A DNA stretch of 61,965 bases, the filler included. It is 16 parts of 16 records of this genome, joined end to end, with 100 filler letters (N's around TTAATTAATTAA, not from the genome) between each part and the next. Parts side by side here need not be neighbours in the genome. Positions count along the whole stretch, not along the records: positions 3,121 to 6,153 come from SRR15195285_17762; 15 more parts are not named here. One strand, given 5' to 3'. A model generated the notes under the pieces. That model searched no databases. It was not told the DNA's origin and saw only the letters and a program-made list of their open reading frames with translations. The stretch's first letter is position 1; each line of letters begins with the position of its first letter. Positions 1 through 61,965 of the stretch are shown in pieces. Position numbers and translations under genes: made by a program.

Positions 1-1
1 G

Positions 2-2989
2 CGCGCTCTCTCTCTCTCTCTCTCTCTTTCGCAGCATGTCCATTGACTCCCAGTAGAAAAATTTCGGCTTGAAGGCGTCGACCAGAAACCCATACGACGA
101 GCCAACCTTAATGTCGTTCACAGCAAACTCGGCCTCCTGCGGCGTGATGGCGAGGGCCTCGGCAGCCCGAAGCTTGAGAGAGTCGGGGACTGCGGGCTGT
201 GCCTGCCTCTCACGATACAAAACTATGGTGACAATAACTGGCACGCCTAGAGCAATCACGATGAGCACAATCAAGGACATTCCTTTGTAGATAATGTGCG
301 CTCCGTCTTCGCAAGCTACCCGGTCGTCGGCGACTAGAATGCTCAAGTCTGGTAGCGCACGTCGACAGATCCATGCGTTGAAAGAGACCTGACAAATACG
401 TGGGTAAGAGACGAAGACGATGAAGAAGACATTATCAGCCAAGTGCTTCCTCGCAGTACCGCGTGATGAGCGCCTACGCTCAACCTCGAACATCCCGACT
501 GCTACTGTCGCAAGGCCGAGCGGGAACAACACTACCTGTGTCAACCAGCGTGTGTGAAAGTCATTCAGCCCAAGGCATTCGACTCCAATAATGCCATCGA
601 TGACGTCCAGAATGCCAGCGAGTCGGTTCGTGAGTGCCACAAACATGGGCGGGTAATGTATGTTGAGCGACGTGCCGACCTGAGAAGTGACCTGGACATA
701 CGATACAAGAATGCGGATCGGCTGCCACGCGCTGCGTCCGACAGCCAAGATAGCAGGCACATGTGCCATGTCTGGCGCGATCGCACGTGCCAACCTGTTC
801 CGAGTCTTCGCAACAACCACAACAGAAGTGATGATGACTACAGCAATCACCCAACTCTTTGAGGCTGGCGTTGAGCAAGCTTGGCACCCTGGAACGCTCT
901 CGCTGTCCCGTCGCTCAAAACCAAGGATGCACGATGCACAAAAGTACCCTGTGTAGTTTTGCTGGCACCCACCTACAATCGGGTCAAACGAGTCGAGACC
1001 AAAGCACCCGTGCATGGATTTGCACCGAAACACATGAACATTTGCGACTGGACTATCATTTCTGACCGACGACTCGCGGCCACTTGAAGCCGAGGGCATG
1101 CCAAGATTCAAGCGCACGTACCCTGGACTTACATGTGGCGAGTCTGCACAGTCGATGCAGGATCCACATCGAGTGCACCCTGATACACTTGATGCCGACG
1201 ATGCAAATTCTTCAAATGCACTCTCATAACAGCTGATGGTGCTGCTCGTTGCATTGTAGTGGCCAGAGTCACAAATGCAAGCGTCTTCATCTACGGACGG
1301 CTTGGTACCAGCTACGCAAGGCATGCATGCAGTACGATGTTCGTTCGGTATCGAAGTTGGTACGGCCCCACTAGGAGTGCACGGTCGACACAATGCACCT
1401 TCGCTGACGTTCCCCTTGCCGCACGCGACACACCGGGACCGGTCCAGAGAGGGTTCCGTGCCAGCGACGCAGGGAACGCAGGCGCTCCGAGCGTCATTGG
1501 CACGTTCGCCGAATTTGGTGCAGGGGGTGCACTCTCCTGAGCCGTCGCTCACGGTCCCGTTCTTGCACGTGGAGCACTGGCTTGCGTCAACACAGCCATC
1601 AACCACCGCACATTCTTTGCCAGGAGGGCAAGTGTACGGAAGTTCACATCGAATACCGTCACGGCTGATAAGCGAGCCAGGGCATGGAGTGCATGAGAGC
1701 GAATAGTTCTCGTAACTGCACCCAAATCCTACTGGGCATGGATAAATATCGCACCCGGCTAACACGTCCAAGTAAAGAGAAAAGTGTGTACCACGCTCAA
1801 ATGGATCGAACGATGTGTTGTAGACAAAAAATTCCGTTGGGCCGTTCGTATGCATATGCCATCCCATAAACCCCCAATTGCCGATAAAGGTGGAGTCAGT
1901 CAGGTGAAGACTCACATAATCTGTCTTAATTGCTCCTCCTGAGATGAGCCCTCCGACAATTGTTGCAACATTGTGAACGAATGCGGAGCGAGTCACCTGA
2001 AGATGGGTATGCCCACCCATTCCGTGTGCGAAGATTGCTCCGGCAAAGTGTGCAACATTGCCGACAAAAGCGCACTCAGTCACGTTGACGTGTGCATTTA
2101 TCTCCACCCACATGGCTGCTCCGCCGTGTTCCAGTCGATTGCCAATGAACGCAGATTTCCTCAAGCTAACCCGCGCGTTCTCATGCACAAAAATGGCCCG
2201 TATATTGCTGATGAACGCGCAGCCAGTCACGTCTAGGTGCGCGCGGTTATGCACAATGATTGCTGGCTGTTGTTCTTCCCATAGCTCGCACGTGTGTGCT
2301 TCGCTTGTTTGAGCTGCAACTTGCAGGGTTTCTGTCATGCGCTGTAAGCCACCCATCATTGCTGCAGCAGCGTTGATGGCAGCTGTTGTTGCCGTTGGTA
2401 CGCCGGACGCATCCCGAGATACGCCCTCTCTCGACCACGGCCGCTCGGCTGCGGCCTCCACCGCAACAATTCCAATGGCCTCCACCCGTGCCACGCATGT
2501 CGACAAATCTTGCATACGGCGGGCTCTAACGCCACCTGTGCAGAATCCACACAAGAAATCACATTGGCCTTCGTATGCCATCCCTGCAGCAAAGTCGGCT
2601 GCGCAGCTGTATAACCCTACCATACTTTCGCACCCGCTTGCCATCCCATGGCGCGTATCGTACGCATTGAAGCCACAGGAAAGGTCACAAAGGCTTGCCT
2701 GTCCCATGCCTGGTGCGAAGGCGCCAGCGCACGAGTACTCGCCCGACGCGATGAGCAAATCGCAATCCATTCTCACGCCAGAAGCGTACACTGCATCGTA
2801 GAGATTGGCCGTCATACAATTTGCGTGAGCTTCGCTCGTGAAATAGCTCGAGCCAATGATGGCGCTGACAGCACAGCAATATGATCGATGTCTATGCTTC
2901 CTGTGTGCACGGGCTCTCGAAGTCGACACAAGCATCTTGGCTGCGCTACGTCTTCGAATCCAGTGCACTCCCCACCTCCTGCTGCGGCT
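2..2989 (-). CDS. Large surface/receptor-like protein: ShK-like Cys modules + beta-helix (pectin-lyase/POMP-like) repeats + Cys-rich repeats + multi-TM C-terminal domain (partial at both ends)
   Basis: Hand-translated minus-strand frame, open from 2989 to the window start and missing from the ORF track. Repeats 'LDVTGCAFISN', 'VNVTECAFVGNVAHFAGAI', 'LHLTDSTFIGN'; CxxC repeats 'CTPCPG..CVPCVAG'; TM region 'IRILVSYVQVTSQV', 'FFIVFVSYPRICQVSF', 'YGFLVDAFKPKFFYWESMDMLRK'. Probable intron near 2870-2950. Confidence 0.85.
6..28. repeat. (CT)n microsatellite at contig end
   Basis: ctctctctc... run at the window start. Other contig ends also fall in simple repeats: (TGC)n 3121-3137 and 13733-13759, (CTC)n 10744-10770, (GAGGAA)n 34138-34164. 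Confidence 0.9.
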
Positions 2990-3020
2990 TTAGCAACTCC
3001 TTGCACCAGCGCTGCACCCC

Positions 3021-3120
3021 NNNNNNNNNNNNNNNNNNNNNNNNNNNNNNNNNNNNNNNNNNNNTTAATTAATTAANNNNNNNNNNNNNNNNNNNNNNNN
3101 NNNNNNNNNNNNNNNNNNNN
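3021..3120. other. Artificial contig-joining spacer (44 N + TTAATTAATTAA + 44 N); first of 15
   Basis: Identical 100-bp spacers at 3021-3120, 6154-6253, 10644-10743, 13760-13859, 17567-17666, 21384-21483, 24784-24883, 28069-28168, 34037-34136, 38088-38187, 41851-41950, 46005-46104, 52113-52212, 55613-55712, 58794-58893. The core has stops in all six frames. Confidence 0.99.
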
Positions 3121-3280
3121 TGCTGCTGCTGCTGCTGCCGCCGCCGCCACCGCCACCACTGATGCTGGTACCGCTGCTACCACTGCCACTACGGCTATCT
3201 GTACATGTTGGTGCTGCAAATGTTCTGGTCGCGGCTACATGTAGTGTGGAGCCATTATCTCGAGCCTGCGAATTCCAATC

Positions 3281-3523
3281 TTGCTCTGGCCGGGTATCTT
3301 CCTGATCTTCTTCGGGAATGGCGCCATCTACGCTACAACCACGCGTCACATTGACCAGCACGTGCCAAAGGATTTCAACCTGATCGCGCTGAGCATTTGG
3401 CTTTTTGTAGGGGACTGGGGCAGCGTCCTAGGCAGCAACACGTGGATGTATATGCAAGACTCTAGCGTGTTTTGCGATGGACCTCCAGGAAGGAATGGCT
3501 GGGCACACATGTGTCTAGAGTGA
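3281..3523 (+). CDS. 3' exon of an MFS-fold membrane protein, possibly CLN3/battenin-like (partial)
   Basis: Two hydrophobic helices 'LWPGIFLIFFGNGAIYATT' and 'FNLIALSIWLFVGDWGSVLGS', then a stop at 3521-3523. The family call is from motif resemblance only. Confidence 0.5.
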   Translation: MLWPGIFLIFFGNGAIYATTTRHIDQHVPKDFNLIALSIWLFVGDWGSVLGSNTWMYMQDSSVFCDGPPGRNGWAHMCLE

Positions 3524-3569
3524 CGAATATTGCATGACTCAAATGACAGTTGTGCCCGGTGCTAGCTGA

Positions 3570-5737
3570 TCAATGAACTCCTTCTGAAGTTTTTAGGAAC
3601 GCAGTGTCGACTAATTCCACACATTGCTCCTTGATAACACTCCTCACGAGCCGCTTGAAGTCTTCGAACGGACACGACAGCTCAGGCCCACTAGCACAGG
3701 TCGGCATGATTACGAAAACGCGGCTGGCCTACTCACGCGTGCACAAGCCCACACAATCATTCAGAGCGGATTCAAATCTTCTAGAGGACCAGCAGCGGCT
3801 ACAATACAGTCAAGCTCACTACCACCTACTACCAGAGAGCCATAGGTCGGTGAGGACAGCCACTGATGCGATACGATGCATGGCCACATTAGAATCATGT
3901 GCGCACCGGGTCAGCAGCCGTGAGTGGCGTTGCCTCGCGTTGCTGTCGGTAGGACTGGCTTACAAAGAACGCCTTCACATAGTATCGCTTCGTAGCACCG
4001 GCACCCGACGAGTAGAGAGAGAACATCAGGAAGCCACCAGGTGGACTCTGGTTAGGATTGAACCTAATGGGCGACGATATCGACACCCACACGCACAGTT
4101 GTCATGATTGTTGTTGCCCATGGTACTTGTGCGAGAGACTTTAGCAAGCTCACGATTCAGTGAGCCAGTTGAGCTTCAGCAGCTTCCGAAGCAAATAGAT
4201 GTTGATGTCATGGGCTGCATAGTAGACCAGCACATCCGTCGGATCGCTCCTGAGGCCCACGATTGGAGGCGCAGTAGGTCCGTCTACCATCTGCTGGAAG
4301 GATGCAGCGAGGTGCACCAGCATTTCCGACCCAGCGTTCTGAGCATTCCAATCGTCGTCGGCGATGTTCATGCTCTCTTCGTGCAACCGGAGCAACGTGC
4401 GCATCTACAAACCAGGCCCGTGCGTCGAACAACGTATCAACCACGACACTGCCGACTACTGCTACTAGGGACCACCAGATAGCTACTGTCAAACGACATC
4501 GCACGGCGGTCTGAATCTTACCTGGAGCTCTGTCATGCCTGGCACGAGACCTTGCCAATCCATGCCATTCAGATAAGCCAGCTGTATGTACCTGCGCCGT
4601 ATACTTTCAGTTGTGCATGTTTCAGGCTTGCAGCAACAGCAGCACATCTTGGCTCACTCAGAAAGTTTTGCAGCCAGTGAAAGAGGACCCTCGAAAACTT
4701 CCCAGTATGCCTTTCGCCCTTCCCACTCCGTTGGGACGTCCATGATCGTACAATTCCCTGGTGGAACGCTGACTGCACCGGAGCAGACCACGTCCTGGCA
4801 GCAGTCGAGCGCGTCGTTGATTTGGCGCACAGCTTCCTCTTGCTCAGTAGACAGCCGCGCAAAGTCGCCACCAACCTCCGCGGCTATGACAGCTTCGATG
4901 TCGCCGCTGACAGGGCACGCAGCAGTGCTAACGTTTCCCTGCAACTCAGCGGCGAAAAACACAAAGACCAGGGAGGGCGGGAGTTATAAGACAAGGACTG
5001 ATTCGTCCTACCGATAGAGCACCCATGGCACGGGCACTTACTTGATTCATGAGCTTCGCCATGTATTCTGGGTGCGCCAAATCCCAAGGGTCCACCGTGA
5101 AGCCTGCTTCTGGGTAGGCACCACGCATAAACGCCTCTGCCGTTTGAATGTCTCGATTCGTGTGATCCAGATCGGCGTACACCGTGAAGTTGTACGGTCG
5201 TGTCGGCAGGACCACCTCAGCCATATGCGCACCCATCAAAGCTATGACATGCTTGCCATGTGGCGTCAGCTCGGCAATCTTCGTGGCCCCCCACGCTTGC
5301 GGATCGGCAAACCACTTGCGGGCTGGATCCCGCGAGAAGATCGTCGCCGGTTGGTGCTCAACAGGAGCGAACGGTACTCGGATGCCGTGACGTGTTACTA
5401 TCAGGACACGTTCCTGGTGAAGCTCTGTGTCGTTTGGATCCGGCGGATCGATCCCGGAACACCACGACGAAATCGCTTGGTTCGAGCAGCCGGCCTGCCG
5501 CAGCTCGCGCTGATGCGAGCCGGCACACTCAGCGCACACGAAGACGCTTGCTCGGGCGTCTCCGCACGTCCGCTGCAGCATGGCGGTGCAGCCCGAGCCC
5601 GCGGGGTTGCGTTTTTTCGCCACCAGCAAGGAGCCCGCGCCCGCGCTGCCACGGCGCACTGTTGGCAGTGTCGGTGCCGCTGCCGCACCGAGCACCGTTG
5701 CAGCGCCCAGTGCTGCTAGCAGTAGCACGAAGATCAT
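3570..5737 (-). CDS. Secreted histidine acid phosphatase (AppA/glucose-1-phosphatase/phytase-like), multi-exon, with N-terminal 6-Cys module
   Basis: Signal peptide MIFVLLLAALGAA; catalytic RHGIRVP; 'ELTPHG'; 'VYADLDHTNRDIQTAEAF'; HD motif 'AAHDINIYLL'; 'QSPPGGFLMF'; C-terminal 'MPTCASGPELSCPFEDFKRLV..EQC'. Exons join through canonical GT-AG introns; stop at 3570-3572. Confidence 0.9.
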
Positions 5738-6380
5738 GGCCACGACGGAGCTCCGTCACTCCGGGGCAACCGCCGGCGCGTGGGCGGGACCGCCGCGCGC
5801 ACCCTGCATGTATTACCGCCGGGTATATTGAGACTCACTGACATACGTATTGCTCGCTAAACGGGCACCAGTCTACCCTTCAGTACTCCTACGTATGAGC
5901 TCCTCTATTGCTCTACCGTACCTCATTGGAATCGTCTGCTCTCCGGAATCCCAATGGTGTGCGATATCTAGGATAGTCATACTGTACACGTCTCCTTGAC
6001 GGCAGGGTGAGGCCTGCTGTGTACACACTGTATCATACATAGTAATTTGGAGTATACATGTACATACTATGTGCACAACTACTGACTGGAGGTGTCCGCT
6101 GCGCATTCAGAACGTAAGTCAGTATTTGTCGTACAACGTGTCTGTGGCACACGNNNNNNNNNNNNNNNNNNNNNNNNNNNNNNNNNNNNNNNNNNNNTTA
6201 ATTAATTAANNNNNNNNNNNNNNNNNNNNNNNNNNNNNNNNNNNNNNNNNNNNGGCGGCACGCCGGTGGCTGCCGTGCTGCGGTGTTTTCGGGGGCAGAT
6301 ATGTGAACGGCAGCTTCAAGTGGAGTCCTTCCGCGCTCGCCCGTATATACATCACTCTCTTGGGTAGTGTGAGAGCTCAA

Positions 6381-8581
<2,201 letters not shown>

Positions 8582-8792
8582 CTCACCAGTGCTCCAAGGA
8601 CGGGTTCCATTTGGCGATGTGTGCTATTGCATCTGGCTATATTGGCACTTGGTTCCGTCCACGAGCACCCAAGCCCTGATTATCAGCCGCTACACATCTC
8701 TGTAGATCAGATACCCGCGCCAGCTGGGGCAGCCATTTTGATCCAGGAGTACATTGGTCATTTCTTCTGGTTCATTCTTAGTTCCAAGAACC

Positions 8793-10474
8793 TTACATCT
8801 TCTTTGATGTGTTGGCAAGGACCGCACGAAGATAGTCCATGGCCTTCGACGACCTCTGCGTGTCGTCGTGTCCCAAATTCGGTAGTTGAATCAGGTGCAC
8901 TGGTTGTTCCTGCTTGCTCGCCCATGCTTTTGGGACGCCCGCAAGCGATGCAACAGTGCCGGTGTCGTCGCCATCAGCCGTAGTCACGATACACTCTGTC
9001 TTGGGATCGGGAGGTGGATATGGGCCATGATGTTGCAGCCGCCGCTTTACTTGAGACCACGCAGTGGCGTTCTCGTTTTCATTGCTGTTGTACGTGTAGT
9101 GGCATGGGGCCGAGAAATTTGCAGTGCCGTCAGCCTTGAGTGGGAAAGAGAAGTTGCTCGGCGTTGGACTGCCCGTGCCGTAGATCACGTGCGTCTCTAC
9201 TCCAACTGCATCGTAGACGCTGTAGTTTGCGGCGCCAGCGACTTGCTGTCCAACCCGCTCGTAGCCGGCGGCTTCAAACAGCTCTGGCAGCTGCGCGACG
9301 GTGTACTTGACCTTGTCGCCAGCAGTCGCCAGGATAGACTCCGGCGGGAGGATGGCACCCATCCACGAGAAGGACCCGTAGGATTGCTCAGTGGCAAACT
9401 CTGCATTCATGGCCCATGGGATTGGCGGACCACCTCCTTCGCTGCTCTCTTGAAGCTGGTTGAGCACAGTCTCGGCCGTTCCACCGAAGACGCCAGAGAG
9501 AGAGACAAAAGACGCGATATACTGCTCGCGCCAGGCGAGAGACACGTGCCGCTGGAGGAAGAGGGCGAAGACTGGTGAGCCGAGAGAGAAGCCAATCGCG
9601 GTCACCTTCTTGTTGGTCGAGGTAGCATTGTGGCTCATCTCCTCGATGAAGGCCTGCAGATGCTCGAAGTACCCGCCGGGACTCATCCAGTTTTTGGGAC
9701 CGAGGCGCCAGTCGTACGGCAAGGTTTGAAAATCCCTGTACCTCTGATACCCCATTGCTTGCAGGTTCTTGCACACGCACCCGAAGCTTGTGCGGTTACC
9801 CGTAAACATTGCCTTTGCGGGATCGGGATCCACGTCACACTGGCTCTCGAGAGTCATGTTGACACGGATGTCCACGCCCGGCGGATACGAGTACAGGTCG
9901 GTAGTGGGATCATAGATGAGCGATGCGTCGTCGAAGTAGCAGTCAGAATACAGTGGAAGTGCCATCTTCGGGCTTGGAGGGAAGAACTCCACCCAGTCTT
10001 CGTTGCGCTTGCACACGAGATGCTTCTGCTTCCGGTTCACCATCTTCCAGTCCATAAAAGAACCGCTCAACGGCGGGATCAGAATGACCGGCGGACGATC
10101 GTCCAAATGCACGGCGCCTGGCGATGGTGGCTTGCACACAGTCTCGTGGAAGCCGCCCGACTCGCAGAACTCCTGCTCCTCACCGACCGTACAGTTTGCG
10201 GTGGTACCGGGCCCGACGGACGCCGCGTGCTGCTTGATGCAGTCGAAGCACGCGGTTGCGTTGGATGGATCACTGCGGCATCACCAGCGGCAAGCACGCA
10301 AGCACGGAGTGTCACGTGGAAGCATTGACAAGAAAACATCTGCGACACAGCAGCTCACCAGATGTGGTACAGCGCGCGGAAGCAGTTCATGTTGCCTCCC
10401 CCATGGTGCTGGGCTGGCACGAGGACCGACAGCCCGAGCACAGCAACCGCAATCATTTCAATCCGTCCGCGCAT
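8793..10474 (-). CDS. Secreted LCAT / group XV phospholipase A2-like lipase with N-terminal 6-Cys module
   Basis: 'PVILIPPLSGS', 'LPYDWRL', nucleophile elbow GFSLG, 'FVSLSGVFGG', 'VIYGTG..TP', 'DGDDT', C-terminal His 'LGHDD'. Exon 1 (ATG 10474 or 10456, signal peptide) joins in frame across intron 10273-10358 (GTGAG...GCAG). Confidence 0.9.
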
Positions 10475-10880
10475 GAGCGAACGACTCGCTCTTCGATCTC
10501 GACCGCCCAGCAGCGCTCGCGAATTCCACGTGACGCCACGACTGAACTCGTACCCAAAGGCTCCTCGTCGCCCCACCAGCGACCACGCCGTACCGTACCA
10601 CCGCCACCCAGTGACCCCCACTGCCCTCCGTCCCCAGCGCTGCNNNNNNNNNNNNNNNNNNNNNNNNNNNNNNNNNNNNNNNNNNNNTTAATTAATTAAN
10701 NNNNNNNNNNNNNNNNNNNNNNNNNNNNNNNNNNNNNNNNNNNCTCCTCCTCCTCCTCCTCCTCCTCCTCCGCACTCTGCACTCTGACGGCGGTGGTGCC
10801 TGCCCCATTGACAACTAAATCTCTTCTTAAAATATCACACAGGGGGGTTTCTGATCTGCCCATTTAGCCTGTATTTATGC

Positions 10881-10920
10881 CAGATTTGATGGAAACGTTC
10901 CAGATTTGATGGAAACGTTG
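10881..10920 (+). repeat. 20-bp tandem duplication
   Basis: cagatttgatggaaacgtt(c/g) twice in a row, in probable intron sequence. Confidence 0.85.
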
Positions 10921-10931
10921 CTTCTGATCAG

Positions 10932-11749
10932 GTACCATTCGAGATATTTGTGCTGCTCATGATATTTGTGGCCCTGGCAGTAGATGGTGCGCATCAAAAT
11001 TTATTGATTGTTCTACGGCCAAGGGTGCATCCAACTGAAAGGAGCGTGTTGTGGTATGGTAGCTGTGTTTGACCTGCGCCACCAACCCAAGCTCGACCTA
11101 TATGTCGGTTTCTTCGTTCGACAGAATCTGATCCGATTCATGGTTTGGATTCGCGCTCTAAAGACCCTGCGTCCTATCACCGACTACGCACTCCACGTAC
11201 TGCTGCTCATCGGGATATTTTCCGAGGCGTACCTTTGGCTCCGCAACACAGTCAAAGTTGACTCGAGAGCGAGTCGACTCGATGTTTATCGGGTACCACC
11301 TCTTGTCGGTGCGTATGCAGCGCTCAACCGTCTGATCAGCATGTTTCGGCATCTCCGTACCGCACGCAGTGCTGCGATTGCGCAGCCAATGAATCCATTG
11401 AACTGGTTGTGCAGGTATGGCCCGCGGGCTGGCATTTTGCTGTGCTACCGAGTATGCCATCACGCAGACGAATATGCAGGCATTCGATGATGCGTATTAT
11501 TACGAGGACACCACAACAGCTAGTCTGCTGCGAGCCGGCAGCGTCATCGCTGTGCGTACCTTGTGGGGGGCTCTGCGGGTGTGGCGCGGTAGCTGCTTAG
11601 GTGTGATGCATGGCGCACCGCGGTCTGATGCTATCTTGCACCCCCCGTATAATCCTGAGATGAAGCTGGCGAGCGAAGCGTTCGTGAAGCTGAGAACCCG
11701 AGCCCCTCGTGTCACCTTGGGCCATGGCGGTGTTGCGCATGTGATCTGA
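10932..11749 (+). CDS. Hypothetical membrane protein, 3' exons (partial)
   Basis: Hydrophobic segments 'VPFEIFVLLMIFVALAV' and 'YALHVLLLIGIFSEAYLWL' between plausible AG/GT boundaries; stop at 11749, convergent with the next gene. No family recognised. Confidence 0.4.
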
Positions 11750-11824
11750 GGACTTTCTAGAGCTGGAAAAATTGTGAAACCGAAAAACGAACATGTTACT
11801 AGTACTATCAGTTCTTCTCTCGCT

Positions 11825-13759
11825 TTAATTATCCGCCTCAAGGCCTGGCTGGACAGTGAGAAACACACCAGCGCGTGGTGCCAGCTCCAATGCTGCGAGG
11901 CTGTCCAACTTGGTGCCGTTCTGTACCTGCAAAATTTCGGGCGCCTCGATCGACAGCGGATGTGAAGTCGTGGTAGCGTTCCAGCCCCGGATTTTCGATG
12001 CAATCGTTTTCAGGTCCTGTGAGCAGCGGGACGTTAGACTTGTCTCTGGCGCGGGCCTGTGTTTGTCTTGGCAATGTATCTAGAGAAATGGAAACCAGTG
12101 CATTTTCGTACCAGCGTCAGTGAAACCGTCACGGCTGCCTCCGCCCAGCTTGCCACTGCAATGATCAGCTGTCCAGCTGTGCTGTGGCTTGGCTGCACGA
12201 GGAAAGCAGTAGCCTTGACGTCCGTCACGCTGCTGCTGACCACAGCATGCCAGTCATGCTGATCGGCAAACCAGCCAAGCATCTCAGTACCATTTGCCGA
12301 CAAGCCGGACGCATCAATCCAAGCCCACAACGCCTTGTTTTGCGCAGCACTACTATATGGCGGTCGACCCCACATCCCAAAAACCATCCCTGAGGGGTCA
12401 CACATAGGGTCACCGATTTTTCCATAGCCACCTGGGTTAGTGATCTATAAACACCAAGAATGCACAAATATTTGGACGTTCCTACCGCGATGCACGTTGG
12501 GATGAGTCAGCATGTCATTGAAGACGCCAAACTGCAAGCCAGACGTAGCGAGCAGCATCCATGTCGCGTCGCCGCAAGAGCCAGACTGACGATCGCTGCA
12601 TGCCGAGGTACCGCCGTCATCAAATCCCTCCCCGAACATTACCGAGTCCATGAGAGACATATGCTGCGCGTACTCAAGCACGTCAATCTCTCCGCCACCT
12701 GAAGACCAACGGTTGCCACAATGTAGATCAAGCATGCCCCCCGACTTGTCGCTGTCGCCGCGACCGGTAGAGACGGCACGTGATGCGCGGAGCATCGTAT
12801 GCGCGTCATACGCCACTCCATCTACACGCAGAGTGCAACCAAACGAAACAAACGAAGCAACAAAGAAACTCTGGTCAGAGATCGCTCGCATTATTTGCGG
12901 CGAGTGTTATCCGATATCAAATAGGACGATCAATGGTCTCTCTAAGACACTGACAGAGGGAGGGACAAACGACTGTGCATCGCGACCCTGACTAACCGAG
13001 GTAGATGCCATCGATATCGAGCTCCTCCGTGGCAAGCACTAGGAGACGAGACCAGAAGTTTGCGAGTCTCGAATTCGCGCGAGTCGTAAATGACACGTCC
13101 ATATCGCATCCCTCGCAAATCGGCGATTCAGTTGGCTTTGACAGTGGTGTCGTCCAGTCAGATGAGAACAATGCAGTCGCTGCGTGCTCGCTAAACCAGT
13201 GGTGTGGTCCGAATGTCGTCACCAGATCCTCGGTCGGGCCGTTGTCCTCTATCGATCCCCACAATGTTGCTGACGTCTCTAGTTCTGAACCCGTTGGCGG
13301 AGGCGTTGGTGGTGGTATTGGGTCTACGTATGCTGGATGCGACATGAGCTCCCCGTACATGGCAAAGAACGCCCAGAGCTCGGGAGTCACAAAAGAGAGC
13401 GAGCCTGACGAGTAATACGATTTGACCTTTGAGTTGCCACGGTGCATCCTCTCAGCAAACGACTTCGCGGCTGCGTTTGCGACAGGATCCAGCGGATATA
13501 TTATCCATGGATTATAATCGTTGCCTTGGTGAACGTTTGCGATGTTGATTCCGTCAGAGAGCAGCGTTTCTGGCGGTACAATCTGCGCCTCGATCTGGTA
13601 GTAGCGCTGTTTTTGGAAGTGCACGGCACTCTGCGCGGGCTTATTTGGGGTCACTAAAACGTCGAAGTGTAACAATGCTGGATCACCAACTTTTAGCCTG
13701 AGTGGTCCAGTGAACGCCTCCAGGACACAGTCGCTGCTGCTGCTGCTGCTGCTGCTGCT
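11825..13759 (-). CDS. DUF6067-family putative glycoside hydrolase, multi-exon (5' partial)
   Basis: 'LHFDVLVTPNKP', 'NVHQGNDYNPWIIYP', 'KVKSYY', 'PELWA', 'SRLANFW..IDGIYL|DGVAYD', 'LDLHCGN', 'DSVMFGEGFD', 'SGLQFG..DML', 'GMVFGM', 'MLGWF', 'IAVASW' follow the bacterial DUF6067 pattern. Last exon ends '..GLEADN*' at 11825. Confidence 0.8.
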
Positions 13760-13993
13760 NNNNNNNNNNNNNNNNNNNNNNNNNNNNNNNNNNNNNNNNN
13801 NNNTTAATTAATTAANNNNNNNNNNNNNNNNNNNNNNNNNNNNNNNNNNNNNNNNNNNNAGATCCATCGGCTGTGCCTCAGATCGAACAATACGATGGCG
13901 GAGCGCGCGCAGGCGATCGCGTATTCATATCGCCGCCGCGCGGACGACGTCGCGACGCCGCGACGCGTACGCGCGCGGGCGGCTGCCATATCG

Positions 13994-14992
13994 ATGGCGA
14001 TGCTGCGCACGGTGGTGCTCAGCGCCTGCGCTACTATGGTCCATTCACACGCCATCCTCCTCAAGCCTGCTATGCGCATGAACCCCGGGTGGCCAAGCGT
14101 GTCGAAAACCGGTCAGTACAGACCGCTCGGCACGCCGCCATGGTCGGACACACAGCACTACTACCCGTACGCTTGCAATTTTGCCGGTGGGCACAACTGT
14201 GGCGGTGCGCTCTGCTACAAGCACGATACAATCGGCGACTGCACCCCATCGAACCTCGGCAATCCACCGGATCCATGCTTTGGAGACCTACCCGGGACGC
14301 GCGTCGTGACCAAAGGGCCGGCCACCACCGACCCACTACCCAACAACTTCTTCATGCCATTCACGAATGCCTCAGAGGCGCGAGACCCGTTGACCGAGCA
14401 GCCGTGGATCGACAGCGGCCTCGAACCGACGGAGTGGTGCGCGGGAGACGAGGTAACAACGAACACTGCAATCCAGCGCGACCACAATGGCATCTGGCGG
14501 TGGGAGTACCAGCAGAACGATGGAAGTGGCCGCTTGACCGAGACAAAGTTCCAGGAGCAGAACGCTACAGAGTGGCGCTGGTTCAGCAACGACCCGCAGA
14601 CACGGTACTTTAAGGCCGACGCAAAGACGTCAATAGCCCACGACGAATGCTTTAACTACACAACGGGGGCGTCGCAGGGACCTGGCTCGTGGACAGAGAT
14701 GATACCGCAGTGCAAAACCCCCAACAACTGGAACGGCGAGGCCAACATCAGCTGGGGTGGAGGAAACAGGGGAACAGGGAACAGCCCTGAGACCTACACC
14801 GCTTCGATCTGGACGCTGCCGCCAGATATCGAGCCAGGCAAGTACGTCTTTCGTTGGATATGGTACGGTGGGGTGAGCATGGATGGCACTGTGCTTGATA
14901 CGAAATTCGGCGCTGGACCGGAACCCGCCCTCTTCGCGAACTGCGTCGACGTCATTGTGAAGCCTAAGGGAACATGCACAAGAGAAAGATGA
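13994..14992 (+). CDS. Secreted lytic polysaccharide monooxygenase (LPMO)-like copper protein
   Basis: Signal peptide MAMLRTVVLSACATMVHS followed by H-A-I-L-L-K-P-A-M-R (His at 14048); second His in 'RDHNGIWRW'; C-terminal 'WTLPPDIEPGKYVFRWIWYG...ALFANCVDVIV'. Confidence 0.75.
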   Translation: MAMLRTVVLSACATMVHSHAILLKPAMRMNPGWPSVSKTGQYRPLGTPPWSDTQHYYPYACNFAGGHNCGGALCYKHDTIGDCTPSNLGNPPDPCFGDLPGTRVVTKGPATTDPLPNNFFMPFTNASEARDPLTEQPWIDSGLEPTEWCAGDEVTTNTAIQRDHNGIWRWEYQQNDGSGRLTETKFQEQNATEWRWFSNDPQTRYFKADAKTSIAHDECFNYTTGASQGPGSWTEMIPQCKTPNNWNGEANISWGGGNRGTGNSPETYTASIWTLPPDIEPGKYVFRWIWYGGVSMDGTVLDTKFGAGPEPALFANCVDVIVKPKGTCTRER

Positions 14993-15168
14993 GTATGTAC
15001 TAACCGCAGGGAGGTCGTGACAATCGGTGGTCTTCCTGTTCCAGGTTGACGTACGTCATGTTTCAGAAGAGAAGATACAAGCACGACATAGAGTCTGTAG
15101 TAGCCGAGACCCAGTCTTGTGCAGTGCTGGCTTGATGATCGGCAGTAGTCGGTCGAAATGAATTTTTA

Positions 15169-17566
15169 CTAAACGGGTCCCATCGTGACTTGGACGTTTT
15201 GTAGCTCGGTTAAGCTCGCCGGCTTGGTGAATCTCACGCTCTCTTCCGTAGCGTTGACGACACCAGTCGTAGCACTCTTGATCCTCAGACTCGGGAAGCT
15301 CGGGCTGCGCAATCGCAGCACCAGGCCTCCAACTGGCCACGTGAACGACCGTGACAGCGAGATGTTGGCCGCGAAGGTATTGTTGATCCCCGCCCAAATC
15401 ATGAGTCCGATGCGTCCCCCACGCGTCGGAGCGCCTTCGACAATAATTCGTTGACCTGAAGCGAGCCAGGCTCGAGGCACAGCGCGCCCCAGCCAGAGTT
15501 CCTGTGTGATCGGGTGGTCGTAGCAAAAGAGCTGCTTGAAGAAGCCCGGAAGAGTTGACGAGGTGATCGTCGATGCTCCAGAGCCTACCGACGTTAGGCC
15601 ATGCCCTGCAACCTCGGCTCCTGTCCAGGTCCCCCTCGTAAGCGTATTTGCAGCCCGATCAAACAGCGCGATTAGTGCCTTCTGCACATTGTCCTTCACG
15701 AGGTTTGATGGGAAATCCCACGCATCGTCCGCTCTCGGATCGTTAGCCTCGATTTCCGCGAGCAGCTTCATACCATCCTGCGAGCCACCAAATAAGAGAG
15801 CCTCTCGGCAGATGCTCTGACACTGGATCCTGCCAGCGACGATGTCGATAGTGGGGGGTATGTATCCTGGTTTTCCATTTCTAGCCGTCGTGCATGTTCC
15901 CCATCCAGCGATTTCCGGGAAACACGTGAAATTGCTGCCCTTCTCCCCCCCAAGTGTCGTCGTACTCAGTGGTAGCAGCGGCGGTGGTGGGCAAGGTGGG
16001 CACTTCTTGACACTAGGCTTGTCACATTGCCCGGGTGCTTTATCAGACGCGCACCAAGTGCGACCTGGATGGCTCGGGCACGGCTGTGGTACGACAGTGC
16101 ATGGCACTGGCCCAGGTGGTGCCACAGCAGAGCGTCGGACTGAGGTGATGATGTCATTGCGCAGCTCCGCGGCTTCCTGCAAGAGCTTGGCTCCCTCTGC
16201 AGCGTAGTCTCCACCCTTTTGCTCCCAGACTTTTCCGAGTGCGTTGAAGCCACGAACCATCCCGAACGCGATTCCGTAGAACGGTAGTTGTGTCAAGCAG
16301 TCACCTTTTGGCAAGCCACCAGCGCCGTCGTAGACAGCCTTGCCAAATGTTGTGCCGCACTCGATCGACGTTCCTGGCACGTCGTCGATGGTGTCGCCTG
16401 CGGGCATGCCATACGCAGGCGACGAGGGCGGCAGCTGCTTCGCTTGCAATCGAATGGTGCGAAACGCGTCAACGAGCCACATGATATTCTGATGATATCG
16501 CCCCAGGATGTCTGTCGGATCACCGGTGTAAGTAAAATACCGTGCCACATGCTCCAAGTGATAGGCATTGGAGGTAAAACTCGGCCCGCGGTACCTTGGC
16601 CCGTCCTCGCGTAGATCAAATTGAAAGAAGTTCTCCATGATACCACGCGCGAAATCGAAGGCACCGATCTCCAAGGCGAGCTCCATGCTGTTCACGAAGG
16701 TGATATCACAGTTGTTGTCACCATCCTTGCCGTATGCCCACTGGCCTTGGATTCCATATTTCGGGAACCAAGTGCCGTCGCGGATGATCATGTCCCGCAC
16801 CACTGAGTGCCAGATCAGCCGGCTGAGCATGCGACCATCGGTTTGCCCACTAGCGGCAGCACTGGAACTAGAACTAACAACACCCCGCGGCAACCTGAAC
16901 GTCATCACGCCGTCGGCCGCGAATGTATGCTCCCAGAACACCTTCTGATCCAAGACAGCCTCGTAAAAGCGCGAGGCAGTTCTCGAGCCCGGGCCTTGCC
17001 CCATACCGGGTACACCGTCGACTGCGTCCGCCCAGCGGAAGCCATAGGTGTCAAAATACCGTGCATCAATCACCGTGCCGTTCTGGGCGACCTTGACGAC
17101 GCGGAAGAATACATCTTGGGCTCGGTTGCCCTTCATGTCCGCGACAGGGCACGCGGTCCACTCGATCCACAAGGGCTCAGCACCACTAAGGGCACTGTGA
17201 TTGCCAGTGAAGCTGGAGTTGCCACCCGGCTTGATCTTGAAGTGGAATGTGACGATTGGCAGCCACCCGCCCCACAATCCCTCACGCTGCATAAACGGTT
17301 CGAGCTGATCCTTGAAGACAGCTTTTGAGCGGTGATACTTCCCTGGGAATTGGTTCATGACGGGGGTACCCAGAGCAGAAATGTCTCCGCCATTGGAGTC
17401 GAAAGCCACGTCGGTCCACGAGGAGCGAGAGCCAACCCAGGTGTGCACGTTGAAATGGCCGTCGGCGCCCGAGACAGCCGGGTCGCGCGTGCCTGGGGGC
17501 AGGTGAGCTGGGTCCATCCTGTTGTAGCCACCATCGTACACCATCGGGGGTAGGAAGCCCTTCATC
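15169..17566 (-). CDS. Large bacterial-type putative (alpha/alpha)6 glycoside hydrolase-like protein (5' partial) with Cys/Pro-rich insert
   Basis: Intronless 798-aa ORF; 'LWGGWLP', 'PKYG', 'LTRGTWTGAE', 'LWLGRAVPRAWL..GAPTRGGRI', 'LVLRLRSP' resemble the C-termini of six-hairpin glycosidase-like proteins. Substrate unknown. Confidence 0.6.
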
Positions 17567-17666
17567 NNNNNNNNNNNNNNNNNNNNNNNNNNNNNNNNNN
17601 NNNNNNNNNNTTAATTAATTAANNNNNNNNNNNNNNNNNNNNNNNNNNNNNNNNNNNNNNNNNNNN

Positions 17667-20600
17667 AAGGTCGCGGTAAGAGTACGCTGTACAGTGAAAA
17701 ACGGTACGTACCGAAGTGACTACGGCTGCAGCTGACGTTTGGACTGTTTATCTGAAATGAAGGACAGACTGACTCATGGACGTCGCTACCGTCGGCCGCT
17801 TCGGTCATCTCTCCAAGGCAGTCATACACGTACTTTTCACAACCATTACCCGTCGGGCACGAGCTTCCCAGCAACATGCGATGAGATGAGAGGTTCATCC
17901 TGTGCCGCGCTTTGACCACTGGAACTCCGATCATCTCTGATTGTCTAGATGCATTCATGGAGCAGTCCAGGCATGATGGACACGGCAGACATTGCTGGTC
18001 TTGTGCTTCCGCCTGTCTTTTTCTTGCCCGTACAGTTCTGGGGATATCGAAGGAGTCCTCGAGACACACGACAAGGCCCACCCTTGACGAATCATAAAAG
18101 CCTTCTTTGCAGTCACAGCGCTGGTGGTTGGCGGACGGCACAGAGGTTTCCATGTCACAAGTTCTCACGCAGACGTCGTCGCTGACGCGGTCGAGCAGCA
18201 CGCCGTCAACGGAATCACACTCACACGTGGTACCGTTGATTGCGTCTGGATGAGACCCGTCGCCGCAGTGCCTAGCCTCAAAGTTGAGGTCGAGTGGGCA
18301 GTTTGGGTACGGCGGTGTATCATCCTGATCGCACAGGTAAACGCCATCGGGAGTCTGAGGAGCCCAGAACTCGTGACCATCCTTAAATAGCTGGAACACC
18401 TGGGTTCCCTTGGTGAGCACTTCGTGCGCAGGTATTGTTCCCGTGTATCCCCCATTCCTGTCATCCGTGAGCAAAAGTGGCCAGACAGAACGGTTGGATG
18501 CGGCAGACCTGACAGATGTCCAGTCCTTTGGGATCAGCGTGATGTTGGTCACACCTCCAATTCGTGACTTCAAACCATATTCGTCCATGAATGCTACAGT
18601 GAGCTGGCATGTATCGTCAATGTGGCAGTACCGAGGCTTGGAAAGGCGAGGCACACACACCAGTCGACCCTGTCCGTCGCGAGACCGACATTGGTCGAAA
18701 CCCGGCACCGTGTGCCAAATATACTGGCCTGCGCTCGAAGCGCTGAGATCAAAGGTAGTGAGGCTCTGTGCATTCAAGAGCATCTGTTCGGCATTTTGTG
18801 CGGAGGCGTTGACCGGATTCTGGTACAAGAACATATGACCAACGCTGTCTCCAACGGCTGGAAGCTGAGAGATGGAATTGTTTGTCGCATCGATAACTCT
18901 GAGCTTTGGCAAGGTACCTGTCCAGTCTGGCAACGCCGTCAGCGCATTGTTCTGAACCTGTAGCTCAACCAGCTCGACTAGAGAGGCCAGGCTGTCCGGT
19001 AGGCTTGTGAGGCGATTGTTGTTCGCGATCAGAAGAGTCAGGTGAGAGGAGTGCTCAATTTCGTCTGGCAAGCTGGGCCCGATCTCGTTGTGGTCGATAT
19101 GCAGCTCCTTTAGACCAGTGAGGCTTCGCCAGAGCTTCCCCTGTCTAAACTGCTTGATTTCGTTGTGACTAACCCGCAGATATAGAAGCTCCTGTGCGTG
19201 ATACAGAACTGGCAGGTCCACCAGGTAGTTTTCGGAAACCTCCAGATTCTGCAGCTTCGGTAAGTGACCGATGCTGGTGGGGATGGCTGACAAACGATTG
19301 CCTCGCAATTCAAGCACAGTCAGGTTCCTGAGGCCCTCCGCGAAGGAATCCGGCAAATATGAGATATTATTCTTGGATGCTCGTATGAGCGTAAGGTTGC
19401 CCATGGTGGAAATGTCAGGAAAAATAGTGAGTCTGTTGTTGTCCAGGTAAAGAGATTTGAGGCTCCGACAGTACTTAATTGTCGGTGGCAGGCTCCTGAG
19501 TCCAGCCGCATCTGCCTGCAGCTCTTCCAGGGCTTGCAGCTGTCCAATTTCATCTGGCAACCAAACAAGATCATTTTCATCCAGCTTCAAGTACCAGAGG
19601 TTCGTTAGTTTGCCGATTTCAGGAGGCAGGCTGGTGAGCTTGTTGACGTCCACCCACAGCTGTTGCAGTTCGGAGAGGTCAAACACAGACGCTGGGAGTG
19701 ACTCGAGCTGGTTGTTCGTTAGTTTCAGAACTGTTAGCTTCTGTAGCTTCGACAGGTCCGTCAGATTCCGCAGAAAGTTATCGCGGAGGTCTAACTCCGT
19801 CAAGTCGAGAAGGTCTGAGACTGGAGACGGGACCACTCGCAAGTGTTGCCGCTGTATGGATAGCCGGGTGATTGACCGTGGCAGGCAGTCAGGCTGGGTG
19901 CGTAGAACATCCGCCGACGATGACAGCGATTTCACGACGTCAGACTCGCACAGGCAGCCAGGTATATTCTTCAAACTGCTGGACAGCTGGTCGAGCTCGA
20001 CCCGTACTAGAGCAGTCAGCTCACAAATGGTTTGTGGGAGTTCGTTCACACTAGTGTGCTGCAAACTAATGTACCGTAGCTCATCCATCTCTGCGATGGA
20101 CTCAGAAGGCAGCACGGACACGCATTTCCCTAAGCCACTGGAATTGTAATGCTGGTTGACGTAGCTGTGGCGACCAGATGTGTCGAGCAACGGCAGCTGC
20201 AGCTCTGCGGGCCAAAGATCCCCACCCTGATACGACAGGCCTAGTCCAACAACGCGCGTGCCGTTGCAGACCACGCCGGGCCAACCGCCCAGCAGCGCGT
20301 TGTCGCCCCAAGTTGGGCAAGGGTCAGTGAAGTCTGCCCAGTCGCTCAGGCAGGCATCTGGTGCAGCAGCGGCAGGGAGCGCTGGACGCTGGGCGTCGCG
20401 CATCCGCCGGAGTGCAGGTAGGTCCGGGAAGGAACGTGTCCATGCCTGCAGGGCCTCTTCTACGCACACCGTTGCCCACGAACACTGGGAGGCGTCTCGC
20501 CACATTGTCGGGTGGCGAACAGCCATCGCAACCCAGGGGTGGTCGCATCGGGCGCAGCTGGCCTTCCCACCGCTGTTGCCACTGAGTGCGCCGCAGCCGG

Positions 20601-21174
20601 GCATGCTCGTCGCCTGCTGTGCGATGGCGTCGCAGTTCGCGGGGGAAAGTGGCGCGCGGATGGTGATGTTGTGGTTGGAGTTCCAGGGGCCGGGCCCGTT
20701 GCCCATGACCGGGTCGACGCAGTTCTCCTGCCACGCAGTACGAATATCGTCCGCGACGTTCGAAGAACGCGGCACCGGCCCGCCGTCCTCGTCGCAGGGT
20801 GGGTGGGCAAGACCGCCGCTGATGAGGCATCCAGAGTCAGTCTTCCCTACTGGGGCAGAGGAGTCATCTCCGGCAGAATCGATGGCCCAGTAGGGGTGGT
20901 CTTCAGGCCTGTGGTACAGGTACCATGAATGGCCATCCCAGGACGTCGTCCACGCGGCCTTACCGTTCGTCAATCCGGGCAGCAGCTCCCAGCGCGTGTT
21001 CGGATGGCACTCGAACCCTGCCGTCTCCACCCAGAGAGGCGCCGCAGCCCTCGTCGCCTCTGCGTCACCCTCCGCGTCTTGCTGCCGTCGGCGCACAGCG
21101 CTGGATGGCGAGGCAGCCGCGCCCGCCACGCTGATCGAGAATGCGAGCACGGCGGCGGCCGTCGCCGCTCTCAT
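17667..21174 (-). CDS. Secreted/membrane leucine-rich-repeat receptor-like protein: LRRNT + about 20 LRRs + filamin/Ig-like + Cys-rich region (3' partial)
   Basis: Signal peptide MRAATAAAVLAFSISVAGA; 'DPC..W..WPGVVCNGTRVVGL' LRRNT; many LxxLxLxxNxLxxLP repeats; 'LTDDRNGGYTGTI' Ig-like segment; Cys-rich tail. Probable intron donor near 17708. Confidence 0.9.
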
Positions 21175-21518
21175 CGCAAGCAAGGCAGCTCCCAGAGCCC
21201 GACAGGCCACACCGCCCTCCCACAGGCCTCCTGTCGATGCACAGGAAGTCTAACCACCAACGGGTGCGGGCGCTTGAGCAGTGAGCCCTCCCGTCGAAGC
21301 AGGGGGCTCTGCAGTGTATAGCCGGTTGGAACACGGAGAAGTCACTGATAAGTACAGTTGACTCCCGTTGACCACCTCGAGTCNNNNNNNNNNNNNNNNN
21401 NNNNNNNNNNNNNNNNNNNNNNNNNNNTTAATTAATTAANNNNNNNNNNNNNNNNNNNNNNNNNNNNNNNNNNNNNNNNNNNNGGGAGGAGGGGGGAGGA
21501 GGGGTCAGCCAGAGAACG

Positions 21519-24437
21519 ATGTCGGCCGGTATGGTGCTGGCCGCGCTGGTGGGCGAGGTAGGCGGAGGGCAAGCGCAGAGTACGAACCTTGTGGGGACGC
21601 GCACGGTGGAACCGTCGGTCGTGGACGAGCAGACCGCCGCGACGCGACTCCGGGTGAAGACACAGCAAGTCCACGCGAGGGTGCACGAACAGACGAATGA
21701 TACCCATGCAGCTAAGTACCGCAAAGCCAAGACTTCGCAGAAACGCCCGCTGAAAAAGATGGGTGGGATCGGGGGCGTGGGACTCCTCAAGCAGAAGCTT
21801 GAGAAGACACGCGAGGTCGCGATGGATAAGCTTGAACGCGGCCGTACACTAGATTACTCCCCGGATACGCTCGAGCGGATGAATCCGGAGCTGTTGAAGC
21901 GCATGTGCATCAAGTACAGGCTGGACACGAGTGGCAAGCCGGACGACATGCGCAGCCGGCTGGCCGAGCTACTGCTGGCCGAGCGGAAGCGCACGAACGA
22001 ATGGCTCAAAAAGAAAAACATGTATGTAGCCACGGAGATAAATGAGCGCGCGGACGAAGTGATCGGCGAGTACGAGATCGAGATGGCGGATGGGATAAAT
22101 CACCAAGAGCTCATGGGTATCACACATCGTAGCTGGGACGGGGTGCAGGTACTAGAAAAAATCAATGCCGGGCGGATCGAGGAGATAGGGTATTTAGACG
22201 AATGGCACAGAGACTACAAACCCATTTACGTGGACGAGACACTCTTCGAGCAGGCGACCGCGGCGTCGTCACAGCAGGGCATGGCCTGGGACAAGATTCT
22301 GCGCGGCAAGATCATGGCGCGAGAAGAGATTGTTCGCTTGTTCAACCAGCTACTGGCCGACCTGGAACGCAAGCGTGAAGAAGTTATTGCGATTCGGGCA
22401 ATAGTGATCAGGGCCGAGGAGGAGGAAGCGCAGCTGCGCATCAAGTTCGAGAACGCGGAGCGAAAGCTGGGAGATGCTGAGAAGCGATTAGCAGGCGTCG
22501 TGGAGGAACAGAAAACTGCGCAGGCCGCTGCAAAGCTGATGGCCGAGCAGGCGAAGCAGGCTCGCGCTGCAGCCGCCCAGGCTAAGGCTGATCTTCTGAA
22601 TTGTCACGAGGAGTGTGACCGGCTCGAAGCCGAGCTCTTGGCGAAGATCCAGGCGCTTCAAAAGCAGCACGCAGCCGAGCTAGAGGAGTCTCGGCTCAAG
22701 TTCGAGCAGGAAGAAAGGGCACTTGAGGTGAGAATGGCAGAGGAAATTGAGACGTTGAAGCGGCAGATCGCAGAGGAGGAGGCCCGTGCAAAGAAAGAAT
22801 ACGAGATGAAATTCAACGAAATTCTAGGGACGTTGAAGCGCGAAGGTAAGATTGAGGTGGATCGCCTGAACAAGTTGATCGAAGAAGCGCTGGCGCGGCT
22901 TGCGGCGCTTGAGGCGCAGCTCGCGGAGCTTGATGCAGAACTTGAGAAGCTTCTCACGCAGGTTGCTGCTGCCGAAGCAGCAGCGAACGCTGCAGAGGCT
23001 GCACGTCAGGCAGCCATGGAGGAGTTAGTTGATCCAGATATTGCGCTCTTTCGAGAACACCACGATCAGTTCCAGCACTGGAAGACTGAAGTGCGGGGCC
23101 TGAAGTTCGTGGAAATGGACACGCAGACCGACGCGGATCCCGTGCCGCCGATCCCGAAAACTGATTCATGGTTCAAGCCTACCCCGCGGCAGAACAAACC
23201 ACGGCCAAAGCTCAAGCCACTCGGGCCGCCGCCACAGCAGGAGACGCACATGCTACCAGTGCTACAACAGGTTTCACTGCAGCACATTATCCGACCTGAC
23301 ACCCCTCCGCCGGAACCCGAACCCGAACCGGAACCACCAGCTCCAGCTCCAGCTCCAGCTCCACCACCGCAGCGGAAGGCTAAGGAATCTAGGCCCGCGC
23401 CAGCACCAGCACCCGCACCTGCCCCGGCCCCGCCTCCGAAACCTAAGCGGAAGCCTAACCCTGCACCGGCTCCTGCACCCAAGCCTGAACCTGTCCAGGT
23501 GCCTACAGTTCAACCAGAGCCTGAGAAGAAGGTCAAGAAAACGGTCGCCCTCGGTTCGAAGCCCAAGCCCAAGCCCAAGCCACCGGAGGAACCGAGAAAG
23601 GAACGACCGGTGGCTGCATCAAAGCCAAAGCCGAAACCAAAAGCGCCCACGCCGCCTAGAACGCCCAGCCCGGAGCCGCCAGTAGTAGAGCGTCCTGTTT
23701 ACGTCAAGCCGTTGGGCGTGGTGGCACCGCAAGAGCATAAGAAGCACCATGCGGAGCGCAAACAACAGATCATCGAGGAGAAAAAGCAGTACGCTGAAAA
23801 ACAGAAGCAGGTACAGAAGCAAAGAAAGGCAAAGGAGACGCCTAAGCCTCAGTTTGTCGCAGCCAAGGGATCCGCAAGTCAAGAGGCGATGTCCGCACAT
23901 CTACCACCACACCTCGCAGAGCTTGTGAAGAAACAAGGCACCGATGCCAAGGGTCATGTAGATTACAAGGTCAACACAAAGCGATCCAAGACCGGGAAGA
24001 CACAATTGCAGAAGGAACTCGACGCGAAGAAGGCGGCAGCAGCACAGCAGGAGAAGCAGGTGGCGAATGCCAAGCAAGACTTCCAAGACCCTACTGCAAA
24101 GACCGGCCAGGAGAGGACGCGATTTGCCAAGATCGCCAAGGTAGACGAAGGTGTCGGTCCGGGGAAGTTAGAGGGGATACACGCTGAGGTACCGAACCTG
24201 ATGGATGTGGAGGAAGGTGCTAGGTTAGCGGCGGCGGGTCGCCCTATGCCAGCAAATCAGGACGCCTTGGAGCGCACGGCGTCCACCGCAGCGCTCGGTC
24301 GCAACCTGCAGGAAGGCATCGCTGTGACGGCAGACGCGGGGAAGGAGGCGGAACAGATGAAGGACAAGATAGATCAGACGCATACCAAACGGCCGCCGCG
24401 CCAAAATTCTTCCTTAGGTGGCATTGGCTTACAGTAG
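21519..24437 (+). CDS. Hypothetical protein: SAP-like motif, long coiled coil, Pro/Lys/Glu-rich region
   Basis: 972-aa intronless ORF; 'LERMNPELLKRMCIKYRLDTSGKPDDMRSRL' is SAP-like; heptad-rich E/K/A region; (PA)n/(PE)n/(PK)n repeats at about 23300-23700. The true start may be the ATG at 21760. Confidence 0.75.
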   Translation: MSAGMVLAALVGEVGGGQAQSTNLVGTRTVEPSVVDEQTAATRLRVKTQQVHARVHEQTNDTHAAKYRKAKTSQKRPLKKMGGIGGVGLLKQKLEKTREVAMDKLERGRTLDYSPDTLERMNPELLKRMCIKYRLDTSGKPDDMRSRLAELLLAERKRTNEWLKKKNMYVATEINERADEVIGEYEIEMADGINHQELMGITHRSWDGVQVLEKINAGRIEEIGYLDEWHRDYKPIYVDETLFEQATAASSQQGMAWDKILRGKIMAREEIVRLFNQLLADLERKREEVIAIRAIVIRAEEEEAQLRIKFENAERKLGDAEKRLAGVVEEQKTAQAAAKLMAEQAKQARAAAAQAKADLLNCHEECDRLEAELLAKIQALQKQHAAELEESRLKFEQEERALEVRMAEEIETLKRQIAEEEARAKKEYEMKFNEILGTLKREGKIEVDRLNKLIEEALARLAALEAQLAELDAELEKLLTQVAAAEAAANAAEAARQAAMEELVDPDIALFREHHDQFQHWKTEVRGLKFVEMDTQTDADPVPPIPKTDSWFKPTPRQNKPRPKLKPLGPPPQQETHMLPVLQQVSLQHIIRPDTPPPEPEPEPEPPAPAPAPAPPPQRKAKESRPAPAPAPAPAPAPPPKPKRKPNPAPAPAPKPEPVQVPTVQPEPEKKVKKTVALGSKPKPKPKPPEEPRKERPVAASKPKPKPKAPTPPRTPSPEPPVVERPVYVKPLGVVAPQEHKKHHAERKQQIIEEKKQYAEKQKQVQKQRKAKETPKPQFVAAKGSASQEAMSAHLPPHLAELVKKQGTDAKGHVDYKVNTKRSKTGKTQLQKELDAKKAAAAQQEKQVANAKQDFQDPTAKTGQERTRFAKIAKVDEGVGPGKLEGIHAEVPNLMDVEEGARLAAAGRPMPANQDALERTASTAALGRNLQEGIAVTADAGKEAEQMKDKIDQTHTKRPPRQNSSLGGIGLQ

Positions 24438-25107
24438 GTCTGTGTGGACTGAGTCACAGCGATCGTAAAAGCGATGGTAAAATGTAGCTTTATGTCGTCT
24501 GATTCTGGACTGCCTGCAAATAGAGCGCGGAGGGCGTCCCAGCAGCGTTGTGGGACTTGTGAGGCGCAACGCGTTCTATCCATGCTAGCTCACTGAGTCG
24601 TCGTGCAAAATGGGTTCAACGCATTGACTCAGTGCGAATCACGCAGTTTCTCCGCGTTCTCGTGAAGATTCGGCACCCGCATTTTTGTGTACACTCTGCA
24701 GTGCAGTTCTATTTTTTTTATAAAATGCATGCAATGATTGTCGCCTGCGACTCGCCCAGCTTTGCCTTCTTTGCAGCTTTCTTNNNNNNNNNNNNNNNNN
24801 NNNNNNNNNNNNNNNNNNNNNNNNNNNTTAATTAATTAANNNNNNNNNNNNNNNNNNNNNNNNNNNNNNNNNNNNNNNNNNNNAGCAGCGATTCGAGGTG
24901 ATCGGAGGGGTGCGCGGTATTTATCAGTGAGGTTTCAGTACTCCCAACGACCCTGCCTGTGACGTTGCGCGTGTTCCGGGTGACTCGATTGACGCGCCGG
25001 TGCCAGAAGCGGCACACCCGACACCGCGACCAGACTAGGAATTCCTGACTACTATTCAATGCTACTGTAACTATTGATACAGTCCAGTATCGCCGGCATC
25101 AACTAAG

Positions 25108-25138
25108 TACTAGGAATTCCTAGTAGGAACTTCCTACT
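25108..25138. promoter_or_regulatory. Overlapping palindromes upstream of the amidase
   Basis: Perfect 18-bp palindrome tactaggaattcctagta (25108-25125), overlapping agtaggaacttcctact (25122-25138); partial third copy at 25034-25046; about 65-170 bp before ATG 25202. Confidence 0.35.
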
Positions 25139-25201
25139 GGCGACACGCGTACGATCACGTGCCGAACCTGATCGAGAGCCACCTTCCTATCGTCGACGGG
25201 G

Positions 25202-26755
25202 ATGGGCTGCGGGGCGTCTACGGCGACGAGCAGCGTGCCTGCGGCAGCGACGACGACGGTTGATCGACCCGCCGCACCGCCGCAGCTCCCGCGAGGTTGT
25301 GGCATCAGTGATTGGCAGCAGCGACACCCGACGTGCGTGGGCCGCGTCCAGAGCGCCCTGGCTTCGATCGCACAGGCGAATGGTGATCTGCATGCCTGTA
25401 TCGAGGTCTTGGAGAAGGACGCGCTGCGCATGGCTGAGGCGGCCGACGCAAAGCTGGCATCTGGTGCAGCGCCGCGGGCTTTGGAGGGGGTGCCGCTGCT
25501 GGTCAAGTGCAACATCGACCTGGCGGGCAGCCTGTCCACTGCTGGTACCACAGGGCTCGCGGATTGGCGGCCATCAAGCGACGCGGCGATTGTGGCCAAG
25601 CTGCTTGAGCAAGGCGCGATCTGCGTGGCCAAAACAAACATGCCCGAGCTTGCCCTCGGCTGGTGGGGTTACAACAAGTTGCACGGAACATGTCGCAACC
25701 CGCTGGACCCTGGTGCAACGAGCGGCGGGAGCTCCGCCGGGACAGCGTCCGGCATCGCAGCCAGCATGGCGCCGATTGGTTTGGGATCCGATACGATGGG
25801 CTCGCTGCGCACTCCATCAGAGTGCTGCGGGATCAGCGGATTCCGCCCTTCGCATGGCCGCTACCCAACAGTTGGTGTGGTTCCATTGTCTACAACAGAG
25901 GACACGCCGGGACCCATGGGGAAAACAGTGGCTGACGTGGCTGTACTAGACGCACTCATCGTGGGAGAGCCGCTCACCAGTGTGACGCCTGCGAAATTGC
26001 ACGGGCTCACCTTCTGCGTGCCCTCGGACTGGATCGAAGAGCTCGATCCCGGTTGTCGCGCTGCCTTGGACGCCGCTATGGAGGCAGTGACTGCAGGCGG
26101 GGCGACCGTGCGGACGGACCTCGCCTTCAAGCCGGTCACCGAGTACTCGACCAACGCCAAGGTTAACTTCAGCGAGATCGAGATGCAAAAGTACATCGAC
26201 TCGCACCCGGCGCTCACAACTACTGTAGATGAGCTGCTCGATCAGTGTGAAAACCCTATGCTCCGCCCAAGCTACAAGGAAGGCGGGAAAGGCTGGGAGA
26301 AGGTAAACATGGCGACGAAGACCGCCGAAGAGGCGGAAAATCTGCGGGCTAGCTGGGACCGGGAGCGCGACGCGATCGAGGCGGCCTACGCCGAGTTCTT
26401 CAGCAGCAATGGCGTGGACGCATTGCTCACGCCCGTCCACCCCATCGCCCCCGTGCGCATCGAGGGTGCTTGGGAGGAGGACGCATCGTACAACGACAAA
26501 GGAGGCTTTGCTCCTATCTTCCACTGGATGCCGATGGCGAAGTACGTCAAGAAGTTTAACGAAATCCGCGCCCCGTCCGTGGTGGTCCCGACGCCTGCAC
26601 GCCACCCACTCGTCTCCTCGAGCGGCCATGCCGAGGGGCTGCCTGCTGGCGTGCTAGTTTGGGGGCCGCCGAATTCTGATAGCGCTGTACTGCGACTGGG
26701 CATGGCGCTCGAGCAAGAGCTGCTGTTGGGGGCTGAGGACGAGGTCCGACGATAA
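25202..26755 (+). CDS. Amidase-signature family amidase with N-terminal MGCGAS acylation motif
   Basis: 'LEGVPLLVKCNID', 'AKTNMPEL', 'SGGSSAGTA', 'LGSDTMGSLRTP' (Ser-cisSer-Lys triad), 'DTPGPM'; intronless, 517 aa. Confidence 0.95.
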   Translation: MGCGASTATSSVPAAATTTVDRPAAPPQLPRGCGISDWQQRHPTCVGRVQSALASIAQANGDLHACIEVLEKDALRMAEAADAKLASGAAPRALEGVPLLVKCNIDLAGSLSTAGTTGLADWRPSSDAAIVAKLLEQGAICVAKTNMPELALGWWGYNKLHGTCRNPLDPGATSGGSSAGTASGIAASMAPIGLGSDTMGSLRTPSECCGISGFRPSHGRYPTVGVVPLSTTEDTPGPMGKTVADVAVLDALIVGEPLTSVTPAKLHGLTFCVPSDWIEELDPGCRAALDAAMEAVTAGGATVRTDLAFKPVTEYSTNAKVNFSEIEMQKYIDSHPALTTTVDELLDQCENPMLRPSYKEGGKGWEKVNMATKTAEEAENLRASWDRERDAIEAAYAEFFSSNGVDALLTPVHPIAPVRIEGAWEEDASYNDKGGFAPIFHWMPMAKYVKKFNEIRAPSVVVPTPARHPLVSSSGHAEGLPAGVLVWGPPNSDSAVLRLGMALEQELLLGAEDEVRR

Positions 26756-27110
26756 TATGAGGCACGATAAGAGTTGCCATTATCTCTGAATAACCAATCG
26801 TATGTCATCACTCTGAACTCCACTGCGCGGTCGTGAGCATGTAGGAGCATGAGTGCATCCATCCACTCTGCAGTTCAAAAAGTGGCGTTTGAACCACCTA
26901 CACAGTAAAGAATGCCCATGCAAAACATAGTAGCCTAGACATGTACCAGTACTTACCGGTACAATCATGTACTATGCATGCGTCGCGCTGAAACTTGAGC
27001 TATCGGGTGTGCTGACTGAGGGAGCTGACCGTTGCAGCAGCGCAGTCAGTGGCCAGAACGGTCTTAACAAAGAGGTCGCAAGCAAAGCGATCGAGGCTTT
27101 GTTCCGGAAG

Positions 27111-28067
27111 TCACGCTGCTGGGGCATGGCCTCGGTGCAGGCTGAAGCTACGGATGTGTGCCACCTCGTCCGCCGCCAGCGACTTCAGGCATCGAAATCT
27201 GACCTTGCGCGCTGTCGTATCTGGCACGAAATCGATCAATCGGCTGCCGATGGACTGGCCGTGGATCCCACCCGCCAACGGCTGTGGTAGGCTGTGGTTG
27301 CAGATCCCACTGAAGTGGCCTGCTTCTGTACTCGGATCGTAGAACGTGTCGTTGCGAAGATAGCAGCGATTCTTCCAAGGATCCGGATTGGTCAAATCAT
27401 GCCAGGTCCAGAATCGACAGGTCTCGTTGCGATTACAGAGCGTCTCGCACGCGGTTGCACTGGCAGTTTCGCCGGCGAGATGACAGTTTAAGCATGGCCC
27501 ATAATGAGATGCATCGTGGATCAGGTTCGTGCTCGGTTCGATCGGCCCACATGCACCGTTCGCGACCGGTGGCACGGGTTTGGGCGCAAAACACCGATCG
27601 CTCCTACATGGCTCGAAGGTGTGCCATGACCCAGTGTCGTCGTGCCAGTAGTCAATCGTGTACCCACCGACACGCTGGCCCTGCGCGAGATCCTCACGGA
27701 GGATTACTGCATTGAAGGTCACCGCGGTGGGAAGCTGCAACACGAGTGGCGCACCCCCGCACGTGACGGTGCCACTCGCGGTTTTATTCGCCAGTGGCTG
27801 CAATAGTTTGCGCAGATGATCACCGAAAGTTCGCATGTTCGAGACGAGCGCCGCGGGGATCAGGCCGTCTGTGCCAGGTGGTGCATTGACCGTATTGACC
27901 CAGCCGATGCCGACAGATTGCATGTAGTGATCCCAGATTTCCCTTGGCGTGTACGCAGGCCCACAAGCACCCTTGCGGCAGAAGTAACCGCTGCGAAGCA
28001 GTGTACCACAGGTCTCGTACGGGTGAAAGCCAGAGAGTCTGGATCCGGACGGCGCATGATTGCCACA
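27111..28067 (-). CDS. Alpha-L-fucosidase (GH29)-like C-terminal part + F5/8-type C domain with PAN/Apple insert (5' partial)
   Basis: Frame open to the contig end: 'FHPYETCGTLLRSGYF..EIWDHYMQSVGIGWVNTVNAPPGTDGLIP..FG'; 'FNAVILREDLAQGQRV', 'SIGSRLI..TARKVRF'; Apple motif 'ACETLC..ETCRFWTW..RCYLR'. Confidence 0.8.
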   Translation of the reverse strand, partial: CGNHAPSGSRLSGFHPYETCGTLLRSGYFCRKGACGPAYTPREIWDHYMQSVGIGWVNTVNAPPGTDGLIPAALVSNMRTFGDHLRKLLQPLANKTASGTVTCGGAPLVLQLPTAVTFNAVILREDLAQGQRVGGYTIDYWHDDTGSWHTFEPCRSDRCFAPKPVPPVANGACGPIEPSTNLIHDASHYGPCLNCHLAGETASATACETLCNRNETCRFWTWHDLTNPDPWKNRCYLRNDTFYDPSTEAGHFSGICNHSLPQPLAGGIHGQSIGSRLIDFVPDTTARKVRFRCLKSLAADEVAHIRSFSLHRGHAPAA

Positions 28068-28379
28068 ANNNNNNNNNNNNNNNNNNNNNNNNNNNNNNNN
28101 NNNNNNNNNNNNTTAATTAATTAANNNNNNNNNNNNNNNNNNNNNNNNNNNNNNNNNNNNNNNNNNNNCTGCACGCGTGCAGCACGGGGGCACACAGGAT
28201 TCACACTGTATGATGATTTTACACAATAATACATACAGTTTCGTGTGCTGTCAATCTAAATTCAATGAAATGTGTGTACACGAGAATGCTATTGACTGCT
28301 CGTGACGGCACGAAGGGTCCCCCCCAGCCGGGCACCACTGTGGCGTTGCCGTACAGCGGTTTACATCGACCGACGCGGT

Positions 28380-31300
28380 ATGGCCAGCGGGACGGTTCAC
28401 ACCATGAACCCAATGTTGATGGCCGGCGGAGCAGGGAGCGACTCTGAACCTAGCGACGATGAGGAGCATAGCAAGGGCGTCCAACGTGCCTCGGCTCTCG
28501 TGCGCAACAGGAGCGACAGTCAGGACGGCGCATTCACAAGCAGCTTGGCTTCCCGCTCTGCCAACTCCACGGCGATGGCAGCCGCGATCTTTCAACGCCA
28601 CGATACGAATGGGGACTGTGAGCTTGATGCAGACGAGCTGGCCGCAGCCCTTCGCTCCATGGGCGCTGCGGCTGATCAACAAGCGGTGCGCACGATCTTG
28701 GCAGGCAGCGATGCAATCTCGCTTCAGGAGTTCGTAGCGTGGCACAGCCGGCAGCAGTCGACAGGCGGGATGGACGCTGCCGTAAAGAGGCTTGGGCGAA
28801 AGGTCGAACGTGGCTTGCAAACGTTGCAGACGGCGGTGCTCGGCCCGCAGGACACAGCCACTCGGCCTGTGCCACCTGAATCACTATTTGTGCTGGACAC
28901 CCGTTCGAACGAGGCCACGCGGCAGGATGTGAAGGTAGCGCAGCGAATCTACGATCGCTTCGGCAGCGAATTCACCCACCTCGAGGATCACATTCGGCAC
29001 ATGGAACAGTCGAACCATTGGACTGACGTATGGCAGCGCGTGGCAGAGCAAAGCTTTGACGAAGAAGCATGTGCGAAAGAGCTTGGTTGGAGCATGGAGC
29101 TCGTGGCAGTAGCGCGAGAGACCACTATCAAAACTACTGGGCAGACCGGATACGGCACCGCTCTATGCCGTGTTTTCCTCCGTGTAGTTGCACCATCTAT
29201 CTCTGGACGATATCCAGGAAGCAAGCTGACAGCAGAGCATGTGCGAAGCAAAGCCCAGAAGTTTGCACTGTCGCGACGCAACGAGCTCGAGGACTTGCTA
29301 AGCGAGGATCACGTACCCGTAGAAGCTGCAGTTGGCGCCGTCAAAGAAGCAATGGAGCAAGAGCTTTCCTTTCGGCGAAAAAAAATCGAGGCTCTACAAC
29401 GACGACTCGAGGTCGTGCCACGAGATATGCCTGCTGGTGTTCTGGTTTCGGGACTCCGAGGTGCTGCGGCAAGCTGCAACGGTCTGTATGTTGTCTCTGG
29501 ACTCCGGCATTTCTTCGGACGATCCATATGGGCCCAACGTGGTGGCAGCAACGTTCTGTTTTACGATGTTTCGAGCGAAAGCCCACACGTTTCGTCGGGG
29601 GTGAGCGAAGGCGTGTGGGTGCTTGGGCCGACACTAAGTTCTGGCCGATGCACGGCATGGTTGTCAGATCCAGGTGGGCAAGCGTACTCTCCGCCGTTGA
29701 CGTCGACAGCTGCTGATTCTGACTCGGAGTGGATGGTGTACGACACACTGAAGGCCAAGTGGGTGCCCGCACCAGGGACACACAGCCCACAATTTGCTAT
29801 AGAAATGGACGCTGACAGTGAGACGATGCAGCAATATTTGCAGGCAGCTGTAAAAGATCAGGAAACGGTGCTTCGACACGCCCAGGCGAGGCTGACCGCG
29901 CATGGATTTGATGAGACGCTGCGAGCAACCCTAGGTGTCAGAGCTGGACCGAACGGCACAATCGGCAGAGGCGACTACTCAGCTTGGCGCACAGACTTCT
30001 ATAGTGAAGAGCTGCGAAGAATGCAGACCACGCTTGCGAAGCAGATTGTCAGTAGCTTTCCGACGGATTTCTCTAACGATGCAGGCGATAACCGTGCTAA
30101 AGTGATCAAAGTCATCAAGGACTTCACACATTCTGCAGAGGCATCTCTGCAAGAACGAAAACACGCTAAGCTTCGCTTTCTCTCCCAGATAGGTCGACCC
30201 ACCGTAGCCCGGGCATTTTTTGCGTGGAAGCTCGTTGCCCGTCGAAAGATCTCCTCGTCAGAACTTCAGACTGGCACAATGTTTGCTGAGCCGCAGCTGC
30301 CATGGAACATACGCCACCCTCGATCGGATTTCACGTCGTGTTGGGAAGCCGTCCAAGGGTTGCTGTTGGTATACATCGCGTTTGTTGTGCCATGGCGCAT
30401 CAGCTTTGGTGTACTCGCCGACGAGTGGTCTTTCTTGTGGTTCTTCGAGATCGTCATTGACCTGTATTTCACTGCTGATATTCTACTCAACAGTAAGCAG
30501 TGTGCATGCAGTTTACTGAGTGCACACCACTCACTACGTATGCATTGACATATATGTGTGCACGTTTACTGCAGTGCACACGGCTTACTACGATGCAAGT
30601 GGTGACTTGCAGGGGCTTCGGTCAGTTGGGAATGCCGTAGGCAAGCCTGACTACAAAGTTCTCTACTTGAATTATGCTCGAGGATGGATGATTATTGACG
30701 TGGCGTCCGTTCTTCCAGTCAACGCAATTGCGCGCCTATTTGCACAAGGCCAAGTCAATCCCGATACCAGCAGCAAGCTGCAGCTTGTCAAAGGGTTGCG
30801 GCTACTACGACTCACGAAGCTTCTGCGACTGGCGCGGGGACTCAGGATATTTGCGAAGTACGAAGAGACGCTTGGGCCGACCTTGAAGGCAGTCATACTC
30901 ATCGGAACGGTCATGCTGCTTTTTCATCTCTTGAATTGTATCTGGTACAACATTGGCACCGTCTACTGGGCTGCAGGAAACGAAGAGAGCAGCCTGGAAG
31001 GCCGTCGTTCTGGCTGGGTTGACCATAAGTTCGGTCTTTCCGACGCTTTATGTGGCTGTCATAACGCCTCAGCTATTTATTATGACTCTGTCGAGCGCAT
31101 GTGCGTTGACACATCAGATAAGGTGACTGGCCTGATGGACGTTTGCCCCGACACGAAGAATGCTGCTCCTACCCTTACGGGATACTACCTACAAAGTCTG
31201 ATGACGGCACTGCATAATCCCAGCCTCGACAGAAGCTACACGAACACTCTACCTGAGCTGCTAATGTCTGCTGGAATCACTGGGATCATGGGATTCATTT

Positions 31301-33419
31301 GGGGGGCTGTTGCCGGAGCGTGGGGTACAATTTTTTCAGCCAACCAAATGGCGTCGCAGAAGTTCAGGCTGAAACTAGCAGAGATCAAGGAATTCTGCCG
31401 CGTCAAGGGTCTCGATTATGGGGTGACTGTTCCCAAGAATCCACTTGTTCATTGTTGATGTGTCGTTCAGTGTGTGCTTAGGCAGCTTTGTCCAGCAACA
31501 TTTAATTGTTCCTGACCGGACTGGGACAGGTGAAAGCCAAGCTACTTGCACACTACGAGCACCTGTATCCGTGAGTCTTAAGCATACACATTAGTCTTGC
31601 ACAAGCTGTGAGGTTGTGGTAGAGTGAGACGGATTGTTGAGACTCATTTGCCATGCTGCTGGTGCTTTGGTGCGCTGGGTGCAGTGAGCAGGTGATTGTG
31701 GACGACCATCAAGTTCTGGATGATCTCCCACCTGCGATGCGTAGCGAGCTTGTGCGGCGCCTGTATGGCAGTATTGTCACAAGCGTACCCATTTTTGTCG
31801 GGCTCGACTCTGCCATTCTGACTGAGCTTTGCATGTCTCTGAGGGCGGAACCAGCCCTCAGGCGGCAAGTGTTGACCGTGGAGGGGTCCAGAGGAACCGG
31901 ACTTCACTGTATTTCTTCTGGAGCTTGTCGAGTCTCAAGAATTGAGCGTGGCCGGGAGGACGACATCCGCATCAAAATGTGGATCGAAGACGTCTACGAA
32001 GGGAACGGTCGACCGCTGACTCTTTTTGCTTCCAATATGCGGATGTACTTGGAACAGCTGCTGCAAAGGTTGCACTTGATGGCGCGCAACAAGAAAACCA
32101 GTACGGTAGCGCAAGTACTGTGGTATAGAGACGTGTTCGACGACCTGGAGGTGGAAGAGATTGTTGTTGAAAGTGGCGTTAAGCTGACCACGCTACTTTC
32201 TGGTTTGCGAAAGCAGAAAGCTCTCTTTTGGTCTGGGCCTCTGAAGTTTTCAACACCAACATCAGATGGACCGGCTATCGAGTTGGCTGCGAGTCCGAAA
32301 GAGCTGGAGGGCGAGGCTTCGTTAGCCATGCTATGCTCGTCACTTCGCGATGGCGTTGTTCTGGGAGAATTGTTAAACTTCATACTTCCGAAAGAGAAGC
32401 GCCTTGACGTCTCTCGGCCAACTCTGATGGCAGACGTTGGGGCTGCAGTGACAGAGTCTATTGCTCTTACAGAGGACGTCATGCATACGGGGCTGAATGT
32501 AACGACCAACATCGTAGATGCGAGCCAGCAAGCTACTTTTGGAGCTGCTGGAAAGCTGGTCTCAGCTGTGCCTGACTCCGTAGGTCGCAAAGCACTCGCC
32601 AGTGCGGTCGACAAAGTCGAAGGCGTTGCGATAAGCACGACTACCAATATCATGTCGGCAGGAGACAGCATCAAAACAGCCGAAATGATGACGGACGTTG
32701 CCGATACAGTTACTGTCATTCCAAATCTGCAAAAGATCGTCTCTGCGTTGACAGACCCAGATCTACCATTTCGATTGCCCCCTGAGACCTGCCTGCGTGT
32801 AGATGATCTGCGGCTCTACGACAGGGGTGCATTTCACGTCCAGGCGGCGCGACAAAATCGCGTCCTAAAGTGCTTGCTAGATCTAGCATGGCGTGTCAGC
32901 ACGCTCGATGGTTACACTGGCCCTCGATTGGACGCCGTGACATTGGGAATCCTCGGGCCAGGAGAGTTCTTCGGCGAACTTTCGCTGCTGCCGCTAAGCG
33001 GGCAGCCGTGGCGCCACACACGTACACACACAGCCATGTGCAATAGCATCCTGTACTTCCTTTCAAAGGAGTCGGTGCAAGACCTCGCGCGTCGCTTCCC
33101 AGACTTGAAGCAGCTATTGGCTGACCATGTAGAATACTACCAAGATTTGCACAGCCGACTCGGCGATACAGTTGCACCGCTATCCAAAGGGGGCCACGCG
33201 GTGGAGAAAGCACGGGCACGGACTGACTTGGCACACGAGGTTCAGGTGGACCCAGTTGCGCATTTGCAGGAGGCATTGGAACAGCTGGACGCGAAGGTGT
33301 GCGAAAGTGACAGAAAGATGGATGCCAATTGGGACGAACTTAACCGCAAAGTGAATGAAATTGACAACAAGCTAGATGGCTTCATGGAGAAGGTGCTCGG
33401 CATGCTCAGCACGCAATAA
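28380..33419 (+). CDS. Cyclic-nucleotide-binding-domain (CNG/EAG/HCN superfamily) ion channel-like protein with EF-hand and CH-like insertion, multi-exon
   Basis: EF-hand 'FQRHDTNGDCELDADEL'; 'IRHPRSDFTSCWEAVQGLLLVYIAFVVPWRISF'; 'YARGWMIIDVASVLP'; S4 'LRLLRLTKLLRLARGLRI'; C-linker 'VLDDLPPAMRSEL'; CNBD 'LGPGEFFGELSLL'; C-terminal coiled coil. Confidence 0.9.
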
Positions 33420-33908
33420 ACATTAGTTTGTGCACGATCGAAATTTCAAGCTGTGTCATAGTTACATATTTCGCTTAGTAGCCAAGCTTATGTCGGACGA
33501 AGTCCTGGTTGCGCAACAACAACGCAACAAGCTATCTCCGCGTAGAGGTGTAGAGACCCAAACCCGGGTTTCGAAATGAGACGCAGCACTTCTGCGATTT
33601 TCTCTCTACACATGTGCCACATTGTCAGCTGTCGAACAAGACCAGCGCTGATTCTCAGATGGGTTGTTACGCCTATCGCAACCATATCACACTGCTGAGT
33701 AAGTGACAACTCCACTGTATTAGTAGATGGGTATGGGTGTGTGCAAGTTACGACCATGTGTGTTTGCGTACGAGGTCAGCGTCTCCAAGCCAAGCAGCTG
33801 CCGGCCCTCAGTATCACACCTTGCGTCGCTTGCTTGAAGAGTTGGCCTAGGCAGGCTGCACTCGCTGCGGCGTTGGTGTCGGACTGTAAAAATCCTGATC
33901 CATTGAGG

Positions 33909-33990
33909 AATTCCAATCCGGACCGATCTCGGGAGTGGTGGCCGCAAAATTGGCGAATCTCGAGTTATAATTCCGATCCGGGCCGATCTC
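33909..33990 (+). repeat. Imperfect 22-bp direct repeat, 60-bp period, near contig end
   Basis: aattccaatccggaccgatctc (33909-33930) and aattccgatccgggccgatctc (33969-33990). Confidence 0.6.
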
Positions 33991-34136
33991 ACCCAGAGCG
34001 CTCTGGACGATGCGGATGTCGCGGCCTCGAAAAATCNNNNNNNNNNNNNNNNNNNNNNNNNNNNNNNNNNNNNNNNNNNNTTAATTAATTAANNNNNNNN
34101 NNNNNNNNNNNNNNNNNNNNNNNNNNNNNNNNNNNN

Positions 34137-37100
34137 AGAGGAAGAGGAAGAGGAAGAGGAAGAGGACGCGGACGAGAACGACGACGATGACGAACTGTGC
34201 GTTGTGTGTTCCTCAGGTGCGGACTCAGCACGAATGCTGCTTTGCGACGGTTGCGACGATGGCTACCATCTCGACTGTCTCAGTCCGAAGATGGAAAGGA
34301 TCCCGAGCGGTTCGTGGTTTTGCCCTACCTGCAGTGGAGCACGGAAGGACTGTACCGCTTGCAACGGGTCGCAGGGTGCGCACACTTGTGGCACCGTTGG
34401 GCGGAGGGATGATGCGACTGGCGAAGAGAAAAGCGCCGCTGTAAAACGTGTGCGAACGTCTGGCGCAACTGCGGCCTCCGGCAGCAAGAAAAGGAAACCT
34501 GGGTCTTTCGATAGAGTGCCTCAGCCTGTAACGAGAAGACAGGACGATGCTGCACATGCGGCACAGGTCGAGTCCATTGCTGCACTCAACCAGTCGATTG
34601 CAGGTTACACAGACTCGGTGTTATCTGGCGGTGGGAGGAGCAGACGGGCGTCCACGGCAGCCAGCACTAAAGCAACAGACTTTTTGCGAGTGGCACAGGT
34701 TGTGCAAGATCAGAACGTGTCTGGGCACCAGCCAAAGGAAGACGACAAGCCACAGCAGCGTATTGCCATGTGGAGCAAAAGCAAGCGTGTGGTCATCAAA
34801 GGTTGGAAAGCGCCGATGAAGAAGCACCTGGAGAAATTTCTCTGTACGCATTTTATCGCCTCGCCTTGTCATGCATTGAGGCCGTGCAATCCATTTTTGT
34901 CCTGATTTTGTGACAAGAATGCCAAAGAGTTCTTAGCCAAGATGTGCTGGACAGGGAGTCACCCCGAGTGTGAGGTTTACAACGGGCAGGACGGGCGCGA
35001 GGTGGCAGCAGCTTCCGAAGCAGTCACTGTCACCTTGGGTGCCGACAACATCGAGAGTCGGGGTGGAAGTGACAAACTTTCGACATACGAGGACGGTTTT
35101 AGGACTGACCCCACAGGTCAAAAGGGGGTCTGGTGCTCCTACGAAACTCGCCAGTGCCAAGTGTGCCGTTTGGGCAGAGGATGGTGCAAACGGCGTGGTC
35201 TTGCTAGGCACCTCGCTGGCCCGGGTGGAGCCCTACAGGCGGAGGTCGCAGCACTGCCGTTGCCACGAGCACCTATGAGCACAGCTCGAATCCCCGCTGG
35301 TGCTGTTTGTTCTATGTCACAGCGGCCAGCGCAGGTAAACAGCGTTAGCCGTCGTGCTGAAAAGCTAATAGAGCAGGAAAAGATGCTGGCCCGTCGGGGC
35401 TGGACCACGCAACAGGTGCTGCTGCATTGGAGCGCAGACATGGAGTGCCTTCAAACCGTGGACCGGGTGGCGAGGAACCTCACCGGTCGCTGGGCGCGTG
35501 GCTCAAGCGATAGGTGGGAGAAGCGATCGAAGACGCCCACGCCAAAGGAGTCTGCAGCTGCGTTGGAAGAAGCGAGACAAGTTGCGATAAGGGAGGCTGA
35601 ACTGAAGGCGGAGAAGGACAAGCAGGAGAAGCAGAAGCAAGCTGAGGAAGAACTTCGCCGGAGAAAAATGTCGGGAGCGACAAAACCTGCTCCGCCGCAA
35701 TTTCAATACGTGTGCTTGTGGAATACCGAGACACGCAAGCGTTTAACAGGGCAGAACCGTCCGAGGCGCAAAGACCTGAACGCGTTCCTGGACCGGTATC
35801 CAAAGTATGTGCTGTACACTGGACAGGATCAGCAGGGCAGGGAAGCGGTGACTGTTGCGAGCAACCAGACGGAGCACGTAGAGCCAGCTGCTTCCGAGTC
35901 CCCAATGCACACGGCTGAACCACCTCTGCAACGTCACGTCGGCGCTCCGCCTGTTTCGAGTGCCAGATCTTGGACAGAGGAAGAGGAACAAGCCCTTTTT
36001 CAAATGTTCGACAACGCTGGTTCCGAAAATTTCTCAGAAAGTTGGCTTGAGTTTGCCGCCAAGCTGGGCACAGGCCGCAGCAGCAAGGCCATACAAGCAC
36101 GTCACGCCCGCTATCTCAATCGCAAAGTGAAGACAAGCCGGGCATGTAAGCCGCCGCCTGAGGTGAACTCCGACGAGGTTAAGGCAGCAGAAGAAATCCT
36201 AGCAGAAGAGGCTGCTGCGGCGGCAGCGGCTGGGGCTGCGGCTACAGAGGCCAAAGCAGAGGCTAACGCAGTGGAAGAAAAGACAGCAGAGGAAGCTGCA
36301 TCGGCAACAAAGGCTGATCCTGCAGAGGTAAAGGCAGCAGAGGAGACTTCGCTGGCAGTGAAAGCTATAGCTGCGGAAGCAAAGGCAGTAGATCAGGCTG
36401 CAGGTAAAAGGTCAGCCGAAGAAAAATGGACCGCTGCGAAGGTGGAGCAAGAAGTAGCGGTGGCTGCGGCAGAGGAAGAACAACGGAGCAAGCCGAAGGC
36501 AGAGGAAGCGTCAACCGCAGCGACAGCGGCGGCGCTGCAACAACCGGTGGCAGCGCTCGATACGAACGGCGCGGCGTCCGGTGGTGTTGCAGCTGCGTTG
36601 CCAGAGATAGGGTCGGGCGACCTGAAGCAGGAATTTGCGCCTGCCAGAACCGGACCCTGGAGCTCCGCCGATGACACAGCACTGATTGCACTGGTTGGTT
36701 GTTACGGAGAGCCTCGCGGCAGTGAATGGGGTAACATAGCTCGGCGCATCGGTCGTTCTGCGGCCGGGTGTGAAAGTCGGTGGAAGCGATATTTGTGTCC
36801 CAATCCCAATGACCGACCCAACGGTCGGTTTCAAGCCAGGACGGTAGCGCCGAATCCTGCTCAAGCTTCAGCTACTGATGTACAGTGTGCGGCTCAAGAC
36901 GCAGCTCAACTCACTGACATCGAGAGCACTAAATCCACCGAGCCACCTAAACACCAAGGGCTGTCAAACAGTGACACCAATGTGGAGATAGCATCAGAAG
37001 GCCGAACGTGGGTGCAGGACATGGGTGTAGTGGCAGTGGATGACACAACGAACGCATTCGATAATTCAGACAGTCATGTGATGGCCGATACACAGCAGAC

Positions 37101-38087
37101 TCAGACCCCAACTATCAGCTTGGTCGATAGCGCGACTGACACTGTGCTGGACAACACTGCAACAGGACCTGGGTCCCCAAACGGTGAAACTGTGGCAGCA
37201 ACGGCGACGAAAACTAGCCAGGACGTGTCTGAAGATTCGCAGAGCACATACCTCTCTTCGTCTGCCGCTGGTCCGAGAGCGATGACGCCACCGGCCGAGA
37301 TGCCTCTGCCTGGAGGGCCGGCCGCTGCAGCATCTGAGTGCATCGATCTAATTGATGACACAGAAGACTCTGACGACGGAGCGTGTGGCGACACGGTGTC
37401 TCCTGTGGTCGAAGGGCACGCTGGTGGTCAACAGGATCACACGACGGTGACCGCCGACCCACCACCTGGAGCGGCATTACCACCAGTAACAGCACATAGC
37501 GGCAGTGTCACCAGCAACGGTGACCCTCACGATGGCCATCGTGATAGCACCGGTAAGTTACGGTACACCGTCGGGCAGAGGCTTTCAATGCGGTTTCAGC
37601 ACAACGGTGGCTATCAGGGCTGGTACCCAGGAACAATCGCGAAAGTACACGCTGACGAGCCTGGTAGTGGATGCTTCGACATCATGTTTGACGATGGTGG
37701 CGTGGAGAACAACGTCTATGACATCGACCCTGACTTAGTCATTGAGTGGCCTGTTGCTGCCGACAGTGACGCGACAGGCGTCAAGTTGAACAAGCGAAAA
37801 GCCCAAACTGTTGAGTCTGAGGCAGTGGTTGCAGCGATATCACAGAAGCGGAAACGGTCAATTTCCGACGCGTACCCACCAGTGGGTACACAGGTGCGCG
37901 TGAAACACGAAGCCTCTAAAGATTCGTTGGGACGCGCACAGAGCAAGGCCGCCACACAAAAGTGGGGAGGACAGACAGGTGTCGTTGTTGGTAAGCAAGC
38001 ATTTCATGTCATGGTTTTTCCGTGTCGTTGGCACTGCTACCGTCGCTGTTCAGGTTCTATTTCCATTTCTGGACTCACTCGCACCTG
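34137..38087 (+). CDS. Chromatin-associated multidomain protein: PHD finger, 2x BRK-like, 2x Myb/SANT, Tudor-like (partial both ends)
   Basis: PHD 'CVVC..LLCDGCDDGYHLDCL..WFCPTC'; BRK-like 'KGWKAPMKKHLEKFL|WSHPECEVY' (intron about 34844-34954) and 'LWNTETRKRLTGQNRPRRKDLNAFLDRYPKYVLY'; Myb 'WTEEEEQAL', 'GPWSSADDTAL..W..IA..GRSAAGCESRW'; Tudor 'WYPGTI..FDIMFDDG'. Confidence 0.88.
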
Positions 38088-38189
38088 NNNNNNNNNNNNN
38101 NNNNNNNNNNNNNNNNNNNNNNNNNNNNNNNTTAATTAATTAANNNNNNNNNNNNNNNNNNNNNNNNNNNNNNNNNNNNNNNNNNNNGC

Positions 38190-40890
38190 ACGGCGTGCAC
38201 TGAGTGTGCTGAAGGCTTCTTTGTCGACGAACCGTGCAGTGCAACAAGTGACACGGTCTGCACTCCTTGCACCCCAGTCGAGAATAGCATCGGTTCCGAC
38301 ACTCCTGGTGTCACCACAGATGATATTCTGCTGACATGTACCTCTGCATCGTCATCACGGCTCGATCCGAACCAGGCAACAGTGTGCCTCAGCTCCTTCG
38401 TGAAGGTAGAAGCTGCTGATGACACCACCGCTGACGTATGCGCGTGTGCAGGAAACCAGCACCCGGAAAGTCTGGACCAGGTCGCCATATGTGACCTCGA
38501 TATTTCCACAGATGGCTCCGCCGTCTGCCCATTCGGCTGCGAAGAGGGCGATGAAGCAGGACCTGAGTGCAGCATGACCACTGATGGCTGCCCTGCTGGT
38601 TGCACTACCGTTCCAGAGTCTACCATCGAATGTGCGTTCGCGGACGGCACCACAGGTTGTCCCACAGGCTGTACGGAAGATCTTTCAACTGCAGGTAGTG
38701 AGACGTGCACAGGCGGCGCCATCCATACCCCGGAGTCTTGCGAAGGCGAGTCTGATCGAGTACCGACGTGCACTGGTCAATCGACGCAGCAGACGATCTG
38801 CGTTGACAACGTGTGCACATGCAATGGCGCCGATGGTTCTTCCTATGGCACTGCTGCTACCGCAGCCGATAACTGCACTGTACACGACGCCAACATATGC
38901 AACGCCTGCGAAAGTCTCAATGGTTGGCGTTGCACGAACGACGAATGCGGTCCTGACGACAGCGATCGTGGCTGCGAACCTTCGTGTGTGTGCGAATCAG
39001 GTGGCATCCCTACCACTTCATGCTCCAGGTCAGACATTGATTCGTGCGCGTCTTGCGACGACTCAGACCCGAACGATAACATTCTGGAAAGGTGGCTTGA
39101 AACCGTCGCGGGCACGGACGAAGTAACGTGCTCAGCCTGCTCAAACGACCTCGTGTGCGCCCCTGGACAAGGGTTCAGTGCGTGCACAGAGACGGCAGAT
39201 GCTGCATGCAGTGCTTGTGCTGACGGACAGGCGTTCCAGGCTGAAGCCGACAGCACTGCTGCATGCACGGCGTGCGGAGATGAGTGCCCTGTGGGTACGT
39301 ACTTGTCTTCGCCATGCGTGGCGGAGGCCGATCGAGTTTGCACCAACTGCACTCTCCCAGAGAATGCACAGCTTGCGGACGGGGTCACGTATACATGTGT
39401 GGGTAACGAGACGGCAGTCGCGTCTGCCGAATTCCCGGAGCAGTCACTCACTCTTACGGGAGGGGTAGAAGTTGCCGGAGGCGACGGAACGTCAGCGCGC
39501 GCTGCATTCGAAGAGAGCTTCAAGACCGATCTGGCCACTAAGCTCGCAGACCTCGGTCTTGACGTGGATCCGAAGTACATCCAGATCACCGGTGTGGTCT
39601 TGGGATCGATCCGCGTTGAGTACATCATCCTGGCCCCGATCGCAAGCTTCGAGAACGCAACGGCGGCTCTGACATCGATCGCCGAGCAGGCGGCGGCAGG
39701 TACACTTGGTTCCATCGGTGGCACCAGTGCCGCGAGCGCCCAAGATCCAGTAGTGGAACCAGACATGAGCTCGGTGCCGTCGCCATGCAAGAAGGGTTTT
39801 TCGCTCGTGAGCGGCGTCTGCACCTCGATGCTGTGCGGCGAGGACGAGAGGGTGCTTGACAACGAGGTGCGAGGCGAAAACGCAGAGAAAGTCTCGCTCG
39901 CAATGCTGTTTACATTTGTGCCTGCGTATGTGTGTTTGCCGCAGTGCGTTCCGTGTGACGACTCAGTGCGCGAATTCCATGCACCCGGGGCTTTGCAAGG
40001 TTTCAACGACACGCAGTGTACACCCGCCTGCGTAAGTGCCTCGTTCTCTTCTGCGCCGCTTATTTGGCGATTAAATGTTGATAGAGTCGTGGTGGCTTGC
40101 GCTGGTACTTGCAGGCCGTGGTTTTACACGACAATGGCGTCATGGGTGACTGCGACTCCATCCTGAAGGTTGGATCGTCTTGCACCCTCGGGTGTCAAGA
40201 GGGATTTGAATTCGTGGACAGGATGAAACGTGAGACTCGAACAGCCATCAACGCAGGCTGTAACGCGCGACTGCGCGTACAAGAGAGGCACATTGAGCGA
40301 TTCAGTTTCGCAGAGACTCATTTGTCTCCTGTATGTGTCGAATATCGTAGGCACTGGACCTGCTGGTCTTGGCGCCCGAATCAAGGTTCCGCGCCATCCA
40401 TATTGCAGGGAAAGCAGGGAGGAGGAGTTCATGAGCGAGCTGCAGGTGGACGTAGAATGCGTGGAGGAGGCGTCACTGCTGGGCGTCTTCATTATCCTCG
40501 TCGTAATGGTGCTCATTCCAGTACGTGCCCCCCGCCCCCGCCCCCGCCTCGGCGCCCTGTGGCTTGCCTGCAGTCACGCGAATCCTACTGCCATCATGTG
40601 ACATGGATGGAGCTGCAGCAAAGGATCCTAGAGCCACGTGCAGCCGTCTTGCTTACTGCGTTCGTGCTGTGCTGTGTGCGCAGACTGCGATAGCGGCAGC
40701 CAAGTACTTCCGGCAGTTCGCGGACTACAAGAAAAAGGTCGCGCGCGGCTACAAGTGGGACGGGAAAGGCAACGCCATCGCACCTGCCGGTGAGCAGGAT
40801 GTCATGGACGTCGAAAGTACAGCGGGGTCCATGGAAGAAACCAGTAACCCTGTTGCTGAGGGTGCCGACGAGTACGAGATGGAGACATGA
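38190..40890 (+). CDS. Type I membrane protein with TNFR-like Cys repeats and SEA-like domain, multi-exon (5' partial)
   Basis: 'CTECAEGFFVDEPCSATSDTVC', 'CPVGTYLSSPCVAEADRVC'; 'AFEESFKTDLA..IQITGVVLGSIRVEY'; TM 'LLGVFIILVVMVLIP|TAIAAA'; acidic cytosolic tail ending at 40890. Confidence 0.8.
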
Positions 40891-41142
40891 TGAGGCGCCG
40901 AGAAGCTCCACCGGAGCGAGAGTAATCCATTATTTTGTGCCGTTTTAGACAGCCCTTACCGCCATCTGCCTTCACTCGGTTCACGCACACTGCGGGCCAC
41001 GTCGTGCAAGAACGGTGCGCGAGTGCGCGAGTGGACGCCCTCGTACTGGGTATAACCAGTACTCCCAACCTGAAGCGGCAAGGCTGTTGACTATTCGTGC
41101 GGTATGAAGAGACAGGACCTCTGCTGTCGAGACCAAACGTTG

Positions 41143-41664
41143 CTACGCCTCCGTGACGCGCTCAGCGTCAGCATCCCGGTGCTTTTCCTCCACATTGCTC
41201 TGCTGGACGGTATCATCAGCATCCCGCTCCTTCTCCTGCACGGCGGCACCCGGCGGCAGCTTCCATGCAACCTCTCGCGTCGCCACGTTGCAGTAATACG
41301 TGCGGCCACTCCCCTGATCTACATGCTCCGAGAACACACCCGCCTGCTTCATCTCCGGCTGGGATTCAGTAGGCGGGACTCTGCCAAAATCCCTTGCAAG
41401 GGCTTCCGGATACAATGTCCAGCGTGCGGCCAAGCCTAGCTGCAGGGCGCCCAAAGTGAGCATGCAGCACGCAGATTCGGCCATCGAAAGCTCGCATTGG
41501 GCGCATCTCGGGGTGGCCGTGGCCAGGGCGGCTCCCGTACCCCCCGCTGCTACGACCACGCCTACTCGTCGCCGCACACCATCGCCAATCGAAGCACCAC
41601 CACCACGGCCACGCAGGGCGGCGAAGTAGTACTGACGCCCGTGAGCGACAGCGCCAGCCCACAT
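41143..41664 (-). CDS. WW-domain-containing protein, 3' part
   Basis: 'FSEHVDQGSGRTYYCNVATREVAWKLP' (about 41255-41340) fits a WW domain with the first Trp replaced by Phe. Exon structure upstream is unclear. Confidence 0.6.
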   Translation of the reverse strand: MWAGAVAHGRQYYFAALRGRGGGASIGDGVRRRVGVVVAAGGTGAALATATPRCAQCELSMAESACCMLTLGALQLGLAARWTLYPEALARDFGRVPPTESQPEMKQAGVFSEHVDQGSGRTYYCNVATREVAWKLPPGAAVQEKERDADDTVQQSNVEEKHRDADAERVTEA

Positions 41665-41950
41665 CAGGTCGATTCGCAGTGCTAGTACGCTGCCATCCCA
41701 CTCAACGCTGTGGGGGGCTTCAAAACGCGGCGACCTCTCCCCCAGTCAATTGTATGGGAGGGTTTCTCGGTGCTATACGCTCTGCTGACGCGCTGAGTTT
41801 ACACCCTCAGCCGAAGGGTATCACAGAATGGTAGTATTTTCCAATACAGANNNNNNNNNNNNNNNNNNNNNNNNNNNNNNNNNNNNNNNNNNNNTTAATT
41901 AATTAANNNNNNNNNNNNNNNNNNNNNNNNNNNNNNNNNNNNNNNNNNNN

Positions 41951-42719
41951 GCGGCGAGATCACCTTGTACTCCGTGAGCCCAGGTGAGAGCGCGGTCGGC
42001 ACGGGCGCATCCGGGTCGCCCTTCGGATCGACAATTGGCTTCCAATTCTCGTGGTCGATCGAGAGGAGATGGCTGGACGGAATGACTGCGGTGGGTCCCA
42101 TTTCTAGGCTCGCACCACCTGGGTAGTACCTGTTTCCACGCAACACAGAAGTCTTAGCGTCCACAACATCGCAGAATTCCAATGGACGTTTTGGGCTGAG
42201 TAGGTACATGATCATTGCCCAGCGAACGCGGTGGTGGCGCACGGGGCCGTGCCCGGACTGTCCGTCCTTGTGAAACTGCTGGAAGCCACCTAGACCGGTC
42301 ACGTGCATGTGGCGGTGTGCATGCATCACGTAACCCGGCCCGAGCACTGATTCGAGGGCACCAGCACAGGTCGGCCCTGTGAAGAGCTCGCGCAGCTCCG
42401 GCATCGCAGAGTAGATGTTGTTCGAGGAACCAGGCCAGCGGCCCGAGTTGTGGTGCTCCTGCGCGCGCTCAGCGATCGCCGCGTGATATGAGGCCGGCAG
42501 GTGTTCCATGACATCGAGCTCGACCACGCCGTTGCGGATGAATTCCTGCAGGCGCTCGTCCGAAAGCAAGCCCTTGGTGGCGCTGGCTACCACCGATCCC
42601 TGCTGGACATCGTCCGACGGCAACTCCACCGACGACGCCGACGGCGCGCGCACAGCGCCACCACCGAGTAGCTGCCTGTGGACTGAAGCCAAGCGGCGTG
42701 CCGCCGTGCGATCCGCCAT
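41951..42719 (-). CDS. Phytanoyl-CoA dioxygenase (PhyH)-family Fe/2OG oxygenase (3' partial), possible mitochondrial presequence
   Basis: 'LLSDERLQEFIRNG', 'GALESVLGPGY', HxD 'FHKDG', 'YYP..MGPTAVIPSSH'; N-terminus MADRTAARRLASVHRQL; one in-frame intron. Confidence 0.85.
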
Positions 42720-43123
42720 CCAAATGCGCTCCAAATCCAGCAACTGTGCGCGGCGGGCTCGTTGAGAACGCTTTGCACGCAGGCAGTGTATAATATAGTC
42801 CGCCGGTAGACCTACCGCGCGGTACAGTACACCGGAGCAGAGCCTTCAAGCCTACTATGTAGTATCCGGTTCAGGAAGAGCTCTAGGATTCTACCGAGTA
42901 CCGCGGTATAATATCGGATCCAATATCGTACGCCGGTACTGCGCGCCGGCGCACGCGAGCGCCCGTACATACGTATATGTAAAATTTATCCGGAATACGT
43001 ACCCGACGGCGAGCGCGAGCACGCGCGAGCACGGCGCATCCGTCTAACGCTCAGGATCGCGAGCTTTTGCTGGGCTGCGCGCTCGCGTGCGTTTGCTAGG
43101 GGCGAGCTATCCGTCGCGGTAAT

Positions 43124-44309
43124 ATGGCTGCCCGGGCGATGACGCCTGGCGAGCTTGCAGACCCACCATGCGTGTCCAGCGTGCCGATTCTGGGCACTGC
43201 ACCGTCAACTATGGAGGAGTACTGGTTTGACCTGCGTGGCTACACTGTGCTCGACAACGCGCTCTCTCAGCTCGAGCTGACCGCGATCAACAAATGGGTG
43301 GACGAGCGCGAGGAGGTGATCCGGACGATCATGCGCACCGATCCGATCGACTACATGCCAATCGAGCCGTCCATCTCCCTGGGCGGCATGTACGTGCAGT
43401 CTTATCACAACGGCGAGCGCAACCATCGATCGCAGGTGGATGACACGGTCGATGATGGCGTGAACCTTCAGTTTCCGTATGAGACAGGTCTCGACGTGTT
43501 CGAAAGCCTGATTGACCACGAGAGTTGGATGGACCGCGTGCGCCACTACCTTGGCGTTGGCTCCCAGCCGTATTTGCACGAACTCTTCCTTAATCTGCGC
43601 GGCGAAGGTGGCTATATTGGGTGTCATGGAGGAGGGCCGCAGTTCACCCACACGGGAGAAATCCTACGGTCGCCGTGGGGAGCCGCTGTGCACCGCACTG
43701 GTGAGACTGGGCACGATCCGCACGCCGGCCAAGGGACGCACCGTGGTCACCACGTCCAGTGGGCAGTTCCATATCTCTCGATCATCGTAGCACTCAATGA
43801 CATCGGTCCAGGCGACGGGGCAACTGTTTGCATACCAGGCAGCCACAAAAGTCTCGTTGGCCATCCTTTTCAACAGGCGATGGTGACCGAGGGAGGCAAA
43901 GTTGAAGGGGCGCAGGAGATGCACCTCACAGCGGGCCAAGCGCTGTTGTTTCAAGACAGTCTGGTGCACGGGGCGGCAGCTCGGGTCAATTCGGACGGCT
44001 GGCGGCGTACGCTGTGTTTCCGCTACTTGCCGCAAGAATACTCTACCGACCGTTTTGGTAACAAACACTCCCAAAACTGTCATGGCCTGCACCGGTTCTT
44101 TCATCATTTTGAACTGCATGAACTGTGTTCGAGCAGGACATGCCCCCAGCAGGGCTCTCATGGAACGCTTGACTCCAGCACGCCGGGCAATACTCACACA
44201 GCGTGCCACGGAGCATGACCCATGGGGGCAGAGCCACCTTAAGCTAGTTGAGGCTGCGCGACCGCTCGATGCGGGGGAGCCAGGGCACACCTACAGTGCC
44301 AAGATCTAA
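43124..44309 (+). CDS. PhyH-family Fe/2OG oxygenase with H-x-G motif
   Basis: 'EEYWFDLRGYTVLDNALS', 'LIDHESW', 'CHGGG', 'ALNDIGPGDGATVCIPGSHKS', 'AGQALLFQDSLVHG..RRTLCFRY'. An intron at about 44059-44136 joins the last exon 'HAPSRALMERLTPARRAIL'. Confidence 0.88.
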
Positions 44310-44376
44310 TTCGACAACTGAACAAGCAAGCCTCTGCGCACAAGACCTATTTTCCATCACAATCATACAGACGACA

Positions 44377-45901
44377 TTACAGCGAGTCGCTGCCGTTGAG
44401 CCAAGCCACCGTAGCTGCCTCCATGCCACTGTCACAGGAGTCGAAGGTCCAAAAGCCAACCTGCGAAATTCCCAGCTTGACCGCGGTTTTGAGCTGAGAC
44501 GTTGTACTCTCAGCCTCTGTGCCGTATCGAATCCTTGGGTGACCGTACGCATCCGTGTACATGTAACTGGTCCGCCACGCCGCTGGAGCAGTCAGCCTTT
44601 CGCTGGCTGAGTGTCTAGAGCGCGCACGCAAAGGCTGAAGGACGGCAAACCTTCCTACTGCCTTACGTGTAGATTTGTGAGAAGTAATCCCATATGGGCT
44701 CAATGCTGGAGCAACTTTGTATCGCACCGACAGCGGTGGAGTTGCACATTGGTTCAGTGCGTTTCGGCGGCCCTATCCCTGCCTGGGAACCATTGCCGCC
44801 GCCCCACCCAGGTAGCGCCGAATAGTCGTTGCTGTAGGCAGGCAGTCCCATCACAAGCTTGTCCTTGGGCACACGTGCTGCCCACCACTCCATACTGGCT
44901 GCTGCCCATGGTGTAGTGGATGTAGGCCCCATGCCAGCACAGTCGGGTCGGGAGGCGATAGCGGAAAGGCCGCGCCCTCCAACGTAGTACCTGCAGGGCA
45001 CGAATCTCAACAAGCAGTACGGCAAATACTCCAGAGCTTCAAGGACAACGGAGCCCGTCGCATGCTCACATATCATAATTCATCACGCGAACAACATCGT
45101 TGGTCTCTCCGACCACCTAAGCAGCTCCGTGTGAGACTGGACCTATTTCGCACCAACAACATGCGGACCGTGGTCGTGTACCTTTGGATCGTAGTAGACC
45201 GCAATGCCTCCGTCACGCGTAGGGTACGATCCCACACACTCACTCATCTTGAATCCCTTCGCATGTAGCGCAGACGAAAGTGTCCGCAAGAAATTCGAGT
45301 ACTTGCTGGTGAGTTCCGCTGCGAAGCTCTTGTTCAGTGGATCTGCAAAGTCCGGCCCCCACGTTTCTGGGTGCTCGAAGTCTAGGTCTACCCCGGTCTC
45401 CCCTGTGGCCTCGAGTTGTTTGAAAACGTAGGCCACGGTGTTATTGACGGCCTCTTTGGTCCAGAACGAGTTCCAGTTGCCACCCCAGAGAAAGTACGTG
45501 TCGATTCCCATCGACTTGAGCTCCGCATTGAATTGAGTTGCACTGATGTTCGCGGACCCAGGCGGACCGTATCCGATGATGGAAAGAGAGCCGACATGGT
45601 CCTTGTTTTTCTGCAAGACAGCCACAATCAGGCAGGAGCCACAGCCAGTTCAGAGCACCCGTGCGGACAGCAAGAAGCAGGCAGCAGCGGTGCGTGCGCA
45701 GAAATGAGTCGAAAATTCATGTGCAAAAAATTCTACCTTGACCCAAGACAGGGCCTTTGTGAGATCGTCGCCCATCGGACCCCCAGTGCCCGGCTTGACC
45801 CACGTTGAGAGCTTCCTCTGGCCCGGCACGCTGGCAGAAGAAGGAACAGCGATGAATAGTGAAAGCAGCCAGACGCGCAGCAGCAGCATCCGACCCGCCA
45901 T
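44377..45901 (-). CDS. Secreted GH18 chitinase-like glycoside hydrolase, multi-exon
   Basis: Signal peptide MLLLRVWLLSLFIAV; catalytic DxDxE 'GVDLDFEHP'; 'LSSALHAKG'; 'VPKDKLVMGLPAY'; 'LGISQVGFWT'. Confidence 0.85.
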
Positions 45902-46104
45902 CCACCTCTGCGACGCGCGCCGCGGGCGCAGTATACTGAGTGCTGTACGCCCGAGTCAGGGCCCCAGATCATATAATTTCTCATACAATTTCTCATAAAA
46001 TCAGNNNNNNNNNNNNNNNNNNNNNNNNNNNNNNNNNNNNNNNNNNNNTTAATTAATTAANNNNNNNNNNNNNNNNNNNNNNNNNNNNNNNNNNNNNNNN
46101 NNNN

Positions 46105-47358
46105 GCCCTCCCGGCAGCTGCCAAGGAGCAGACGGGCCCTCAGCGGCGCGTGATCGCTGCCCAGGGAGGCGAAACGCTGGCGTGCATCGCACCAGATGGG
46201 TCCTGTGAGTGGTCGATGCCGATCGGCCAGTGTCACGAGCTCTACGTCCTCCCCAGTGGCAATATCCTGGCCCAAGATGGATGGACTCACGTTGTCGAAT
46301 ACAGTGCGGACCGGTCCGAGGTTGTCTGTGCGCCGCACGATCTTCAGCTGAACCCAGTCCTCGATCGGACCAGCTCGATACGTCGATAGGACCTCACTGT
46401 ACACGCGTGTCGTCCGGGCGCTGCCACGCAGGGGAGTTTGACGCCAAGGCTAACGACCCAAACCGTGCGGTTGAGATCCACGGATTCCAAAGGCTGGAGG
46501 ACGGTGCCACTATGATCGTGGAGACTTCAGGAGACGGGTACGACTGCCGCGTAATGGAAATTGAGGCTGATGGGTCGGTTCGGCTGGAGTTTCCACTGGT
46601 TACAAACGAGCGGAATACCCACGCGGACACTCGAAATGCGACCAAGACCAAGGTGGGGACCTATCTTGTTGCGCACGAGAACGATGGTGCAGTGCGTGAG
46701 TACTCTGCAGATGGTAGTGGAGAGGTAGTGTGGGAGTTCCATGTCCCTCTCTTTGGCAAGGCACGCGAGAACGGGACTGATGGCCATGGACCCACGGCCT
46801 TTGGTACGCGCAGCCCTGTAAACTAGAAACGAGTCCGCATTCGCGGTTCAATTTGTCAGCGCCAGTGCAACATTGCCTTTGTCCTCTGGCGCGATACGGC
46901 TTTACTGCAGCGCTCACACTTTTGGTCCGTGGGTTAGGCAACAAGTGCTACTCGGCTGTACGACTCGACAATGGCAACACTCTAATCGGCGGTGGAAACG
47001 GCCACTGCGTCCTAGAGGTCACTCCGACGAAAGAAATCATTTGGTCGATCTTTCAGCACGACCTGCCTGGTATCGTGTTGGCTTGGGTGACGCAGGTCAA
47101 GCGCAAGTCGAACGGCAACACACAAATCGTGAACTGCCACGCCGGCCCAGACAATCCGCACATCATCGAGATAAACGCAGCGAAGGAAGTGGTATGGACG
47201 TGGTGCGACTTCAGCCGCACGCTTATCAGATAATCGTCGCGCTGCCGAATTCTGCCGAATTCTGATTGCTGTGCGATTTTGGCTGCAGGAAAGACTGGGA
47301 GACGTTCGGCAACGCCATGCCTGTGGCCGTTGTCTTCGACGAGGATGACGCAGTTTGA
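46105..47358 (+). CDS. Beta-propeller protein (arylsulfotransferase/PQQ-repeat-like, bacterial type), multi-exon (5' partial)
   Basis: Repeated blades 'HELYVLPSGNIL', 'HGFQRLEDGATMI', 'AVREYSADG..VVWEF', 'YSAVRLDNGNTLI..VLEVTPTKEIIW', 'NGNTQIVNCHAG..IIEINAAKEVVW'; stop at 47356-47358. Confidence 0.75.
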
Positions 47359-47619
47359 GTAGTAGGTCCAGATCTGACGACGGCGTTGCTTAGCTTAGAA
47401 GCTACTGGTTGGGGCTGACCCGCCCGTGTTAAAACAAGAATGGTGGCCCCGATGGCGCCGACCGTTCGCCTGGCCGTAGCTTCGCAGCCCCTTGCGACTG
47501 TCTGTCAGACCACCCCTCCACTGCACAGCCGCGTCCATAGAGAGCTTGATATGGCATCTTCCATCGACAATGCCCAGATTGTACCAATCTGTTCTCGCGA
47601 GTGCCCCGCGCGCGCGCGG

Positions 47620-47885
47620 CTAGATCTACGGTACCTGGTAGTAGTACTACTATACTAGTATATCCAATATAGTAGAGCATATGATCAAGATATATGTAGT
47701 ACTACCTTCAGGTAGTACTATATATTATATGTATGATGCACGCCGGCACGCAGTTGGTTCAAGTCCTGAGAAATGTACTCTCGGCAGTATGAAATGTAGG
47801 TACAAATGGACGCATGTGCAACCATGTACTAGTAGTGCATGCGCGCGCGCGATGCATGCATGCGCGTGCTGGTCGCGCGCGCTTC
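47620..47885. promoter_or_regulatory. Palindrome- and RY-rich intergenic/promoter region
   Basis: Hairpin tagtactacct-tc-aggtagtacta (47697-47720), palindrome tagtagtactacta, and alternating purine-pyrimidine tract gcatgcgcgcgcgcgatgcatgcatgcgcg (about 47837-47866), all upstream of ATG 47964. Confidence 0.4.
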
Positions 47886-47963
47886 TTCACACACGAGAGC
47901 TGGCACCGACTAGATCTACTTCTACAGCCGAACAGCCGTGCCTACGTGCTGGTCTTGCTAGGC

Positions 47964-50736
47964 ATGCGCTCGCGCCTGTACGCTCCCAGCTGCCGCAGCA
48001 TACAGACACTGCTCCAGAGACATCGCGACAGGGGCATTAGGCCGCAGCAGGCGGCGAGGAGGGGCTCGAGCACTACTGAGAGCCTGGCGTGTGACAAGTT
48101 TGTACACGGCTCGTCGGAATACCACGGGAATGGCGACTCAGAACTCAATACAGCTGCACGTGCAAGAGATTCGTGGTTTAACGGGATGCATGCGCCGACT
48201 CCTGGGACGCACAGTCTGCGAGACGCCGACCTCTACGGCACGCTGCACGAGAAACACGTGCGACTGTCACCAGAAACACTGGCCGCCATGTATGACGATG
48301 TCCGAGACCGGACGCTGCGCTCGTTAGGAGACCTGGAAGACATGCAGCTAGTGGGAGAGATGGAATCATCGCTCAATCCGATGATCTGGGCTGTGGGTCA
48401 CAACGCTCACTTCTACGAAACGATGGTGGTGCGGCTCCTCTGGCCGAACATGCAGGTAAGATCCCGCTGGTCACAGCTGCTTCCTCCATATAGGCCTACG
48501 TGCTGTTTGACTGCGTGTTTTCCCGCCGACAGATTCACACGCCAGGGTCTTTGCTTGATGGGTGGGACGTGGATGCTGCGTTTGACTCGTTTCGTGTCGA
48601 CCATCCGGATCGCTGGGACGGCGAAGGGCTCTCGGAAGTGTCGGGTAGAGAGGACGGAAGCTACCCACCTTTCGAGGAGATCCTCCACGGCTATCGGGAC
48701 CGAATGACAGACATGTTGCGCTCTCGGCTGGTGGATAAGCAGGCAGAGATTGGCCCAGACGGTCTTGTTGAGCCGGTGGAGACTTACCTTCACACCTATG
48801 GGAGTGCGATGATGCGTTTCTTTTCGCCTGGTGTTGACACTAACAGCAACTATCTATATGGCATTCAGCCGTTTGTTGTATTTTTAAGGCAAACTAACGC
48901 ATATCCGTTCGCGTGTGGCGACCTTCTGCACCAGTCTTGCACGAACACTGGCACATTGAAGACTGGATCCAGACCCGCCAGACGATGGGGTGGAAGGCAC
49001 CAAATCCTCTTCCTACCAACACCGAGCAACGCGCGGTGGCTAACGCCTGGGGAGGGACCTTCGAACTCGATCGTACAGCTCTTGAGGCGGACCTCGTCGA
49101 GTAAGGAACACACTCACACTCTTTGCTTCCTGTAAATCGAACCGCTGTGAGATGTCTGTTCCTTAGCTTCTAGCCACCCGTTCTGCCATTCTGAGCATCA
49201 CTGTCGTCAACCCAGGAACGGCAGGACAGAGTATCTTGGCGAACATATCGTCCGTAATCACATCACGGCCGTGGGCACCGACAACAGCTGTAGTAAAGCT
49301 ACAAGAGCTGTTCGGGAACGCGGAGGGCTGGCTGGGGATGTATTCGTCCCCGGAGGGCAGCATTTGCTAGGTGGTGTACCGAGCCAGCCTTGGGTGTTTG
49401 ATGCAGAGCGATATGCACATCCTGTAACGGTGGAACCGTTTGAGATATCAAAGGCACCTGTCACAAATGCCGAGTGAGTACCTCACATCCGCTGACAGCC
49501 AACCGACGGGCCCGATCAGCGCGCGTGGTTCGACCATCTCTCGGCCATTCAACTTTAGTAGCGGACCCTGCTTTCAGGTTTGTTCGTCTTGTGGAAGTTT
49601 ACCACGATAATTGTGTTGATCATAGGTACCAACTTTTTGTCGAAGCTGGAGGCTACCAGACGAGGGAGTGGTGGACGCATGAGGGGTGGCGGTGGCTTAC
49701 ACGCGGAACGGTGGCAATGAACGTTGGCCACCATGAAACGACAGACGTCGGTGAGAAAAACACCCGGATTGCTCCGCGATACTGGCGGCACGGGAGTCCC
49801 GGAGAGGCTGGTAGTGAATGGAGGCAGAGAATCTTCGATTACGAGGTGAACCTGGCGCCACATGAACCTGTTGTGCATGTATCATGGTACGAAGCTATGG
49901 CATACTGCAGGTGGGCAGGTCGTCGGTGCGTTGATGGCATCATGCAAGTGTTGACAGACGTCTGCTTCATTGGAGCCAGTAGTGCCCCTTTTCCTCTCTG
50001 ATTTTTGCAACCGGACTACGATGCCTGTGCAGATTGCCAACCGAAGCAGAGTGGGAAATGGCAGCTCTTTGCGTTCCATCCGCAGACGGTAACGGGCTCG
50101 AGCAGAATGACGACGGCACCGGTCCGCACAAACGAACGTGGGTAGTTGGCCTGCTCTAGCATGAATAGGCACCAGATGATGATTGATTCTGCGGATGTTG
50201 CAGGTATCCATGGGGTGAGGCGTTGCCTACGTCAGACTTGTGCAACCTCGATGGATACCGTGGAGGGTTGTTAGATGTCGCGGACTTAAGCTCGGGTGCG
50301 AAACATGCTTCACCTTGGACAGTACGAGTGGACGGCTACCTGACTAGTCCGTTCGTTTCTGTACGAACTATGTGGACAGGTGATTCCGCATTTGGCTGTC
50401 GACAAATGATGGGCCAAGTGTGGGAGTGGACAGCGACGGCGTTCTACCCGTTCCCTGGCTTTCTACCAGATTTCCCATATCGGGAAAACAGCTGCCCTTG
50501 GTTTGGCTATCGAAAGGTAGGTGCTCAGATGTATCATCTGTCATTACACTGGCTGTCGGTGCAACTCCAAATTTGTCGGCTTGGTTGCGACATACTGCTT
50601 GCTGCAGGTAGTGAAAGGGGGGTGCTGGGCTACGTCAGCGCCAATTGCGCGTGGAGGCTACCGGCATTCATTTTGGCCAAATATGGACGCCGTCTTCACT
50701 GGATTTCGAACGGTGAAGGAGCCCGTTGCAGCTTGA
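47964..50736 (+). CDS. DinB_2 + FGE-sulfatase sulfoxide synthase, SenA (selenoneine synthase)/EgtB-like, multi-exon
   Basis: 'LNPMIWAVGHNAHFYE', 'FDSFRVDHPDRW', iron motif 'HEHWHIE..TRQT', 'VPGG..LG..FDAERYAHPV', 'PVTNAE', 'PVVHVSWYEAMAYCRWAGRR|LPTEAEWE', 'YPWG', 'GDSAFGCRQMMGQVWEWT', 'PWFG..KGGCWAT..GFRT'. Exons join through GT-AG introns. Confidence 0.9.
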
Positions 50737-50887
50737 TCGGATTTGTCGAGCAGCGATCAGTGACTTCGGTATGTGTAGTATTTTGCTGCGTATATAGCGT
50801 ATATAGCTGTTCAACGTCAATGAACTTGGTCTTCTTGCAAGCGAACGGTGAAACCACTCAGTGTGTAGACGAATGCATTGGTTCAAA

Positions 50888-52080
50888 TCACCACTTAGCC
50901 GCCGAGAACAGCATCCAAACATTCTTCGTTGTGGAAAGAACAGCAAAAACCTTGAGCACTGGGAGCCACTGGGCAAGCAAATGCACGGAGCCTTGGGTCA
51001 ACGGCACTCCACGCCGATGAATGAAGCACACCTGTTATCGTGATGCAACAAGCCGTTTGCACAACACCGTCCTGGCCTTAGTGGAAGCAGTGTAATCAAC
51101 ATACCGAAACTATCACTTCATAGAAGAACTAGTCTGCCAAATTGACGGTGATGCTATGTTGTCGGCAGAACGCAATCGAACGGCAGCATAAAGTTGGATG
51201 GTTGTCTGACCTTAAATGCGTCAGACCGGACTTCAATCAGATTGTGAACAATGGAAAAGAGTGGTGCCAGCGGGAAGTGATCACTCCACAGCGCCACGTA
51301 GCCGAACTGCAACACTTTGCAACGCACAGACCAGCGCGATTCAAAGCGTACATTTTGTCACGCTTTTGATGCTGATGAAAGCTGTGCGCACCCATCTCGA
51401 GGTAGTCGCTGAAGATCTCATGTGAACTGTACGGAGGCTTGGAACGTTCTGAACTAGCTATGATCCGTCGCCGCGCATGCTCGTACTCGTCAGTGGGAGT
51501 ACCGTCACTAGAAATGCCATGCTGTGTACCAGTAGGGTGAACGCCACTACTTTGCGTTGGAGCGGTACTACCAGCCCTGGCAGCGTTAGCTTCAGGCGAT
51601 TGCGCAAAGACCCGCTCAACCTCTGCAGATGCTTCTCTGTTGGCATCCAATCGGCGTTGACCTGCTTCCCGGCGGCGTTTGAACAACAACGGAACAAATG
51701 ACTCTGTTGTGATGCGTCTACCGGTCCGGATCAATCGTCGCGTAAAGTCAACGAGTGCAGCCGTGCAGCACAGCCGTGATCAACATCACGGCGAAAAGCA
51801 GCAAAACATTTCGAAAAAATACCGGGTAAGAGAGAACACCGTACACATCTAATGGAATACGACTCTGACATCTACATCATCTAACACCAACGACTGTTTG
51901 GAGATGCTTGAAACAATTTTGTCAAGTCCAGTTGGCTGATGGGTGATCTAACCGCAGTTCGTCGCTAAGGTACATGCTCAGCATGTACGATTTGATCATT
52001 TGATCGCGCTGTCCTCCACCAAGAGATGCGGTAACGTAGATCAACGGCAAGTACATATCCATTGCCTCGAACAGCACCCG
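50888..52080 (-). CDS. Anoctamin/TMEM16 family protein, 3' exons (partial)
   Basis: Spliced translation: 'RVLFEAMDMYLPLIYV..DELR|RITTESFVP', 'EIFSDYLEM|VLQFGYVALWSDHFPLAPLFSIVHNLIEVRSDAFK|VCFIHRRG..QWLPVLKVFAVLS'. Confidence 0.85.
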
Positions 52081-52329
52081 CTGAGCAGGAGCAGGGCACA
52101 CGCCGGCATGCTNNNNNNNNNNNNNNNNNNNNNNNNNNNNNNNNNNNNNNNNNNNNTTAATTAATTAANNNNNNNNNNNNNNNNNNNNNNNNNNNNNNNN
52201 NNNNNNNNNNNNCTATATCACGTTGTACTTAAACGCTGTGGGCGCCCGCGCGGGCATACGTTATGCATACGTTACAATTCCATACGGGCATCATACGTAC
52301 CGCGCGTAGTGCATTTGCACAGCAAGATC

Positions 52330-53524
52330 ATGCGGCGGCTCCTCTTTCGTGCCGTTCAGCGCCACGAAGGTCTGGAGTCTTTGCAGGTCTTCGGGTTGCT
52401 GCGGCTGAGCTACGCTGTCGTGTGGCTATGGTACCGCCACACCGAGGAACTTGCACACCCGGGCGCAGTGCCGCACTTGATGGGGCACCCAGAGTTCCTG
52501 TTCAGCCACAATCGGCTATTGATGCACGTGCATGCAGTTTCATCGGCAGTGTTGATGCCGTTCGTGGCTGCGCAGGTCTTCGGGCGAAAGGGTAGCTCTG
52601 CCCACAAAGGCTCTGGCCGGCTGGTCGCTGCGCTGGTCATAGTTGCGTGTCCGTTCAACGTGGCGCTGCTCTGTCAGAACCGCTACGCGTGGTGGCTTAC
52701 TACGCTGGTAGAGACCCTCGTGCTAACGCAGTGGCTGTATCATCTCGCAAAGCTCTGTGCCACCACTGGCGCAAGCCATCGTTGGCATGGCCTCCAGTTT
52801 GTTCGGATGTGGCTTACACCGGTAGACGTTCGAGTCGCCACCTCTCTCGCACTCTACATCAGGGCAGACGACCCTGTCGTGGCTACTGTCGTCGGTCACG
52901 TTGGTGCATTGGTCATCTGGATCGTGCGCCTGTCTCCCCGCCCAGTCGAAGCGGCACAGCCTAGAATGCCGCGCGTAGAGGTGCCTCGGATTGGTGGGTT
53001 CGACTTGGAGAACCTACCTGCGTTCCAAGTCTTTGCGCTCACAGTTGCTCACATCCTAGTGGGCTCAGAAGCACCAGTAGACGAGGTACGCCAAGAAGTT
53101 GTTTGACAGTCTCACTCACTGAAGTCAGATCGGAGACGAATTCACAATTGTATTCAACACGACAAGGTTCTGAGGTACTGACTACTGACTACTGCCAACG
53201 CTGGATGAGCAGGTGCGGACGCTTGCGCATGGACGACCGAAGACATTGCTGGTGATCATCGTCGCAGCAGTGTTCGCGTTCTTAGGCGGGTTGCAGCTGC
53301 TCGGCCTGTGGGCGGAGGGTGATCTGGGTGACTGGGATTGGAAAGGTCTAGCATACGTACTGCCGCTGGTCTTGGTGACCCTGCAGTTTTCAGATCGGTT
53401 TTACGATGGAGACCCGGTTGTCAGGTCGGCGCTGCCAATTGTTGTGCTGCTATCGATTTCACCTCCGTATGCGGTAGAAGGACTCATTGAGCTGGCGAGA
53501 GATTTGAAGCAAGCAGTCTCATGA
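52330..53524 (+). CDS. Multi-pass membrane protein, DUF2306-like
   Basis: 'MHVHAVSSAVLMPFVAAQVFGRKGSSAHKGSGRL', 'HRWHG..MW'; several TM helices; intron about 53086-53212; stop at 53524. Confidence 0.6.
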
Positions 53525-53644
53525 CAGCAGCTCTCGTCACAGGCTGCACAATGTTTGTATAACGATGGAATCGCGTTCTATTTCACGATGGCCATTCGCC
53601 AACAGCTCTGCGTTGCCAGCAGCTCCTACCTCCACTTATCCCAA

Positions 53645-55612
53645 TCACACCCTACAGTTATCTTGCGCTTCCTGGATTTCCGTGGGTCTACCAAAAACAA
53701 CCTTCTTCAGCTCGTCTGGCAGCTCCTGCCATTCCTTCGTCCGCTCGACAAGTTTGAAAGAGGTCTGAATGTGATGAACACACAGTGCGCGCAGCTGATG
53801 TGCGCTGCAGGCATCCGCGTGCACCAGCATCGTGCAAACGTTCCAAATGTCTAGAACTTCACTCGACGCCAACCACTCCTCTGCCCATTCTTTTGCGAAG
53901 ACCAATTCCATCATATCTGAAAGCTGAAGCAACCCAAGTACGACCTCAAATGATTCTGGATTAGTCTTCTCCAGCGGTATTGGGTCCAGCTCGTCACTGC
54001 CACTGTCGGTAGTGTCGAGGGTGCCCCCAATGTAAACGTGTGACAAGAGCATAATCAAGCTCTCTCGTGTGGCCCATTCCGGGAGCTCAATCCGCACTGG
54101 TAGCTCACCAGTACATTCTATTCCTTTGCTGACGGCCATTTCACCGAGAAACATTTGCTGAAAGTATGAAGAAGCGTTAGCGAGGACGAGACGATGAGCA
54201 TAAACGATGCCCCCCGCAGCAAGAACGAACTGCACATCAGCGAGCGCTGGCTTATTGAACTGCGACCTCACCCACTGTTGCAGCCCTAGAGACGGCGGTG
54301 TTGTCCTTACAGCTACCTTGGGCGCGCCCTTTGGTTTGTCGAACGCAGATGGCGTGCCAAGTAGCTCCAATAATAGCCGCGCCCCCTCGAGATAGCGAGG
54401 AACTGCGCGTGCTGTGGGACCTAGGTCACCACCATCCTCAAGATCGAGGCAGAGATGGCGCGCCTTCACGAAAGTTGGTAGTGCCCCTGTGCCAGTCTCC
54501 GAACCATGAAATTCGTTGGCATCATTTGCATTGTCATTCCAATTCCCAGATTCCACGAGTATAAAGGGCGCCTCCCCAAGAATTGAGGTGAGAGTAGCTC
54601 TGGTGATGCGGGACCCTTTCTTGCACGCCTTCGCCAGTGCAAGAGAGCACTGCTGGATTACAGCTTGGCATCGCCAGGCATTCTGCGGTTTGTTGATGTC
54701 GATCGTCGGTGCCGAGCCCGTACCTCCTGCCATCGCAGCCGTTACTCGGCTCAAGTGTGTTGCAATGACTTCTGGGTCTGGGTGCGCTCTGCAAAATCGT
54801 AATCTCGAGGCCAAGATTGAGCCAAACCCGTCCGCACTACCATCCAGTACCACCAATTCGGTCCACGCCAGTGGCGCCGCCGAGCGCATGATGCAGCTTG
54901 CCAAGGTCACAAATTCCCATGGCTCATCATGATGGGATTCATTACCACCTAGACTATCCGTAGACTGCAGCGTTGGTGGTCGTTGCTGACCCGAAAGGAT
55001 TAGACAAGAGTCTGGTGGCAGTGAGCGCCGGCTCCAGTCCTGCGCGGGCACCCACTCCTCACTCGCTACACGTGCAAAATGATCGTTCGACCAGTTCAGC
55101 TTGGGCTTCGAGTCGCTCGAGCGGCCGACAATGTACAGCAGCAGATGGCGCGCCGCTGCAATTGCAGTCGCTGTCGGGCTGCCGTTTGGGCCACGTGGTT
55201 GCCGAGCGATGTACTCTACAGCCTTACAGAATGATTCACCATCCCCTAGTGAGCTCATCCCAGCTTTGCGGAGCACCTTTATGGCCTCAGGTTTGCGGTA
55301 GATTTCAATTGGGTACAGGTCGGCAGAGTTGCTGCTGCCGTAAATTACATGCAGATCAGGGTCATCCGGGTCCATGCATTCGTTCACCAGACGACGAACC
55401 CCGTCGACACATTCAACTAGTGGAGCCTCATCCAGGGCCGTTAGCATTGCGCGAGGGTTGCGCTCTTGGCGGCGCTTCCATATAGAAGAGTTCCTGCTGC
55501 ATCTTTCAACGCCTTCAATGAATGCAACACAAATCTCTGATGCTGCCGATGCTCCCTCATGGAGTACCCAAGGTGCAATGCACCTGCCGAGGAATTCTTC
55601 TTCATTCTTATC
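53645..55612 (-). CDS. Sacsin-like region + C-terminal BTB/POZ (+BACK-like) protein (5' partial)
   Basis: BTB 'FNKPALADVQFVL..VYAHRLVLANASSYFQQMF', 'NVCTMLVHADACSAHQLRALCVHHI..WQELP'. Upstream 'CMDPDDPDLHVIY..LYP..LRKAGM', 'WVPA', 'LAWT', 'LGPTARAVP' are sacsin-like. Frame is open to the contig end. Confidence 0.8.
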   Translation of the reverse strand, partial: DKNEEEFLGRCIAPWVLHEGASAASEICVAFIEGVERCSRNSSIWKRRQERNPRAMLTALDEAPLVECVDGVRRLVNECMDPDDPDLHVIYGSSNSADLYPIEIYRKPEAIKVLRKAGMSSLGDGESFCKAVEYIARQPRGPNGSPTATAIAAARHLLLYIVGRSSDSKPKLNWSNDHFARVASEEWVPAQDWSRRSLPPDSCLILSGQQRPPTLQSTDSLGGNESHHDEPWEFVTLASCIMRSAAPLAWTELVVLDGSADGFGSILASRLRFCRAHPDPEVIATHLSRVTAAMAGGTGSAPTIDINKPQNAWRCQAVIQQCSLALAKACKKGSRITRATLTSILGEAPFILVESGNWNDNANDANEFHGSETGTGALPTFVKARHLCLDLEDGGDLGPTARAVPRYLEGARLLLELLGTPSAFDKPKGAPKVAVRTTPPSLGLQQWVRSQFNKPALADVQFVLAAGGIVYAHRLVLANASSYFQQMFLGEMAVSKGIECTGELPVRIELPEWATRESLIMLLSHVYIGGTLDTTDSGSDELDPIPLEKTNPESFEVVLGLLQLSDMMELVFAKEWAEEWLASSEVLDIWNVCTMLVHADACSAHQLRALCVHHIQTSFKLVERTKEWQELPDELKKVVFGRPTEIQEAQDNCRV

Positions 55613-55713
55613 NNNNNNNNNNNNNNNNNNNNNNNNNNNNNNNNNNNNNNNNNNNNTTAATTAATTAANNNNNNNNNNNNNNNNNNNNNNNNNNNNNNNN
55701 NNNNNNNNNNNNC

Positions 55714-58169
55714 AAGCAGGCAGAGTACATGGCTGATGTGTTTGATGCAGCACGCACCTCAGGAGTGATGGACAGAGTGTTTTGGTACACCATCAATCCA
55801 CCGTGGGGCAACGATGGCATGAGCTTGACGAAATATGAGGTTCCAACCTCTGGTTACCATGCATATCAGACGTATACTTCGCAATATCCAACTTGGAAGA
55901 CTGACGATGACGACACAGGCGCATGTACTCTCAGGCTGGCGGAGTTGTGCCCACAGCACTTTCCCACATCTGCCTGCGAACTGTGCGCAGGAACTCGCCA
56001 ACATCCTCTTCGCATCGCTGGATGTAGCCATGCTGATATAGTCAAGTGGTGCTCAGTCGCAAGCAGCGTTCGGCTCGACCACCCACGTATTTTCTTCACT
56101 GCAGAGATCATTGCTGCGACCCGAGCGAATATTGCTGCCCATGCCGATTTGGCCGCTGTGTATCAGACGCTCAAATCACGCGCGATGTGGGACAGCGTTG
56201 GTGGAGTTTCGTGGAATGTGCAAGACCATGCATCAATGATCGCCTTGACATATTTGATCGAGACCGACGCATCCACAAAGGCAACGATGTTCACCAAGCT
56301 GCTGGCTGGCATGGATTCGCTCCCAGCCGACACGACCGACGAGTGGACAACCGGTCTGACTGCTTGGGCGATGGCAGTGATGTACGATGTCACCTACAAC
56401 GAGTTGACTGCTGCTCAGCGAACCAAATATGCAGCAGATATTGTTGGCATCGCTGATCGGGTGTATTCGTATTATCGTCACGGCGACTACAACAACCATG
56501 TTTATTGTGAATATGGTCCGTTGATCTATCCAGGGTTGGCTCTCGCTGGCGACGGATTGCAAGACGAAAAGGCCGAAAAATACCTGAATTTTACGTCGGA
56601 CTTTTTGACGAACCATGCAGCTAAGACGTTTGCACAAGTCGGTGAGACAGACGGTGGATGGCCGGAGGGGCGAAGTTATCATGCGCTGTTTATTCACTGG
56701 GCTACTCAGCAGCTGTGGGCTTGGAAGATTGCAACCAATATCGACCTTTTTCCAAATGCAACAGGCCTTCGGGGGGATGCCACCTGGATGACACACACGA
56801 GTTTGCCACATGACAACCAGCCTGTGGCTGTTGCAGACATCAACACAAGTCCAGACACGCCTAAGATTAATGGCTGGGACGAAACTTTCTATTATCTTGG
56901 GATCTTGGCTAGGGAGTACCAAGATGGTATTTCGCAGTACGCATCCAACGCGTCTGGCTTTGGACAGTACGAGTTCAGGCTCTGGCCATACATTATCTCA
57001 CACGATCCCACCTTACCACCACAACTGCCGTCCACCCTACCCACTGCAGCACTTTTTGAAGGCATCGGCTGGGCACCAATGCGAAGCGATTGGAGCAGTG
57101 ATGCAACTTTTGGTATGTTCGTTTGTGGCCGGTACTTCGCGGGTCATCAGCACCATGATCAAAACCAGTTCATCATACATAAGAAAGGCACCCTTGCGAT
57201 CGACGCGGGTGAGTACGGGGCACGGGCGACAGAATGCCACAACACCATTCGAATCGGTGGCAACCAACGGATGGACGGGATGCCAAATGGAAACGACCCG
57301 ATGCGATTTGTTGGCGATCCAAAAATCGATCCTCCAGACGGTCAGTGCTACACAGGATCAATTCTGGCATATCAGCATGCTCCAGAACAGGGGTGGACAT
57401 ATGTGGCAGGAAACGCGACGACTGCATACGACGCATCAAAGGTGTCCGAGTTCACTCGTCAGTTTGTGTATTTACGACCGGACCTTTTTATCATCTACGA
57501 CCGAACGGCAACTCTCAGTCCTCAACAGCGAGAATGGATGCTTCATTCACTTGAGCCAGCTTCGCTCAATGCGTTCCAGCAAGAAGTGACAATAACGAAT
57601 GGCAACGGTACTCTGTGGGCAAAAATGCTGCATCCAACTGGTGAGTTGCTGCTGACGCTTTTAGCTATTCGAAAGGTGTTCCTACGATATTGACATTGGT
57701 TTGCCAAGTGTGCACCGCCCCATTTCGACTAAGCAGCCGACGTGTGTAAGTAGATGTGGAGTTGACCCAGTACCAAATGACTGCGGACCACGATCCTCCG
57801 CACGGTTACGACCAGCAGCACCCAAGAAATGACAACTACATCAAATTTGCCCCTTCTTCGTCGCCGGCTGGACGACAAGACTTCGTATGTCACTGATAAT
57901 TTTACGTCTGCCTCGTCGTCATTGTTCTCCATCCCGACACTTGCGTGTTTGCGCAGGTCACTGTTCTGTACGCCGCCGATGCAAATTCTCCGCAAATCGC
58001 TTCGGCAACGTTGACATCAACGCCTGGTGCTGGAGGTAATTGGTATGGTGTCATGGTGTTGCTCAGTGGGAACACGTACGAAGTATCGTTTGCTCCGGCA
58101 GGCGATGTGCAAGGGACTGTGCGCATCAACGGGCGCGAGTCTACTCTACCGACTAGTATTGTCCGCTAA
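55714..58169 (+). CDS. Multidomain protein: end of GH-A-like barrel - KTDD linker - 6-Cys module - heparinase II/III-like polysaccharide lyase (5' partial, multi-exon)
   Basis: 'QAEYM..VFWY..GYHAY'; 'HPRIFFT', 'YNNH', 'GGWPEGRSYH', 'MRSDWSSDATF', 'GHQHHDQNQFII..LAIDAG', 'TECHNTI', 'FTRQFVYLRPDLFIIYDR'; final exon ends 'LPTSIVR*' at 58169. Confidence 0.85.
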
Positions 58170-59594
58170 AATCACAGTCCGGCTTGGGCTACTGTCCACC
58201 TCGTGGTCTGCGAAAAGCACATTCGGCTTTGGCGTGTGGGTTGGTGCCACTATACCAATAGAAGTGCAGTTTTTAGCGTTGCTTCACATGGTCGCGGCCC
58301 ACCCCCGCAAACCTCTCGTGATTCGTGTCACGCAGCTCCGCCACATAAGCCAGGTTTGCCATAAAATGGCTCGAGACTGTGGACTGGTGGCTCTCGCGGC
58401 CGCCTAGGTGCCCTCATACTTATCGCTGATGATCACTGCGTCGATACTGCGGGTGTGCGGCCAAGCTGCGTGGGCGTTCCTCTGTCAAGGCGGCGCGCCG
58501 CGGCCGGCACCATGCAGGGTTGCTTGGCCGGCGACATTTTTGTTGCATAATATTAAAAAAAGTCACGGTCCCACTGTGGCGTAAGAGTTGATGCAATGCA
58601 ATGCAATGCAATTTGAGGCTTCATTTCATGTTAAAGAAAACAATCAATACTTCCGCGCTAGCCCGCAAGCAAGCAGAAGGAATTTACCTGCTACAACGCA
58701 AAGAAACCATACACGCGATCGCATAAGATGCACAGAAGCTTGCGAAGAAAAGGCCGGCCAGCGCGCGACACGTGGCTCGTGAGCGCGAGGTGGNNNNNNN
58801 NNNNNNNNNNNNNNNNNNNNNNNNNNNNNNNNNNNNNTTAATTAATTAANNNNNNNNNNNNNNNNNNNNNNNNNNNNNNNNNNNNNNNNNNNNAGAGGGG
58901 CGCTAGCGCTAGGCCCCCTACCGGGCCCATATATATTATCCGGAGAAGGTACTATAGTTAGCGAATACGACGAAAAGCTACAAGTATGGTTGCACAATGT
59001 ACTACTATAGTATAAACTTCGAATTACTGTACGGCATGTATTGCACCAGTAGACTAGTGGAGCAGGTATCAATAGTTGTCACCAAATCGACCCACGCAAT
59101 CCACACTCCACAGTACCGTTCAAATGGTGACGGGTTGGCGTTTGCGCTATCACAGCTAGGGGATGGGGAGCGTGGGAACAGGAGCCTGCTAGCGCTAGGA
59201 AACTCCGCGAAATAGCCGCGTAGAGTTCGCGAGGCAAGATAGGAATAGTTTAGAGTCCGTAACCGAGGAGAGTTAGCTTGTGTGGTCGTGTGTATAGTTT
59301 CTTTTGCGTTTTAGCAGGTAAGCGCCTTCCTTCCACCTACAGCAAGGTGGTTGGACTCGCATGGCGTATTCTGTGCGGCTGCTTTTGTGCTCAGATAATA
59401 AAGCTTTATTTGCATTGCATTGCAGTATCGATAGTACTAGTATCTTATAAGACCCGCGGGCATCTGCACGGTACCAGGTCTAGATCTAGCAAAGACTAGA
59501 GCCGCATCTTGTAGATTTTTTAAAAGTCAACTTCAAGGTATCTAATCAGAGCAGCTCTTGTTTTGAAGTCCCCACAAAGCAGTTCCTTACTCCC

Positions 59595-61838
59595 TCATCG
59601 CAACTTTGCCACGAACACCGTGTAGCTGTTTGGGGGCACGAGCACCGCCTTGCCACTCACAGCGCCCACTTCCACCCTCTTTGGCGCGATCAGCTGCGGT
59701 TGACTTGGGGTATTGGCCCCGGTGAGATCCGGATAGCTCATCGACGTCACCTCCATCGGCGTGGACAAGCCACTCCCAAAATCTATCGTCACGTTCAGAG
59801 CTATTGGCTTATCCCACGCAACGCGTGCCACGACGGTCTTCCTGTCCTCAGAGATTTGCGCGGAGTAGAGCCCGGGCTCCAGACCAAACGGGCACACGTG
59901 ACCGACGCCTCTTGCGGTGTCGTGCTGCGTGAAGTTGAGAGCAAGCGGCTGCATTGTGTCTTTGACCATAGCGTGGACGTACCCCGGTGGCTGCAGCCAA
60001 GTGACATTTGGCAGAAAGCTGCAGCGCAGGTCCAGATTCAGGCCATCAGATTGTCAGGCACATCATAAAAACGCAACGTGGAATGACAACACGAAAGCCG
60101 ACTCACAACGCAAGCCCCTGGTCGTTGAGTCCGCCCTCGTTGAAGCCACTCCGCTCCATGCAGAACGACGCCGTTCGACCCTTGATTCGCTCTGCGAGTA
60201 GGTGGCGCGAGAAGTACATATTCAGATCCGCTGCCTCGTCCAGCATCCGCCTCACCTGTGCGCAACCACAGGCTACTCACAGGCCATTCGCACAATTTGT
60301 TGGTAGCCAGAAGACTAGTGCAGCAATCGGAGACACAAGAAGTACCGCCAGAGGAGGAGGCCGAGCAATCGCACCGTGTGGTCGCCACAGTTCGTCTCGC
60401 CGTTCAGAACACCCCAGTCCTCCATGTTTGTCATCTTCACCACTTTGTCAATCTCGCCAGCGCCACCCTCGGCCCCATTGTGGAGGTCCACCAGCAGCTG
60501 GTCCCCCAGGCCGAGTGCTTTGGCCTTAGCGGCATCTGCGGCGCTCATCCCAGCATTGTCGGGGAACAAATAGTAGAGCTTTCGGGGCACGCCAATCGCC
60601 TTGGCCCTCGCCTCCATCGCTTGCACTTGCTCGACAAAATCACTGTTATACTCTTCGTTACCGAGCTCGAAATAGCTGACGTTGTACGGCTCCGGGTGGC
60701 CGTCCGCGATCCTCTGCTTGCCGAGGCTGGTCGCACCACTGCCCCAGCAGTACTCAACGAGATCAGCCAGCATCCCCACGTCGTGGGGGTCGATGGTAAG
60801 CAGCGGCTCTGCACCGATGGCGTTGGCGAGATCCACCATCTCGAACAGCCCCCAGCCGCTCATGAGCCCGTGCCTCCAGATGCCATCGACAGCGCTCGGG
60901 CGCAGCCACGGTGGCCCACGCCAGCGCGTCCATGGCATAGGCCCGCTTGTGACGTACGACCCCCCAAACCTGATCATAGAGACGCCCATCTGCTGCAGTG
61001 CTGCAGCTGATGCCGCGCGCACTGGTAGCCTCTTGAATCTCCCCCATTCCCCTGCCATCAGAGACGCAAAGCCGATTTCCACGGTACCAGAGCCACTCAA
61101 CGATAGCGACAGCTGCCCACCACATGCGACACAGACGTGTGCCGTGAGGTCTGACATCTTCTCCCAGTCTCGTCCGAGGTAGCGGCCACTAGGCGGGCAT
61201 CCAATGCCCTGCTTCAGGACCTCAGAGTCGGTGATTCCGGCGCATGTCACGCTGGCGTTGGGAGTCAACGAGAAGGGCAATTTGCTCCAGTTCCCCGCGG
61301 GGATACTGACTGTCGCACTGGCCAGCGGTGGCGCACGCACACGGCTGCCTCGCGATTCTAGCGTTACCGTCACCTCTACTGCTTCCGCGGACCGCGCCAG
61401 TAGGTATCCATCGTATACCTTCCCAGCCTGGAAGGGCAGGCCCTCGTTCCCGAAGCCGCGGTTTGTGGCGCTCCCGGGTCCTGGACCGAGCACAAGCGCG
61501 CGGCCACCGGGCATGAGCGAGCTGCCGCTGACTTTCGCAGCGCGATCCAGGATCCATGCCTGCTGCGGTGGGTACGTCATGTTCGCCGTGGTATCGTTAA
61601 GCCGCGTTCCCCGGGCGAAGTTTCCTGCGTCCGGCACTGGTTCGAAGGCGTTCCCGTTGATAAGTTCCGCGGACAGGCCACGCGCCTGATGAGCGTAGCC
61701 AGCATCGCTGTGGCAACCCATGAAAAGGGGATTGATGCGGTGCAGCGGCGGGCGACGCGGGTCTATCTGCAGCGTGCACCCGGCCTGTGCGACCGGCATA
61801 CCCGGCACAGCGGCCAGGACAAGCACCAGCAGCACCAT
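59595..61838 (-). CDS. Secreted GH51 alpha-L-arabinofuranosidase-like protein, multi-exon
   Basis: Signal peptide MVLLVLVLAAVP; 'INPLFMG..GLSAELING', 'NRGFGNEG', 'IRFGGS', 'WTRWRGP..RP', 'LADLVEYCWG..RIADGHPEPY..FELGNEE', 'GETN'; C-terminal 'ANTP..P..VPPNSYTV'. Confidence 0.9.
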
Positions 61839-61965
61839 CGAGAGGACGTCGCAGCACCACCCCCGCACGCACTGCAGCCGACCACGCACCGCGGCGACCC
61901 CGCCACGGCGGCGAGCAATTGAAAATATGGTGCGATGAATCACCAGCCGCGCGCGATTCCTCATA

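Follow-up and report, generated by a model that had tools for sequence, protein, structure and literature searches.

A new family of portable six-cysteine modules with a predicted helical fold, carried by hydrolases and by array proteins

Several small domains provide points of comparison for the module described here. ShKT domains, about 40 residues long, mostly helical and with six cysteines, are found singly on secreted enzymes or in tandem in animals, plants and algae. Carbohydrate-binding modules and the dockerin/cohesin domains are also small, non-catalytic and attached through short linkers to enzymes that degrade polysaccharides and lipids, and their scaffolds display tandem arrays on proline-rich linkers. 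In plant aspartic proteases, a saposin-like insert serves sorting or membrane binding. The CHCH (twin Cx9C) proteins are mitochondrial and carry four cysteines.

The module resembles ShKT (PF01549) in its size, its six cysteines, its helices, its single or array use and its portable accessory role. Its cysteine spacing differs, however, from that of ShKT, and Pfam gave no match to ShK, up to an E-value of 10, in the modules, the whole carrier proteins or the array proteins P0098 and P0101. The predicted small helical bundle with three disulfides would bring it close to saposin-like proteins such as granulysin (1l9l). Two of its cysteine pairs, 7–8 residues apart on two predicted helices, could staple these helices as in the CHCH proteins, from which the module is distinguished by its six cysteines and its secretory context. 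The likeness to carbohydrate-binding modules and to the cellulosome would be one of function, by analogy; sequence and fold are unrelated. Unlike dockerin and cohesin, which form a complementary pair, one and the same module is found here on enzymes and in arrays.

The stretch analysed, hereafter the window, comes from an uncultured marine protist, has a length of 61,965 nucleotides, filler included, and consists of 16 short contigs separated by N linkers. The module is about 44 residues long and shows the spacing C-x7-C-x7..9-C-x2-C-x12..15-C-x8-C. A six-frame regex scan of the window found it at only three sites (Table 1). The original prediction had placed one module on three unrelated enzymes. 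Indeed, copies 1 and 3 translate exactly as it had written them and share 14 identities over 26 positions (BLASTP, E 7e-9). Furthermore, an independent HMM, for which 17 repeats taken from P0098 and P0101 but no window sequence were used, was scored on 1,921 frames, namely 1,920 from the window and one from the spliced copy 2. It recovered the three copies, copy 2 reaching 3e-7 when spliced, and the best frame beyond them had an E-value of 0.13. These sequence comparisons support the view that the three segments are homologous copies of one module. A chance or artefactual origin was ruled out by the E-values of the independent HMM and by the conservation in orthologues.

Table 1. Features of the three module-carrying genes, with positions counted along the window
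Protein	Feature	Position	Strand	Basis or remark
1	Start codon and hydrophobic, signal-peptide-like N-terminus	5675..5737	-	Read from sequence
1	Module copy 1, 44 aa	5459..5590	-	Translation, regex, independent HMM (E 2.6e-11)
1	RHGxRxP motif (putative histidine phosphatase domain)	5372..5392	-	22 residues past copy 1
2	LCAT-like gene, exon 1 with start codon (10456) and signal-peptide-like stretch	10359..10456	-	Conserved in ortholog L002
2	Putative intron inside copy 2, 86 nt, GTGAGC...CAG, phase 2	10273..10358	-	Comparison with L002
2	Rest of copy 2, 36 residues, running on into the LCAT domain	10164..10272	-	Independent HMM (E 1.7e-7, exon-2 frame)
2	LCAT/lysosomal-phospholipase-A2-type catalytic region	8796..10163	-	Pfam PF02450
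3	C-terminal end of the upstream glycoside hydrolase domain, cut by contig end	55714..55896	+	Full form in P0180
3	KTDDDD linker from glycoside hydrolase end to module	55897..55914	+	Like the linker in P0004 and P0180
3	Module copy 3, 43 aa	55924..56052	+	Translation, regex, independent HMM (E 9.4e-6)
3	Heparinase II/III-like/DUF4962 lyase region	56071..57693	+	Starts 6 residues past copy 3

In the three window copies and in all 21 modules that were aligned, the six cysteines are invariant, and so is the CxxC; the histidine position of C-x2-C-x3-H carries this residue in 12 of the 21 modules (Y in four, N in three, E and R in one each). Besides the cysteines, the conserved positions are two leucines, one of them at +4 of Cys1 (18/21), an A-[GHN] pair before Cys5 whose alanine is kept in 18 modules, and an aromatic residue preceding Cys6 (20/21); these positions have a core-like look. 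The remaining ones diverge strongly among the P0098-type, the P0101-type and the window copies, and therefore no conserved binding face is visible. N-x-S/T sequons are present in 11 of the 21 modules, seven of which share one loop column.

Copy 2 becomes visible only when 10384-10359 (minus strand), which encodes its first nine residues in exon 1, is joined to 10272-10164. Read without splicing, exon 1 meets a stop two codons on; the exon joint creates the codon of the second cysteine. The 86-nt intron, already put forward in the original prediction, has a counterpart in an ortholog on a metagenome contig, L002, whose identity to the query ORF is 91% over residues 1-105. There, site and phase of the intron are unchanged, its length is 102 nt instead of 86, exon 1 is conserved, and none of the six cysteines is lost from the spliced product. 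The putative intron is thus supported by comparison. The spliced joint was not seen in the contigs from four RNA runs, and one contig (X1, 10173-10580, depth 3.5) holds the intron unspliced. For L001, an ortholog at a greater distance, a search of the 2.3-kb contig did not reveal the first exon. A second in-frame ATG lies at 10474, upstream of the start codon of the LCAT-like gene.

The three carriers belong to unrelated enzyme families. In protein 1, which corresponds to P0179 in EukProt, copy 1 shares an open frame with the putative signal peptide and the start of the putative phosphatase; the frame of the first exon alone reaches an E-value of 0.0013 with Pfam His_Phos_2 (18.6 bits, cut-off 23.6). 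Protein 2 matches Pfam LCAT (PF02450) with an E-value of 9.6e-35 (121 bits, cut-off 21). The lyase region of protein 3 matches PF07940 (26.4 bits, cut-off 24), and heparinase II and oligo-alginate lyase chains of solved structure match a lyase-containing profile with E-values of 9e-14 to 2e-11, the lyase columns of that profile coming from P0004, a homologue 69% identical to protein 3. The full-length form of protein 3 is represented by P0180, in which PF07632 and PF11790 are followed by the module and then by the lyase. The original prediction placed each copy just N-terminal to a catalytic domain, after a signal peptide or a KTDD linker. In proteins 1 and 2 the module follows the putative signal peptide; in protein 3 it has an internal and not an N-terminal position, flanked by two catalytic domains and reached in P0180 after some 690 residues. 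Hydrophobic N-termini were read in proteins 1 and 2, P0180 and P0101. Both window hydrolases whose N-terminus lies on the contig carry the module and a third one carries it internally, a tiny sample. Two more hydrolase genes of the window, GH123-like and ASD1-like, run off their contigs.

The nearest homologues of the protein 3 lyase are of bacterial type. Those inspected have a signal peptide followed directly by the lyase, and the lyase of protein 3 begins where they begin after their signal peptide. The module was found in none of 170 other lyase-type homologues, many of them bacterial-type, in agreement with the expectation that this family normally lacks it. From these comparisons, the module is best explained as an addition to the enzymes and not as an intrinsic part of them. 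It also evolves faster than its catalytic neighbours while retaining every cysteine, as an accessory domain would. Identity to the window is 35/43 in the module and 473/515 in the neighbouring domain for P0180, 25/43 and 391/515 for P0004, and 38/45 and 62/66 for L002.

The module is not restricted to enzymes, and two proteins from other samples and other organisms carry it in arrays. P0101 consists of a signal-peptide-like N-terminus and ten charged modules on short linkers, with little else, and P0098 carries 9–10 modules on flexible proline-rich linkers; the two proteins are very different in composition. The module is thus met in three settings, namely behind a signal peptide, with a catalytic domain on either side, and in arrays of 9–10 copies, so that its presumed portability stands. 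By contrast, the idea that it is lineage-specific has become doubtful, because two array proteins of such different composition carry it. Other searches yielded few relatives. A word-index search with the module alone gave one candidate, a near-identical protein, and the same search with a six-module profile gave five matches among 4,561 candidates, P0180 being the sole new one. Queries of the ESM Atlas with copy 1 and P0101 returned no usable match, and a scan of a contig collection with P0098 produced 58 pattern matches and no relative. A candidate from viral contigs scanned with a two-copy alignment, the only one of 62 pattern matches to pass tblastn, was rejected: it is a chance word on a phage-like contig and lacks the cysteine frame.

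AlphaFold modelling of copy 1 (mean pLDDT 87.5) gives helices at 2-18, 20-29, 31-36 and 41-49, and the fold of the module is predicted to be a four-helix mini-bundle held by three disulfides. The same four-helix pattern is found in all ten repeats of the P0101 model, whose copies behave like beads on a string, since the linkers have a pLDDT below 50 and the pTM is 0.21. No significant match to the module was obtained in Pfam, in NCBIfam, or among PDB sequences and folds, in keeping with the original prediction, which could assign it to no named domain and had suggested this modelling. Foldseek returned no match in the PDB, and the fold search of BFVD returned a single one (E 4.2). Keyword searches of the literature found nothing on the module, a weak basis for calling it unpublished. 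Globally, the module is a new domain family, real and portable.

We tentatively favour, at somewhat less than an even chance, the reading that the three segments are one undescribed, self-folding domain of the secretory pathway with a non-catalytic role in binding or anchoring. Present on unrelated hydrolases, namely a putative histidine acid phosphatase, a lipase of the LCAT/LPLA2 type and a fusion of glycoside hydrolase and lyase, it would act in the manner of ShK-type domains or carbohydrate-binding modules and tether soluble digestive enzymes to a common ligand, which may be the cell coat, the matrix of the vacuole or a food particle. The arrays would then be multivalent scaffold or coat proteins. 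We infer that the module binds something, and what it might bind, while its reality, portability, predicted fold and secretory context come from the data themselves. The invisibility of a conserved binding face fits a mere spacer equally well. A more elaborate proposal, by analogy with the cellulosome, is that the module serves as a common docking or address system: digestive enzymes with one copy would assemble on ten-copy scaffolds, through contacts between modules or through a common receptor, and give a phagotrophic protist an organised enzyme coat, be it at its feeding surface or within its food vacuole. This single-domain eukaryotic counterpart of the cellulosome would be a long shot.

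Other functions have to be weighed against binding or anchoring. The module may be a passive structural element, a disulfide-stapled and protease-resistant spacer or cap with no specific ligand, which would give secreted proteins stability or distance. We regard this as unlikely, even though surface positions vary between subfamilies, cysteines and core-like residues alone being kept, the module changes faster than the adjacent domains, and the arrays on flexible linkers resemble stalk or coat proteins. Indeed, one would not look for a spacer in close contact with three different catalytic domains, from which linkers of about 6–25 residues separate the module, and small domains on enzymes usually bind something, which also counts against it. 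It is quite unlikely that the module is instead a sorting tag, as in the original prediction, through which a receptor would direct digestive enzymes to the food vacuole, the lysosome or an extrusome. A tag would suit the three carriers, which are lysosomal- or digestive-type hydrolases and two of which bear the module immediately behind the signal peptide, and it would suit the presence of the module on all window hydrolases with a visible N-terminus, very small numbers as these are. However, the module is deep inside P0180, its surface is poorly conserved, and an address label needs no arrays such as those of P0098 and P0101. That arrays of the P0101 type are cut into toxin-, pheromone- or defensin-like peptides with six cysteines, the enzyme copies being side products, seems highly improbable. 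The architecture of P0101 (signal peptide, ten charged modules, short linkers) is that of a possible precursor, and small helical three-disulfide peptides do exist as pheromones and toxins, which was counted in its favour; but the linkers inspected contain no dibasic or other repeated cleavage motif, and single copies are tightly fused to catalytic domains and conserved in orthologues.

A redox role is suggested by the sole recurring database signal: below the thresholds, the module resembles the CMD/AhpD proteins in their CxxC core. The module would be a stapled and trimmed offshoot of this helical core, with helices 1 and 4 stapled by four of the cysteines and with the CxxC as the reactive pair, active in thiol-disulfide exchange or as a redox switch. 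The CMD core does align with the motif C-x2-C-x3-H...L-[KR]-x-A-G-x-[ST]-x2-E, the C-x2-C-x3-H part of which opens a helix in both, and AhpD and the MA3736 disulfide reductase use their CxxC in catalysis (PMC3426412). Among four proteins tested with NCBIfam ahpD_dom (TIGR00778), one gave a match, copy 1 with an E-value of 7.9e-4, but its score of 18.9 bits falls below the curated cut-off of 27.8. Likewise, Pfam CMD (PF02627) was matched by two of six modules (best E 0.033), with 13.1-13.4 bits for copy 1 against a cut-off of 23, and by neither P0098 nor P0101 as whole proteins. A PDB profile search listed four CMD chains (E 0.24-0.62). Comparison with eight bacterial CMD domains by hhalign gave a P-value of 0.0034 over 24 columns, for a target picked after its match was seen; the aligned part covers 24 of 84 CMD positions, and the hhalign probability is 9.5%, or 6.9-8.3% when 21 or 17 modules are used. 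The 50 fold matches listed include no CMD/AhpD chain, which amounts to no exclusion. Compared with CMD/AhpD, the module has four extra invariant cysteines, a secretory context and about half the size. Furthermore, the histidine of the redox motif is kept in only 12 of 21 modules, and an extracellular setting favours structural disulfides. A redox module therefore appears very unlikely.

As it stands, the module is a new domain family without assigned function, which is useful but not startling. As the module is small, confidently predicted and easily expressed, its ligand could be found at the bench. What is known of uncultured marine heterotrophic protists comes almost entirely from fragmentary genomes. 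A module borne in common by a phosphatase, a phospholipase and an enzyme that degrades polysaccharides would point to proteins acting at a single site, and a profile of the module alone would provide a handle to the rest of this protein set in environmental data.

A six-cysteine module of about 44 residues occurs at three places in the window, on three different enzymes, as the original prediction had stated. The window itself consists of 16 short contigs of 3-6 kb each with N linkers between them (61,965 bases in total), has a G+C content of 55% and carries genes whose introns are of the spliceosomal type. A regular-expression scan of its six frames finds the spacing C-x7-C-x7..9-C-x2-C-x12..15-C-x8-C in a probable histidine phosphatase (protein 1), an LCAT/LPLA2-type protein (protein 2) and a glycoside hydrolase-heparinase-like lyase fusion (protein 3), and nowhere else. 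In copy 2, the second cysteine codon arises at a splice joint. Copies 1 and 3 align with each other (identities 14/26, E 7e-9).

In two of the three genes, a single uninterrupted frame runs from the signal peptide or linker through the module into the first part of the catalytic domain, and therefore the fusions are not artefacts of gene models; the EukProt protein P0179 is identical to the first-exon reading of protein 1. In proteins 1 and 3 no intron borders the module, and the sole intron sits within copy 2; the present structure of the three genes bears no sign of exon shuffling.

Positions of the module copies and of neighbouring features in the window
Feature	Position	Strand	Remarks
Module copy 1	5459-5590	minus	translates exactly as predicted
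Intron of copy 2	10273-10358		86 nt, GTGAGC...CAG, phase 2; copy 2 is read after its removal
GH123-like gene	10744-13759	minus	contig ends before N-terminus
Frame with TNFR/NGFR-type cysteine-rich repeat	38136-40163	plus	long frame; PF00020, E 9.6e-8; extracellular module distinct from the six-cysteine module
K-T-D-D linker of protein 3	55897-55914		single occurrence in six-frame translation of the window
Module copy 3	55924-56052	plus	translates exactly as predicted
Lyase part of protein 3	56071-57693	plus	closest homologues are of bacterial type (P0005-P0011, 55-58% identity)
Arabinofuranosidase ASD1-like gene	60318-61964	minus	contig ends before N-terminus

Further copies of the module were found in two array proteins from outside the window. 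An exhaustive search with a profile of 904 positions, whose alignment included the full-length protein 3 homologue P0004, gave 2,231 matches at E <=0.001; among the 150 listed, a set that single-module proteins had no chance of entering, P0098 (1,166 aa, 9 matched stretches) and P0101 (558 aa, 10 matched stretches) owe their match to the module alone. Each is a tandem array of the six-cysteine unit on linkers, which are proline-rich in P0098. For the strongest test of kinship, an independent profile, built from 17 repeats of these two proteins and no window sequence, was scored against 1,920 stop-to-stop window frames and the spliced copy 2. It recovers copy 1 (E 2.6e-11), copy 2 (1.7e-7 for the exon-2 frame, 3e-7 for the spliced form) and copy 3 (9.4e-6), the next-best frame being at E 0.13, and the three copies thus form one family that is also present elsewhere. 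Word-index, Atlas, metagenome and viral searches added only P0180 (an orthologue of protein 3) and two LCAT orthologues. The first module of the P0098 array (residues 128-207) is interrupted directly after A-G-C by roughly 30 extra residues (HMM positions 1-38, then 37-48). The insert resembles an intron left unspliced, a hint that P0098 comes from a eukaryote.

The intron of copy 2 recurs at the same site and phase, with a length of 102 nt instead of 86, in the orthologue on metagenome contig L002, which shares 91% identity with residues 1-105 of the query ORF, conserves exon 1 and retains all six cysteines in its spliced product. In a more distant orthologue (L001, 83%), the exon-2 part and the acceptor phase are the same; its first exon was looked for and not found. 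Contigs from four RNA-library runs span 9900-10580 without differences, and the spliced joint is absent from them. Contig X1 from a metatranscriptome run (10173-10580, depth 3.5) is unspliced, running from exon 1 through the entire intron into exon 2, and could be DNA or pre-mRNA. Oligo-dT libraries cover exon 2 only (9963-10234). Residues 1-9 of copy 2 contribute nothing to its profile score and are supported instead by the C...L...C match and the orthologue.

In an alignment of 21 modules, the six cysteines are invariant. Cys1 is followed by L in 18/21 modules, and a second L position is kept in 16/21; Cys5 is preceded by A (18/21), then G/H/N, and followed by T/S (20/21); F/Y/W precedes Cys6 in 20/21, and H lies four residues past CxxC in 12/21. 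The remaining positions differ strongly among the window copies, the P0098 type (neutral, T/S/A/N-rich) and the P0101 type (K/E/H-rich). Between orthologues, the module diverges faster than neighbouring domains, never at a cysteine, with identities to the window of 35/43 against 473/515 for P0180, 25/43 against 391/515 for P0004 and 38/45 against 62/66 for L002. N-glycosylation sequons in 11 of the 21 modules (seven at one loop column) and the hydrophobic N-terminal stretches of proteins 1 and 2, P0180 and P0101 place the module, in our reading of the sequences, in the secretory pathway.

The module appears to have been added to the enzymes. A word-index search with the lyase region of protein 3 gives 26 homologues at E <=0.001, and in the bacterial-type ones that were read, the lyase begins right after the signal peptide, at the same residues at which the window protein exits the module. 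Run over 180 proteins, the 21-module profile finds it in P0098, P0101 and P0177 (a near-identical member), in the P0004/P0178 and P0180 orthologues, in protein 1 (P0003/P0179) and in the window-module peptides P0001 and P0002, and in none of the 170 others, which agrees with the claim that the lyase family normally lacks it. In P0180, which has the complete architecture, the module is internal, since a signal peptide, PF07632, the PF11790 glycoside hydrolase core and a KTDDDD linker precede it and the lyase succeeds it.

K-T-D-D(-D-D) is a recurring inter-domain linker of this family (P0004, P0180). The lyase homologues (P0005-P0029) include P0019, named as Planctomycetes, and L005, from an uncultured-bacterium MAG, is 72% identical to P0006; the lyase kinship suggests gene transfer from bacteria and then fusion to the glycoside hydrolase and the module. 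Outside the window, a second KTDD-type linker at the C-terminus of P0004/P0178, the 69%-identical homologue, leads to a cysteine motif that we take to be trefoil (P-type) domain-like, after which another hydrolase-like region begins; the gene call here may be a merged one.

A Pfam scan of 121 window frames of at least 130 aa yields five hydrolase-type secretory genes. The module is present in both of those with their N-terminus on the contig and internal in a third; the GH123-like and ASD1-like genes run off their contigs.

As first proposed, no named domain fits the module. Pfam has no domain for it or for P0101, and for P0098 only a C-terminal DUF4397; NCBIfam gives nothing above cut-off, and a PDB profile search no match below E 0.036, its top rows being a spurious PETase tail. 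The CxxC core of CMD/AhpD is the one recurring signal, in TIGR00778 (E 7.9e-4, copy 1 only), in Pfam CMD (2/6 modules tested) and in four CMD chains of the PDB search (E 0.24-0.62). Compared with a profile of eight bacterial CMD domains (four genomes), the module reaches a probability of 9.5% (P 0.0034, 24 columns), or 6.9-8.3% with 21 or 17 modules. The motif C-x2-C-x3-H ... G-x-[ST]-x2-E aligns sensibly with the module, but its histidine is not conserved there and all curated cut-offs are missed, and therefore we grant resemblance, not membership.

The AlphaFold modelling advised at the outset, on a 7-row alignment (window copies and whole P0004, P0180, P0098 and P0101), predicts a unit of four helices (2-18, 20-29, 31-36 and 41-49 of a 52-residue construct) with a mean pLDDT of 87.5 and a pTM of 0.63. 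In a second model, of P0101 with P0098 as sole companion, the four-helix pattern recurs in 10/10 units. Its pLDDT is 75-86 in the in-module blocks and <50 in the linkers, with a pTM of 0.21, so the units would behave as beads on a string.

We favour, at somewhat short of even chances, a non-catalytic domain that would serve in binding or anchoring. A passive spacer ranks second and is unlikely. The sorting tag of the original prediction is less likely again, because the module also forms arrays (P0098, P0101) and lies internally. A redox role is kept as a minor and improbable rival since CxxC is catalytic in AhpD and in MA3736 (PMC3426412); that the arrays are a source of released peptides is the least probable of these readings, with a very slim chance.

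The original observation is thus borne out and reinforced: the module is a real, undescribed and portable helical domain with six cysteines, carried by secreted proteins, and represents a new family of a familiar kind.

Follow-up and report, generated by a model that had tools for sequence, protein, structure and literature searches.

An intron-rich eukaryotic relative of SenA from marine plankton with an altered acceptor-side pocket, a candidate new subfamily of selenoxide/sulfoxide synthases

The window, the whole 61,965-nt (62-kb) stretch of DNA analysed here, carries on its plus strand a gene of the NHISS superfamily, whose coding region runs from 47964 to 50736. The region comprises nine exons separated by eight introns of 66-152 nt, all eight of which begin with GT and finish with AG. 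When spliced, the exons yield 1950 nt, that is 649 codons followed by a stop, the only one in the reading frame. An earlier note, made from this DNA alone, had described an intron-containing eukaryotic gene resembling bacterial selenoneine synthase SenA, with a DinB_2 plus FGE-sulfatase architecture; the gene is real, and both its nine-exon structure and its domain architecture are confirmed.

Exon 1 (47964-48455, aa 1-164) encodes an Arg/Ser-rich segment (aa 1-48), an extension (aa ~50-100) that is kept in close relatives, and the start of the DinB-like domain, with a weak Pfam DinB_2 match (E 0.068) and 38.2 bits to the NCBIfam SenA model over aa 102-157. Exon 2 (48533-48803, aa 165-254 plus one base) can be aligned to relatives and matched no family when scanned alone against Pfam and NCBIfam. 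It is followed in the gene model by exon 3 (49100 being its last base and 48935 its first) and by exon 4 (49216-49473), which contains an inter-domain insertion and the start of the FGE-sulfatase domain (Pfam E 1.9e-6). That domain continues, with a clade-specific insertion, in exon 5 (49626-49925; SenA model 79.7 bits, E 2.8e-22) and in exon 6 (50033-50137), which contains RLPTEAEWE. The motif GDSAFGCRQMMG spans the junction of exon 7 (50204-50295) with exon 8 (50380-50516; SenA model 40.5 bits), and exon 8 goes on to PWFGYRK, which includes PWFG. Exon 9 with the stop codon (50608-50736) scores 29.3 bits on the SenA model and 32.8 bits on the C-terminal signature TIGR04373, for which the cut-off is 71. 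Pfam FGE-sulfatase matches are collinear across exons 4, 5, 6, 8 and 9 (best E 6e-10), and full-length relatives possess both the DinB-like and the FGE-sulfatase domain. The protein ends 12 residues past the FGE domain, in line with the earlier statement that there is no fused methyltransferase; no such domain was found in the protein or in Pfam scans of 27 large ORFs of the window.

The exon junctions match a relative of 593 aa (P0002) whose sequence runs on without a break; the two are 70% identical across an alignment of 602 positions. Matches to an intron-bearing metagenome contig (L146) break at the exon 1/2, 3/4 and 4/5 boundaries, and those to two other contigs (L136 and L143) at the exon 8/9 boundary. 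A protein atlas look-up returned the same family assignment again. The locus is covered by contigs from four marine RNA libraries, with identities of 95-100%, mostly at least 99%. No splice joint was reported for them, and most are unspliced and continue across introns, so that DNA or unspliced RNA may be their source. One oligo-dT contig begins exactly at exon 5 (49626) and has a 15-letter loose end, 13 letters of which agree with the end of exon 4, which hints at the exon 4/5 junction. On this thin basis the contigs are not counted as a sign of expression of the gene.

We infer that the ATG at 47964 is the start codon; as a weak indication, the RNA-library contigs start near 47929, and most of 47822-47932 has almost no cover. 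The Arg/Ser-rich N-terminal extension noticed earlier is present: the first 48 residues include nine Arg, have a net charge of +7 and are free of acidic residues up to the one at position 22. The segment has no hydrophobic stretch, and the N-termini of relatives are not alike.

The domain pair, a three-His iron site and an active-site Tyr assign the predicted protein to the NHISS superfamily (EgtB, OvoA, SenA and OvsA). All the motifs quoted in the earlier note are present, and five stretches hold the residues that matter here. In LNPMIWAVGH (48372-48401), N138 and A143 occupy the positions of SenA N63 and E68, and H146 is the first iron ligand. The motif FDSFRVDHPDRW (48581-48616) provides H188 and R191, an 'HR' pair as in SenA and OvsA at a position that is RR or KR in EgtB; R191 takes the place of SenA R120. 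Iron ligands 2 and 3, H257 and H261, lie in HEHWHIEDWIQTRQT (48940-48984) together with W260, whose position holds Gln in EgtB and Met in SenA and OvsA. The catalytic Tyr position is Y595 in FPYRENSCPWFG (50472-50507), where N598 stands at SenA Tyr366 and OvsA Met401. Finally, HSFWPNM (50665-50685), which aligns without gaps to NFFPPAR of SenA-type proteins, places H627, S628 and F629 at SenA N395, F396 and F397 and at OvsA Q430, A431 and Y432, and M633 where SenA, OvsA and EgtB-I have a conserved Arg. A gapped HMMER alignment to OvsA put the catalytic Tyr on a Phe of the window protein; it was rejected, as the multiple alignment and the invariant PYRENS point to Y595.

In a 202-row alignment the active-site motif of the window protein reads L-N-A-H / H-R / H-W-H / Y-N / H-S-F / M, and its HWH-YN-HSF-M part recurs in 27 further rows. 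In a 16-sequence alignment of the clade, where mean column identity is 47%, each HWH-YN-HSF-M residue is kept in all sequences or in at least 90% of them, and HEHWH and PYRENS are invariant. H146, H257, H261 and Y595 sit in the iron-ligand and Tyr columns, which do not vary across the clade; the position of SenA E68, by comparison, may be A, G, S, V or D. These alignments show a predicted acceptor-side pocket rebuilt at N598, H627, S628 and M633, with A143 in place of SenA Glu68, and kept clade-wide, and a putative donor side that retains the 'N...HR' residues of the SenA/OvsA type (N138, H188 and R191).

Supplementary table 4 of a 2024 preprint (Kayrouz et al. 2024, bioRxiv 10.1101/2024.04.10.588772; PMC11030361) gives the motifs xNEH--HRHxHYYN(F/Y)(F/Y)R for SenA and xNEH--HRHxHYMQAYR for OvsA, and the preprint gives xSDH--RRHQHYYNWDR and xSHHYYRRHQHxYNFFx for EgtB-I and EgtB-II and RxYH--DxHxHYF(Y/F)AFx for OvoA. 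The window protein matches 8 of 13 constrained positions of the SenA motif; at the other five it has A, N, H, S and M where the motif calls for E, Y, N, F/Y and R. It matches 7 of 13 constrained positions for OvsA (the reference row, P0164, has the full motif and scores 554 bits to 8U41), 5 of 14 for EgtB-I and 5 of 11 positions for OvoA. As the same preprint describes them, SenA Tyr366, Asn395 and Phe396 are hercynine contacts that switch the preference between histidine and hercynine, and a small residue at the position of OvsA A431 is tied to the use of histidine, not hercynine. SenA N63, E68 and R120 are presented in PMC11237966 as the proposed SeGlcNAc-binding triad, an E68A mutant being greatly impaired.

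Family models place the protein nearest to SenA and still below its threshold. The NCBIfam SenA model scores above EgtB in five of the six exons that match either, and above OvoA in all. On NF041186 (SenA; cut-off 420) the window exons, scored one by one, sum to ~221 bits, full-length relatives reach 282-339 bits (417.7 for P0022) and bona fide SenA rows 439-520. On TIGR04373 clade relatives score 39-57 bits, most of them 44-51, against 80-99 for SenA rows. The EgtB model TIGR03440 (cut-off 360) gives an exon sum of ~172 bits and 206-266 for relatives, and the OvoA model TIGR04344 (cut-off 400) at most 42 bits in any window exon. Full-length phmmer comparisons agree in order: SenA-type proteins 345-372 bits, OvsA 217 and EgtB 162-175. 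Bacterial SenA-type proteins, at ~40% identity, are the nearest characterised class, as the earlier note had proposed in setting the gene closer to SenA than to EgtB or OvoA. Among solved structures P0002 matches OvsA best (192 bits), then EgtB (155) and Variovorax paradoxus SenA (106).

Compared with V. paradoxus SenA (NF041186; PDB 8K5I/8K5J), the window protein shares the two-domain fold, the three-His iron site, the catalytic Tyr position, the 'HR' pair, and Asn63 and Arg120 of the proposed triad. It differs in having Ala at Glu68, Asn, His and Ser at Tyr366, Asn395 and Phe396, and Met for the conserved Arg after the NFF motif. It is also ~200 residues longer, and its gene is eukaryotic, split by introns and not adjoined by senB or senC. 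With OvsA of Halomonas utahensis (PDB 8U41/8U42) it has in common a small residue, Ser for Ala431, where hercynine-using enzymes have an aromatic one. However, Met401, Gln430, Ala431, Tyr432 and the Arg of OvsA become Asn, His, Ser, Phe and Met, Glu becomes Ala, and identity to an OvsA-family protein is only 31%; OvsA itself, by published description, occurs almost only in aquatic gamma-proteobacteria. OvsA is associated with the N-pi-methyltransferase OvsM, and no methyltransferase of that type was seen among the 27 large window ORFs scanned with Pfam. EgtB types I and II (TIGR03440; PDB 4X8B, 6O6L), the second-best family model, offer the fold, iron triad and catalytic Tyr, but their Ser, Asp/His, Arg-Arg and Gln positions are lacking in the window protein, which also lacks the fused C-terminal methyltransferase of OvoA.

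A maximum-likelihood tree built from 65 rows supports the eukaryote 'HWH' clade at 98/93. The window protein falls in a 22-row clade (100/95) and, within it, in a 4-row subclade with an Emiliania huxleyi cluster (98/93). The HWH clade with the window clade is nested with 10 SenA-type rows at 97/95, and EgtB-I and EgtB-II form a separate 100/100 clade that excludes the window gene; quick trees agree. The trees put the gene among the SenA/OvsA branches and apart from EgtB-I and EgtB-II, the outcome expected from the earlier note. Three ML trees join OvsA to the eukaryote clade as its sister, weakly (83/66 to 91), and an AU test on a reduced 31-row set (LG+G4) does not reject joining the eukaryote clade to EgtB (p 0.177), so that the deep phylogeny is not decisive.

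Members of the clade include Emiliania huxleyi XP_005777026, Tisochrysis, Picozoa sequences and two proteins fused to GT4, from Ostreococcus tauri (XP_022839615, 952 aa) and Cymbomonas (KAK3235416); the clade spans haptophytes, prasinophytes and Picozoa. Its motif, N-x-H / (H/Y)R / HWH / YN / HSF / M, is carried in full by the window protein, and its ~200 extra residues consist of the N-terminal extension and two insertions. A genome scan with P0022 found the window motif in none of 74 evaluated prokaryote loci (from the best 80 of 540 related stretches, 79 of them distinct). The earlier note had proposed lateral transfer into a protist. Given eight introns and a clade common to haptophytes, prasinophytes and Picozoa, any bacterial origin would be old, and transfer into this protist is not indicated. 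The six 'unknown' subfamilies (A-F) in the 2024 preprint's supplementary table (PMC11030361) do not include the HWH class, and we found no description of the clade in the open-access papers searched; it would add one class to the published active-site-motif classification.

In green picoalgae the NHISS enzyme is fused to, or lies directly upstream of, a SenB-related GT4 glycosyltransferase. Among 68 marine metagenome loci, whose surrounding genes are eukaryotic, 46 have a GT4 gene on the same strand, either fused or 1-274 nt downstream, and 18 of the 22 without one have less than 500 nt of downstream sequence. The adjacency comes from the green-algal subclade; in the window gene's own subclade the few nearest loci, which have short flanks, did not show it. 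The fused proteins of O. tauri, which is annotated 'Glycosyl transferase, family 1', and Cymbomonas belong to the same clade and have the same HWH-YN-HSF-M pocket, with an NHISS part 43% identical to the window protein. The window protein differs in having no glycosyltransferase domain, and none is encoded within the 62 kb; the green-algal genes are single ORFs, whereas the window gene is intron-rich. A tblastn search of the window with 73 GT4 queries and bacterial SenB, SelD and EgtD returned nothing, while a SenA query, used as positive control, recovered the exons.

The algal GT4 matches the NCBIfam SenB model with E-values of 1e-11 to 1e-17 (42-64 bits; cut-off 300) and scores higher on the GT4 model NF038229. 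It has GN..T and LR..KD motifs and an atypical EX7E motif in common with SenB. Motifs of the GN..T/LR..KD type were dropped as a marker of selenium, because they are equally common in weaker bacterial GT4 matches (40 and 44 of 48) and so are not selenium-specific. As judged by these comparisons, the algal GT4 is not a clear SenB, and the GT half of the O. tauri-type fused protein has no sequence match in the PDB. In a bacterial control, SenB adjoins SenA in 9 of 10 SenA-type loci with scanned flanking ORFs; five have SelD and one has EgtD. The fusion or adjacency of GT4 in green picoalgae suggests a sugar-borne donor.

At a probability of roughly 0.5, we read the window gene as a member of a eukaryote-restricted and so far uncharacterised NHISS subfamily that appears to branch inside the bacterial SenA/OvsA (selenoxide synthase) radiation, a new selenoxide/sulfoxide synthase whose acceptor would be histidine rather than hercynine. 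By analogy with SenA and OvsA, the enzyme would use Fe(II) and O2 to join a donor, a selenol (or thiol), to a histidine-type acceptor at its imidazole ring, and elimination would then free a seleno- or thio-histidine. The donor would most likely be a 1-seleno or 1-thio sugar made by the SenB-related GT4 glycosyltransferase, which in the window organism would have to be encoded elsewhere in the genome. Since only N and R of the SenA N63/E68/R120 set are kept and the E68 position is variable, the donor may differ or bind differently. Histidine, or a lightly modified histidine, seems the likelier acceptor because the SenA aromatic and Asn that hold the trimethylammonium group are replaced, and because the aromatic position is a small Ser, comparable to the Ala of histidine-using OvsA and OvoA. 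The product would be a selenohistidine-type metabolite, although the present data are compatible with selenium and sulfur chemistry alike; as the predicted substrate pocket fits no known type, it is probably not selenoneine.

The earlier reading as SenA holds for relatedness (best model and tree) and fails for membership, on the cut-off and on 5 of 13 motif positions. A genuine SenA orthologue would join hercynine and a selenosugar at imidazole C2, the pocket changes being lineage-specific. Such an enzyme would account for the top NCBIfam match, for SenA-type proteins as nearest characterised class (40% identity, 345-372 bits), for the nesting of the clade among SenA-type rows, and for the agreement at 8 of 13 motif positions, among them N, HR, the three His and the catalytic Tyr. 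Yet the scores lie below the SenA equivalog cut-off (~221 as exon sum and 282-339 in relatives, against 420) and below 71 on TIGR04373, all three hercynine-contact positions are changed (Tyr/Asn/Phe to Asn/His/Ser), the window has no EgtD within its 62 kb, and Glu68 has become Ala, a substitution reported in PMC11237966 to impair SenA greatly. We consider orthology highly improbable, and the naming of the gene as a selenoneine synthase is not upheld.

A sulfur-working sulfoxide synthase is less improbable, though still unlikely. Acting on histidine or hercynine, with cysteine, gamma-Glu-Cys or a thiosugar as donor, it would form a 2- or 5-thiohistidine and so supply algae with an ergothioneine- or ovothiol-like thiol unconnected with selenium. 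Sulfur chemistry prevails in the superfamily, the sugar-binding triad of SenA is here without its Glu, the AU test does not exclude sisterhood with EgtB, and the GT4 partner is not a clear SenB; moreover, new thiohistidine-making NHISS types keep turning up in bacteria, according to PMC13674229. However, the protein has no EgtB 'RR/KR' pair, Ser, Asp/His or Gln, agrees with few EgtB-I (5/14) or OvoA (5/11) positions, scores under both family cut-offs and stands outside the 100/100 EgtB clade, and the conserved GT4 fusion or adjacency is hard to square with an amino-acid thiol donor, a thiosugar being possible. Five pocket positions unlike every characterised class, ~200 extra residues and no pathway partner in the 62-kb window would also fit an abandonment of thio/seleno-imidazole chemistry, the protein being an iron oxygenase on a peptide, another heterocycle or a sugar conjugate, or non-catalytic. 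We regard this as rather improbable: the iron triad, Tyr and HR pair are invariant at 47% mean column identity, which speaks for an oxidative coupling reaction having been retained; the pocket change is not decay, because the changed residues are themselves strongly conserved; and the gene is intact, with RNA-library contigs covering the locus.

To our knowledge, dedicated selenium small-molecule pathways, those of selenoneine and ovoselenol, have so far been described from bacteria, and we know of no settled origin for the selenoneine-type compounds of marine animals. The clade is conserved in major phytoplankton groups, lies beside SenA and OvsA in the tree, is linked to GT4 in green algae and has an invariant pocket of its own, which together suggest that eukaryotic primary producers make a thio- or seleno-imidazole metabolite not yet described. 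The clade also provides concrete proteins to assay, and both Emiliania huxleyi and Ostreococcus tauri can be cultured. Tentatively, abundant marine eukaryotic plankton, namely haptophytes (for example Emiliania), prasinophytes (for example Ostreococcus), Picozoa and the window protist, may share a eukaryote-specific selenoxide synthase with a new acceptor pocket that, with a SenB-like glycosyltransferase, makes a selenohistidine-type antioxidant. If so, marine food webs would receive organic selenium from a dedicated pathway of their primary producers.

The NHISS gene (window positions 47964-50736, + strand), a relative of the iron enzymes EgtB, OvoA, SenA and OvsA, is an intron-split eukaryotic gene, as the earlier note had proposed. 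Its nine exons, joined by coordinates with a script, give 1950 nt, or 649 codons with one terminal stop, and the eight introns (66-152 nt) are all of the GT...AG type. Every motif quoted in that note was present on the + strand: LNPMIWAVGH at 48372-48401, FDSFRVDHPDRW at 48581-48616, HEHWHIEDWIQTRQT at 48940-48984, GDSAFGCRQMMG spanning the exon 7/8 junction, and PWFG in exon 8. In an exon-by-exon Pfam scan, DinB_2 matched exon 1 weakly (E 0.068) and successive parts of the FGE-sulfatase profile matched exons 4, 5, 6, 8 and 9; exons 2, 3 and 7, scanned singly, had no match. The splice model is supported by relatives: the junctions agree with the uninterrupted sequence of P0002, a 593-aa database protein with 70% identity to the window protein over 602 aligned positions; matches to a related intron-bearing metagenome contig (L146) break at the exon 1/2, 3/4 and 4/5 boundaries, and those to two further loci (L136 and L143) at exon 8/9.

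RNA support for the splice model is weak. Contigs over the locus came from four marine RNA libraries, with identities of 95-100% (at least 99% for most); they are mostly unspliced through the introns, and no exon-exon joint was reported in them over the locus. The start of a single oligo-dT contig coincides with that of exon 5, and its 15-letter overhang equals the end of exon 4 at 13/15 positions. Relative to the window, contigs of different studies show 13 single-position differences over the locus, including 48086, 48117, 49471 and 49701, which is consistent with population variants in this organism or one very close to it.

Counted from an inferred start codon, the first 48 residues (net charge +7; 9 Arg and 9 Ser/Thr) lack a hydrophobic run, a composition that would fit a presequence for mitochondria or plastids; the N-termini of relatives are, in contrast, of mixed charge. 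Residues ~50-100 form a conserved extension common to the window protein and the database proteins P0002 and P0003.

That the gene fits SenA (selenoneine synthase) better than EgtB or OvoA (the ergothioneine and ovothiol enzymes) is right for overall similarity, as judged from model scores and phmmer comparisons. The NCBIfam SenA equivalog was the best model for five of the six exons with any match, and its exon scores sum to about 221 bits (38.2 + 33 + 79.7 + 40.5 + 29.3; cut-off 420). The EgtB model summed to about 172 bits (cut-off 360), and the OvoA model (cut-off 400) scored under EgtB on every exon. Full-length members of the window protein's unnamed eukaryotic clade (hereafter the 'HWH' clade) scored 282-339 bits on the SenA model, the basal member P0022 417.7 and bacterial SenA rows 439-520. 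The spliced protein matched the SenA-type proteins P0037 and P0101 at about 40% identity (345-372 bits), the OvsA-family reference P0164 at 31% (217 bits) and EgtB rows at 162-175 bits. Against solved structures, P0002 scored best with OvsA (ovoselenol selenoxide synthase; 192 bits), followed by EgtB (155) and V. paradoxus SenA (106); P0164 matched 8U41 at 554 bits. The TIGR04373 C-terminal signature (cut-off 71) gave 33-51 bits in the window protein and close relatives, 59 in OvsA and 80-99 in SenA.

Three maximum-likelihood trees (quick, 70 and 65 rows; careful, 65 rows x 444 columns) recovered the same groupings; P0244, P0162, P0043, P0128 and P0002 had already been removed as long-branched or truncated. 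In the careful tree (UFBoot/SH-aLRT), the window protein joined P0004, P0005 and an E. huxleyi cluster (4 rows, 98/93) within a wider clade (22 rows, 100/95) and the 'HWH' clade (30 rows, 98/93). OvsA was added at 83/66 (31 rows), an OvsA-like trio at 84/89 (34 rows) and 10 SenA-type rows at 97/95 (44 rows), with EgtB-I+II (11 rows, 100/100) outside. The earlier note had counted grouping with EgtB or OvoA against its proposal; the free trees show no such grouping and place the gene outside EgtB-I+II, but an AU test (reduced 31-row set, LG+G4) did not reject holding the eukaryote clade with EgtB (p 0.177), which keeps the deep placement tentative. The root, a single OvoA-like row, and the paraphyly of the SenA rows weaken a strong claim further.

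NHISS classes have been defined by a 17-position composite motif in the available text of Kayrouz et al. 2024 (bioRxiv 10.1101/2024.04.10.588772), and we took its columns from an alignment of the window protein with 201 database relatives of 400-1100 aa. The window motif, L N A H - - H R H W H Y N H S F M, agrees with SenA (x N E H - - H R H x H Y Y N (F/Y)(F/Y) R) at 8/13 constrained positions, with OvsA (x N E H - - H R H x H Y M Q A Y R) at 7/13 and with EgtB-I (xSDH--RRHQHYYNWDR) at 5/14; among the six uncharacterised subfamilies A-F described in that text, it was found in none. The alignment columns retain the iron triad, the catalytic Tyr, the Asn and the His-Arg pair that separates SenA and OvsA from EgtB. 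Lost are the Arg conserved in the SenA, OvsA and EgtB-I motifs, SenA Glu68, and SenA's three hercynine-holding residues. The SenA E68A mutant is described as 'greatly impaired' in the available text of PMC11237966, and swapping these three hercynine-contact residues is described in that of bioRxiv 10.1101/2024.04.10.588772 as turning OvsA from a histidine user into a hercynine user. The replacement residues are not noise, since HWH-YN-HSF-M recurs in 27 other rows and is (near-)invariant in a 16-sequence alignment with a mean column identity of 47%. The Glu68 position varies across the clade (A/G/S/V/D).

Cluster look-ups placed in the clade Emiliania huxleyi XP_005777026 (annotated 'sulfatase modifying factor'), Ostreococcus tauri XP_022839615 (952 aa, 'Glycosyl transferase, family 1'), Cymbomonas tetramitiformis, Tisochrysis lutea, a Picozoa single-cell genome and an MMETSP transcript; the remaining members come mostly from marine metagenomes. 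A second eukaryote group, sister to the window's clade (P0123, P0131, P0133, P0141, P0171, P0137 and P0142, including Tisochrysis and Picozoa members), has HWH-YQ-SFY and HWH-YN-NFY pockets with RR or WR replacing HR. A P0022 search of one genome per species for 185,579 prokaryote species returned 540 relatives, and the window motif occurred in 0/74 evaluated loci, drawn from the best 79 of these; most were SenA-type, 13 EgtB-II-like and three EgtB-I. Full-text searches, covering literature outside subscription, found no paper on the clade.

Several clade members of 906-963 aa bear a GT4 glycosyltransferase domain, at the C-terminus in the Ostreococcus type and at the N-terminus in P0141, and this domain as query among shorter proteins retrieved stand-alone GT4 homologues, on contigs of the same lengths as those of unfused NHISS proteins. 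The marine metagenome loci confirmed the link: in 46/68, NHISS was either fused to GT4 or followed 1-274 nt downstream by a GT4 gene of the same strand; 18 of the other 22 have <500 nt of downstream sequence. The flanks hold eukaryotic genes in synteny (PAP_fibrillin, a Patched-like gene, Alg9, Nse4), and in green-picoalga-like loci (L080-L133, e.g. L084:10016-13006) the order is PAP_fibrillin, Patched-like, NHISS, GT4, Alg9, Nse4. NHISS-GT4 gaps down to 22 nt are unusual between two eukaryotic genes, and a fusion or a small intron may be concealed in such short gaps.

The pairing mirrors bacterial senA-senB: among ten SenA-type control loci with flanking ORFs scanned, SenB (selenosugar synthase) adjoined in nine, SelD occurred in five and EgtD in one. 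The algal GT4 resembles SenB only distantly. It scored 42-64 bits on the SenB model (cut-off 300) and better on NF038229, which bona fide SenB also matches, and it retains SenB positions N20/T23 and R155/K158 with an atypical EX7E motif. SenB-type motifs were ruled out as a marker of selenium use because they are equally present in weaker bacterial GT4 hits (40 and 44 of 48). At one bacterial MAG locus (L005:6410-11659), two SenA-scoring paralogues stand in tandem (439 and 492 bits), and a putative selenate ABC transporter binding protein (TIGR04553, 379 bits) comes after them.

Within the 62 kb window, tblastn with 73 queries (E 1e-3) found no GT4 homologue and bacterial queries (E 0.01) no SenB, SelD or EgtD; a SenA positive control found the exons. 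No GT4 was seen in the loci closest to the window, whose flanks are short. The rest of the window is eukaryotic, with tubulin-tyrosine ligase, LRR, PHD/Myb, BTB and cNMP-gated channel genes. ORFs at 43100-44218 (+), 55669-57693 (+), 12992-13807 (-) and 60315-61964 (-), including a PhyH-type dioxygenase, a heparinase II/III-like protein, a GH123-like N-terminal domain and an arabinofuranosidase-like domain, have no obvious tie to the NHISS gene. Upstream of it, at 47600-47900, runs of GC dinucleotides (gcgcgcgcg, atgcatgcatgcgcg) and AT-rich 'tactagta/tagtact' repeats follow one another in turn; a short contig of the RNA libraries at 47755-47822 continues into unrelated sequence at both ends, which suggests a repeated element.

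By its residues, the donor side of the pocket is SenA/OvsA-like and the acceptor side new. We favour, at a probability of about 0.5, a new subfamily that would use a sugar-borne selenium or sulfur donor and a non-hercynine acceptor. Histidine would be preferred over hercynine because a small Ser occupies the position of OvsA Ala431 and the hercynine contacts are lost. Those losses weigh against a true selenoneine synthase, the least probable reading despite the overall similarity to SenA. Sulfur-only chemistry, for which the unclear SenB kinship of the GT4 leaves room and to which the senA-senB-like gene pairing runs counter, is unlikely, if the best of the alternatives. Another or a lost function, which the pocket's departures from every characterised class might suggest, sits poorly with the intact iron triad and near-invariant pocket and is more doubtful. 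The enzyme most likely retains Fe/O2-dependent C-Se or C-S coupling onto an imidazole.
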